A program made the translations under genes and the position numbers. Shown here one piece after another: positions 1-64,000 of a DNA stretch of 64,000 nt (positions are counted from its first letter, which is position 1; every line of letters starts with the position of its first letter). The notes under the pieces were generated by a model. It saw only the letters and a program-made list of their open reading frames with translations, ran no database searches and was not told the DNA's origin. The stretch is from Kondoa subrosea (lineage: Eukaryota): NCBI GenBank assembly GCA_039545335.1, contig BCIN01000010.1, positions 1-64,000 on the forward strand, given 5' to 3'.

Positions 1-1613
1 TGAAGAGTCTTGCAGGAAACCTTGAGTGGTCTACGATCACCAGGGCAAGGGGCTATGTTCTACTGGATACTGAATACGGCGGTCGAGGGACAAACAGAAG
101 CAAATTCCAGACCTCTCTTTGATCATAGAGGAATACCGTGACGCCCATCAGTTCTGCCGAGAGGCAGTTCTTGCAATTAATCGTTGGGCATGAACGCTCC
201 GACATATCTACTGGCTGTCATATACGGCTATGCTCGCAGTTGCTGCTATCTGCCTACTGCAGCAATTGCCCCTCACCAAACTGTTGTCTACATTCCCTTC
301 TTGTACTCCTGAATCGCGCGCACAACATTATTTGTTGAGCGAATCAGCTGTAAATCAGCCAGAAGTATATCATTAGCAATGGACTGCAGAACATCTTTGA
401 CGCGCACGACCAAAAGACATGGGCAACAATTCTCCTAATGTTCGGATATCGACCTTATTCTTTGAATCTTTTGTCCAACTCGAATGTACCATATAAATCG
501 GTGTCTGTTCCAATTTTCCATCGAGTCAAAAGTCATCCAGCACAAAGAGAAGCAAGACGCACCTCAAGCGAACAGANCTCGCGAAGCACTTGTCGACAAA
601 CACCACTATTGGTTCTCAATCAATTTGAAACTTGGCACTTCAGTGATTCGAAAGCATACCAAGGAGAAGTCGGGCCTGCATGAATAGTCAAGCAGCATCA
701 AATCAAGAGACAGAGGAAACACTTACCATCCGTATCTGCTGCTACTGAAACAGCCAAGAATTTGGTCTGCCCTTCCGCATATACGCTCATGAGAATATCA
801 AGATTATACAAGTAAGACGAAAGGAACAGCAGAAACGCACGAAAGCTCTTCCTATGGCGGATCGTTCTGCGCATGTGCCTGTTGAATATGCAGCCCGAAC
901 CAGATTTGGCAGACGAATCAGATGTGCTGTCTGAATCTGCCGACATCGTTTGCAGCCCTTTGCAGCACAGATATCGAAGTGATCTTATATGTGCGAGAGC
1001 TACGGGGACAAACAGGAAGACTGATTGCGTAGACTGCAGTAGAAATAGAAAACAGAACCAGAAACGAAATCAGAAACACTCACAAAAACAGTCGTCAAAG
1101 CGCGAAGTAATTCAGCTTCGAAGACTGAAGATGACAGGCCGAATGAAGACTCGCGCGAAAGAAGAGGGTCAAATCGGGATGGCGCTTGTATGTAAAAGCA
1201 CGAGTGAGTACATAAGCAGATGTCGTATCCATCAAAAACGGCCCGAGCAGATCTGAGGTACTCGTCGACGTCATGAGGTTATAGCATTGCCATCGCCGCT
1301 GGGTTGGTACGAGCTTTCCATGAATTGCGACAATGTTTACGAAATTGTGCTCTTTACTGATTCCTGTGACCCCCCTGACTGCTTCATCTGTCCACAGATT
1401 CCACTGACATCAATCGCAGGAACATACGCAAGTGCTCTTCTCCTTTCCCTGATCGCTGATACTCGAGCTCTATCCGAAGCTCAGTGTTATTGTTGGTTCA
1501 ATGCGAGGGTGGTAAAGATTTGGGAAGCTCAGGTTGCGGTGTATAGGGAAGATTTGCTCTGCTTTGAGGAGACTGATCAATTCGGAAAGGCCGAAATTGC
1601 TGAAATGCTTTAA
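1..1613 (+). CDS. Possible 3' part of an intron-rich hypothetical protein gene; exon structure unresolved
   Basis: Several coding-looking segments flanked by GT/AG sites, e.g. QKYIISNGLQNIFDAHDQKTWATILLMFGYRPY near 360-500 and an ORF ending TAA at 1613. No family recognised, and one N at 577. Confidence 0.25.
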
Positions 1614-1708
1614 TTCGGATGTTTTTCCTGTTCCGATCTGCTTGATGTTCCGCCTTGCAAATTTCTGCAGCAGTCTTTGCTCGAGGAGACGGTGAGGTGA
1701 AAGGAAAT

Positions 1709-3041
1709 TCAAGTGGATGTCTTGCCTGTTTTAGAAGAACGTCGTCGGTCGTAGAAGTACAGGAAACAATTTTGTAAAAAGGTAAATGTACTGCTCGAGA
1801 GCCAGTAGACTAGTACAGCCTGTTTGTCAAAGAAAGTCAACTTCTCTCCGATATAAAAGAGAGCTAAGAAAGACATACTGTCGGTTGTGTACAAGCGAAA
1901 ATGACCATGCCTATACTAAAACATCGCAACCCTGTTGTAATGCTATCTGTTCCCGCATTGATCAAACCCTTCTTTGCGATAGGTTGCTGAGCTGGTACTT
2001 GAGTTGAAGCTTGTCGACTTGTTGAAGGTTTAGCTCTTCGTATGACAGGCAATGTAGGAGCAGAAGGAATCGGTTGAGGTGGAGCTACAAATCTATATCT
2101 CCCTAGCGGTCTACTTTGCGCAGGTGATGTTGAAGTTTTGCTGACTTCTGCTTCAGTTTTGCGTTCCAATTCCGCATAAGCGTTTCGAACGCCAGCTGAT
2201 AATTCGGTATTACTGAACAGAGCCAATCCAGCCAGTAAGGGAAGAATCAAGCTTGGATCTGTATCTGCTAGAGAAGGTGACCACATAACTCCTTCTTTAC
2301 AGAATTCAAGCAGTGCTGGTAACTGCGTCTCAGACAGGGTTTCTCGAGGTATTATTGCTGGATCAAGCGAAGTTGCCCATAAAGGAGGAGTATGCGTTTG
2401 CAGCACAGTAGTGGCTCGAATGCAAGTTTCGCGCAGAACGATAGTAAGCGAAGCAAGGATAGGGATATTGACAAGAATGGGTGCAAGAATTGTAGGCCAC
2501 GGATGACAATTGTACTTGCCCACAAGTTCCTTCTGCTTAGCTGTGGTCTGATAGTTCATGAGTATACTGGTTTATCCAAATTGCGCTGTACATAGCTCAC
2601 CCGCCGTTTGAACTCCTTCACATATTCCTCATAGCTTTTACCCAATTTCCTATATTCCGACCTGAGATCCACCGCGCATCGTTGAGAGAACAGCCTCGCT
2701 TCAGGAGTGACCAGATCTTTGAGTCTAGCCGTTCTCTTGCGTTGCCAGATTTGCATTGGCACAGTGAAAGTCAGTCTCAAGCATATTGTGACCAAGACGA
2801 TGCTGGCTGTATAGGATGAGACAGGTAAATGTTCAGGTAGATGTAAGAAAGCGTCTGTGAGCTGCTCAATCAGTCCAGCTTGATGCACGACGGTCTGCTG
2901 TATTTCATTTGGTAAACGAGTTGGAGCAGAAGCGCTGAATGGTCTAGCTCTAGCAATGAGCGGTATCCTGTGATTGGCTTTATTCCTGAATGCTGGTGCG
3001 AAGCAAGTCAGCACTCGAGGCGAAATCAAAGTGGTCATCAT
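1709..3041 (-). CDS. COX18: Oxa1/YidC-family mitochondrial inner-membrane insertase, Cox18-like
   Basis: Mitochondrial-presequence-like N-terminus, SYTASIVLVTICLRL, HPWPTILAPILVNIPIL, WSPSLADTDPSLILPLL and terminal AVLVYWLSSSTFTFLQN. It lacks the long Oxa1 ribosome-binding tail. Two introns. An in-frame upstream ATG also exists at 3116. Confidence 0.8.
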
Positions 3042-3112
3042 AAGCAAAGAGTGGTAGTGATTTGATGCGATGCGAAACGATTGCAGTACAGTACGAGTAG
3101 ATCCAATGCATA

Positions 3113-5540
3113 TCATCCCATCATACTAGCGAATCCTCCTCCGGCATACATCATGGCTAGAGTGAAAGTAAGATCTCGCTTTTCGACGAGGAGGACGAGG
3201 CATCACTCACGTCGAATGTCGGTTGGATGCGGACTCGCAGCATATGTTGTATAGTTGAGCGATCCGTCGTCGCTTATGCGTACAAATGCCGCCAGATTGC
3301 CGACCTAGTGATGAATTTAGATCTAATAATTCTCAAACAGCAGACGACACATACCTGATCCTGCATGAGAAAAGGTCTCAACTTTAACAGGAGATCAGAT
3401 ACAGCGGGACGATCAACACTCACGACATAATTTGGCCTGTTTACGGCACAATTAGTAAGGGTTCAGCAAACTAAGAAGCGGACACTCACGCGCTGAAGAC
3501 AGTTATGCAAAGTCCATTCTGTTCCACGCTATACCTGTAAGTATATAGAGCACATCAGCGACCATACTGGTGAGAGGAGCGTTAGCAGACTCACCCTTCC
3601 TGTCTGACTTCATGCGATCGAATAATAGCAGTTACTCCATTCTTTTCAGCAAACGTTCTAGTGATATCCGGACCGAAGGCCAATCCCACACCACGTTTAC
3701 TTGGACCTCTTCCATTCGCTTCTTGAGGATCTGCCCATAAAGCTTCACCAAATGTGGTATCACCAGCAGGTTGTTTCGTCTTGAGTCGATCAATTTTCTT
3801 CACGTCCTCTAAACCTACTTCATCTCTGCTGAAAATCCCACCATGAACAACGAAATAACGTTTTGTGCCATTTGGTCCTAATATGGGCGGAGGTAATTCT
3901 TTGCGTAGAGAGAAAAGGGATTTCATAGCCGCTGGTTCCGGTGGTTGACTTGCCGTGACTAAAGTTGCAACTGGTAGAGCTGCAAAGACTTCTTCAAACA
4001 AGCGATATGTGAGTTCAGAGTATTTCTTCTTCGTTTCGCCCTAATTTCGATCATGTACTGAGTAAGCGCTATATCTGCTACTACAAGCGAAAACTTACCT
4101 CAAAGCCATACACTTTATTCATATCCGATGTTTCGTGGTTACCTCGATTTAGGAAAACATTCTTAGGGTAGAGCCATCTTTAAGAACATAATGAGATTCG
4201 TTATAAGGGAAATCAACAGACAACTTACTTGTAGGCAAAGAAGGTCAGAACTACTTCTGTACTCCAGCTTCCACGATCCACGAAATCACCATTCGCCAGA
4301 ATCGTGTGTGTTGCTGAAGGCGGACCAGTAAGGGAGAAAAGATGTAACAGATCATAGAATTGGCCATGCGTGTCCTGTGAGCTCAAAGATCGCGTCAGCA
4401 CAAGAATGTGACAAGTAGTAATGAGCGTACGCCTATTACATCGCATGTACATCCTTGCGGTATGTCGATTTCTACTAAACTTGGATGTTTCAGTAGTTCC
4501 GCTTGACAGCCCATCGCTATCTGCCAGACGTATTTCCTGCACTGATATGAGCATACGAGAAGAGCCCGATGACAAGAGTGCGCACTTAGGTAAAAGTTTG
4601 CCTGCCTTAAAATGCTCAATCATGCCATCGATGAAAATCTGCGTTATCCTCGGTCGTTTCCTTCCATCTGAAGTACTCGACTCTTGCAGTATTGGTCCCT
4701 CGTAACCCTTCTCGATTTCAAGACCATCGTCTATTTGTTTCCTGAGTTTGACAGAAACGGCTTCTTCATCTTGTGAACTGATTGCTTTCTCAAAGGCTAA
4801 TCTTCGTTGGAGCTTGACCGTACTGTCTAATTGTGCTTTCGCTGTCGCGTTCTTCGGATCCAGCTGTACCACTTTTTTGAAATCTTCCACTGCTGATTTC
4901 GGATTCATGATCGCTAAAGCAGCTACAGCTCTTCTGTAATATGCTTTGACATATTTTGGATCGTATTCTATCGCTTTGCCTGCCGCAAATCATTCTCTTT
5001 GAGTGAACATTTCACACAAAGGAATGATCAAAACGGACCAGCGTCTGAGATAGCAAGACCGAACTCCTCCCTTTTTAGTCGACATGCCGCTCCTATTCAC
5101 TGACATAAGATCTCATCGCACGACGTAATAAGACGAGACTTGCTATTACACCAAACAGCTGAATCGAAAGGATTCCTAGCCAAAGCAAGGGTATACAAGT
5201 CCAGAGCAGATTGATAATCAGAAGCCAAGAACTGCTTGTTTGCTTCCTTCTTAATTCGCAAGGCATCCTGCTTGTCGTCTTCTGTAAGATCTTCAATTCG
5301 TTCAGGCCGATCAGCAGAATCCGAGTCTAATGAAGCTTGACTGCGTTGATCTAAAGAGATTTCACTGAAAGAATCGCCTAAAGGAGCTTTGTAGGAGGAT
5401 CCAGCTTCGCTCATGACTTCTTCTGGCAGATCGCTTTCTATTCCATGGTCTTTTGGGGATAATTGTACAGATGTGGCTGGACTAGAGCCAGATCCGCTTG
5501 ATGAGCCATTAAGCTGCGGTGAGCTACTTCCTAATGACAT
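3113..5540 (-). CDS. PPT1: Serine/threonine protein phosphatase 5 (TPR + PPP catalytic domain)
   Basis: N-terminal TPRs (IKKEANKQF...ALDLYTLAL), [37 protein letters not shown]...SKRGVG, IIRSHE, TVFSAPNY and C-terminal [14 protein letters not shown]. Multi-exon. Confidence 0.95.
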
Positions 5541-5746
5541 CGGTCTCGTTGGATGCAAGCAACAAACGAAAAAAAATTATATGAAGCTCATGTTGATGGA
5601 AGGACTGCTGCAGGGGTCTCAAGTTGCGATTAAGCTGCATCAGAAATGTATTCTATCGATTTTGGCTTTTGAGTTCAAAGCATTACCGTACTTGTATGCG
5701 GTATTAGTAAGCTATAATTGCAGTGCCGATATGCGATAGGAATACT

Positions 5747-8700
5747 TCACCCATTCTTCCGCTTACTATGAGCTTTCTTCACTTCCATCTCATGCCAATC
5801 TCCGCGAACATTTTCGAGCCTGAAAACGCAATGGTTTAGAAGTGATTGGACAGTTCCAAACTAGACTCACATGGTAGGTTGTTCTGCTTGAGGTAATTCT
5901 GTCATGAAGTAGGGTAGCTGTAGCGCTTGAGCAGCTGTAGGTCTTCGACTTGGATCCAGCTCCAACAAGGCTTGAGCTAATTCAATAGTGGCTTCCGTTT
6001 TGAGGTATTTCCTGGATTGGATTGGGCGTGAGAATCAAATGGTACCCTGGCATTGAGACCACTCACGTTCCGAAAGTCTCTTTGAAACGGTTCGCTATAG
6101 GTTCTTTAGGCTTCACAAGCTCATACCAAGGTAGATCGAAAACTGATGGCCAATTCTCTGCTGAGGGAGTTCCAAGGTATTTGAAAATCACTTCGAGCTG
6201 GTGTATCTCATCTTGACCTTGAAACGTTGGTCTTTTCGTAAAGAGTTCCAGAAAAATGCAACTATTTTTTCAATTGAGCAAAACTTCGTGCAACAAAATA
6301 TAGGTCCAACTTACCCAGCGCTCCACATGTCTACTTCTGCTTCATACACTGTCCCGCCATAGAGTAGTTCGGGAGGTTTATACCATTGCGTAATTACTCG
6401 ATTCGTGTAATCGTTCTTCTTGCCAGCAACGTAAAAGCGAGCCAAACCAAAATCGCAGATCTTGAGATCGCCCCTTTTGCCAAGGAGAATATTAGAGCCT
6501 TTCAGATCCCGATGAAGAATACGTCGTTTGTGCATATAAGAGAGACCTTGCAAGAGTTGCAGCATGAGGGATTTTAGATGAGCCGCTGTAAAGGATATGT
6601 CGGGATGGCGCAAAACTCCGGTCAGATCGTAATCCATGTACTCGAAAACCATGTAGACAGAGCCTGACTAATGTTCAGTCCGGCTCTCACCGAAATACAG
6701 TCGACTGACCTTGCGAAACCATCATCTCTAAGAGCTGAACGACGTTCTCGTGCTTCATACTCTGCAATAGCTTGATTTCGCGAACAGAGGTGATCGGGAA
6801 ACCGTCCTTTTCCGCTTCCATTCTAATGCGTTTGAGCGCAACCATAGTACCGGTTTCGACATTTCTAGCCTTGTAGACTTTCCCATACGTCCCCTCTCCA
6901 ACTTGATTAAGGCGCTCGTATAATTCACCAGCTTTGACGCGAGAAGATTTCTTTGGTGGTAAAGCAGGCGTAGAAGATACTCCTTGAGTCGGAGTAGCGA
7001 TGGGAGTTTCTACTGTTTGAGCTTCCATGACCGTATCGACCAATTGTACTGGTTCATATCTTGGTGCATTCGGTCCTTCATCTTGAGAGTATTGATTCTT
7101 TAAAGATGAATCACCAGGAGCGAAAGGACTGTCATTATTCGGAGGAAGTGGATATCCTTGATTATACATCTGAACCGGTTCGTTCAGAGGCGGTGCCATC
7201 CATGCAGGCCGTTGAGGGATCTGAGGTACATGAGCCATAGGATGAGGTGGAAGATTGTTTGGTCGAGAAGGACCAGAAGGAACGAAAGCAGGAGAAGGTA
7301 ATCCTCTAGATTGTTGTTCTCGCATCATAGCTGCTCTTTCTGCCGCTGCAATTATTTGCGCAATATCATCCGAAGCAGAATTGTTGGTTTGAGAAGGTTC
7401 CGGATCGGGAAAGAATTTCTGAACTTCCGCTCGAGCAGTTTCTTCTACCGATGGAGCGACTCGTTTGAAACCAGCTAAGGTTCTGCTTGGTACTATCGGT
7501 TTAATTGGCAATGCTGCAGCACCAATCTTAGGTCCTATAGGTGCGTCGGGTTTCCGCCATTCCCGAGGGCCTCTTGGTGCAGAAGTTTCTGCTGCAAAAG
7601 TACTCGATTGCGGCGGTAGAGGCTGATTAGTTCGGGTAACGACTGATGGTGGCGGAGAGCGAGAGGACTGTCTAGATTTGGGGGAGGGGCTGCGCCGACG
7701 AGGAGGAGAAGAATTCCGACGCGGAGAATGATTCCGACGATTTGAAGTAGTTCGTTCTCGAGATCTGGAACGAGATTTTGACTTATCTCGACGAGAATGC
7801 CTGCTCGACCGAGCTGGAGATAGGCGTCGAGCCGGAGGAGGAGGAGAACGAGACCGACTACGCGGCGATCGTCCTCGGCGGACATGACGCTGAGTCTTAT
7901 TGGTAGCAGTCGTCGCTGGTTTTGTTGTGGTTGAGGATTTGAGCTCTCGTACGGCTGCTTCATTTGGACCCGTCCGACCTTTGCCTTTGTTCGAGCTATT
8001 TTTATGGGAAGTAGATGCGGAGGTCGTAGCGGGAGGAGGTGAGCGAGATCTTTCTCTATGAGCTTTACTTCGACGGTAATGCGACTCGTGCGAAGAGGAA
8101 GAAGCAGAGGAAGGCGATCTTCGCTTTCGAGCGCGACCAAGCGAATCGACAGATGGGCTTCTAGCTGCTCGTCCTCTTGATTCCGGATCATCTTCTCTTC
8201 GTACGTATGAAGATTTGTTAGCAGATCTACTCGATTTCCTGTTTGATCTATCGCGTGAATTAAGGCATACAGAACAAATAAAGTACCCACCGATCGACTT
8301 CTTCCTCCTTATCAAGTCTCGGTCTCTTGTTTGAGGAGAAAGCGAGCTGATCATTCGGTCTCTGCCGACCCTTACGATCGTTCGAACCAGATGCCTTCGA
8401 TTCTTGATTCCCTTGTTGCGAAGACCGTGCACCCTTATTCGAATTCATATCGATTCGTTCGTTTCTGTCTTGCCAATCTTGCGAAGGACCCAGACGTGCA
8501 GGAGGTGCATTATTAGCGGGAGCGATAGGGATAGATATCGGAGCTTGTTGTTGAGGATTTCCGTTATTCCGGCGTTGATAATTGCCACGATCTCGACCTT
8601 TGAATGTGAGCGAAGTGACGTGAAGGTGGTTTAGTGTGAAAGCGGTGTAGGTAGTGGCAGGGGAAAGCGAATGTTTTTTTATGGGTAGGGGAGAAATATG

Positions 8701-9088
8701 GATAAAATAGCAAATATGATTAGCATTGCATGTGTAAGCCTATGAAAGCATTATGAAGTCTACCTGAGTCATTTCTCTGTTGCTGCTGAAATCGGTCTCG
8801 ATCGTTTCCTGCTCTTGCTGGAACAGTCATTGGTTGATTTGGGTCGTAAGCATTATTATTTGGATTCCATTGACCTGGTATCGTTCCTGGCGGTGGTAGC
8901 TGTTGATGAGGTGGTCTAGAGCCCCATTGAGGGTCAGGCATCCTCTGAGCAGGATAGAAGTGCGGGTCGTAGGCGTTTTGAGGCTGGCCTTGAAATTCGA
9001 CATGGCCGTGAAATGGAGGTCGAAAATCTTGGCCATTGGCAGGCAGCGGACCTCTGCGATAGTTCTGTTGATAACCGCCGCGCTGCAT
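5747..9088 (-). CDS. CTK1: RNA Pol II CTD kinase, Ctk1/Lsk1/CDK12-type CDK with long RS-rich N-terminus
   Basis: GEGTYGKVYKA, GFPITSVREIKLL, HRDLKGSN, DFGLAR and YTNRVIT. The SR/RS-rich low-complexity region spans about 7650-8250. Confidence 0.9.
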
Positions 9089-9700
9089 GGGCGTGTCGCA
9101 AGTAGCAGAAGGCAGGGAGACTATTGGTCGACTGAGACAAGTCAGAAATACGACACAAAAGTCGAATGAAGTAGCGGTTCGGAAGCTGTGTAACGTTACT
9201 ACGCATCAGTGTGGGTAAGGGAGACTAGACGAAGCACCTTACCTCAAGGCTGGGCGAGATTCTTCAGCGAAGCTGTTGTCAGAAAATCACACACTCGAGA
9301 GAGCTGTCGCGCTACCTGGATGTGAGCACTGATAAGCAGCAGCTGTGTCGTTACGAAGGGCTTCTATGAAAGTTGGGCCGGACTAGCAGATCGAAATCTA
9401 TGTTTTGCGAATTATCAGTCCTTGCGCTTGAAACCACGCGGACATGACTAACGGTTTAGATTGATGAATGTCCGCCCTGACAGACTGTCAAGTCAACGCT
9501 AAACGAATATGGCAGTCATGAATGTGAGAATACACTTGGCCGATTCGGTTAACATGCATGTGAGATCAGGAAACAAGGGCGAACGATTACACAGCATAAT
9601 AATGCAAGAACAACAGCATGTCCCTATTGTACAGTTGATATTAAACAAGTTCAGAAACGAAGGGAGTCTGCAAAGCTCGGCTTTCATATCTTCAGGTCCT

Positions 9701-12700
9701 TCACTCGTTCATTCTGGCTGCGAAGTAATCGAAATCGTTGGCTGGACTAGGTGCACGAGAATAGACTGAAAGCAAGGAGCAACTTGTTTATGAGCGAACA
9801 GGAAGATATAAAGGGATGACCACCTACCCAAGAATTCTTCCCATGAATTCGTGGCAGCATGAGCAGGCGCTTCTGCTCCAGCAAGATTGTTGCCAAACAG
9901 AGACATGCTGTGATCAGTCAAGAGTCAGACAGGATCATTACATTGCAAAGGGAAGGACGCACTCATCCCAGAAGCTGCCTTGGAAAAGAGCTTCCATGTG
10001 CGGGTTGTGGAATTGCTCAACTTGATGCGCAAGAGGTGGAGCAGCAGTTTCTGGCACTGGTAATTCGAAGCTATTTGATGTAACGCATTTAGTATCAGAA
10101 AAAAAATACCCTGTTTCAAAGACTTACTCTTCCACAATACCCAGTTCTTGTCGCTTTGCAGTGACTAGAACTCGCAAAAAAGAAGCGTATAAGTAATGTT
10201 GATGAGTTCTACAATATTGCATCAGCAATTGAGCAGAAAGACAGGACAGGGTATAACTCACTGATCGACCGCTACAGCCTCCAGTGTGTTGATAACAGCT
10301 TCGACAGATCTGAGGACATCGGTTACTGGAGGTGCGTTAACTGGTGAGTTGAGAAGTTTGAGGAGGAAACAGCATGAGTAGGAGCTGAAGATAAGAATGT
10401 TATCGGTAGAAGTCTGCAGTGTGCCAGAGTCGGCGAAGGCACCACTAAAAGTATTGCAGACTTCGCTGGCGGCTCGGTAACAAGCTGCTGTCATGCCTGC
10501 AATGTCCTCGCGAACGTTGTTCTCCAGAGCCAATTGAAGGCAATATGCAGCCAGACCGAGCTATTGCAATGTAAGAGCTCGGCCTAAGCCATCGACATTA
10601 GACTAACCTCGTAATACGCAAAATAGAAAGTTCCAGCTATAGCGTTGTAAGCATTGATAGCAGCACGGGGATTCCAGATCTCGCGAAACGCCAGCATTTG
10701 CTCCGTAAATGTCTTGTAAAGAAGTTTACTGCAACGGCACAGTCAACGAGTGGCCCAGTTGGAGGGTAGAGAGAATATACTAGTCTAGCATGCGATTCAA
10801 AGAATTTGTCGAATCCGTCGCAGAATAGATAAGATCCAGAGCTCGACCGTGCTGACGATGAAAAGCGACCATGGCACATAGTGAGCTGTACACCGGCCAG
10901 GATTCTGATCAGCCTGAAGCCGACTACAGATCCTGTCAGACGTACACATCTCGATAAAGCGTTCCTTCTTGTTTCCACCACTCATCGCTCGAGCGCACAA
11001 TGTAGTCTTCTCGTAAAGTGTACGGACGACCACATTGGGCGGACATGGATCGATCCACTACAAAGGTATAAAGCCAAGTCCGTTCTCTATTCAGAACTTC
11101 TCTTTGAAACGCGAGTTTCGTGGAGGCATCCACTCCTTCTGGTACCACAGCCGGTCGTTTACGGAACAAGCCAAGCTCTTGACCCATTCGAATAGCTTGT
11201 TGAAACGGTAAGTTTAAATGTAGAGAACCCCCGTGAGAAAGGCATACCGATTCCACTGTACATCCAACTGCGATCCTCTTCGTATCTAACAGACGGTTGT
11301 GTCCAAGTAGCCAGCAAAAGAAACGCTTGAATGACCTCAATACTCTTGAATGTACTCCTAATCGCCCCAACTGCCAATTCTTGCGCTGCAGACATGACTT
11401 GCGGGTAGAGATCTGGTTTCTTGGTATAATATTTTGATGCCACTGCGCAGATTGAGGTGAAAAGAAAGGGAGATCTTGATGCGACTAATTGAGGAGTATG
11501 AAATTCGACGCTTAGTAGACCGTTGTGAATAGCGCAGCGATCAAAGAAAAGGTCGAAGAGTTCAATCGCTTCCTGTGCATTGGTCAGAAATTTGCTCGAC
11601 TTTGATTCAGAAGGCTTACTGCAGGGGTAATAACGTGATCAAGCAGAATGGATGGCATCATACGTTGCTCGATCAGATGCTTGCGGACGGTGAGATTGGC
11701 GATTGGACCAGGCTGTTAACAAGAAATTCAGCCCAAGGGCCTCACAGCAGCAGTAACCAGCTGACCCTGAAGAATTCAGCATTAGCTGGACCCATTTTTG
11801 TTCCAGGTGGTGCAGAACCAGTTTCAGTAATTGGTCCATGTAAAGGTAAGTTCTCAAGGTTCTGATTGATCAAGTCTCGCAGATCCGTCGTGCGTTGTGT
11901 GTTTCGTAAAGAAGCGCTGTAACAAAAGTCAACGACAGCTTTGGAAGTGAAATGAATTACTTACTCGGCCAGAAGGCCCAAAGGATTCAAGTCATTGTCG
12001 GGTCTATTTGCAAAGGTGTGAGACAATTCAGCTCTGTTCTGCCATTAGAACTCACAATGCTCCTAATCGAGGAGACCCGTGTTCCGCTGTTCCTCCGCTT
12101 GATGAAGCTTGAGGAGGCATTGCGGCCAAGTTGCCATTGGTTCCGGAGGTCGAAGCCAGAGCAGGAGAAGTTAGAGGTACTGGTACAGTAGTTGGAGAAG
12201 AAAACGAAGTATAGAGCAGATTCCGAAGAGATTTGTCATCAACTCCATCCTTCTGCTTGATTCTCATTGCGGCTTGAGCAAGAAGACCAGGGTCCGAAGT
12301 GAAGACAGCTTTGAGGATAGTTTCCAGCGTGTCTTCCATTTGCTTAATGGCAACGCTCGCTTGGTCTGCAGCTTTCATTCCCTTCCGCTTACCACGCTGC
12401 GAAGCTTCAAAGATACACTCGTTGCCTTGTGTAATGCAGCGCTGACAAGGTCCGTCACCAGAAAACAAACAACGCATCTTGAGTTTCCTGCAACCCAAGC
12501 AAGCTCGCGATCCACGCTTCTTCGGCTCTCCTTTACTACCTTCTTTGCCATTCTTTGCCTTCTTACTGACAGGACCTGATTGAGGTGATTCGGATTGATC
12601 CAGTGGACGCTTCTCGCCGTGTATGGGTTCATAGTACATGTCTCCGTTGTCGTCTGAAGCACTGGCCAGCAGGGGATCCAGGTAGGACTGATCCATCAGT

Positions 12701-12708
12701 GTCGACAT
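9701..12708 (-). CDS. Zn(II)2Cys6 fungal transcription factor with middle homology region (priB-like)
   Basis: RGSRACLGCRKLKMRCLFSGDGPCQRCITQGNECIF binuclear cluster; MHR segments KSIEVIQAFLLLATW...DRSWMYSG and LNRERTWLYTFVVDRS. Last exon inferred as ...FDYFAARMNE*. Confidence 0.85.
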
Positions 12709-12724
12709 CTGGGCGTTGGCCGAC

Positions 12725-12742
12725 AGAGAGAGAGAGAGAGAG
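12725..12742. repeat. (AG)9 microsatellite, i.e. (CT)9 on the sense strand just upstream of the Zn2Cys6 TF start
   Basis: Read directly from the sequence. Confidence 0.9.
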
Positions 12743-12874
12743 TCGCGATCGCGGTTGTAAAATGAGAGACAGCAATTTCAAAAGAGGGGATCACTTGGTG
12801 CTCCGTAATCTGGGAAATGTTGAGGCGGATGATGGTATTATGCACAAGTCTCAACAGATCTATCTATCTGTAGT

Positions 12875-15512
12875 CTAACCTCCGTTATTGGTGAATAAAT
12901 AAGAAGTCGCCTGCATAAGGCTATTTCAAGCCTTTTCCATTGCGCGCCGGACAAGAAGCAGCTTACCAGGTCATAGCTATGGCAGTTAAGAGGCATATAC
13001 ATGAGCGAACGGAGTTGCTACTCAAGAGAGAGAAAAGATACCACATCCAAGAGATGCCCATAGCTGTGCAATATCCATGAGTACGGCAAATATTCGAATG
13101 TCAAAGAACATACAGGGCGCGACTTTCAAAAGAGTGGGTGCGAGACCCTGACGAACGCGAAAAGGCACTCAGCGAAAAGACGATTGGTCAGCTTGAGAGA
13201 CGAACCTTGTAAAAGCCTTTTGGACCCTCCTTGGTCCACGTCTGCTGTATAACGTCTCGGAACTGCAAATAACTGTCAGTCTGGTGTGTCATTGAAGGGA
13301 ATTGACCTCACTCCATTATACTTGGCGGAATGCGCTGAAGTCCCTTGAGCTTGTAGTCTTGTTCTAATGAGGTTAAGCGGATAGACAGAAGCAGCCCTTC
13401 ATGGGTTCAGCTCTCGGGCGAATGGACGAAACTATGACTCTCACCCTATACCGCCTGAAAGCGCTCCGAACAGCAGAGATGCAGCAGCTCCTGGTTCTTC
13501 TGCTCCTGTCTGTAATTAATCACTTTAGCATCCGTCTATTCAAAGCAGGAAAGGCATTACGTAAGCTATATAGTAATTCTTTTGAAGTTCATACAAAGCA
13601 GCGTCCGCTTTGAAAGACCGTCAGAACGTCCTTACAGCCAGCTCCAAATTCAACTCACTCGCTGCGTAGGGAAAGACACCAATCATACCCATCGTCAATC
13701 CATTGTAAAAAGGTTTTATTCCTCCTGTGGTATACATTGTTCTGACAATATGTCGTATTAGCTTGGTACCGGATAGTTCTCCGCCTTGAGAGGACTGCAG
13801 CCTTGTCTGATACGATGCTTGAGCTTTCGAGCAGAACAAATGTGATCAGGGTATACCTTGACTGTTTCGATCTGCATGTCCTGCATCAGGGAATGTCCTC
13901 TTGTATATTCACAACGAAACATACCGGATATATACTGAATTGACTCGACATTCCGCCCAATCCGCCAGAAATGAATCGAGACGTATTACTGATCTGACTC
14001 GTATCGCTCACTTTGTCGACATGTTTGGCAAAGAAACGTCTGAGTAAGATTGCTTATGAGTAATGAAGCCAGATGCATAACAAAGATACTCACTTTGATG
14101 TTTCGTAGGTAAGAAATCTTGTGGCAGACTTTGACTGAGGTCATCGCTCTCAATACAAAGAAACTCACTTTAGAGCTGATTCGGGAAAGATCTGTAAGCT
14201 GAGTTAGCAAGTATCTATGGATCAAGCGATAAGTACCGTACCTTGATGACATTCAGTCCATTCCCGACGAAGAAGCCACGTAAACCAGAACCCTCGCTAT
14301 ATATCGCTTTGCAAGCTTCAGTCAAAGCGATCAAACCTTTCCCGCTGGCTTTGGCTATCCGAATGGGATTGATAGATTTGATGTCTTTGGCCATATTTTG
14401 GGCAGAAACTTTGGAAACGGAAGAAGTGGAAGTGATAAGATGAACTTTCAGTCGATCGAAAGGTGCTGTTGCGCTTCGAGAGATAGCGCCTGCTATTCCA
14501 CCTGCTAGCAAATATTTGCCTGCCTGGAATGTACATATGAGAAAGACAGCCAAGAGCGCTATGATGGATTGCTTACTCCGTCTAATATTGATTTATTTAC
14601 ATCTTCTTCACCCTCTTCTGTCGCTTTGCTGATAGATTTGCTCTCTGCTTTCGATGTACTAGAATTCTTCTGATCGCCAGCCTTCTTGGAAGCTATCATC
14701 CTAGCTTAGAAGGCCGTTGATGACACATTAGTCGAGCTCGTACGTTTTTCGCCGACTGTTACATCTCCATCCTGAGTGACTTGATGTGAAGGTCGTCGAA
14801 GAGGTTTAGCAGCTCGATAGAAGGTTACTATTTCTTGCAAAGAAGCTGAACGAGGTAAGAGGAGCAGGAATTCTCTGAATTCATCAAACGAGATAGCACC
14901 GCTTTGATCTATGTCTAGAGCTGAGAAGAAGTCTTGCAAAGCTTGTTGACTCTGTAAGATAGTCAATGAGGGGGAAAGCGAGCGAATGATGAAGATTTAC
15001 CATAGCGATGTTTCTCTCTTGCAGAGCATTTTTTAGTTCTTCGCGATTCAGCTCATTATCGTGGTCCTTACACTTCAATCAGGCGTCCAGTCTTCGCCCG
15101 AGAACGATGTATTGACATACCTTGTCCAGGATTTGAAAGACATCCCAGAGCTCGCGCTCCTTCTGATCCGCATACTTCTGGAACAGTTCAAATGAGAGAG
15201 CTCGCTTCTTTCCTTTGCCTTCACTTTCACGTCCGCATTCATCGTAAAGCAGCTCAGCATACTCCCGTCGTAAACGCTCTCGAGCTTTCTCTTCGCTCGA
15301 CAGATCTTCCTCTGAATCCGCAGAATTTACACCAATGGCATTCTGCGCAATAGGTGAATGAGAGAAGAGAACAGCCGTCATGATATCCAGCGAACCGCTT
15401 CAACAAGTGTATCATATTTTCTTTTCAGTTGCTTGGCTCGTCGTTCTTTTGCTCCATCTCTCGCGTTGTATGCATCCAGGCCATTTGACCTCGACGTAGA
15501 AGGTTGGCTCAT
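12875..15512 (-). CDS. SAL1: Calcium-binding mitochondrial ATP-Mg/Pi carrier (EF-hands + SLC25 repeats)
   Basis: EF-hand loops [12 protein letters not shown] and [13 protein letters not shown]; carrier repeats [35 protein letters not shown] and [11 protein letters not shown]. Ends with a 10-nt microexon (12967-12976) and [11 protein letters not shown]. Confidence 0.9.
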
Positions 15513-15773
15513 ATCTCACTCGTGTTTCGTTGCATCATTACAAGTTCATAATCTAGCTCTACAACTCAACTCGCGACAATGTCCTGGTCGGACTGATACC
15601 TAGCCTAGTGCTGTGGATACAACAGCCTGACAGCGAGTTCTGTCTCTAGAATATCCTGCTGCCCGCTCATACTTGTGCCGAAACTGCTGCCGACGAGGAA
15701 TAGGCCAATCCATTCTGCAGTGTGAATAGCTTGAAAGGAGCCCTTACTCCTGAACACCTATGCAGCATCTCCG

Positions 15774-18252
15774 ATGTCAAGCAGACAATCATCGATCACG
15801 ATGCTCGAAGAACCGACGGCGGTCGATGATGATTTGAAAACGAAACCCGTGTCTAGTAAAGCGTATCAAGAGGAGACACTCAAAACTCAGGCGCTGTCAC
15901 ACAATGACCGTAAAGTAGATGTTCCGGCTGCAGAAAAATTTGCAGAAGAGCAGGTAAAGGAAGAAGGGAAGCAAGTGATAGATCAGACCGACCCATTTCT
16001 AGTCCAATGGCCTCAAGATGTCCCAGACAAAGACAATCCACTTGACTGGTCGCCAGCAAGACGATGGTTCATCACTAGTATTGCTGGTCTTCTAGTCCTC
16101 AACGCGACTTTCGTTTCTTCCGCACCTTCTGGAGTCTCGCAATCGATGGAAGAGCACTATCATTTTGGCCAAGAGATCTCGACATTGACTATATCGCTCT
16201 TTGTTTTAGGCTATGTGTTGGGTCCTGTTGTCCATGGTCCTTTATCTGAACGTATAGGAAGACGCAAAGTCTTCATCTATTCTTTTGCGCCTTATTCCGC
16301 CTTTCAATTGGGTTGCGCTCTTAGTCCTAATACTGCTGTTCGTCTGTCTAGATACCTTGCGAAATTTCAATCTGATTGGAGTGACAGGCTCTGCTTATCT
16401 TTCGACTGCTTTCTGGCACAATGTGTTCATCGGCAGTTGTTTGCACGTATGTGCTACTGCCTGCGCCCTCAGATCTAGATAGATGACTGACTTCTTGTAA
16501 ACAGTGGTGCTATGATGGGAGATCTACACCGTCCAGCTTCTATAGCGCTGGCTTTGAGTGTTTTCACGTAAGCTTAATTCCGTATCGTGAAGCCTTTGCT
16601 CAATTCGATCAACAGACTTGGTCCTATGGTATGCTTATACACCTGATCCGGTAGTAGAAGAAAGTTTTCAGCTTACTCTTCTTAACCAGGTTGGTCCTGC
16701 TCTAGGTCAGTCAATACCGCTTCCGAATCTCAGTCATTCTGAATTTTTAGCTTAGGACCGTTGGTCAGTGGCTATATTCAAGTTTCTGGGGCTTCCTTCC
16801 ATATTCTCTTTTGGTTAACGTTCGGTTTCGCCGTCTTCTGCACTTTGGTCGTCATCTTCCTACTTCCTGAAACTTATGCTCCAACGTTACTGGATCGAAG
16901 AGCTGCGCAACTTCGGAAAGAGGTTTGCAAAATATGTCGCTGTTTATGGTCGTGGTCTGATTGCTTATGACACAGAAAGGCGACGATCGATATTACACGA
17001 TTTTTGAGAAGCAACGTAAAAAGGCTTCTCCTGGTCGATTAGCGTACGATCTGGTCGCTTCGCCGTTTATACTTCTGTTTACTGTAAGTGTGACTCGATC
17101 TACAGAGAAGACAAACTAATCTGATTGAGCAGGAACCGATATTGCTCTGTATAACGATATACAACTCCTTCCTCTATGGTGTTCTTTGTAAGTAATATAA
17201 TTCGAGGTATATTCTCTGACCGACAGGATCTACAGATTTACTGTTTCAGGTAAGCTTTTGGCATACGGAAAGTTCCTGTCTGAAACGCTAAGTGATGAAT
17301 CAAGGCTGTGCCCAAGATTTTCATCGATGTATATGGCTTCAATGTAGGAGAGAATGGTCTGGCATTTCTGAGTGAGTTGTATTCATTTTATTCCGCTGGA
17401 GCCCTGATCTGATGATTTCGCGCATAGCTACTGTTCTTGGGTAAATCATCTCTTATGTAGTCGTGACACTCGGCTGAGTCTGGGTTTTAGAGGGTTACTG
17501 GCTGTTCTGAGCGGTATGTCGAGAAGCCACTTATAGCTTTACCCTTACTTACGGCTCTTACAGTCATCTTTGTGTTCAATCCCATGTACATGCGAGTGTC
17601 CGAGAAGTGTGCTCCTGAGAAGGCTCCACCCGAAGCTAGAATGCCTCAAGCAATGGCGAATGCGCCTCTACTTGTAATCTCGTTTTTTATACTTGCTTGG
17701 ACGAGCTATGGTCTGTCTTGCCCGCGATTCTAGCGAAGTGCCATTAAGTACAGTGACAGCCTCAATATCGTATGNCGTCTNNNTCTTTGGGCTCTTTCTG
17801 CTTGGAAGTGCTAACATTGGTCTGTTCAACCCTCGTAAGCACGACAATCGATGTGCTGACGAAGTAATCTGACGATCTGAGCTTCACTCAACAGTCATCG
17901 CATATATAGTCGATGTATATGGCTACAGGTTTGTTCTGACGCTGCAAAGTGATTTTCCGCTGATGAGATCCAGATCATCGACTGCACTGGCAGCGAATGT
18001 CATGTGTCGCTCTATCTGTGGCTGTGTCTTTCCGCTTTTTGCAAACCAGATGTATGGTGTGTCTCCAAAACAGCCATTTTACATATATACTCTTGCTAAT
18101 ATCCTGCCCAATCGGTACCAGATGCTCTGAACGTTCACTGGGCGACAACTCTGCTTGGATGTGTATCAGTATTGCTTCTGCCGATACCCTTTCTCTTTAC
18201 CAAATATGGGGAAAGAATAAGAAGGAGATCAAAAGGAGCAGCGAATCGTTGA
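15774..18252 (+). CDS. MFS drug:H+ antiporter, DHA1 family
   Basis: DNPLDWSPARRW, ISLFVLGYVLGP, GPLSERIGRRKV (motif A), LPETYAPTLL, PPEARMP and C-terminal FTKYGERIRRRSK. Many short exons; Ns at about 17775-17783. Confidence 0.9.
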
Positions 18253-18411
18253 TTTCATTTGTTGATACTTAGCACTTGTACATATGCATATTGGCATCTT
18301 GCATTTTGTTCTTTCTTCCCCTCGCTTAACCTCTTTAGCATTCGGGCAAAACGATGAAGCGGGGACGTTTTTATCGTGTATTTGATTCGTGCTTATTCTG
18401 CATAAGGGACC

Positions 18412-19965
18412 ATGAAGATTACATCTGCTACTTTGACAGTCTTGGCGACACTGCTTGCAGGTGAGATAAATGGGCAAATCATCGTAAATCTCGGCCGCTC
18501 AAAAAATGGTTTTGATCAGTTCAAGCGCATTCTGAGCCAAAGACGCCTGAAGAAATCGCTTCATATCAAGCACTTCAAGCACAAGCTTATCACTGTGCTC
18601 CAGCTGTAGCAGCCTACGAAGCACAGCGCAAACGATCATGGGCACACAAGATGCTGGGAGCGGATGCTTTAGCTGACAAGAACTTGTTCTTGGAAGGAGC
18701 TTTCGATGATAACAAGAAACGTGCCGGACCTCTTCTTTCGTGTGAAGAAGTAGTGGAGACAAAGATTCACAACAATACTTGTGTACTGGGTAAGTGCTCA
18801 AATGATAGCGAGTCTTCATGATGTTGAAGATCGTAAATAGCTCCCGAGGTCACACAAGGACCGTACTACCATACAGAAGGTCATCCCATACGTCAGAATA
18901 TGGCTGAGTGGCAGTTAGGCGTTCTCTTCGTACGTAGCATTGCCAAAAGAAGACCTATCTGATCGTGTTCCGATAGCTGATGGACATCGGTGTTATCGAT
19001 GTCGAAACATGCGAACCTTACGAAGGCGTCTTGATCGATGCATGGGTCAGTGTCTTTCATTCGGATGTGAGCATCGGCTCAATTCTTTGCAGCACGCCAA
19101 TGCTACTGGATACTATGCTGGTCATCCTGCTCCTAAGCCCGAACTCGTCAATGAAGAGCCGCAACGCGGTGGACCAAGGAGCGGGCTGCTTTCTGCCTAT
19201 CCTTTGACGAAGCCAGAGGAGACATGGTTACGAGGAGCTTGGCCATCTGACAAGAATGGTGTCGTACAATTCACAAGTAAGCAAATTCCTTATACCATAC
19301 TAGAAGATTTGAGCTTACCTTAGACACGCAGCCATCTTCCCTGGCTTGTGAGCGCTTGCATTGGGAACAGTTTTGACAAGGCTGACCGCTTTGACACAGT
19401 TACACTGGGCGAGCAACGCATATGTGAGTGAATGTTCAGAACGCGCAATTGTTTTCGCTCATTCCTCTTAGTCATATTCGAGCGCATACCGAATGGACTA
19501 CAAACGCCAACAACACTTTCAACACCAAGAATATGATCTACACTGGTCAAGTCTTTGTTCCAGATGATGTAAACATCGAGATTGACAAAGTCTACGTGTG
19601 TTGACTATCACGGCTTGCTTGCTGTTACTGATCGATTACTGGCAGCCATACAACACCAACCCCCTCTTCCACGACCGCACCAAACATGGCCGAACTCGCA
19701 ACTGGAGAGATAGCTTAGGCATCTTCCCTGATTCTCACAGAAATGGTCACAACCCAACGATGGAAATTCAAAAGCTGAACGGAGTTCTCGAGCAAGGGCT
19801 GATCGGTTATATTACACTCGTACGTGCGCCCAGTTGGTCCAGAAGCTCGCTAATAGCGTTGGCAGGGCTTGAACAAGACCGCAGGTCGTCTTGACACTCC
19901 GTAAGTTCTAATTTCACCTGATCTGCTGGTCTTTGCGCTTACCGACTCACAGATGGCATCCGTGA
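18412..19965 (+). CDS. Secreted intradiol ring-cleavage dioxygenase-like protein
   Basis: Signal-peptide-like MKITSATLTVLATLLA; CVLAPEVTQGPYY, DVETCEP, HANATGYY, WLRG, spliced IFPGFYTGRATHIH and TGQVF. Confidence 0.85.
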
Positions 19966-20150
19966 TCGCGCACTTGCGCACAGACGTTTGTAGATAAGAC
20001 GCATGAGTATTGAGGTATATTATCATAGTTCTGTTGCATTTTCGAAAATATCTTTGCTTCTAAACATGACCTCCAGCTCCTCATATATCATACAATGCCT
20101 CAATCTGATGCAACAGCCGTCTATGCCTTAAACCACAGCCAAAGTCCTTG

Positions 20151-21510
20151 CTACTGCGTCCTAAGCACCTTCACTGTTCTCCCCACTGCACAAGCCAACC
20201 ATTCCTTTCCACCTCCGTGACCGCAAGCAACACTGTTAATCTCGCTCCCGGCTTCCCAAGCCAATACTGGCTCTCTTACTGTCCTGGTCTGAACAAGATT
20301 AACTTTCTTCTCCCTCGCTGTTGTTCCATTGGAGTTACTGGCGTCCTTCACAGTCTCAACTCTTCCAATCGTTCCGTTGAATGCAGCCGTTCCATCCCAA
20401 ATCAAAGCTAACCCATCATCGCCAACAGTAGCAAGACAAGAACTTTCTATTCCACTCAAACCATTTGTCCACACTAGACCGTTCACGCTTGCTTTGTGAG
20501 CTTTAAATTCGGCTACTGGAATACCAGGTTGACGAATATCAATAAGCAAGATGTTAGGTGAAGAGTCATGCACCACAGCAAGTGAGGAAGGGTTGTCTGG
20601 ATCAAAAGCGATCTTCAGTAGAGGTTGTTGATTCAGTACGGGGGAGATTGAGGTGGATGGCAGCATTGAAGAGGAAGAAGAAAGTTTAGGTGAAGTTATT
20701 GGAGGGGAAGAAGCTTCATAGAGGATTGTGCTGTGTTCCAATGATCGGACGTCGAACATTCGGACTGAACCGTCTGCTCCGCAAGAAGCAAAGATATCGC
20801 GCCCGGTCGATGTTGGCGTTGAAGCAGAGGATATGGAAGAAGGTTGCCAACTTTAGTGATCCATCAGATTAGGGCAAAAGACAGCAACAGAGTACTGACG
20901 CTACATCATATACCTCTCTGTCGTGCGCTATCAATTGAGTTACAGCAACCTGACTGACAACGTCCCAGAGAGTAACAGTAGTATTTGTGGACGAAGTGAG
21001 GATAAGTGAAGGTTCGACCGTTGACCAAGCGAAAGAAGTAAGAGGAGCAGTGAAATCAGATTTGGCGGGCTGCAACAGAGCTTCGCGTTCAGCTTAGCTT
21101 CTAACAGAGTGTTTTTGCGAACTAACATTTGTCAATACACATCTTGGCGCAAGAGACGCATTTCTAGGATCTTGATCATTGCAGTCCCATATCCGTAGTG
21201 CATCAGAAGTAGAAGCCAAAAGATCATGACCATGAGAGAGTTTCTGTTTGAGGGATCCAGGTGCGAAGGCGACTTTCGTCGCAGGATAAGAATGAGGAGC
21301 TGAAGCTATTGGCACAAAGGAATTGCCATCGTCATGATTGGCTGGACGCAAGACTGTGACACTGTTCTCTCCTCCTGTTCGAGCTTCGAAGCTTCCTACA
21401 GCTAACTTGAGGTCGGATGGCAGCGCTGGCGTTTGATGAGTCGCTTGACTTGATGAGAAGGCCAGAGCAAAAGCAGGGCTGCTCATTTGATACTCTATCA
21501 CGTCTGCCAT
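20151..21510 (-). CDS. WD40 protein, DCAF7/WDR68/AN11 family
   Basis: HSYPATK, DLLASTSDALRIW, FTAPLTSFAW, TQLIAHDREVYDV and ADGSVRMFDVRSLEHSTILYE are signature segments of the family. Confidence 0.9.
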
Positions 21511-21729
21511 CCTGCCCTTGAGTCAACTGCTATTTCCTATGTTGAAGCTCTGTCACGGCTTGAGAGCAGACAAATAGCTGCACCAGCTTGCACTGTTCTG
21601 GTATGATCTAGAAAGGTATAAAGCAGTCCAGAATGGTATCTTACGCTAGCTCTTCGCGGTATCCAAGCAAGTCGCGGAAAGTACAATTGCTGATGCGCGC
21701 AAACATGTCTAGGTTTGGATGAACTATCT

Positions 21730-24700
21730 CTATACTTTCCTCCTCGTCTGCTCGAGCAATGCCAATCTCTTGAAAATCCCATCTTCCTGCAGCAATTCTT
21801 CCGGTGAACCCATTTGAACGATTCTGCCTTTGTCCATCGCAATCACACAGTCCGCATCTCTGATCGTGGATATTCGATGCGCAACGACAAGAACGGTCAC
21901 GTTCTTGAATTCCTCGCGAAGGACTTCTTGAATCGCTTGACTGAAAGAGACAAGAGAGAGACAATCAGCTCCGCAGACTCTAGGGCTGTTTTTTTAACAT
22001 ACTCAGAGACTGAATCAAGACTGCTGGAAGCCTCATCTAAGCAAAGAATGGGGCGTTTGCGCACTGGAAGCTCATCAGTCCAAGTAGGCACGCGCTGAGA
22101 GATGGATCTCACAAAGAGCACGAGCCAAGGCTAGGAGCTGCCTGTTTCCCCTGCTGATCATCTGACCTTGACTCGAGACTTCATGATCCAATTTGCCAGG
22201 TAGAGCTTCGATGAAGGACTTAATTCGAGCCTTTTCTACTGCTCCCCATAATTCTTCGTCTGTAGCAGTTCCATCAGGGTCCAAATTCAATCTTATAGCG
22301 CAATCAATCAACAAGGCTTCTTGAGGAATGATCGAGATGGCATGTCGAAGTGCTTGAAGGTGTATGGTGCTGATGTCGATCCCGCCAATCAGTATTGACC
22401 CTCCAGCATCGATCTCTTGCAGTCGATAGAGACACGCCAAGAGAGAACTCTTCCCAGCACCCTATCCAAGCTTTTAACTTTTGGTTATAAGGACTATAAT
22501 TCACGACTCACAGTCCTTCCACAAACGCCGTAGACTTTGCCAGGCTCAAGGCTGAGGTTTAGGTTGTGCAGAACCGGCTGGCTTTCTGGTGCATAGCGAA
22601 GTGAGACGTTCTTGAATTGAATACTTGGCTCTTTCAACCAATCGCCTGCGCTTTTACGGAGATCGGTTGCAACTATGTCTTCAGTTGTTTCGCGAGGCAG
22701 GTCAATGACGGCTTGCATTCTTCCGATGGATACCGAGACGATCTCAACCTCTGCACACCTTATCAGCCCAGCGCAAATAGATGAGATCAGCTCGAACTCA
22801 CCTGTCAAAGCTTCGAAGAATGCGCGCAAGATTCCACTTAAAGCAATAGCAGATACAAGAGCGACCGCCAAGGAGGCGTCTGCTTCTCTTCGCGAGACTG
22901 CTACCATAACTAGTACGAGCACAACCAGCATCACAGATAAACCGAGAGACAAGATAAACCAGTTCCTCCCTACTCAGAACTCAAATAAAGAAGGACAGCT
23001 AATCGAGCAGGATGGATACTTACCGGTCCATAACAATAGCCAAGGCTTGTTGAAGTCCGTTACTATTCACTAGCGCTGAGCGTCATACTTCATAAAGCAT
23101 TGATACTTACTGAATTCAGTAGCTTGATGTATTAAAGCAGGTTGAGCAGCAAATGCGCGAATATGTTTCAGGCCATTGAGATCTTGAGCAACCATTACAG
23201 TAGAGTATAACTCGGTTTTGGAAGCGCTAACTAGCTTGCGAAGTTGCTTCGAGGTAGGCAGGTAGAACCTCCTGAAAGCCTCAGCGCAGCAACCTGAGAA
23301 TACCATCACGATCAAGGTGTAAGGACTGGCGATGATTGCAGGCATGACCATGGCGACAATCATCGCAGAAATTTGCACGGCTTGTTGAAGAACCAGCTTT
23401 AATAGAACGATAAGTGATAAGACAGCACAAGTACGCGAATTGAGCTGACTGGCAATTCAGTCTCCACTGCATTGGAGTCACTTGAAAATCTGTTGAGCAA
23501 GAAAGAGCTGGACTGCCGATCGAGCAACGAAACTGCTGAGCCAAGTAAAGCTGTGATTTGACGAATGTGCAGAGCTCTTGCAGCTGCTACTGGATGGCTT
23601 TTGTTCACCGTGAACCACCCTGGCAACAGTATATGAGCAATTGCTCACTAAGAACGAATCTTGACGCTTACATATGGCAGCAGCAATTAGATAGAAGATA
23701 GTAACGCCCACAAGCTGCAAAGATGCATAAGCTTATGAGCCTGGTGGAACCTCAAATACTTACTCCTCCAATCCATTTCCAGGCATCAGCATCTTTCGCA
23801 TCCGATGCGTTCGAAGTCCAAGCTCGCGAATAATAGAGAAAGCCAATCTGGAATAGCGGCCAAGCAAGCAAGCAGAACACAATGGCTGTGACATTAGGTC
23901 TAAGTCCAGCCGCCTTGATATATGTCAGTATGGACGTTGACACTTTGCTTTGATCCGCGTCCGCTTCTCTGTCGGCTCTAGTCTGATTCGCTGTGGAGCT
24001 CGATTCTGATTTATCCAACGACATTGGCACAAACACTTCTTGCTTGCGAATTTGAGGTGACTGATGTGAAGTACTGCTTGCGGAGTTTTCGGCTATACCG
24101 AGATCCTTGTGTGCACTTAGAAAGCCTTGAAACTCTGATTGTTGCGACAAGTCAGCAAAAGAGCCTTCAGTACAGCCAACGCCATCTTCAGCCAAGAAGA
24201 TTAGATGATCCGCTTCTGCAAAGTGATGAGTCGAGTTGGAAGTCATGATGACGGTTTTGTCTTTCAGAAGCCCATTGGAAGTGTTGAACAGTGCTTTGAA
24301 GACGTATGCAGACGTTGTGTTATCGAGAGCACTGAATACATCGTCCAAAATAACCAAATCAGATTCGGCGTAAAGACAGCGAGCTATTGCGATGCGCTTT
24401 TCCCAATTTCAGTGAACAGCGATGGCGGACAGCAAGGAACACAACCAACCTGTTTCTGCCCACCTGAGCTCTCAGTAGCTGGCGAAAGATCTTGCTTATC
24501 CATTTCCGCCAAGTCGATATCTAGACCGCAGGCTTGCAGTACCTGCAAGTACAAAGCTTCGTTCATGGCTTTCCCAAAGAGGATGTTGGAGCGGATGGAT
24601 TCCGAAGGTGAAAGAAACGGATCTTGGGACGCGAAAGCCATAGATACACTCGGAACCGATACTGTTCCGGCTAAGACGTCGTATTCTCTGAGAATACTCA

Positions 24701-27283
24701 TCAAGAAGGAAGATTTGCCCTATTTTGCCGTCAGTATCAGAGTAGTAAAGAGAAGGGATTTCACTTACGCAGCCAACACTTCCCAAAACCACCGTCAATG
24801 CATGACTAGGACAGTGAGCTGTGATATCGCGAAGAAATACTTGTTGGATGCTAGCGAGTCCAATGCTTGCGTTTCCGAGTTGAATATAAACAGGCCTCTC
24901 ACGGGCTTCTTTTTCGCTCAAATCGCTTGCTGAAAAGTCCGCAATGGCGAACCGACAGTTGTCTGTAGGCTTCTCGGGCTGCAGCAAGAAGCCTTGGATA
25001 CGTCCAAAAGACGAGTGGGCAGCTGTGTGGAGATCAATAAAAGCACACTCAAGGCAAAGGAAAACTTACATAGCAGCTTGGAACCTTGCTACAATAGCGT
25101 TTGATGTCAGGCGAGACTTTATTATTGCGAGATAAAACTCACCCAAATGGTACTATTGAATGATAAGCAATTCATAGCAGCATGCATAGTACTAGCCATG
25201 CGACGTACTTGTAAAATTGGAGAGCCACAACTTCGAGTGATGCCAATGCAACGACTAACAATTTGGCATCAAGCTTCTGGGAATGATGTATGCATATGTG
25301 CTTACAAACAGGTCGGTAAGCAAACACGCGCTCTGAAGAGGATTTGCAAGCCAGAGCAAACGCTGATAACAGAGCCACTCTGATAAAAGCAAACATGATA
25401 TTGTAAAACAATCCAGTGATGGATCTCTTGACATTGTATCTTGACATTTCTTTGAGCTCTGCCTCGCGTGTGTTGAGGTAGACTCTTCCGACTACGAAAC
25501 AGATAAGTTGTTAGTATAATGAATCCATGTTCGCTTACAAGGATACTCGTAAGCGCTGAGCTTGATTGCCTTGAAGCTGGTCAAAATGCTCGCCAAAAGT
25601 TTCACTCGTTTGTCTGAAGAGAAAGACGAATCAGGAATGATGTGTCGGGCAACCAGGACAGTCATGTACCTGTCTTTTCACTCCAAGCTGTTTGCGAAAC
25701 GACGAAGCGCTTTGCCGTAAAAGGTATCAAACCCAATGCAATGATAGTCGCAACGAGATAGGCTAAGAAAGATCGTCCAAATTGGGAAGCCACAATAGGT
25801 ATAGATATGGTCGCCAGGACAAGCAGGTTTATAGCGTATAAAGGGACCACTGCCGAGTCGACGACTCTACAGACACATATATAGTCAGCTCTTACGCGTT
25901 GACCACGTCAATTTCGCACCTCTCGACATCTAAAGATAGATAAGAAGATAATGCTCCAGCACCAATCTCTTGAGCCGTTCCAATATGCATTTTCAAGCCT
26001 TTCCTGAAAACCGCTTCTGCAAGGACGGCTCGACTATTCATCAGCATGACGTAAGAGGTGGCTATCAAAACGATGCTAGTCAGATGTACATACACTTTGG
26101 CAGCCGCTTTATAAGCACTGAAATTCCACGCGAAGAACAAGAAGGTGACCAGGAATTGTTGGAGAGTGTAGCCAGCTGCGATACCATAGCCATATGATTT
26201 GGGCGTATCGGGATTTCTAGCAGGGTCATCACATCACATCCGCATGTCACGGCAAGCCAATGTACTTACCCAAGAAATGCGAGCAGTGCGCTGAGTAACA
26301 AGGGCGATAAAGATGCGATACAGCACCATAGAATTGAAGGTACGACGGGCTTGAGTAAATCCAGCTTGAAGGCGGCAAACAGAGCTTGAATTAGAGGAAT
26401 GGATGAGTTCTTGCCTCTGTTATTCCAAGAGACCTCGAAGCGTTGATAGAGCTGAGCTGAATTCTCATTTGCTTGCCCTAGGTCTGCCATCTGCAATCTA
26501 GTCTTTCTCCCTTTTCGCAGAAGAGCAATGAACCAGAATGCACTGTAGCGATTGATGAATCCAACAGTCGAAGCAGGTGCAAGGAGCTGTGAGTCAAAGA
26601 AGGTAAGGTATCTGGGTTCCCTAACGACAAGCGAAGCTAACCTTTCTCGCCTCAGAATCAATGAGCATCGATCTCTTATCTGCATTCTCCAGTCCAAATA
26701 GCACGACGCGGCAGCCATATCCAATCACAAACGGGACAAAGAAGAGCTTCTCCCTAGCAGAATAACCAACAAGAACGAAAGATCGGATGCGAGCCATATC
26801 CAACACGACCACCAAAAGTAGATAGAGTGCAACAGTCTGTGATGATCTGATGTTGCGGAAGTGTTCCAATGACGAGACAGCGGACATTATGATCTATTTG
26901 TGGGCGATTAGATAGTTTTCGAACAGGCGATTGAGGTAGGTACTCACAGCTGCGAACATTGATATAGCCAAAGCAGCCGTACCATTTCGATTATGTGCGG
27001 TCGATGTCGTCCAGCCAATGAGACTGATGAGACTCGTAACTGACCAGAGAGCACCACAGGCGAGTTTGCTGCAAAAGAGTGCCAATGACTCGGTGCTTCG
27101 GTTGATCTGCACAGCTTTAAAGCGAAGTCTATATAATCTGACCAAACCAAAGCATATAGCGACTCCAGTTGGAAGAAGAGACAGGAAGATGCTTGAAAAG
27201 GCCAGAGAGAAATCGAATTCCCGACAAGACTGGCCAGGGAGATCACAGAGAGACCAGTCATCAGGGCAAGGCGAGCGAGGCAT
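21730..27283 (-). CDS. ABCC (MRP-like) full-size ABC transporter with TMD0, copy 1
   Basis: N-terminal CREFDFSL. NBD1: GSVGC/GKS, SSGGQKQ, ILDDVFSALD. NBD2: GRT/GAGKSS, ISRGNRQ, LDEASSSLD, VAHRISTI. Not every internal splice junction was verified. Confidence 0.85.
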
Positions 27284-27622
27284 TGCGATGTATGGTTTGC
27301 GAGAAGACGTTAATCTGAGTGTACTGATGACCAGTACAAAGGAGAGGTAGAATTCACAGAGAAGAAAACAGAAAGTAGGCAATGGACGTAATAGGCTATG
27401 GCTGAAAACACAGCAAACGTATTTTGCTGCGTAACGCGATATCGGCACTGTTTGCTTCAAAGAAAAGAATGTCGAACACAGCTCTGCCAGGGATCAGTCT
27501 CGTACAGTGCATGTCGAAGAGCTGAAAGAGCCAGCTGGAATCTAGTCTGGGTGGCCGTCTGTGGACGAGTGAGCGTGTCGAAGTTCAGAATGTTTTGAGC
27601 ACGAACAGCGAAGTCCTACAAA

Positions 27623-28660
27623 ATGTCGAGCGCAAGAGAGAAGAGACTTATGAAGGAGATCAAAGACTGCGCAAGGGACAAGAGCAGCGGAATTAGCGTA
27701 GTACCTTACGTAAGTCGAAAGCAATATTGGACCAATTGGCTATGCCTCGGAAGCTCATACTTGTGCCCTCGCAGGACGAGGATGACATTGGACACTTGCT
27801 TGGGACTTTCCCGGGACCAGAGGTAAGCCAATTTAGCTGTTTCCATGGATCTCGCCGGGCTGAGATTTCCGATGTCTAGGGAACTCCCTATGAGAGTGGC
27901 ACTTACGAAGGTCAGCTAGTCGACAACGCTTCTCGTTGATCTGGCTTATAGTATCCTTTGCATTAGTCGATATAATAGCGTAAGCTTCCAGTCAGCAGCT
28001 AAGTCAAATCGCACTTATAATCCTCTGCAGGCCGCCGACATATCCCTTCGTTCCGCTGAAGATGAAGGTATAATCTCTCCCATAAGTGTCCAGGCAACTC
28101 GATCTGATCCTTCGCCAGTTCATTACCAAAATCTATCACCCAAATGTCTCTTCTCAATCAGGTGCAATCTGTCTCGATATCCTCAAAGACGCCTGGTCAC
28201 CAGTATTAACACTCAAAACCGCCATGGTCTCTTTACAATCTCTTCTTTGCTCACCCGAACCTTCTGATCCTCAAGATGCCGAGGTTGCCAAAGTATACTT
28301 GTCGGATCGAAAGCAATTTGAATCGACAGCGAGATATTGGGCAGAGGTATACGCTAACGGAGCAAAGAGCAAAGGCGGTGCAGCAGGGAAAGCAACAGCT
28401 ACCTCGAGTCGAACAGCTGCTCCAGCTCCGCCGCCAAAAGAAGTCGACGAAGTACAATTAGCGGGACTCAATCAGGCTCACGTGGATCAGTGAGCGTATT
28501 CTGTTCTCTTCCGGGATAGCAGACTGATATCGAGACAAGATTCGTCAATATGGGATTTGACAAGAAAACAGTCATAGCTACTCTAGCAAGGCTGAACTAC
28601 AGAGGAGCAAACATACCCAAGATTTCGGATGATCAGGTGCTCAATGCATTGCTCGGTTGA
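27623..28660 (+). CDS. UBC1: Ubiquitin-conjugating enzyme E2 with C-terminal UBA domain
   Basis: [63 protein letters not shown] and UBA-like FVNMGF. Confidence 0.93.
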
Positions 28661-28843
28661 GAAAGGGCGAAGTTGTACTTTAGCTGTAATTCATTGCATG
28701 CATCATGAGCATTTGGGTTTAGACTACTGATTCATTCTATGTCACATTCTATTATACATTGAGACCGTCATGGACTACATAGGTCATGCTTCGCTGAAAA
28801 GTCGTTCATCGTTTATCGACAGGCATAGAGTATGTTCACATCT

Positions 28844-31627
28844 TCAGGATCGATCAGCCATGCGTCTGCGAGCTAAGCTGCGGGAAGGAGTAGTGCCATC
28901 TGCTAGTACGATAGGAGGACAAGAGGGCTGCGATAGGCGATCACCATACTCTGCTCCGAGCCAGATGGCAACACCACTGTATCAAACATTAGTGAAGGCA
29001 GAGACCAGATAGAAGCATAGCCTACTTAGTCCATCCGAAGCCGGTGACAACAGTGTATTCTCCTCCCTCTCCACCTCTGTCAGTATCTAGTAAACTGAAC
29101 TCTGGTCACAAGCAGATTAAGCAGGCAAAGTGCGGGTAATGCTGGGTGACTCACTTTCGAACATCTGCAACAGAGAGTACTCAGCACGGGACAGCCCAGT
29201 TGTCAGCGAATGCTTACATTGCCTGTATTACCAATTGAATTGGTAACGTTCAATTCAGCAGTCGAGACTTGAGGAACCACTGGAAATAACCTCCTTTAGA
29301 GTCAATTGCAAGTATCAGTTAAAATCACTTACAGCCAGGGATCGATCCGCCAGTCGAGTGCCAAGAACAGTAAGCAGATGCAGTGTAACGGTTGGCAATA
29401 GCAATAGCAAGCCCTTCGGCCCAGGACTTGCTTGAAGTAGCATTCCCAATTCTGCCTAGTTCTCCGAAGCTGCTCACTGACGAAGTGAGATTCTGATCTT
29501 GCTGTCCATTGTACCCGATGATATTTTGCTTAGGCAAGCGATCTTGCGATAGACCCGTTTGATTTGCGATGAAGCTGGAATACTCCAGCACAGAAGAAGA
29601 GAAGTTGGAGAAAGATCCACTTGTCAGGTTTGCTGGCAGATTCTCCAAAGCTTTGATTGCGATATACCTATAATCAAGGTCAGATCATGTTCAACAGGAA
29701 GAATTAGAGCCTACGTATGAGGAGGCCATGCGTTTGCTACGCGGGAAGACAAGCGCAAAACATAAGTAGAGGAAGTCTACAAGAAGAAGAAGAAGATCTT
29801 ACGAGCATCCCATTGCTGTCCTGTCGTAATCAAGCTGGCAGGTACTGTCCCGTTGTAGTTCGCGATGATATAACCTAGAGACTTGAAGGCATCTTGAGCT
29901 TTAGCTGGAGACTTCAGCATCGAGTCAGGGAATATGTGCGACCAGCTACAGAACAGAATTCAATTTATTCCACCATCATATACTCAATTACTCACTAGGC
30001 ATAGTAAGTAGTAGGCGTCCATCTAATGATTTGCTGTGAGCTTGTAGTATTGTAGTCATAGAAGCTAGAAAGATCTTCGTTCCAGCAAAGGTCAATAACC
30101 GCTTGACGACGTTCAGCTGCTTTGGCAGCCCATTCCGCGCTCTTTGACTCATTCTTCGTGCTTCCAGATAGTTTGTACATTTCCGCAAGCAAGCGCATGT
30201 CATTGTAAAGGATACTATTGAGGTCGACTGGGACAATCGCGTTGACATCAAGCGTGCGAAGAGGAGTGGCCGAGTAAGGATCAGTTGCCCATCTAGCAGC
30301 AGAATAGTCTTGACCAGATTCTGCACCGCTAGCCAAATTTGCGAAGAGGTTGTCGGCGGTCGCATTGGAGAAATTAGGGCTTGGTTCTCCAGGTGCACCA
30401 TAGACCGTTTCGTAATCTTCAACGTAGCCTTCTGGTCGTGGAGCAGTGTTATCAACATCATATCTTGCTAGGCGGTAAGTCTTGCCTGAAGCTTGTACTT
30501 CAGATGTTCGATTGGTCTGCCACCATTGGAGTTCCGTTTCGACCAGAGGCAAAGCGCGAGAGAGAAGAGACTTGTCTCCCGTAGACTGAACGTAGAGCCA
30601 AAGCATTTGTGTGAAGACCGGAGGTTGAGATCTATCCGTTGCAGTCAGATAGCGCAACACTTGACCAAAGAGAACACAAGCCTGTTTAGATAGTATGTCC
30701 TGGCTCCGTTAGGAATGAATCCGAACACATCGATCAGATCCATAAAGTTCTCCACAATGTTGCGAGCGATATTTTTGACACCGCCTTTCAGAAGGCCTTC
30801 GAGGATCCCTGCAGGCAAAGGAATTAGTATGAGATGACCCAGGGGTGTCTGAACGTACAGTATGTATCCCAATAGTACGCTTCACGGAAGCGTCCTCCTG
30901 GTACCACAAAGGTATGGTTAAGAGGGATGAGAGTAGATTCGCATTCAGTGCAAGTTATATTTTGAACATTGTTTCTGGCTAGATCCGCCCAATAGCCATG
31001 TACGATCTTGAGCCATCCACGTACGACTGGATCAGTGATGTTTCGCAAGAAATCCGGATCCTCGTTGAAATTGGGGATAGTTGCAACTTGAACTATTTAA
31101 ATTTTGAGAACTGATTCGAAGAAGAGTAGCCGCTGGACTTACTGTCAAGGCCTTCGCCCAAGAAGTTCTCCTCTACAAAAGCCTCGATTTGTCCATACGT
31201 GTATGTGCCCTAACGAAGAAAATTGAGAAACTCGCAAATGAAGAGATTCTTGGCATACGTTTGAAGTAATATTATTGAAAGCGCTGTACACATTCAGCTG
31301 AGGGTACCCTTTCACTACAAATGCGACTCACGCTACGATCTGAGCGGTAGGATAACGAGCTGGTTTGTCCACGAAAGTTTTCGAATCCGCATACAAGCCA
31401 GCTAATTGAACGGCTTGCAGGATCGGTCCAGGACAAAAGAGTTCACTAGTACATGTGGGTTGACGATTGGGTGGTGGTCTAGTTTGCTCTGTAGCTTGAG
31501 GACTAGCTACAGAAGCAATTGCGGTGCTAACAGAGGTGACTGATGACGCAGAGGAAGCTTGTCGTTTGCCTGGAGGTGCTGCTAGGCAAGATGTAGCTAC
31601 AAGAAGAGCTCCTAGGATAGACCACAT
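28844..31627 (-). CDS. Secreted glycoside hydrolase family 37 trehalase
   Basis: Signal peptide then KR; DSKTFVDKP, VVPGGRFREAYYWD, GFIPNGARTYYLNRSQPP, PRPEGYVED, ASGAESGQDYS, VPVDLNS, QQWD and GGEYTVVTGFGWTN. Confidence 0.93.
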
Positions 31628-31847
31628 CGTGTGGAGAAAGACAACTAGCTGTACGAGAGGAAGAAAGTTTGACGAAAGTGGTAATGCGGGGCTTCGATTA
31701 CGTAAGCGATTCTTAGGTTCAGCATCTTGAGCAGTAGCGAACGTCCTTGTAGCTGGGTGCAGTGAAGTCGTTCAAACGGTTTGTGGTCACTCAGGCTGCA
31801 CAGAAACAAGATGAAAATGTAAACTCTGCCAGTACAAGATGATCAGA

Positions 31848-32823
31848 TCAGGCTTTGATGTCCGCAACCGCGCCCTCTTCGGCTTGATCTTCTCCGACTA
31901 CAGCGTCGTACGCAGGCGCAGCAGAGATCCGCTTAGCATCCGAATCAGCATTCAGGGCATATTCAGCGTCTTTATCGATAGCCTGGACCTTGTTGTGAGC
32001 TGCAGGAGAGGAAGAGAGTGATGCTCCCACATTATCAGGTCTGATCTGGGTTGGTGCGATCGGATTGACTTGATCATTGACGCCTTCGATATCTTCTTCT
32101 TTACCATAGATGTCGTGCAACGGAACGGGCGCATCTCGAAAATACGCAATACAAGTAACGAGTGTGATGGTGAAGAATAAGAATAGACACAACATGGCGC
32201 CTGCAACGAATCAGCTTGGGGTATATTCAGACACAATGAGATTCACCTCCAATGCAACCAGCAACAGCAGCCAGTTCTGGAGTCCCATATTTGGTGATAC
32301 AGCTACCAATAGCACCGGCAGCAGGTCCAAAGCCGAGTCCAAAGAACATTTGTAGTAAACCAAAAGGGCAGAACGATAGCCAACCAGAAGCTTTCCTCAG
32401 TTCCGGTTTCTCTGGCTTCACTTTCTTTAATTTCCTTGGACGAGGGGATGGAGGTCTTTCGTCTATTCCGGTAACGAGGCTGCGCACGATTCTATTCTTT
32501 GCTTCGATTTCCGAAGCGCAAAGTTGCTCGAACAAGGTAGCCATGAAAAAGAGCCAACAGATCGTAATTGGAACCAGAGTGACACCACCAGTAAGGCCCA
32601 AGATGGCTGCTCGAGACAAGGCGATGTTGTTGGCGAGAGAAGGTGGAATAGCAGCTGTCATTTGTATGCAATGCCCGATGATGACAGAGAGTAGACCGAA
32701 CAGTAAGGACAGGACGAGGGATACCAAGAAAGTGACGATAGCGCGGGCGGGCGTAGCGACTGCTTTACCAATCAGAACATAGTGAATTTTGGGCAGAGGG
32801 TATAATTCTTCTTTGGAAGGCAT
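31848..32823 (-). CDS. Hypothetical multi-pass membrane protein (about 4 TM)
   Basis: Two ORFs joined by one GT-AG intron near 32200-32250; four hydrophobic segments; no family recognised. Confidence 0.6.
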
Positions 32824-33060
32824 GACTTCGACCAGCGAAAAGAAAGAAGAAGGAGAATGAAATCAGGGATGAAGACGATGAGAGAGCGCGACAAGATATT
32901 GAGCAAATCACTCAGAGCAGTTCAAAAGCTTTAACAAAGGGAAGCCTGCTTCTCAAAGCACCCCAACGCTACCATATCTGCTCGATGCTGTATTAATGAT
33001 ACGAGGGCACAGGTATATCCATTCGTTGTTCCTCGGTGAGAGCCTTTTCACGGAACCGTC

Positions 33061-34518
33061 ATGTCGGACGAAGTTGTGGATTTGGACTCGTTCCGCAATG
33101 AATGGCTTGCGGAAGTCAGCAGGAACAAGCGAGAACAGCCTACTGCGATTCTACCGGTAGCAGAATCGTCTACAAGGGCACAATCGTCCGGTCAATCGCA
33201 GAGCAAGATAACAGAAACCAGAACTCATGTACTTGAAGAGCCAGAAGCGGTGGACGAGGATAATGCACTTGCATTATATCAAGCGGCTGTATCTGCAGAG
33301 GCCGAGGGGCAGATGAATTTGGCTGTTGGTTTCTATCGCAAAGCTTTCAAGCTTAACCCGGCAATTGACAAGCTGTACCATCGCGAGTCTCTGAGGGTCA
33401 CTTCCGATCCTTCTCTTGCATCTTCTTCTGCCGCAGTGGATGATCTCGCTTTCGAATTTCAGCGAACTGTTCAAGTCAGCTCAGACTATGTTGCACCTAC
33501 TCACAAATCCGATCTGGCACATCCTTCTTCCACTCAGAAGCTACTCAACTCTCTCATCACATCTTTCGACTCTAATCCTTGGATTCCACCTAGAGCAGAA
33601 GAACCTTTTCTCAAACCTGGCGAAATTGCATTCATCCCTCAAACGGATCTACGCCCTTTCTATATCAATCGACTACCAGATGAAATTCTGACTCAAATCT
33701 TGCTGGAACTCGTCTTGCCGAAAAGAGAATCCGCTTATCCTAGGATTGATCGACTAGAGAATTTCGCTCTGGTCTGTCGCAAGACAAGATTACTTACACT
33801 CTCCGCGTCTCTTTGGAGGAGAGCATGCAAGATATTTTATATTCCACCTTATCAACTCCCTCCTTCCACTTTTGAACACCCTACGAATGCGGAACTAATC
33901 TGTAATTTGAAACATGGATTCGATTGGCGAAGAATGTGGATCCATCAACCGAGGATAAGGACGGATGGCTGTTTCATATCAGTCGTACAATATCTTAGAA
34001 AAGGAGAAGCTGATAATCTATGGCAAACACCTACTCATATTGTAGTCTACTTCCGTTATGTAAGTTCACTTCACTTCCCTGATTTTTGAAGCAATACCGA
34101 AATTGAGGATCTTCTAGTTGCGATTCCTTCCGAATGGAACTGTCATAGCTCTGACTTCTGTCGTACCGCCTAAAGAAATCGCTAGGTCAATCGATCTGAA
34201 TCTAAGGATGCGAGGCATGTCTGTTGGTCGATGGAAACTGGAAGGCGACTTGCTCTCAACTTGGGGTTTGAGAGATTTGTTGAACGAGAGGCCGAAATAT
34301 ACTATGGAAGCTAGTTATAGGTTGAAGAGTACTTCCAGAGGAAGATGGTGCGTTGCGTTATAATGAAGAAGGATTCAAGACTGATGTACTGAGACAGGAA
34401 TAAGCTGGAACTACTTAGTCTTTGGACAGAGAACTCTGCTACAAGGGAAATGCTAGAGGTCGACCTACAACATAACAAGTCTAGCTACTTCAGCGCTGTC
34501 AGATCGTACGAGGCATGA
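33061..34518 (+). CDS. HRT3: F-box protein, Hrt3/Pof7/FBXO9 family
   Basis: LDSFRNEWLAEV, ALALYQAAV...GFYRKAFKL, F-box INRLPDEILTQIL, PRIRTDGCFIS and HIVVYFRY/LRFLPNG. Confidence 0.85.
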
Positions 34519-34887
34519 CGTGGGTCAGTCGGACGAGCTCTTCTGCTGCATTACTGACTAATGAGTTGGAACAATATGACAGGCGGACGAGATCAACAGG
34601 CAATTGCAGACTCTCTCGCAAGTATGCTGGGGTTAGAAAACATTCCTCTTTCGCCTCGGAGTCTTTTCAATGTTATAGTCAGTGTGCAATAGATGTCTGT
34701 GATGTATCCTTTGCTTCTATCGTGACAATCCTTTTCAGAATTTCCATGCTCGACTCTCCGAGATCTTCGAGTTGTTGTCAACAACGTCCGTTTAGACAAA
34801 GGTGCTTTTGGAGCATACCACAGACCTGGTATATACCCTCAGCTGTATCTGGGTCCCTGCTCTGGCTTGGTCGCCTGTTAGAAGAGC

Positions 34888-37800
34888 ATGACTTCTGCTG
34901 CGCGAGATATGAACGAATCCACAATCAGCAGAAGAGGCTATTCAAGTGTTCCATCTCGTGATTCAGTCTATGCAGACGAAGAGGCGCGTTTCTCAACAGT
35001 CAAACTCACTCCTCAGCAACCTTTGTATGCAATTGACGATGATGGAGGGCCTTCCAAGAAGGGAATACAGCAAGAAGCACCTATTGAATCCAACAGAGCG
35101 GATCTCATCACTATGGCTGCGCTGCTATTAGGGGCTGCGGCTCTGAGATTTCTGCATATCAGTCATCCTTCGGGCGTGGTGTTTGACGAAGTTCATTTCG
35201 GTCGCTTGTGTGTTTGCATGCTAACGATCACGCATAATTTATGCTGACATTCAACTTAAAACATACAGCTCATCGTATTACCTGAAAAGAGAATATTTCT
35301 TCGATGTACATCCACCATTAGCCAAACTTCTTCTCGCTTTCGCAGGCTATGTAACAGGGTTCAAGGGTGATTTCGGGTTTGAGAACATTGGTGATGACTA
35401 TATCAAAGCTGGCGTACCTTATGTCGGGATGAGAGCTTTCCCTGCGGTGTTTGGAAGTTTGACGGTCCCTGTTATTTATGCTATTATGAGGGAAGTAGGG
35501 ACACCTAGGATCTTCAGTATTTTCTCTGCGGCTCTGATATTGCTCGGTCAGTGTTGCTAGAGTCATCAGCTGCAGACAGCTGATCCAGAAACAGATAACG
35601 CTCATGTCACTCAAACTCGATTGATACTGCTGGATGCACCTCTCCTTCTGTTCATGTCGATAGCGGTCTTCTCTTACATTCGCTTCTATCGTTTACGCTA
35701 CAAGTCAGTCCAGTCAATAATATAGTACAACTACTCTGAAATTTCTAACACAGCGAATTCTCTTTCCGGTGGTGGAAATGGCTTTCAACAACGGGAGTCT
35801 TCCTCGCGTTAACCATCAGCTGCAAGATGAATGGCCTGATGACGTTCATGACTATCGGGACTGCTGTTGTGATTGATATGTGGAATATTTTGGATTATCG
35901 GAGAGGCAACGATCTAGTGCGTAAATTCGCTCGGCTGCTGTGGATCTTACTAAAAAGAGGTACCAGGATCATGTTGTCAAACACTTTGTTGCTCGAATAT
36001 GGACTTTGATAGTCCTTCCCGCCGTGGTCTATATGTTTTGGTTCTGGGTCCACTTTGCTATCCTCACCAAATCAGGCACTGGAGATGACTTTATGAGTCC
36101 TGCATTCCAAATGACTTTAAGCAACAGTCCTTTGACATTGAATGCTGAAGGTATGAAAGCCATGTAGTTTGTCAGTCAAGTCGGCTGAAAGCTGGCGGGT
36201 CAGAAATTCGCTACTTCGATGTCTTAACGCTACAGCACAAGCATACAAAAGCTTTCTTGCATTCTCATCCGGAGAAATACCCTCTCAGATATCCAGATGG
36301 CAGAATCAGTAGTAATGGCAAGCTTCTGTTGATATGCGCGGCACGTTGATAAAGCTAATATCTTGATGCAGGTCAGCAAGTAACAGGTCAGTGGAACTGT
36401 TCATTAACACCGATGATTGTATTCTGATGGTATATCCATTGACAGGCTACCTATTCAACGACACAAACAATCATTGGGAAATCCTGCCTACGAAAGAATT
36501 ACCAGATACAGGTCGAGGCAAGATCGTCCGTCACAACGATGTCATCCAACTTCGTCATGTTCTGTCCAGTACTTTGCTTCTTTCGCACGATGTAGCTAGC
36601 AGTCTTATGGCTACAAATACTGAATTCACAACCTGGAACGATACTGAACCTTTAGAGCACGAATTGATAGCAGAAGAAGGAGTAGAACCACCTCCGGCTT
36701 GGCAAGATCGATCTTCTGATACAATGTTCCGGTTGGAGATTGAAGATGCTCATGAAGGGCAACAATGGAAGACTAAAAGTGGTTACTTCAAGCTCATTCA
36801 TGTGGATACGGGCGTCGCTATGTGGACACATACTGATCCTTTGTTACCTGATTGGGCTCATAAGCAACAAGAAGTGAATGGGAACAAAAAAGTTGAAGAA
36901 AAGATCAATACTTGGGTTCCAGCAGAAATCATCAGACCCAGTAAGTCTGAGATCGTGTTTGTTAGGCACATGTGAGCTCAAGTGGTTGTCAGACTCAACA
37001 GAAGCGGATCTGCTGCGACCCCCTCCACCAGTGAAGAAAGTGCAGCGTAGAAACTTCTTCAAGAAATTCTTCGAGCTTCAGGTCCTCATGCTGCAACATA
37101 ACGCAGCTCTCACAGACAGTCATCCTTATGCATCTCAACCTATCGAATGGCCATTCTTGGCGAGCGGAATCAGCTTCTGGACTAGTCCTGCCGAATTCAA
37201 ACAGCAAGTCTACTTGATCGGTAATTTCATTGGATGGTGGTTTGCTTCTGCTTCTCTAGCTATTTTTGTGGGATTCTGTATTGGAGACGCTTTGACCTGG
37301 AGAAGAAACAATGATCTGATCGGTCCTCGTAAGTCGCAATTGGATGATTAAATCTTTGTGGCTCAACCTGTGCGAGCTTACAGGTTTGCGATCGAGACAT
37401 CTCAAGACTACCGGCTTCTTCTTCATGGGTTGGGCTTTCCATTATCTCCCATTCTATCTCATGACTCGTCAACTTGTGAGGGATTCATTGTCAAGTCTTC
37501 TCGCATGCTCATCAGATATTTTAGTTCTTACATCACTACATGCCAGGTATAATCATTCCATTCAATCATGTGCATCACTGCTCACAAAGTATTAGCACAC
37601 ATCTTTTCTGTTTTGGCAGCTGGAGCAATCTTACATTTCCTGTGTACCGACACAATCAACTACCCCAATTCGATACCCGGACCTCAAACACGACGTCGGC
37701 CATTACAACATCCTCGCCAATCTGTCAAGATCACCAATCCCCATATCGCTATAACAGTGACTCTGCTTGTTCTGGTCGTAGCTGGTTTCATCTATCTCAG

Positions 37801-37945
37801 TCCGCTCACCTACGGTACACCTGGCTTGGAACCGAGTGCAGTGAACAGAAGAAGGATCTTGAGCTCGTGGACACTTCATTTCGTCCGTTTCCTTCCAGCC
37901 CGTTTTCGTAGACTGACGTCGGCTTCGGTGTTCCAGGCAAAATAG
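34888..37945 (+). CDS. PMT4: Dolichyl-phosphate-mannose:protein O-mannosyltransferase, PMT4 subfamily (GT39)
   Basis: VVFDEVHFG, FFDVHPPLAKLL, SGTGDDFMS, MIR region LHSHPEKYPLRYPDGRISSNGQQVTGY (PMT4-type), HPYASQP and HYLPFYLM. Confidence 0.92.
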
Positions 37946-38032
37946 AGAAACCTCTTGAGGAAGTCGTTACAAAAGTAGATTAAGAAAGGTTGAATAGTAG
38001 CAAGCAGTTTTGGGCCTGTTTGCAAAGATCCT

Positions 38033-40656
38033 TTAAGCGATGCCCAGAGCAACGGAAATTGCGCAGCTGACGAATGTGCGCAATTGATCGAGCTGAGACA
38101 CCTGCTTGAATGACATGCCCTCTCTTTCCTTTTCTATACTGATAAGCAATTGCTCGAGGTTGGGTCTGACATGTGCTGATAACAGGAGCGCGAGGAGCCT
38201 TTTGCTACTAGCTAAAAGAGCTTGGACAAGCTGCATGCGTAGCTTCACGATAACATTGTCGACAAGACCTGTCGAGAGTATCGTAATCAAGCCAGAGTAG
38301 TCGATCTGCATTTGATTCGAATCACTCTCCAAAATCTGACGCGCGGCTGCTGCTGCATTCCAACGAAGCTATCGACGCAGATATCACTGCTTGCCTCTTT
38401 CAAGTGAAGCTGACTTACCTTTACTGGATGGTCTGAAGACAATGCATGGGTGACATCCAGCAAAGCCGCTTGCACCAGATGATCGTTGCACGGATGGAGA
38501 GCGACCAAGCTGCCAAGACTTCTCACGCTGTTGATACGAATCTACGGAATCGTCAGAAGATGCATAGGGTGTACACAAACGACGGACCTGTTCATCGATG
38601 TCGATCGGGTATGCTATTGACCAGGATTGTATATGCCTTAGGGATGTGGAAGCATCCAGAATGGCACAATCTCCCAGTCTTTGAGCAGCTCCACAAAGAT
38701 CTGCAGAATGTTCAGGATGTTCAGCATTGAGTACATTTCAGCTCACTTGCAAAAGCCCAGCTTGAAGCTACCGTCGATTTCTGGCCATCGTCACTTTGAA
38801 AAAGCAGGTTCCGACATTCTGTGATATCAAACTGATAGCATATTAGTGACACGAGTGCAACCGTGTTCAATAGCTCACCCTATCGGTCATGTCTGAAGTC
38901 AAAGCACTTCCAATATTCCGATAACAAACAGCTTGAATCAATTCCGATTGTGACTTGGTGAGAGTTTTGATGGTCAAGTCGAGGGCCAGCCTCCGCGCGG
39001 TCTGCGACTCTGTAAGCTATCGAATCACCTTTGCAGTGACTACACACCTTCTGATCCAGTAGCGAAGCGAGACACTTCGTTGTTTCGGCTTGCAGTAGCT
39101 CGGAGCTATGTTCGAGAAAGCTAGCTATTACTGCAACTAGTGAAGAAGCTTCTTCAAGTTTCAGTTCAGGTGTACGACAGAATATCGATAGAGTTGCCAC
39201 TTTCTCCTTCGTGGGTGAGATTGTTCTAGCATCGATGTTCAGACGCTCGAGATACCGCAATCTGTATCACCGTCAGCCAGATCACGGGAGCATTCTAGAG
39301 CGGACCTGATTTGAGTCGACGATACTCGTGCTACGACAGCTAGAGTCGTGTAAGGTGTATCTTGACGATTCAGAAGTCGATCAAAGATGAGTTCGGTTGC
39401 CAATAATACAGTTAGACTTTCCGAAGTATAGCAACAAGCTTCAAGACAAAGACAGGCAGCAAAGAATACTGATGTATCTATGTTTTTTAGATCAGCCTAA
39501 GTTGCGGCATCTCTGTAATGTTCGATCACCTTTGGAAGCAGCCAAAGAGACTGCAGTGTTGTATAGCGATAAGAACCAATCGAGCTTGAGTTTGACATAG
39601 GGCGCGTTCTTGACAACTGATTCGGAGATCTGCGCCATTTCAGCGAGCGCTGATAGTCTGTATAAGAAACTCACCTTGAGTAACATGACGCGCAATGGAT
39701 CCGGTAACAGTGAATTCGCCAATGACCTGGTCAATTGCATATGCAGGCACTCTAGCAGGCCAGCCAATCGAGCGGAGAGGGACACGAAAGCAGTTGTGGC
39801 TCGAGCTCTAGTCCATACTGAGCTTTCCACCTGTATCAATGAGGAGGCAACTCACTTTTGATCCGCTATCTGCAAAAAGGGCGCCGATTTCTGTAATAAC
39901 GCCAACACCGCTACACATGCCTTTGTTCTCAATTCCAAATCCTGTTCTGCCTCCACTATTCCCAGTAACGAAGTTGTAGACGTATAAGGGTCGAGAAAGA
40001 AATGATCTGACCAAAATGCATGTAATGAAGTCGGATATTTACTAGCTATACTGATGATGCAGTCCAAAGCAGCTTTACGAAGTTGTAGATCCATTCTTGT
40101 TCCTTTGATGAAAGGTTTAACTGTATCCGCTTCAGATTCTGAAGCGCTTGTTTCTGATTGTATGGACCGCCGTTTCGTGACAGATTGACGAGCTGGTGGG
40201 AAATGATTTGATCGAGATGTTGGTGCTCTTGAGTAGCAATAAGGCGCGATCAAAGATGTGATACGGGTTATGGAAGGTTTTGACAGCGCATTTCTGTTCA
40301 CCAGCAAATCCAAGATGCGTATGGCAGATACAGCACACTGAGCTTCGGTTGCGAGTAGAAGCGTTGGAGCAAGCAGACTCAAGGAATCTGCCGCTGCGAA
40401 TACAATCGAAGCGAAAATCGAGGCATAGGTCGTAGCAGAAGAATTGGACAAGAGAGATAAGATCAATGACAGGGAAGCTTTGCGGACAGACAGGTCTGAG
40501 TCGAGCGCGAGAGGGAGAAGAATAGACGCCTGACATTACAAACATATAAGCTACCTTTGCGATTTTCCTGTCGAAGTCGCACACCTCGTCACTGCTCACT
40601 GTTCCACTTCTTGCCTTCGCTTTGATCTGAGAGAGAGTGTCGACCGCGCTTGCCAT
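38033..40656 (-). CDS. HEAT/ARM-repeat protein, HEATR6/DUF4042-like
   Basis: LRTKACVAVLALLQKSAPFL, AFVSLSARLA...LHMQL, VVKNAPYVKL and spliced K/LRWNAAAA. Start codon uncertain. Confidence 0.6.
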
Positions 40657-41158
40657 GCACAGAGGCCCGATGCGATTGACGGTTTGTGCATGAAAGACTT
40701 GAAAGACTTGAGGAGTGCAGCTCTCAAGTTTCACAGGCACTCAATATTCCTGTGATATGAAGCTGCTCCGAGCCTGTCCAGGGCGTCTTGCCTTGGTCAG
40801 GAATTCTGAGGCTTCGCGGTCCTTATTCCGTTATCTAAGACCAAGCTCTGTCCTCCCGCTAGTTCTGCTCTTGCTGCAACGTCCACTGTCATTCGCTTAT
40901 AGCGCATTACGCCATATCGCATAATCAGGTCTAGGACGTAACAGTTCCTTGATAAGCAGCTTGATAAGTCGCGATTTCTAGAAATTTTGCGCAATTGCTC
41001 CATCCTCGGGGCTCAACGTCTTCTCCGTAAACGTCGACTTGCAATTGCTTCCGAGCAGCTCCTCTTCAGCCCAACGCAAGCAATTCACAAGCCGCTCTGC
41101 CTTCCACACACATCTTATAAACAAAAGATAAACTTTGGCACGTATACCAGAAATCAAC

Positions 41159-43424
41159 ATGGTGCAAAAGAAGCAGCCTAATATCGTGAGCTGCTGCTGC
41201 GAGACTGTATAAAAAGCCAGCTGATGTGCCCTTGATTCAGCTCTTCGTGATGGTAAGTCGTCAACAAGATTTCCGGACTTCCGCAATCTCATCTTCATGC
41301 AGGCGGATCAAATGTCTCACACTATCCTACCAGCAGAAGGCGAAAAGTTTCCTGCTTTTATGCCTAACTTGAAAGCCCTGATGGAAACCGGCGTGGTCTT
41401 TGATTCGGCTTATACTAACTCCCCTTTATGCGCGCCTTCTCGTTTCTCAATGGTTTCCGGTCGTCTACCTTCTAAGATTGGTGCTTATGGTGAGTTCATC
41501 ACCTTCGACTCTGTGCGAGTAGCTCACATAGTTGTGCAAAGACAATGCTTCAAACCTTGGATCTGATGTACCTACTTATGCTCATTACCTTCGTAGCTTG
41601 GGCTACCATACTGCGTAAGTTTCATCTTCCTTCAGCGTCCTGTGTTATCAAGCTGACATTGTCGGAATAGATTGGCTGGAAAGCAGCACTTTGTAGGCAG
41701 CGAGTCAGTTAAACTGGTCTTGATAAAACATCTTCTTATGAACCATATATCTCCACAGCCAACTTCATGGGTACGAAGAAAGATTAACAAGCGATATTTA
41801 TCCAGCGGGTGAGTGCAAAGATCCTATTGTTTAGTATTTCAAGTATTGAGGCATTACTGTCACAGATTTCGGATGGACTGTGGATTGGAATTTGCCAGAA
41901 GTTAGATTAGACTGGTACCATAACCTAAGCTCAGTCGAAGAAGCTGGTCCCTGTTCAGTATCAAATCAAATCGATTACGATGAAGAAGTCTCTTAGTATG
42001 TTGCTCCTTCAGGCATGCATCAAGAATCTTGCTGAGTTCCCGTTCGAAACAGTCAATCAAACAAATATCTATGGAAACGTGCAAGACATCATCGAGATCA
42101 ACCTTTCTGCCTAACCGTTTCTTTCACTCACCCTCATGATCCCTATGCAGCCAAACAAGAATTCTGGGTACGTCAAGAGCCTCTCCAGTAGCTCCATTCA
42201 CTTATTGTCCATGATTCTGACTGCCATAGGATATGTACGAAGGTGTCGAAATTGACCTGCCTAAAGTTCCTGCTTTCCCTCAAGATCAACAAGACGCTCA
42301 CTCGAAAAGGTTGTTGAAAGTGATTGATCTGTGGGGCAAAGAATTTACAGAAGAAGAAATCAAGAGAGCGAGAAGAGCTTATTATGCTAATTGCACTTAT
42401 GTCGATGATAAGATTGGGCAATTGATCAAGACTCTGAAAGATGCAGATCTGCTGGACAACACCATCATCTTCTTCAGCGGCGATCATGGTGATTCTCTTG
42501 TTAGTGGTCGTCATTTCCAGATGGTTGTGCAGAGCTGACGTTGTACAATAGGGCGAAAGAGGCCTATGGTTCAAAATGCACTATCACGTGAGCAAATTTG
42601 CGACTGAGTGATAATTATTCTGACTGTGATTGGAACTTTAAATAAAATAGGAACCTCAGTCACGTATACCAATGGTTGCCAATTTCCCACCTCTTTTCAA
42701 ACCTCATCGAGTAGTCGAGTCAGTCTCTTCTCTGGACATCTTACCTACTTTCGTCGAACTCGCTGGAGGTCAAGTCGACCCTGATTTACCGCTTGAAGGT
42801 CGATCTATGATCAATCATCTGCGAGGCGAAGGTCCAGTCCATGATGAAGTCATCGGCGAATATTTCGGTGAAGGAACAAGTGAGTGTTTTGCCGAGACAA
42901 TTTCTTGCATGCGTGATTCTAAAATGGCAGCTCTTCCTAGTCTCACCTCTTTTCATGATCCGACGCAATCAATGGAAACTGATTTGGGCAGCAACTGATC
43001 CACCTCTACTCTATAATCTGGAAGAAGATCCACTAGAACTCAATAATCTCGCAAAAGATCCTTCCCACTCTAAAATCTTGGCCGCGTTCGAGAAAGAAGT
43101 TCAAGACCGGTGGGATGTGCCAAAGATTAGGTCTGAAGTCATCCAGTCCCAAATCAGGCGAAGACTGGTTGGTCATGCATTGAGTCAAGGAAGAAAGGTA
43201 TAATTCATCTTCAAAACTGCCAAATTTAAACTGATCGATTCATCTACAGACTGTCTGGGACCATCAACCAGTGTTTGACGCGTTCGTGCCCTTACTCTCT
43301 GTCTTTCTCTGTCCTTACTTTCTTCTTCTACAGGTCGAAGGAATACATCCGAAACGGATCAGACATTCTCGACACAGCCGAGCAGAGAGCACGCTTCCCG
43401 CCTGTCAAACCAATCTATCATTAG
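41159..43424 (+). CDS. Choline sulfatase (BetC-like, formylglycine-dependent S1 sulfatase)
   Basis: KQPNI/LFVM/ADQM, NSPLCAPSRFSMVSGRLPSKIGAY/DNA, AGKQHFVG, HGYEERLTSDIYP, SFTHPHDPY, RARRAYYANCTYVD, GDHGD and WDHQP. Confidence 0.9.
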
Positions 43425-43534
43425 CCTTATACCGCAACATCGAAAAGGAAGCGAAATCATGTTGGGTTAATATGCTTGTAATTACACTCGTCCGATCTCC
43501 ATGCATTGCATTACACGTATTAGTATGATATTCA

Positions 43535-46326
43535 CTATCGTCTGTTCCTGCTTTCTTCTGCTACGTTCCTTCCTTCAGCTCGACCGCCTGCTTCAGCACC
43601 TTCTAAGTCAGCAGATGCCTTGATTCGCTCAATTTCTTCCAGCTGCAAACACAATCAGCGCTGTATCCGAATCGCTAGCCGACAACTTACTATTGGTCGA
43701 TAGGCTTCGAAACGGATCTCAGCCAGCTGAAAGCTGTGCAAAATAGTCAAAGGCTGTTTTTCGTGTAACCAGGTCTGGGCTCACCCATCTCTTCGAAGCT
43801 CTTTGCCTCGCTTGCCAGAAACGTCGGTATTGAACGCTTGTCTAGTGAAATAGTCTCTTCCTCTTTCATAGAACAATCGCAAATTGTCACCAGGTAAAGG
43901 TGTGCCGAACTTGTCTGCTTCTGACCGTTCCGCATCTTCTTTCGCATTAGCTTTTGCAGCAGCCATAAATTTGTCTGCCTTCTTTCTCAATTCAGCCTAG
44001 AGAGGTAAAATGAATAAGACTATAGGAGCATGCTGTCATATGGCAAATGACCTTTTCAGCTTCAGAAGGACCTTTATCCACTTCTTCTGCATATGCAGGA
44101 AACCCGAGGAACACGTCCTTGCGAGGTTTTTGGACTGGCACATCATCAGGGCCTTCTTCCTCTTCTGTGCTGAATCCGCTTGTATCAGAATCCGAAGGAC
44201 CATCTTCGTTATCGCTATGCCCTTCTTGCGTCCAGACGATCTCAGATCTGTGTAAGCAGTTCCAGCCATCGAGCTTGTCTAGTGATATGCTCCAGAAATC
44301 GTCCAATGTTGCTTCCTGCGCATTATTCTCAAGTATACCGCCATAGCTGGAAAGCTAATCAGCTTGTAAAACTGACATGCAGATTCATACCGACACATAT
44401 AATGTATTCCTCAGCACAGCTAGCATTGCATTATAGCGCGAACAAGGTGCTTCACTTGCTAGATCCGGCGGCTGGTCTACTTCAGGCTTGGCTTTCTCTT
44501 CGGCAACTGCTTCCACAACTGATGACACAGGAGCAGGAGGAACATAGCGCTCTACTTCTCCATCGGAATCATCTTCTTCATCCGAGTCTTTCTCCGATAC
44601 TTCTGACTCGTGCTCCGATTCTGATTTGGGTTGGGCTTCAACTACTGGTTTAGGTTTCCGCCGCCGTTTGCCAGCTTGACCTTTCTTTTGCTTCACATTC
44701 AGTGAACGCCAACGACCAGGCGCCTTCAATTGATATGCATGCATGTCGTCTGCGGGACGTTTAGCAGATGATTGTTTGAGCCAACAGAAGTACGAACCGA
44801 AGAAAACGCTCTTCAAGTTATCATCTTCTTCCTCGTCGTGAACTCCGCCAAAGATGATTCCAGTGCTTTTGTTAGCCCATAAAGCAGCAGACGCTCCACT
44901 CCGAACGGATGGCGCATAACCACCTTTCTTCCGTCTTTCCCATTTGATTTTAGCAGAAGGCATTGTGCCTGTAGATCCTGCAAGACCGTCTAGACGAAGT
45001 AGCCAGGTATCTTCTAGCGGTAGACCCTTTGCTCGCTTGTTGATGTACTCCTTGCAATAGCCGCCTATAACTCTACTCAATGGCAAGAACTGATTTATTA
45101 GATTAAGCCTACCATGGAGTATAACACCCTCGTCGCATGGCAGGAAGGAGAAACCACTTCTTGCTCTGTTCCAATGGATCAGCAGGCGCACAAGCGATGT
45201 ACACTAGATCAACCTTGGTTTGGCGTTCACATCTTGCTGTATTTCTTGCCATCTACATACAAAATACGCTTAGAGATGATATACGACTAAACAGTCAGGA
45301 TCAACCTGTATTCGTTTAGATCGAAGAGCCAAAGATCAGCCAAGTAAGTCGTTCTTACTCCTGCTCAATCATCTCAGCAAACCTCTCACTACTCTTTGAG
45401 AGAGTATCTCACCAGTATCCTGAAATCCACCAAAGAGTACGAGGTAATGCTTCCAGACCACCATTCGGTGTCCAGATCGAGCAGAAGGTCTGATTCTGGT
45501 TTCGAAACGTTCCCAAGATTGATCTTTCAAATCAAAAGCCCACTAAAATTAAAAGGTTTCAGGCTGAAAGTTCGTGATAGAGTATAAATAGGAGGAACAG
45601 CTGACCAGATCTCTGGAGCAGAAAGTGGAAAACCATTGATAATGCATTGCAAAAAAAGCTATGTGTCTAAAAAGGCTTACCTGAAATGATGGAAGACTGT
45701 CTGATTCAATGAAGCGAATTCTCCTCCGAAGAGCCAGAGTTTTTGTCCCGATGCTGTTCCAACCAATTGATGAGCAGATCGAGGTGATGGCGAACTAACA
45801 CCAAATCTTCAGAATACTGTGACATAAGTACAGGGGCAAGCATACTTTGGTGAAGCAACGCATTTCCATTCCTTCTTGTCTGTATTATATTTGAAAAGAT
45901 CGGCATAGAAATGACTATACAAACGAAATCAAAAGGGCTGAAGAAGTTCGTCAAACGTATCGTGCGGACCATTCTTCATCTATCATAGTCTCTCCACCGA
46001 ATAGCCAGAGCGTAGATGTATCAGTAGGATCTGGACACAACGAAGCATTCGCTCTTCTTGTCTAAGGATTGACACAATAAGATCACGTCCATAGTCACGA
46101 GGGAAAGCAGCAATACAGGCATAGCGGAAATAGTGACAGTCACTTTATGATCTTCAGCATATTGTCGTTTGAAATCTTCAAGTGTTTGTAGCAAGTCCTC
46201 TTCAGTCTCGATGCCTTGTTTCTTGAGGGTCTTCTTTTCAAGTTTAGCAGCTTTCTGAGTTTGCTGTTGTCGCTTAGCAGCTTTTGCAGCTTGTTTGCTA
46301 CTGTCATTCTTCTTTTTCTTTGCCAT
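43535..46326 (-). CDS. KEL3: Kelch-repeat protein with DUF4110 C-terminus, Kel3/KLHDC4 family
   Basis: Lys-rich MAKKKKNDSSK start, LWLFGGE, PSARSGHR-type repeats, PCSRYNAMLAV, TPLPGDNLRLFYER and GKELRRDG. Confidence 0.85.
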
Positions 46327-46527
46327 GCCACGATTCAGTCAAATCAAGCTTTACAAATCTGCTGTAGCAACAGGTATAGAGATCTCGGATATGTCAAGCA
46401 GATTAGATATCTCAAAACCCGGTTATTGGTTGCAGTAGGTGAACAAGCAAGCATCAATAAATTGCAAGCTATATTACTCAACACACAGCCCAAGCAGGTG
46501 AGAGAACAGGTTACAGATCGCACATCG

Positions 46528-48339
46528 CTACGACGAAGGAACCACAGCTTCTATCAGATCATCTTCTTCGACTACCGACGAAAAAAGAACTATCAGCATT
46601 CAAACCGCTTTCATAATACGATGCAAACTTACCTTCACTAGCACTGATCTTCATCTTTAGATCCAAAGCCTCATCATCAAACTCCAATCTGCACTTCTCT
46701 TCCCAATTAGGTATCAATCGATCAACTTGTTTCAAATAATGTTTGAGCAAGCTTCTAAAAGTAGTGGATTTTGGTACTGCTAAATCCAGAGTAGGTAGAT
46801 TTTTCGCTCGAACTTTGAGATTGAGGGAATCTTTAGTCGGGGAAGAAGTGATTGGCGCTTCTTCAGCTTCGGGAGCTAAAGTAGACGTGAAAGCTGTTGG
46901 TCCGGAGGGCGGAGGGAAAGCTTGAGGAGTAGGTTTAGGTGCTCTATAAGTTTTTGCTGATTGAGGTGGTGGTGAGGGTTCTTGTCTTGCTCGTCTGGCT
47001 TTCACAGCATCCCAGATATTTTGTCTGTAGCCCTCTGCTTAATTGGTCAGCCTGGAGACGAGCTTGGTTACAGATCATGTCACTGACTGAATGTTGCCGA
47101 CGAGTATATGCGCAGACTCTCAGGCGTTGCGGAAGACCAAACTTGAGTCTTGTTATAAGTGATGACCAAGGTATTTCGGAGCACATTTCTTTCGATACAT
47201 ATAGAGTCGAAGATGGATTGAAAGGACTCTCCCTGTATATGTTCTTATCAGTATTATCTGATGAGCATCGGGATGAAACTTACAACGCCCAACTCGTATT
47301 CCAGAGGTTCTTCCCAGCCAATCAAGTGATTTCTAAGATGTTCAGACAACTGGCCATATTGACTCAGTTCGGCATAAGCTACCATTTGAATAGTGATGTG
47401 AACTTTTTGCGTTGACCCTTCTTCCTGATGGGAGGGCGATCGATGACTAGATTTGGTCTGAGTATTTTTTGCCAGTTGCGCCGCGAACTTCTCTAGCTCT
47501 ATATCTCTGACCAAGGTATCGTTATCGTTGTTGAAGTCTTCTTCGTACATTCGCATCGAATTATGGGTAGAGTCATATCGAGGTCTAGCAAAAATCAGTC
47601 AGGAACTAATCGAAATCGATACTGAAACTCACTCTAAATGTTTGCGAGACTCGCGTAAGATATGTTCTGGTACTTTCTCAGGTGGTGTAAGAGCTCTGGG
47701 ACCTTTCTTCTCTTTCATAGGAGATTTCCCATTCTTCTTGCTATTGTTACGAGATCGGCCAGGATCCAGTACGTCTTCATCTGAATCCACTTCTGCTATT
47801 TCTTCGTCCGATCTATATAAGCATCTATCAACTAGCCATTGAGAAAGGAAGCTCAAGATTTACTTGAAGCGTTTCGACGGTGATGCAGTTCGAGCTGACT
47901 GCGAGCGCTTTCGGTTCGCTTTCTTTTTCTTTGGAGTATCCTCGTCTGATAGATCTGAAGCCTCGCTAGACGTATCGAGGTTGATCACAAGTTGTTGTGT
48001 AGATGGACCAGCAGTTGCAATCGAAGTCTTGCTTTGACCACAGTCTACAAGCAAAAATAAATTGACTATACAGCAGTAAATGGTAACACAAGGCTAGCGA
48101 CCTTCTAGATTCAGCCGACCCTTGCTAGACACAAAGCTCATGTTCTTGCGTTTAGTGAAGAACTCGTCTTCGCTTTTGAGATCATCAGGCTGTGAAGCTC
48201 CAAGCTGACTCGAGCCAGCAGCATTCGGTAGAGGACTAGGCTTCTTGGAAGTAGGCTTTGGCTTGAAGCGGCCTCCCATTCTTGCTTCGATGATTCCTTG
48301 TTTTGTGTCAACCTTGCTCGCGTCTAATTCTGGTTCCAT
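46528..48339 (-). CDS. Rad60/Esc2/NIP45-like (RENi) protein with two SUMO-like domains
   Basis: Disordered acidic/basic N-terminus; SLD1-like LVITYNKTQVWSSATPESLRI; SLD2-like LNLKVRAK...TTFRSLLKHY...CRLEFDDEAL...EEDDLIEA. Confidence 0.7.
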
Positions 48340-48373
48340 CTCATAGCTGTGGCTTCTGCCGCGTGTCCATTAC

Positions 48374-49461
48374 ATGGCTAAACAGCCAACGCCTGCTTGG
48401 TTCAGGGCTGCCAGAGCTGTGCTCGCTTTCTTCGGCTGTCTTTATATCTTGAAAGATTTCTTTTCTCTCTTTTCCTCACCCGTATCCACTGAAACAAGCC
48501 TGCGGAAGCATGATGATCAGTCCATCTATCTCGCGGACAAATACACGTTCGTTTCATGTGATGTTTCTCCTTTGTTTTCCTGAGTTGATTGGATTCTTAG
48601 TATCGTGATGGCTACTCACAAGCGACTAGAGCATCTTCAGCGTATCACTAAATCTTATGCGTCTGGAAAATATGCTTCAGTAGATCGCGTTGTGGCAATT
48701 TGGCAAGATACGACTTCTGAACCTCCTTCTTGGTTGACCGCAATGGAGCATTCTGTCCCTATACCAGTCCTTACAAGAAGATCGGCAATCAACTCAATGA
48801 ACGAACGTTTTAGATTGGATCCTCGAATAAGGACAGAAGCGGTATTTATGGTGGATGATGATTTGAACATTCAATCTTCCGATCTGGAGTTGGCTTTCAA
48901 AGTATGGCAGGATTTAGGCAAGGATCAAAGGATCGTTGGTTTCACAGCAAGAGGTTATAGAAGTCTGCCAGCGACCAATGAATTGGCCTATGTTGCTGCA
49001 GTCGACAAACGCTATTCGATGATCCTCAGCAATGCAGCTTTCTTACATCGAAGCTTCTTCGAACTCTATTGGTCTGATGCAATCGTTCCGTATAGAGAAT
49101 ATGTAGATCGAGGTGAGCTCAATACCTTTAAATTCTGTCTGAAAAAGCTAATGGTCCAATAGTATTCAATTGCGATGATTTGTTGATCAACTTCCTGGTC
49201 TCAAATCTTACCCATCAACCACCTCTTCTATTCCAGCCAGCAAGAACGGTATTAGCCTATCCGGATCCAAGAGGTCTTTGGCGACGTCCAGATCACTTCG
49301 AAACACGCTCAACCTGTCTTACTCGATTCACCGAAATGATGGGTAGCAATCCTCTATTGACTACGAGTTGGTCTGTTGGCGCAGATTTATCCGAAAAGCA
49401 GAAGGAGATGGAAAATTTGAGCGAGACAATTGAGAGTCATGAATGGATAGCGGTGGAATGA
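48374..49461 (+). CDS. GT64 (exostosin C-terminal/EXTL2-like) glycosyltransferase, type II membrane protein
   Basis: N-terminal TM anchor; NSMNERF, IRTEAVFMVDDD, RIVGFTAR, YSMILSNAAF, FNCDDLLINF and HFETRSTCL. Three exons. Confidence 0.85.
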
Positions 49462-49508
49462 TACAAGTATGCTACTAACGATTTATATCTATATTGGCCA
49501 TTCTAATC

Positions 49509-52500
49509 TTATTGGTTTGCTCTAGCTAAAGCACTGAAAACTCCGCCCTTTGCAAGTAAATCTTGAGGTTTGCCCATTTCGACAACTCTTCCCGCATCCA
49601 TGCAAATCACCTAGTAAGTTTGATTAAAAAGTCATCGATTGGGTCTCATTGCCACATACTAGATCCGAATCAATAATTGTAGATATTCGATGTGCTACAA
49701 TCAACTTCATCACAGAAGGGAAAGCCGTCCTGAGGGTATTTTGAAGGGCAGCATCAGATTCAAGCTGCAAGTCAGTGTAAGCTGAAGCAATGAGATTAGA
49801 CATATAGAAGCCTACATCGAGACTTGATGATGCTTCGTCCAAGCACAAGATCTTTCTATTCCTAAGCACAGCTCTTGCCATGGCGAGCAATTGCTTTTGT
49901 CCAGCGCTGAGACTGCCGCCGGATGCCTTGATATCGCTGTCGAGGCCGTTGGGCAAAGCTTCGACAAAGCCACGGCACTGGAAATGATGGGTAAGGAGAC
50001 GGCATATACGCCAGCAGGCAGAGACGCACAGAAGCTACATCTAGAGCTCGCCAAATCTCAGCATCGCTATACACTCCTTTCAAATCTAGGTTCTCTCTGA
50101 GAGTCAGATCGAGAAGCAAAGGGTTCTGAGCGATTAACGTCATTTGATTTCTCAAATTATGTCGCGATATAGCATTGATGTCCTGACCGTCGATCGAGAT
50201 AGAACCAGACGACATGTCGACCATCCTGAACAAAGCGTTCAAGAGTGTAGACTTTGAAGAACCAGTACGTCCGCAGATGCCAATTTGAGAACCAGGTGGA
50301 ACAGAGAAAGAAACATTCCTGAGCGATAATTTTAACTCTGGTCTGTAGCGGAAACAGACATCGTGGAACTCAATAGCGCCACAAGTGATGCTCTGCTTGG
50401 TTTGTGATGCTTCTTCCTCTTTTGGTAGATCTACTATTCCTTTGATTCGCTGCACTGCAACACTAGCAACATCAAGCTGCAACAACAGCTTGAAAAAAGC
50501 GATAACTGTGAAAGGAAATGCTGCAGCAGCCAGCAAAGATGAACCTGTACTCGCTGAAGAAAATCTTTGTACGATGCCAACGGAGACGAGAATGATTGCA
50601 AGTAAGGCTGAACTGAGCTCCAACCAGAATTGAATCCAGACAGTGCACATCCGCGAGAGCAGGAAAGGCGTATTTGCCGTATCGATGAGTTTGCCAACTT
50701 GTTCCTGCATGGCTGCTGCTTTGTCGAATGCTCTGATAGTACGTATGCCTTCGGCGTTGCATGTCTGAGGTTGCTTTCTTCAGCTTGCAGATAACATGTC
50801 AGGTCACGACGAGCTCACATCTGCGCACGAAGCGAAAAGCGGAGACCTTGATTCGGACTCCAGTTGCCGGAGCATGACACTTGTAGGGTTGAATATTCTT
50901 CTGCCGACAACTCCCACAAGGAGCGTAATCGCAAAAGCCAGTAAAGCCCAACGAGTCGAGACACAGGAGAAAATACCGATAGCGAGCAGAGCCACGCCAA
51001 ATTGAACGACATCGGCAAATCCATAAGCGAACTCGACTTCATGTATTGCGCAATCGCTCGAGAAATGATTAAGTATATATCCAGGCTTATACTGGTCCAA
51101 AGACGTCAGATTCGCCCTGAAGAGCCTATTAAAAACTGTTGTCCAAAGCGAACAAAGATGTCACACCTCATCAGTCCGTTGATTTGCTTGATATGCAATG
51201 CTTTGGCCGATGAGATTGGGTGATACACATCAGAAGAGAGGAAAAAGGCAATTGTTCCAAGACTGATAGCGACGGCAAGAGCGGCCTACAAAGCTGTCAG
51301 ACACACTAAGGCAAGATAAGTAATCATCTTACAAACCCCCCAGCCATCGAGCGCTCGTGACCAGGATGAGAGGCCCAAATCTGCCTCGTAGTCAACTCTC
51401 ACTCACTCCCCGTACAGCGATGCAGCACAAACCTCAGCCAATAATGGAAATCCTACATTTTGTAGAGATATGCCGACTACAGCGCCTAGTATCAGAGGAA
51501 TCAGCCATAGCCCGCCCGAGCGAATTTGCTCTCTGCAGGCCATGTATGTGGTAAATGGCGAAGTCTTCTCATCGTCAGGTGCAGCTGCTTCTTGTGACAA
51601 CAAGGCGTCATCTTTGCACTCTGCAAGACGCGTCTCGATACCTGCAGAAGTATCTGGTGAAGTCGCATTCTGCAAGGCTGCAAGGAGTTGGTTGGTCGAG
51701 GCATCAGATTGCGAGCCTTGCGTGATAATACTAGAATCTTGCAAAGCGACGACATGGTGGGCTCGAGAAATGATACTAGGGTCGTTTGAGACGAGTACTA
51801 CTGTTTTGCTGATTAGAATTCCCGCAGGTCCAAAGAGAGAAGAATAGATGCGACGAGCTGTAAGCTGATCCAGGGCTGCAAAGCAATCGTCGAGTAGCAG
51901 TATATCTGATCGGCTGTAGATAGCTCGGGCTAAAGCTATTCGGGATTGTTGCCCGCCAGACTGGCCACAGGACATCAATTCTGATATATATGTGCTTTCA
52001 CAACTTACTAGACCAGTTGCCAGATGAGCATCTCCTCCGCTAAATGTCCTGATATCCGTGTGTAGATCACAAGCGGTCAAGACCTTGTCATACCAAGCAG
52101 CTTGATATTGACTGTGAAAGAGAATATTATTTTTGATCGAAGAAGAAGTCTGAAGCCATGTTTTCTGTGAGCAGTAGCTGGTTGTCGCAGAACAAGACTT
52201 TTCAACGACTGCTCCGCGGAGACAGTCCATTTCGCCCAAGATAGTCTGCAACAGTAGCGTTTTGCCTTGCCCGACTCGACCGACGATCGCTGTCAACTGA
52301 CCCTCTGGTATGCGCAAGTGGTCGAGCGACAGTAAGGGCATATTATCAAAACCGAATTGGCCATTTGCGTAGATACCGTTGGTTTGCTTTTCTGTTTTGA
52401 GCTCTTCTGTGGAGCTCGGGTTCGATAAAACTCGAAGAGATGATTTCTCACTCTGCTGAAGATAGTTATTGATGCGAAGCAGAGAGGTCCAGCCTGATGC

Positions 52501-54358
52501 TAGTGTCATGAAACCCCAGCAGAAGTTCAGATACTGAAGTAAAGCCTGAGCTTGTATCAAGGGAAGAAGTTGGCACGTACAATAGAGCCTATCAAGTCAA
52601 GACTCGATATTGCGACATAGAGATTGCGCGAGCTGAATTGTAGATGACCCGCTTTGATCAGCAGACAATAAGTACTATAGTTGACTTAGCCTGCATTGTA
52701 TCAACAGTCGGGCGTCAACTCACACCAGGGTTGCAGATTTGATCAAAGCCCAGTTCGTTGACTGTACTGTACCATTCACAGCGGCTCGCAGCTTGTACGC
52801 CAGCATTTTTGGACTTGATCAATTATTCAGCTGATTCAAAGGACATGGCATATGGAACACTCACATCTCCATATCTCGCCTATGCAAGTATTTACCAATG
52901 ATAGATTTCTCATAGCCATTCAATTTAATAGGCAACAGGCAAGCCAAAATGCCAGTGAGCAGTTGTACTCGCGAATCGGTTGCAGAGCTCCATTCTTTTT
53001 GATCATTTGCCGCTTGCATCAAGGCAATAGGAATCAAGGACAACGCCAAGATAATTGCGACCAAAGCAGTGACCATAGATAGTTGGGCATGAATCCAGAG
53101 AAAAGCCAAACCGAATCCAAGTACGAGGGGCATTTGAAAAAGGTTTTGAATCCTCCAGATCGCGTTGACGATTCTTCCCACATCTACTTCGATATGATTG
53201 GAGGCAGCTCCAGCTGCACCGGAACCTTCGACAATACTGACATGATTGCGCAGAGACTTGCGATAAACAGCTTGAATGAGAGTCGCTCGTACGACCAAAG
53301 CCATTTTTGTCATACTTTGGAAGATTAGGCAGGAAAAAAGAGCTCGAAAAATGTAAAGTAGGGCTGTTGCGGCAATAATACCGTACCCATAAGACATGGG
53401 TTGGTCGCTTCCGGTAGCAAGAAATTTCAAAGTTGCGTTCAGAATGAGAGGTGACAAGCAGATATTCAACCCAGCCAACCAAGAGAAGACGACAGGCGCA
53501 AACATGATTTGTCTGTTTGACCAAAAGAGTGATCTGATAAGCGGTAACCGCCGCTTCCGATAAGTGAGCCACTGTTTAGCAAACCGCTCATACGCTTCTT
53601 CTGAATCGATGATGTTGTCTTTCAGATCTGCTTGGTTGATTCGTTGCTTCAGACCAGTGAGAAGTAGAGGGAAAATCCAAGATACCGTCAAACGCGAGAT
53701 TGGTCCAGCGGTGGCTTCGAGGGAAAGCTGGGGACTCCCAGTCAGTCTAGTGTCGGGATGTACAATAGAGCCTGACCTTCTCTTGCAAATCTTTTGCCAG
53801 GTAACGTCTCTTGCTGATATTCTGTAACACTAGACTAAGGCCGCGACAGGCGATCGTAAGACAAGAAACGGCGAAGAAAAAGGTGTTTGATTCCGATATC
53901 TTGGTAAGGGCATAGGTACGAATTTTAGCGGCTCCAAAAACTAGGCTTAGGAAGTAGTAACAGGTAAGAAGCCATCCGCTGCTGTAAGAATGCAAATAGC
54001 TGTATCGTACGAGAGGAATTGCTGAAACTGATGCCAGCACATCAATTGCCAGAGCACTGATCGGCAGAGCATATCGGAGTTCAGATTGTCTTGTCCAGGC
54101 TGCAAGACACAGCAAGGCGAAGATGCTATCCAATACCACAACCGAGAGTGAGGCCTTGAGTAGAAACTGATGTCGAACGGAGGAACTGAAGCGAATTTGC
54201 GGACGTTGACTTAAAGTATAGATCTGAGCCAGAGACAAACAGAGGAAGAGACTTGAAGGGAGTAAACCAACCGCAGCAAATTCAAAACCTAGCGAGAAGT
54301 CGAATTCTCGACAATCCGAGAAGTCTAACTGCCATTCGTAAAAGCACAAAGGTAACAT
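49509..54358 (-). CDS. ABCC (MRP-like) full-size ABC transporter with TMD0, copy 2
   Basis: N-terminal CREFDFSL. NBD1: GRVGQGKT, L/SGGQQ, LLDDCFAALD. NBD2: GRTGSSKS, LSAGQKQ, LDEASSSLD, VAHRISTI. Confidence 0.88.
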
Positions 54359-54376
54359 CGAGTATGGGAGAATTGA

Positions 54377-54392
54377 AGAGAGAGAGAGAGAG
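54377..54392. repeat. (AG)8 microsatellite, i.e. (CT)8 on the sense strand just upstream of the ABCC copy 2 start
   Basis: Read directly from the sequence. Confidence 0.9.
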
Positions 54393-54654
54393 AAGAGTAC
54401 GACGAAGACCAGAAACAAAGGGCAGAGCATTTTACATACATCGGTCCGCAATTCAGCACAGCGGATGCACTGCAGTTCTGTCATACCAGTACGTGAAGCA
54501 GATCACTCGCGGACATATGCTGTTCGACACCGCCGGTAGGGGAAAAGATGCTGTGCTGCTGACGACCGTCTTCGGCTCCTTGGCAACGTACAACGATTCT
54601 GCTGATCTAGGAAGTGTATATACCAGTGCTAATTATACATTTTCTGTGATTCCG

Positions 54655-55438
54655 ATGCCAGCCAGTCTATACTCAAATCCGCCTCCGAGTTATCGGCAAC
54701 CGAGTCCTGCTGCTCATGAAGCTTATTCCACTCAAGTCTGTTTGCTACAAATGTCTATACGTGTGCCTTCATTGAGCGTTAACTCGCAGGTCTCGCACGA
54801 TCCCTATCACCTTGTATCCGCATTCGACCATGACGAAGATCATCCCGAGGCCGCGAAGTCAACTTTGGTCAAGAGTCTGTCCCAAACGCTTGCCGGACCT
54901 GTGGATGTGACCAACGCGTCAAGCTTGAACGTATGCAGTCAATACAAAACAGGCCGAGTCTATGCTGATAAAGATACGTAGGTATATATCGATCCTTTGA
55001 ATGGCACGGATCATGGGGACGGTGAGTTACTAATACGACGCGCATCAAGCACAAGCTGAAAAACTTACTGTGCAGGAACAAAGCAGTTTCCGTTTCAAAG
55101 CGCTGAGGGAGCATTGAGGAAGAGAGGGCTAGATGTCACGCTATGGACGAAAAGGAGGTACACAAATACGGATAGGTGCGGGTGATCTGACTTGTGCCAG
55201 TTCTATGGCTCATGTTCATGTTTAAACGTCCAGAAAATTTGATCCCGTAACTTTACCATTTGGCAGTATTCCTATTCAAGTCAATCAGTACGCTACTATA
55301 TACTGGATTCCAATAGAAGCGAAGACTGCGCGAGAAGTGATAGCAAAGGAACTTGGATTGTGGCGGGGGCCAGAGAAGCAGCGAAAATGGCTTGGCTTAT
55401 TTCCCCGTAAATCAGCTTCCGCCTCGTCACAGCAGTAG
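54655..55438 (+). CDS. Small hypothetical protein with a stand-alone segment resembling the AsnRS N-terminal (UNE-N) domain or the DUF1565 motif
   Basis: Spliced by eye: exons include 54982-55021, 55076-55175 and 55234-55438, with an open frame throughout. The product contains VYIDPLNGTDHGDGTKQFPFQSAEGALRKRG...YWIPIEAKTAREVIAKELGLW. Confidence 0.7.
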
Positions 55439-55895
55439 ATGTATGGAAGAAGAAGTAGTAGAAGAAGAAGAGGCGCGTTCGTTTAGCTATATTTGTTCAC
55501 TAAGCATTCACTTGTACAGATTATGTTCTTTACTGCTCATCTGTTTCCTTCACCTACGTCCAAGACTGGCAGATGAATGTTGAGATCGCTGATCTGTTAT
55601 TTTCTGTCTGTACCTGCAGCCATGGTCACCTCGCGATTCTCTTTGACCAGGCTTCGAATGTTCATGAGTAGGTACTCTGTTCTCTCTCTCGTACAACATA
55701 ATACAAGTCTACGGGCACAATGTCGTCTCTTCTTCGCTCTTCAGCTAATCCAAGCTGGGGATCTTATCAACAAGTGGGCGTACATCAGCTGACACTCTTT
55801 CATTGTAATGGCGCTGTCCATCACCTGCTTTTCTCTTGACTTGTCTGCGTTACTTTCTGTTCACCTGACTTCATTTCCTCATCTTACTTTCAGCA

Positions 55896-57639
55896 ATGTC
55901 TGGATCCTCGATACCGCTATTTCTGAGAATAGTGAAAGAGATTTCATCGCTTCAGCCAAACGTGAATCCTTATTCTCGATTGTGAGTAGTCGCAGTGCTC
56001 GACACGAACACGTCTCAGAGCTTGTCAGCAGCTTGAGCATGCTGTACGGCTTGCTGTACCTTCAGGTGTCGGATCTGCCTTTGCAGCGAAGCTAAATTCT
56101 GATCCCTGCTACAAAGCTCGGTAAAACCTTCAATCGACTTATGATTGCCAATGTTGTCGCGTGCGGCATCTCGCTTCTCTGCTATTCAGCCTTTCTGGCG
56201 ATAAGACGGAAGAAGCAAACATTGTGGTTTTACAAATTACAGACCACAACTTTTGGTAGTAGGTCATTATGATTCCTTATGCTTTCTTTCTTGCTGAAAT
56301 ATAGCAAAGATCTGATAGTTCCAAATACCATCAACCTCTTTGCACTCATTTCGATGCTGCACTCTATTGTCTCAATACCGGTTGTCACCATGTTGATGGA
56401 AGGCTATAAGAACAACATGCGACCTGATGCTTATGCTTGGTTCCTGCCTATTCTTTGGCCACTGAGTCAGTCTCAACCGTCAGCATTCGTGTCTACGCTG
56501 AAGGCTTGAATAGCTTTGATGGTTCTCGTATCAGAATTACAGTAAGCTTGAATAGATTTAGTATCTTCCGTCGCTGATAAGTCTATATAGCGGTATCAGT
56601 GCTTTCTTGTACATGTGCGCTTCAGCACGCAACACACTAAGACTATGCGGATGTGTCGTCAGACCTTGGCTTCTGAACATTGGCTTTCTGTAAGTATCGG
56701 CAGACTGTCTGATCCATTTCAAGCTGACGGTAGTGCAGATCTCTATACATTATAGTCATTGGCGCGCTAGCAATTCCATTCGGCTTCAGTGGTAGTCAAT
56801 TTACAAAGGCAACCAATGCCATCGATTCGTTCCTCGCTGTCATTATCGCGGAAGGTAAAACTTGGCAAGAAGGGCAGCGCTTTGCTTTCCCTGGTAGTTT
56901 CCTGCCTCACGGTGTCTCTAATACGTGTCTGATAACATCTTCACAGCCTCACGGCTACCCCTCATTACGGAAATGACATCTCAAGCGGACGTCATGATTC
57001 GATACTCTCGAATCGCCTGGCAAACCCTTCTAGTCTTCGTCGTCTTTATCACTTGTCTCTTCTTACCCGTAGCCTACCTCTATGTTCGGACAATCGCTCG
57101 ACAGCTTCAAATGGCTCGCGATCGAGTTCAAACTGCTTCAGACTCCTCGCAAGAAGCGAAACAACTTCAATTTGCTTATTTCGCAATGTTAGTGTGTGCT
57201 TCTTCCCCGCTGATTTCACAAGTTAATCCCTTTGTTCCATTAGGCTTATTGAACTCTTCTTGATTCTACTGGCTTCAGTAGCCTACTCAGCTACCGCAGC
57301 TGAATTCGGCGTCAATTACAACAAATTGGTCGAAAGCGCCGATACTATTGCAAGTGTTTTAGGAGTGATGTATTCGATCTACCCTCTGCTATCACTCAGC
57401 GCTAGTATTGTGCTGCTCATCCGCGCTTCAAAAGAATGGTCAGATCAAGGTAAGGCAGGCAGTATTTTCAACAAGAGCAAGAGGTCATCTCTATTGATGA
57501 TCAAAGATTTCAATAGTAGGTTTATATCTAACGCTGTGTATTTGTGTCTGACGGCTTCTCTCTATATCAGATCCGAGTAATCAAAACTGTGGAATTGGAT
57601 GATATGCTTAGTAAGCAAGAGAAAGAAGATTTGGCTTGA
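55896..57639 (+). CDS. Orphan membrane protein with about 7 predicted TM helices
   Basis: Multi-exon frame assembled from MSGSSIPLFL...NPYSR to ...QEKEDLA*, with seven hydrophobic stretches counted by eye. Start and some junctions are tentative. Confidence 0.65.
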
Positions 57640-57774
57640 GGTTGGCTTGTCGCGCTTAGACAAGATTGTATCAGAGCTGTAGCCATAAGTTTCATGCACA
57701 AATCCGAGACCGACAGAGAATGACTTCTTACGATTCTATTGCGTCCGACGGTACCTTTCTACAAACAGCGAAAT

Positions 57775-58655
57775 ATGTCTGTAAGGCTCAAAGCTTGATT
57801 GACAGTCAAATGACCGCTAATGCTGCATGACAGTCTACTACTGAATCAAGCAAATGCGGCTGCCCAGTCACTCTCAAGGATGGGACAAAGCAGGGTTCGC
57901 TTTTCTTGTTCTGCCTGTCTTGTATGGATCAGCTGACTCGGCTGTCCAGTCTGCCAATGTCAACCTTGCTCGTGAGCTTGCGCCGCAAAAGCTGGAATGA
58001 GCTGTATGCTGATCTTCCAACCATGCCACAGTGAACAAAAAGATTACGGTATGCTGTTCGTCCATCTATACTATGTGCTTTGTGCTTAAATGCTGTGGTA
58101 GCCAATTGCACTTGCGTACGTACCTGCTGTGACTTGCCTTGGATGCATGTTGAAATACAGCTGTGCGTAGAACAAGCAGACTGGTCCGTGTACTTTCGTC
58201 TGCTGGCCATCTTCATGACCTCACTGTAGTACTGTAGGATGCGCTTGCAAAGGGGATGCTAGCAAATGCGTGTAAGTTCCTGCCTTCGGATATGAGAAGC
58301 AACATTCTGAGTGACGACAATACAGTTGCAAAGCTACTGGACGTATGTGGTAATTTGTGCACCTTTGAGACATCTCTCATTCTGTATACGTATCATGTAC
58401 AGAATCATGCAACTGCAGGTGGGCTCTTCCACTGACTTTGTCAGCGAAGCTTTTTAACGCGATTTCCCAGTTCCGCTACCGGTCAATCAGTCTCTTGCGG
58501 TCAGAATAAAGCCGGTGGATCATGCTCTTGCGGGGTCGGTTTCTCTCACCATTCTCGCTTCACATTGTACTGACACATATTGGGTTCAGAGCAAATGCAG
58601 CTGTGGATCAACTTGCAGTTGTTCACCTGCTGAACCTAAGCACGAGAAGGCTTGA
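57775..58655 (+). CDS. Metallothionein (long fungal CxC-repeat type), 11 exons, 109 aa, 20 Cys
   Basis: Exons 57775-57780, 57834-57894, 57950-57971, 58032-58048, 58102-58115, 58171-58183, 58238-58271, 58326-58342, 58403-58418, 58471-58534 and 58590-58655 total 330 nt. Ten GT-AG introns of 52-60 nt. Product: MSSTTESSKCGCPVTLKDGTKQVCQCQPCSEQKDYANCTCNKQTGCACKGDASKCVCKATGQSCNCSSATGQSVSCGQNKAGGSCSCGSKCSCGSTCSCSPAEPKHEKA. Confidence 0.9.
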
Positions 58656-59265
58656 AGGAAGTGTGCGACTTAAGCAAAGTGTCGGTAAGGATGTACTCAA
58701 TCGTATAGCAGCGCATTTGCAATCCGCATTTCAGATATCGCTTTCCCTGCTTTTAGGGAAGAAAGCTTCGGGAAGCTCAGTCTTCATCTAGTAGGAGTAG
58801 CCGACACTGATCTACTGAGCTCCGACGTGACTCGCGCCACTTTTGGGAAATCAGACGACCCTCCGCGAATTGATGAGCAGGTTGACCAAAGTCATTCACC
58901 TTGAGCTTTATTTCGCCCTTCCGCTTGCCTTGAACGCATAAAGAGGTCAACTGAGCTCGTTGCAGTCTACATTTCGCACGCTCAAGCTTCGACTGGGTCT
59001 CACTTGCAAGGCTCGATATCACAAAACGCTTGCCAATCTTCCCTCGCAACCGAGGTCTGGTCAGTAGAAGGGACACGCACAATAGCTACAGATCTCATCT
59101 ACCGACTTGCAATCGCTTGGTCTACTAGTCCTTTCGTGATAAAACGCACAACTGTCCAAACTTGTTCGTGATGCTTTCTCTGCTGGCCTACTCTCGCGTC
59201 TACAGAGCTGATCATAGAGTCTACACAGTAGATCAGGCTACTCTAAACATCCTACCCAACACGCA

Positions 59266-61209
59266 ATGAGCACAATCCCAACTCAGGTCGACGCTGACGC
59301 TTCAGGCTGGCGATTCGCTCAATGCTTCGGTGATAAAGGAGAAGTAGAAGATATAACAGAAGCAGACATTATTGTAAGCTCTACTATTCGGCGCTTTACA
59401 TGCACGGCTTTCCCCTTGAGGAATCATTGACCTTTTGTTTTACTTTTATAGTCGACAGTCGAATTCTCTCATACTGGAGATTACCTAGCAACAGGTGATA
59501 AAGGTGGAAGAGTGGTTTTATTTGAAAGATCAGGCTCATCAAAGAAAGGATGCGAGTACAAGTTTTATACCGAGTTTCAATCCCACGAACCGGAATTCGA
59601 TTACCTCAAGAGCTTGGAGATTGAGGAAAAGATCAACAGGATCAGGTGGTGCAGGAGAGCTAATGCTTCTCATTTCTTGCTATCTACAAACGGTCGGTAT
59701 TCTTTCGAGAGGATGTCAGCTTGAGCTGATTCACCTCTTGTTTGGGGCGACAGATAAGACGATCAAGCTATGGAAAGTGTTTGAAAAGTCATTGAAAGTA
59801 GTTGCGGAGAACAACATGTCGACGCATCAAAATTCTTCAGGATCGCTCAACACGACTGATCTTCGGCCACCCTTCTCAACTTCAACCTCAACTTCCTCTG
59901 CGCAATCAACTAACGGAGCACTTCTACCCAATTCAGCTCTTTCTAGTTCACTCAGCTCAAATTCCAGCGGACCAATATTCCACCTACCGAAACTGACCTA
60001 TCACGATACTATTGTTGCTGCTGTTCCAAGAAAAGTCTTCGCCAATGCTCATGCTTATCACATCAACTCCATTAGTATCAACTCAGATGGGGAAACGTAC
60101 ATGAGTGCAGATGATTTGAGGATCAATTTGTGGAATCTGGCAATCAGCGATCAAAGTTTCAGTGCGGAAGATTCTCAGGCTTAGCACTATATTTGTTAGG
60201 CTGATATGTCCAAACGCACAGATATATTGGACATCAAGCCTGTCAACATGGAAGAGTTGACTGAAGTCATCACCGCTGCTGAATTTCATCCTCTTTCGTG
60301 CAACCTTTTCTGCTACTCGAGTTCGAAAGGAACAGTCAAGCTGGCGGATATGCGAGACTCTGCGCTGTGTGACAGGCATGCAAAATGTACGTGATCTATC
60401 GTGCTTTACACATACTGTGTTGAGCAGATACTGGATTCGTACAGTGTATGAAGAGGAGGAAGATCCATCCAACAAATCTTTCTTCTCCGAAATCATTTCT
60501 TCCGTCTCCGATGTCAAGTTCAGCAAAGATGGGCGCTACATTTTATCCAGAGATTACCTCAGTTTACGTATATGGGATATCAACATGGATTCCAAACCTG
60601 TGCAAACTATTTCAGTTCATGATCATCTTCGAGGCAAACTTTGCGACCTGTATGAAAACGATTGCATCTTCGATAAATTCGAGTGCACTTTCTCTGGCGA
60701 TGGAGAGTGAGTCGGAGCATTGCGTTTAAATCAGGCTAGTGTCCTGATGTTGCATGTATTCACTTCACAGACATGTCCTCTCTGGTTCTTACAATAACTA
60801 TTTCCATATTTACGACAAGAATGCAGAAACGGATGTGGTCCTGCAAGCGGATAAATCAGCTTTCAAGGCTAAGAAGACAGCAGGAGGCAAGAACAATGGT
60901 GCGAATAAGGGAAGTGGACCAGCTAAAGGCAACGCAAGCAAGAAGTTGGTTGAGACAGACAATATTGATTATCAGAAAAAGATCTTGTGAGTGGCTTAAT
61001 GCGGTATGATAGATCAGTGCTGATGTGATTTTGGATGGTGCAGACATGCTAGTTGGCACCCACAAGAGAATGTGGTCGCTATTGCAGCTACTAATAACCT
61101 CTTTGTCAGTGATAACGGTTGATTCAGCTTAGTTTCTAGCTGATTGTGTGCAACATCTTGACAGATTTACTCTGGAGAGAAGAGCAATCAAGCAGCTATG
61201 CAACCTTAG
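59266..61209 (+). CDS. CDC55: Protein phosphatase 2A B55 regulatory subunit
   Basis: [87 protein letters not shown] and IAATNNLF. Confidence 0.97.
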
Positions 61210-61592
61210 ATACCTTTCATAGACTCCCGCCGTCGAAAGGACGGGACAACAAAAAACGGGCAAGGGTTGTTGGCGATTCGTTTGTTTCTTGTTCTGGTGT
61301 ACAGTATCTCTTTCTCTCTTCCTCGCTTTATTTCATCATCTTCTCCTCCTTATTGCACATTGTGTTAAGTGCTCGGCATCAAGCACTCCCAAGATCTCAA
61401 TCTTACACCCGATGGAAAACCCTCGTATCTCGCTCAATTTTCTCTTGTCGTAATCGGGTGAAGAATTTACAAAAGGGTAATTATCGTTGAATTGTCAATA
61501 GCTAGAAAACTTTACAGAGAGACTATATAAAATGCATTTGATTAGACTCTTATTTGTTGACTTTCTACTCTTTAACCATAACCGTTTGCCAA

Positions 61593-62609
61593 ATGTCGCA
61601 CTCTCATTCTCATTCGAACGATGGTAGCTGTAGTCATGAAGCCGATGATCACCTGAAAGATGAAGAAGGTGCGACCTGCGACGATCATCTATGAAGTCCC
61701 GAATCTGACATTGCATATCAGGTGAACAGGACAGCTTGTACGGCGTGATAGATAAGGAACGTACGTCTCCAATTCAATGCTTGTGTACCTGTGACATGCT
61801 GACCAGCGATGCAGACGTGGAAGCCCTCAATGAAGCGGAAGCCAACTCTGGACCTAGACTGATCAAACCGTGGCATGAGCGTAATGATGATACTTCTGTG
61901 AGTGCATCATCCTGCTACTTTTAATGCAGCTGATTGACAGTGAACAGTATGTCGAAAGTGATGCGGACGAGCAACTTATCGTGCGAAGCTAGTCATCTAT
62001 AATTCCCTATCTCGGTTGCACGAGCTAATATGCTGGTCGTAGAGTAGTTCCTTTCACTGCTACTGGTAAGTTCAATTGCATCTTTGTCATTCTCCATATG
62101 CTGAAATTGTATTAGCCAAAATCCGTTCTATACTTCTGCGAACCGAAGGCGATGACTCGACGCCTTTGCACATGCACGTCTTTGTTAATCCGGATCAAAT
62201 GGATTTCGATGATTGCGCGAACAAGGAACCGCAAGAGAAGATCGATGTAGTGCTTTCTTCTGAAGTGGTCGAATATCCAGTTAGACCGAGCAAGTTTCCA
62301 GCGTGAGTGGTGATGTGCTTCTTCAGCTTCGTGCTGATTTGAAAGTCGTCTCATCCACAGTTGTCATTCCATCACACTCTTCTTCCCTGACAATCGAGGA
62401 TCCGATACAACCAAACTCTACTACATAGGGTTCAAAGGTAGTTCTACTCTATACACCAGGGAAGCAGTCAATGTGGTTTACGAGGCACAGGCCAATCCTG
62501 CGTGAGTCTCCTGCGTGCGCTCTATAATTACGCGCAATCCTGAGCTTTTATTAGCGATCATCCGAAGATTCAAGGGATGGATGCTGCTCGCTCGAACTTG
62601 GGCAACTGA
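61593..62609 (+). CDS. PITH domain-containing protein (PITHD1-like)
   Basis: His-rich MSHSHSHSNDGSCSHE start, DSLYGVID, IKPWHER, YVESDADEQLI, PFTA, VEYPVRPSKF, TKLYYIGFKG and VYEAQANPADH. Confidence 0.88.
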
Positions 62610-62697
62610 GATAAAGAGTAACGGGAATGCAAATGGGAATAATAGCTGTAGATACTGAACTTGCATTCTCTTTTGTCATTGCCTTTCGTTCACAACC

Positions 62698-64000
62698 ATG
62701 TCGAATCCCGAAGAGCAGAATGTCGAGACAGTGTCAGAGCAGACGCAAGTCACTGAACATCAGCAAAGCGAGCCTCAAGCAGAACAGATACCAGCAACAA
62801 CAGAGTCTGGGGTTGCAACCGTTAAAGCGTCTGGGAATGAAGAAGGAGCTGCTCCTATAGTTGAAGAAGCTCCTCAGACTTCCTCACCAGTAGCAGAAGA
62901 GCCAGAGCCCATCCAAGAACAGGAGCAAGAACAAAAGCAGCCAGAGCCAGTCTCGCCAGCTACGAAAGCACTCGAGCTTGGGCAGGATTTCTTTTCAGTG
63001 TTTGGGTCTGTAGATGTACCGAATGAAGTGAGTGCTAGATCTATCTGAGTATACTGTAATGCTTATATGGTTATACAGGGTTCTGTATGTGATGCATGCG
63101 AATCGCGGGTAGGCAATACTCATCCTCTTATGGCAGCTACCTTTCCCTGGACCTACTTACGAGACGGCCAAGATGGCCCAAACTCTGCTGACAGAGAATC
63201 ACGTCAAATGGCATTGCTTTATGCATGAAACTGGTGGCCTTCACAACCATGTCTCGCATCACATTCTTGCTGCCTATAGCTTAGGTGCACCAATACATAC
63301 TTTACAAGCAGCCTATGAACTTCATTTACCTTCCATGCGACCTCTACAAGCGCCCAAATACAAGATAGACGAATTCAACTTCTCTCACTACTTGGGAGAG
63401 GACGAAGCATACTCGTCATACTTGGCTTTCTTCCACTTGAAAGTTCAGCAATCTTCCTCAGCTGAAGTCATTGAGCAATTCCTCTTCAGCGACAGTATCA
63501 ATCGAATTCTCGTTCGAATGGTTTCCGGTGCTATTCATCCTCTAATTCAAATGGGTTATGGGGTAGAGTTTGGCTTGGACGCACTAGTGTGCGAAGGGTT
63601 GGCTCAAGCTTGCGTACATTCCACAATGGCAAGTCAACTATTCCCATCTACTTGGCCCTTGAACAAAGCAGAACGCTTTCGCTCACCTTCAATCTCTACT
63701 TCTTTTTCTTCTTTCACTCAACGTTTAAGTACAATTACTGGAGGAAACAAGAAGATGAACTTCGCTGCAACTGCTAAATCAATGAATAAGAGTAGACAGA
63801 GAGTTAACAACTTGGGTTTGAGTGGGTTCACCATCTTGGCGCAATGTCTGAAAGATCCGGAGCTGGCTCCTGGTGCTGCTAATAAGATGGACGATTCGTC
63901 AAAGTTTACTTCTGCGTGCGTTTCTTGCGCCAGTGGTATCGGAGCATAAGCTGATTTTGAGAGTAGGTTGGAAAATAAGGGTGATGTGATCAGGAGATGG
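62698..64000 (+). CDS. Questin oxidase-like / AflY-HypA (DUF4243) oxidoreductase; runs off the window end
   Basis: HCFMHETGGLHNHVSHHILAAYSLGA, YLGEDEAYSSYLAFF and MVSGAIHPLIQMGYGVEFG...EGLAQACVH; acidic disordered first exon; 6-nt microexon at 63079-63084. Confidence 0.85.

Follow-up and report, generated by a model that had tools for sequence, protein, structure and literature searches.

Gene content of the locus

The window, that is the 64,000-nt stretch of Kondoa subrosea DNA analysed here, carries an 11-exon gene for a predicted metallothionein (MT) between a gene for a putative membrane protein and a gene of the PP2A B55 type (Table 1). The 3' end of the membrane-protein gene is uncertain and lies ~135–255 nt ahead of the MT start codon; a possible weak paralogue of this gene was noted elsewhere in the genome. 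The downstream gene was recognised as PP2A B55-type from its sequence, its WD40 matches being below cut-off. Neither neighbour points to a metal cluster. Elsewhere, the window harbours two genes for ABCC/MRP-type ABC transporters, a class that includes the cadmium-glutathione pump Ycf1, as well as a Questin oxidase-like gene. It also contains the gene for the O-mannosyltransferase Pmt4, an exon of which finds its best matches in Microbotryomycetes, Atractiella and Mixia (54–60% identity); this probably places the host in Pucciniomycotina, at some distance from any annotated species.

Table 1. Features of the MT locus, of the remaining window and of the genome. Positions refer to the window unless a contig or locus handle is given.
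Feature	Position	Strand	Remarks
ABCC/MRP-type ABC transporter gene	~22400–27500	-	by ORF translations
Pmt4 O-mannosyltransferase gene	~34900–37900	+	~12 short introns; one probably GC-AG (36318–36371)
ABCC/MRP-type ABC transporter gene	~49600–54500	-	by ORF translations
Multi-exon membrane-protein gene	~55585–57639	+	weak 7TM match, E 0.001, below cut-off
Yap1/AP-1-type site	57608..57614		167 nt upstream of MT start
MT exon 1	57775..57780	+	start codon and one codon; followed by GTAAG donor
MT exon 2	57834..57894	+	Cys10, Cys12; also found by Cys-blind model
MT exon 3	57950..57971	+	Cys24, 26, 29
MT exon 4	58032..58048	+	linker; sole aromatic residue of product
MT exon 5	58102..58115	+	Cys38, 40
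MT exon 6	58171..58183	+	linker; alternative start 58161 if exon 7 begins at 58230
MT exon 7	58238..58271	+	Cys46, 48, 55; alternative start 58230
MT exon 8	58326..58342	+	Cys57
MT exon 9	58403..58418	+	Cys64, 66
MT exon 10	58471..58534	+	Cys76, 85, 87
MT exon 11	58590..58655	+	Cys91, 93, 97, 99; stop codon
Ten GT-AG introns	57781..58589	+	52–60 nt; between the 11 exons
Questin oxidase-like gene	63113–63949	+	PF14027, E 3e-48
Possible paralogue of membrane-protein gene	L034, contig C1 ~4.034 Mb		weak, E 0.33
Short MT-like gene	L047:1407–1614, contig C5 ~373.7–373.9 kb	+	one of 11 pattern matches
Exons of short MT-like gene	L047: 1407–1434, 1487–1540, 1601–1614	+	introns of 52 and 60 nt
Copper-fist transcription factor gene	L002/L051, contig C9 ~383.4–385.0 kb	-	Ace1/Cuf1 type; intron-split
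Phytochelatin synthase gene	L053/L054, contig C2:2296423–2297114	+	two exons above Pfam cut-off
Phage ORFs	L069:571–654, L087:571–660, L107:571–654, L130:571–660, L150:274–354	-	27–30 aa

When the MT gene was rebuilt from the exon lengths of the original prediction, one clean path connected the start codon at 57775 with the stop codon at 58655; a second open path needs introns of 71 and 42 nt. From first to last, the introns measure 53, 55, 60, 53, 55, 54, 54, 60, 52 and 55 nt. All ten are of the GT..AG type, that is, all 20 splice dinucleotides are canonical, the acceptors are invariably CAG or TAG, and the frame stays open over the ten junctions. Thus, the predicted structure, comprising 11 exons, ten introns and a stop-free frame of 109 codons with 20 Cys, could be reproduced base by base. 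CTRAY branch sites are present as exact matches in four introns and with one mismatch in four more; no such match was found in introns 4 and 5. All four introns of a length divisible by three (introns 3, 6, 7 and 8) contain an in-frame stop codon, as expected if intron retention is selected against, which argues weakly for the gene. A DNA search of the 18.9-Mb genome (27 contigs) returned only the self-match, indicating a single copy at the DNA level, and none of the five N positions in the window is anywhere near the MT gene.

The original prediction gave too much weight to the microexon structure. Introns of ~48–61 nt, a size range that the MT introns match, and internal exons of ~15 and 22 nt are also present in Pmt4 nearby, and judged by this predicted gene, short introns and microexons are normal for this genome.

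The predicted product has 109 aa, a mass of 10.97 kDa and 20 Cys (18.3%) at residues 10, 12, 24, 26, 29, 38, 40, 46, 48, 55, 57, 64, 66, 76, 85, 87, 91, 93, 97 and 99, corresponding to spacings of 1, 11, 1, 2, 8, 1, 5, 1, 6, 1, 6, 1, 9, 8, 1, 3, 1, 3 and 1. Nine CxC pairs account for 18 of the 20 Cys; two Cys are single and CC is absent. One Tyr (0.9%) is the only aromatic residue, Phe and Trp being absent, and there is one His. The numbers of CxC pairs, single Cys and aromatic residues are the same as previously predicted. Ser (18), Lys (12) and Gly (11) are abundant, the GRAVY is -0.57, and aliphatic and aromatic residues add up to seven altogether. Within the first 35 residues, the Kyte-Doolittle mean over nine residues reaches a maximum of 0.62, which by this crude test argues against a hydrophobic leader or signal peptide.

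Splicing signals and alternative junctions

To assess the reality of the gene, a free splice search was used, in which any GT-AG intron of 50–62 nt was permitted and the number of CxC was maximised from ATG to stop. This search yielded nine CxC at the MT locus, a number reached by none of 200 dinucleotide shuffles, whose maximum was five (once). Among 252 strand-windows of 1001 nt, more than three CxC were obtained only in the two which between them include the greater part of the MT locus. The method can be fooled by TG-repeat DNA, as illustrated by 42 CxC from one TG repeat. However, 17 of the 20 Cys codons in the MT gene are TGC, and the repeat listing for the locus comprises short dispersed repeats only and no tandem array.

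In addition, we employed a Cys-blind splice model trained on eight introns of the neighbouring Pmt4 gene, to which two Pmt4 homologues were aligned. The training set consisted of seven of the eight introns on which both alignments agree and one intron from a single alignment; the first Pmt4 intron was left out because its donor looked misplaced. For the branch-site score and the length prior (53 ± 5 nt), values were chosen manually when the MT intron lengths were already known, so that the model is blind to Cys, but not fully blind to intron length. At two of three penalty settings, the best open chain contained seven of the ten introns exactly, together with all nine CxC, and the remaining three introns agreed at one end. 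At the strictest penalty, five of nine introns were in common with the MT gene model. The chain score of 28.9 at the MT locus would rank fifth among 252 control windows, in which the top 15 chains contain 0–1 CxC each. In this model, intron 1 ranks at the very top of the GT-AG pairs (100th percentile); introns 4, 5 and 9 have weak signals, corresponding to the 54th, 71st and 75th percentile, respectively, of the 10,789 GT-AG pairs of 45–66 nt in the window. Taken together, the nine CxC as compared to at most five in 200 shuffles and the recovery of seven introns by a Cys-blind model support the claim of a real spliced gene, unannotated and split into microexons.

The gene may be real and MT-like and yet be joined differently, which we regard as possible, though rather doubtful. 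Introns 5 and 6 each offer another AG ahead of the modelled acceptor (58160 and 58229, respectively). Used together, these two acceptors preserve the frame and yield 115 aa with 22 Cys and all nine CxC; either of them alone breaks the frame. Furthermore, an upstream ATG at 57720 in conjunction with a donor at 57777 (exon 57720–57776) also reads into exon 2. The paired acceptors or the 57720 start could replace the junctions given in Table 1, or both forms could be made, and the Cys-blind model indeed favoured all three alternatives. However, the upstream acceptors reduce these introns to 45 and 46 nt, whereas the Pmt4 introns supported by both alignments measure 48 nt upwards, and the best branch-like sites are located only 6–7 nt ahead of these AGs. 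Translation from 57720 would bring in aromatic residues and rely on a GTCTG donor in place of GTAAG. Given the short introns and the close branch-like sites, we prefer the original acceptors of introns 5 and 6 with reasonable confidence. The junction alternatives alter the gene model, not the protein class.

Relation to known metallothioneins

Excerpts of PMC7216689 define MT sequences by a length of at most 300 aa, less than 10% aromatic residues and 15–35% Cys. At 109 aa, 18.3% Cys and one Tyr (0.9%), the predicted product is within all three limits, so that its earlier classification as an MT by composition holds. The CxC-type Cys arrangement and the lack of a signal peptide according to crude hydropathy are additional MT features. 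In the ESM Atlas, the peptide of exon 11 lies closest to unnamed 47-aa clusters and MT clusters (0.79–0.83); the nearest named clusters are metallothioneins (0.79–0.80), which at values below 0.9 is a lead only. No usable match was obtained in the Atlas when the two MT families were left out.

Pfam searches with single-exon peptides of 20–44 aa from the MT gene matched no family (0 of 3 and 0 of 2), and a PDB sequence search with exons 11 and 2 returned no chain. Protein searches with the frames of exon 11 and exon 2, each including intron-encoded residues, listed three and seven candidates, respectively, none at E ≤ 10; with ~20 coding residues per query, such blanks are weak. The lone match of a search against all representatives, a 533-aa repeat protein aligned partly via intron-encoded residues, was rejected. 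Likewise, all seven matches of a metagenome scan with the last intron and its flanking Cys codons were discarded as TG-repeat or GC-rich chance, and loose CxC patterns across the genome itself detected mostly CAG/CTG microsatellites. A scan of viral contigs for a triple CxC motif produced at least 117 loci, 12 of which passed a composition filter, with no fungal homologues among the matches listed. As no homologue of the MT product was found, conservation does not back the gene model.

With CnMT1 and CnMT2 of Cryptococcus neoformans and the Tremella mesenterica protein TmMT, all of them Cu-thioneins, the product has in common that it is a long basidiomycete MT with mostly CxC-type Cys, small-residue spacers, many short exons and a liability to be annotated wrongly. 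TmMT is encoded by 10 exons, and intron-rich, mis-annotated fungal MT genes have been described before (PMC4755600, in excerpts). However, the modular proteins consist of tandem CxC-x3..6-CxC-x3..4-CxC-x2-C units, which in strict as well as loose form have no match in the MT product. Unlike the Cryptococcus and Tremella proteins, the product lacks a tandem repeat structure. It also lacks PP, whereas those proteins have a Pro doublet after the second CxC (excerpts of PMC4755600). Exons measure 6–66 nt as compared to 63–105 nt in the CnMT/TmMT genes, the Cys share is 18% as compared to 23%, and the subphylum differs. Hence, the proposed likeness to the modular Cryptococcus MTs fails, since the product is not made of repeated 7-Cys modules, and the assertion that its Cys spacing departs from this module is borne out.

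Family 8 MTs (Neurospora, Agaricus) resemble the product in a CxC-G-S-x-CxC core (PMC4755600, in excerpts), but the family 8 pattern CxC-x5-CxC-x3-CxC-x2-C, spanning ~26 aa, has no match. The Agaricomycete heptaCys pattern C-x4-CxC-x2,3-CxC-x4-CxC (PMC12508003, in excerpts) is similar, though not identical, to the end of the product, which reads C-x8-CxC-x3-CxC-x3-CxC. Introns of ~50 nt are shared with the genes of both groups, whereas the product is about two to four times longer than their MTs. As far as its predicted sequence goes, the MT product belongs neither to the modular MTs of Tremellales nor to family 8, and it also falls outside the heptaCys group of Agaricomycetes.

Exons 10 and 11 together encode CxC-G-x2-CxC-G-x2-CxC (residues 85–99), the six-Cys pattern of plant type 1 MTs; only one such domain is present. 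The pattern also occurs in unrelated phage ORFs of 27–30 aa, and is therefore likely convergent. These ORFs, located on five phage contigs (Table 1), encode 8–9 Cys, are preceded by a Shine-Dalgarno-like motif and lie between conserved phage genes. The two that were tested gave weak Pfam Metallothio matches (E 0.003–0.006, below cut-off), and the ORFs possibly represent phage-borne mini-metallothioneins. A related CxC-G-x-K-CxC was seen by eye in Candida glabrata MT1 of family 9 (Table 1 of PMC4755600, in excerpts). Exon 10 contains a 22-nt repeat (82% identical, 33-nt spacing), according to which the lone Cys76 may be, on weak grounds, a decayed CxC. In a DNA search for internal duplication, one pair of intron-exon units was striking relative to base shuffles; it was dropped, as 89 of 391 control chains reached an equally high score, and no significant trace of duplication was left.

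In length and composition, the product comes nearest to CrdA of Aspergillus nidulans: compared by make-up only, both proteins have 109 aa and one aromatic residue and are rich in Ser and Lys. CrdA/Crd2-type proteins have ~75–110 aa, 4–7 scattered CxC and few aromatic residues, the lower length bound being that of Crd2; the product has 109 aa and nine CxC. It could be encoded by a real gene of this kind, which is metal-responsive, adds little to tolerance and provides an early buffer or a thiol antioxidant. We consider this unlikely. An ETDFT-type C-terminal motif, shared by CrdA and Crd2, is missing from the Phe-less product. DUF7871 (PF25277), the profile linked to CrdA and Candida albicans Crd2, had no match in the genome, in an exon-by-exon search that had no control match and is blind to microexon genes; a genome search with PF01439 likewise had no match and is uninformative. 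In CrdA, the ETDFT terminus was read by eye from primer CrdA-gsp6 (PMC5447758, in excerpts). According to the same excerpts, CrdA contains 16 Cys and seven CxC, as compared to 20 Cys, nine CxC and one His in the MT product. CrdA is metal-induced, yet its deletion causes no metal sensitivity, and its authors propose an antioxidant role (PMC5447758, in excerpts).

The region upstream of the long MT gene bears on the same alternative. Seven consensus motifs were scanned against background windows, and none is significant upstream of this gene. The Yap1-type site at -167 would suit a CrdA-like role; however, an equal match count is found in 6% of background windows for this one of seven motifs, and the site could still be part of the preceding gene's final exon. 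Three GCTGA sites are present at background level (30% of windows), all at least 379 nt upstream and inside the neighbouring gene, so that copper-fist control of the long MT gene is unsupported. The GCTGA-rich upstream region belongs instead to the short MT-like gene, which has five sites within 500 nt (2.4% of background windows, uncorrected for seven motifs), a distribution compatible with a long protein of the CrdA/Crd2 kind.

MT families are known to be polyphyletic, and Cys patterns not described before turn up often. An independent MT lineage in Pucciniomycotina without tuned splicing has, in our view, about an even chance of being correct, and is much likelier than one with isoform splicing. 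The latter reading, in which a new family of long MTs grew independently of the Tremellales 7-Cys modules by gain of single CxC units on microexons and forms in-cell splice isoforms of 16–22 Cys with differing metal capacity, appears improbable. Such isoforms would arise if the two upstream AGs in introns 5 and 6 were used jointly, or through skipping of exon pairs 3–4, 5–6, 7–8 or 8–9; of the eight adjacent internal pairs, these four keep the frame when skipped, which equals the chance expectation.

Proposed function and significance

A silent or decaying gene is a highly improbable reading. The start codon is only ~135–255 nt away from the upstream gene, depending on where that gene ends, the 375 nt ahead of the MT gene contain no + strand TATA box, and introns 4, 5 and 9 score weakly; on the other hand, the frame is open through ten junctions, 20 of 20 splice dinucleotides are canonical and N positions are far off. 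A chance chain of GT-AG pairs within non-coding DNA, or else a secreted peptide rich in disulfides, is a practically negligible reading: GT-AG pairs are plentiful and TG repeats can mimic CxC runs, but no shuffle reached nine CxC, the Cys-blind search arrived at nearly the same chain, a TG repeat is absent, the product has no hydrophobic leader, and Rfam returned for 57000–59500 a single match at chance level (E 0.47).

We hold it to be quite probable that the locus is an intact spliced gene, present as a single copy in a Pucciniomycotina fungus and encoding a cytosolic predicted MT of ~11 kDa. By analogy to MT chemistry, the apo-protein would be unstructured, and its 20 Cys thiolates would let it fold round metal ions. 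The Cys probably form three clusters of 5 Cys (residues 10–29), 8 Cys (38–66) and 7 Cys (76–99) separated by linkers of 8–9 residues, and the protein would buffer surplus soft metal ions in the cytosol. By analogy with the 20-Cys vertebrate MTs, ~6–7 Zn or Cd ions could be bound per protein. The capacity would be ~14 Cu(I) if the ratio of five Cu per 7 Cys of Cryptococcus MTs holds (PMC4755600, in excerpts).

A preference for Cu(I) has roughly equal chances of being right or wrong; it is favoured by the precedent of the long basidiomycete Cu-thioneins, the long intron-rich fungal MTs characterised to date all being of this type according to excerpts of PMC4755600. Mixed binding of Zn, Cd and Cu is conceivable, though less probable, and a role mainly as redox buffer would be rather surprising. 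The precedent of CrdA (PMC5447758, in excerpts) is a warning that the contribution of a protein of this kind to metal tolerance may be small, and the long Tremella MT is not induced by Cu (excerpts of PMC4755600).

Other genes of metal metabolism were detected outside the window (Table 1). The short MT-like gene has GTAAG donors and GCTGAT branch sites in its introns and encodes 31 aa with 6 Cys in the pattern C-x3-CxC-x3-CxC-x2-C, which resembles Magnaporthe MMT1 and Uromyces PIG11. One exon of the copper-fist gene is above the Pfam cut-off, with a KGRP motif and further Cys-rich segments downstream. Phytochelatin synthase occurs in Pucciniomycotina and is absent from Agaricomycotina and Ustilaginomycotina (PMC4410428, in excerpts). 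The long MT probably complements the short 6-Cys MT-like protein as a partner of high capacity, beside the copper-fist regulator and phytochelatin synthase.

Literature on long MTs of Pucciniomycotina was not found in the mainly open-access sources covered, and similar sequences may be listed in Supplementary Data S1 of PMC12508003 or in MT surveys of subscription journals; a passing mention of rust metallothioneins in excerpts of PMC9465030 was the sole item on MTs of this subphylum. Judged by the predicted sequence, the protein is of a known kind, but its Cys pattern fits none of the fungal groups with which it was compared. Since MT families are known to be polyphyletic, no new mechanism has to be invoked. 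As no exon of the MT gene encodes more than 21 residues, the gene escapes annotation, and a splice-aware CxC search could provide a census of such genes across fungal genomes. For Pucciniomycotina, the predicted gene adds a long MT with an unclassified Cys pattern, which points to more than one origin of long MTs in fungi.
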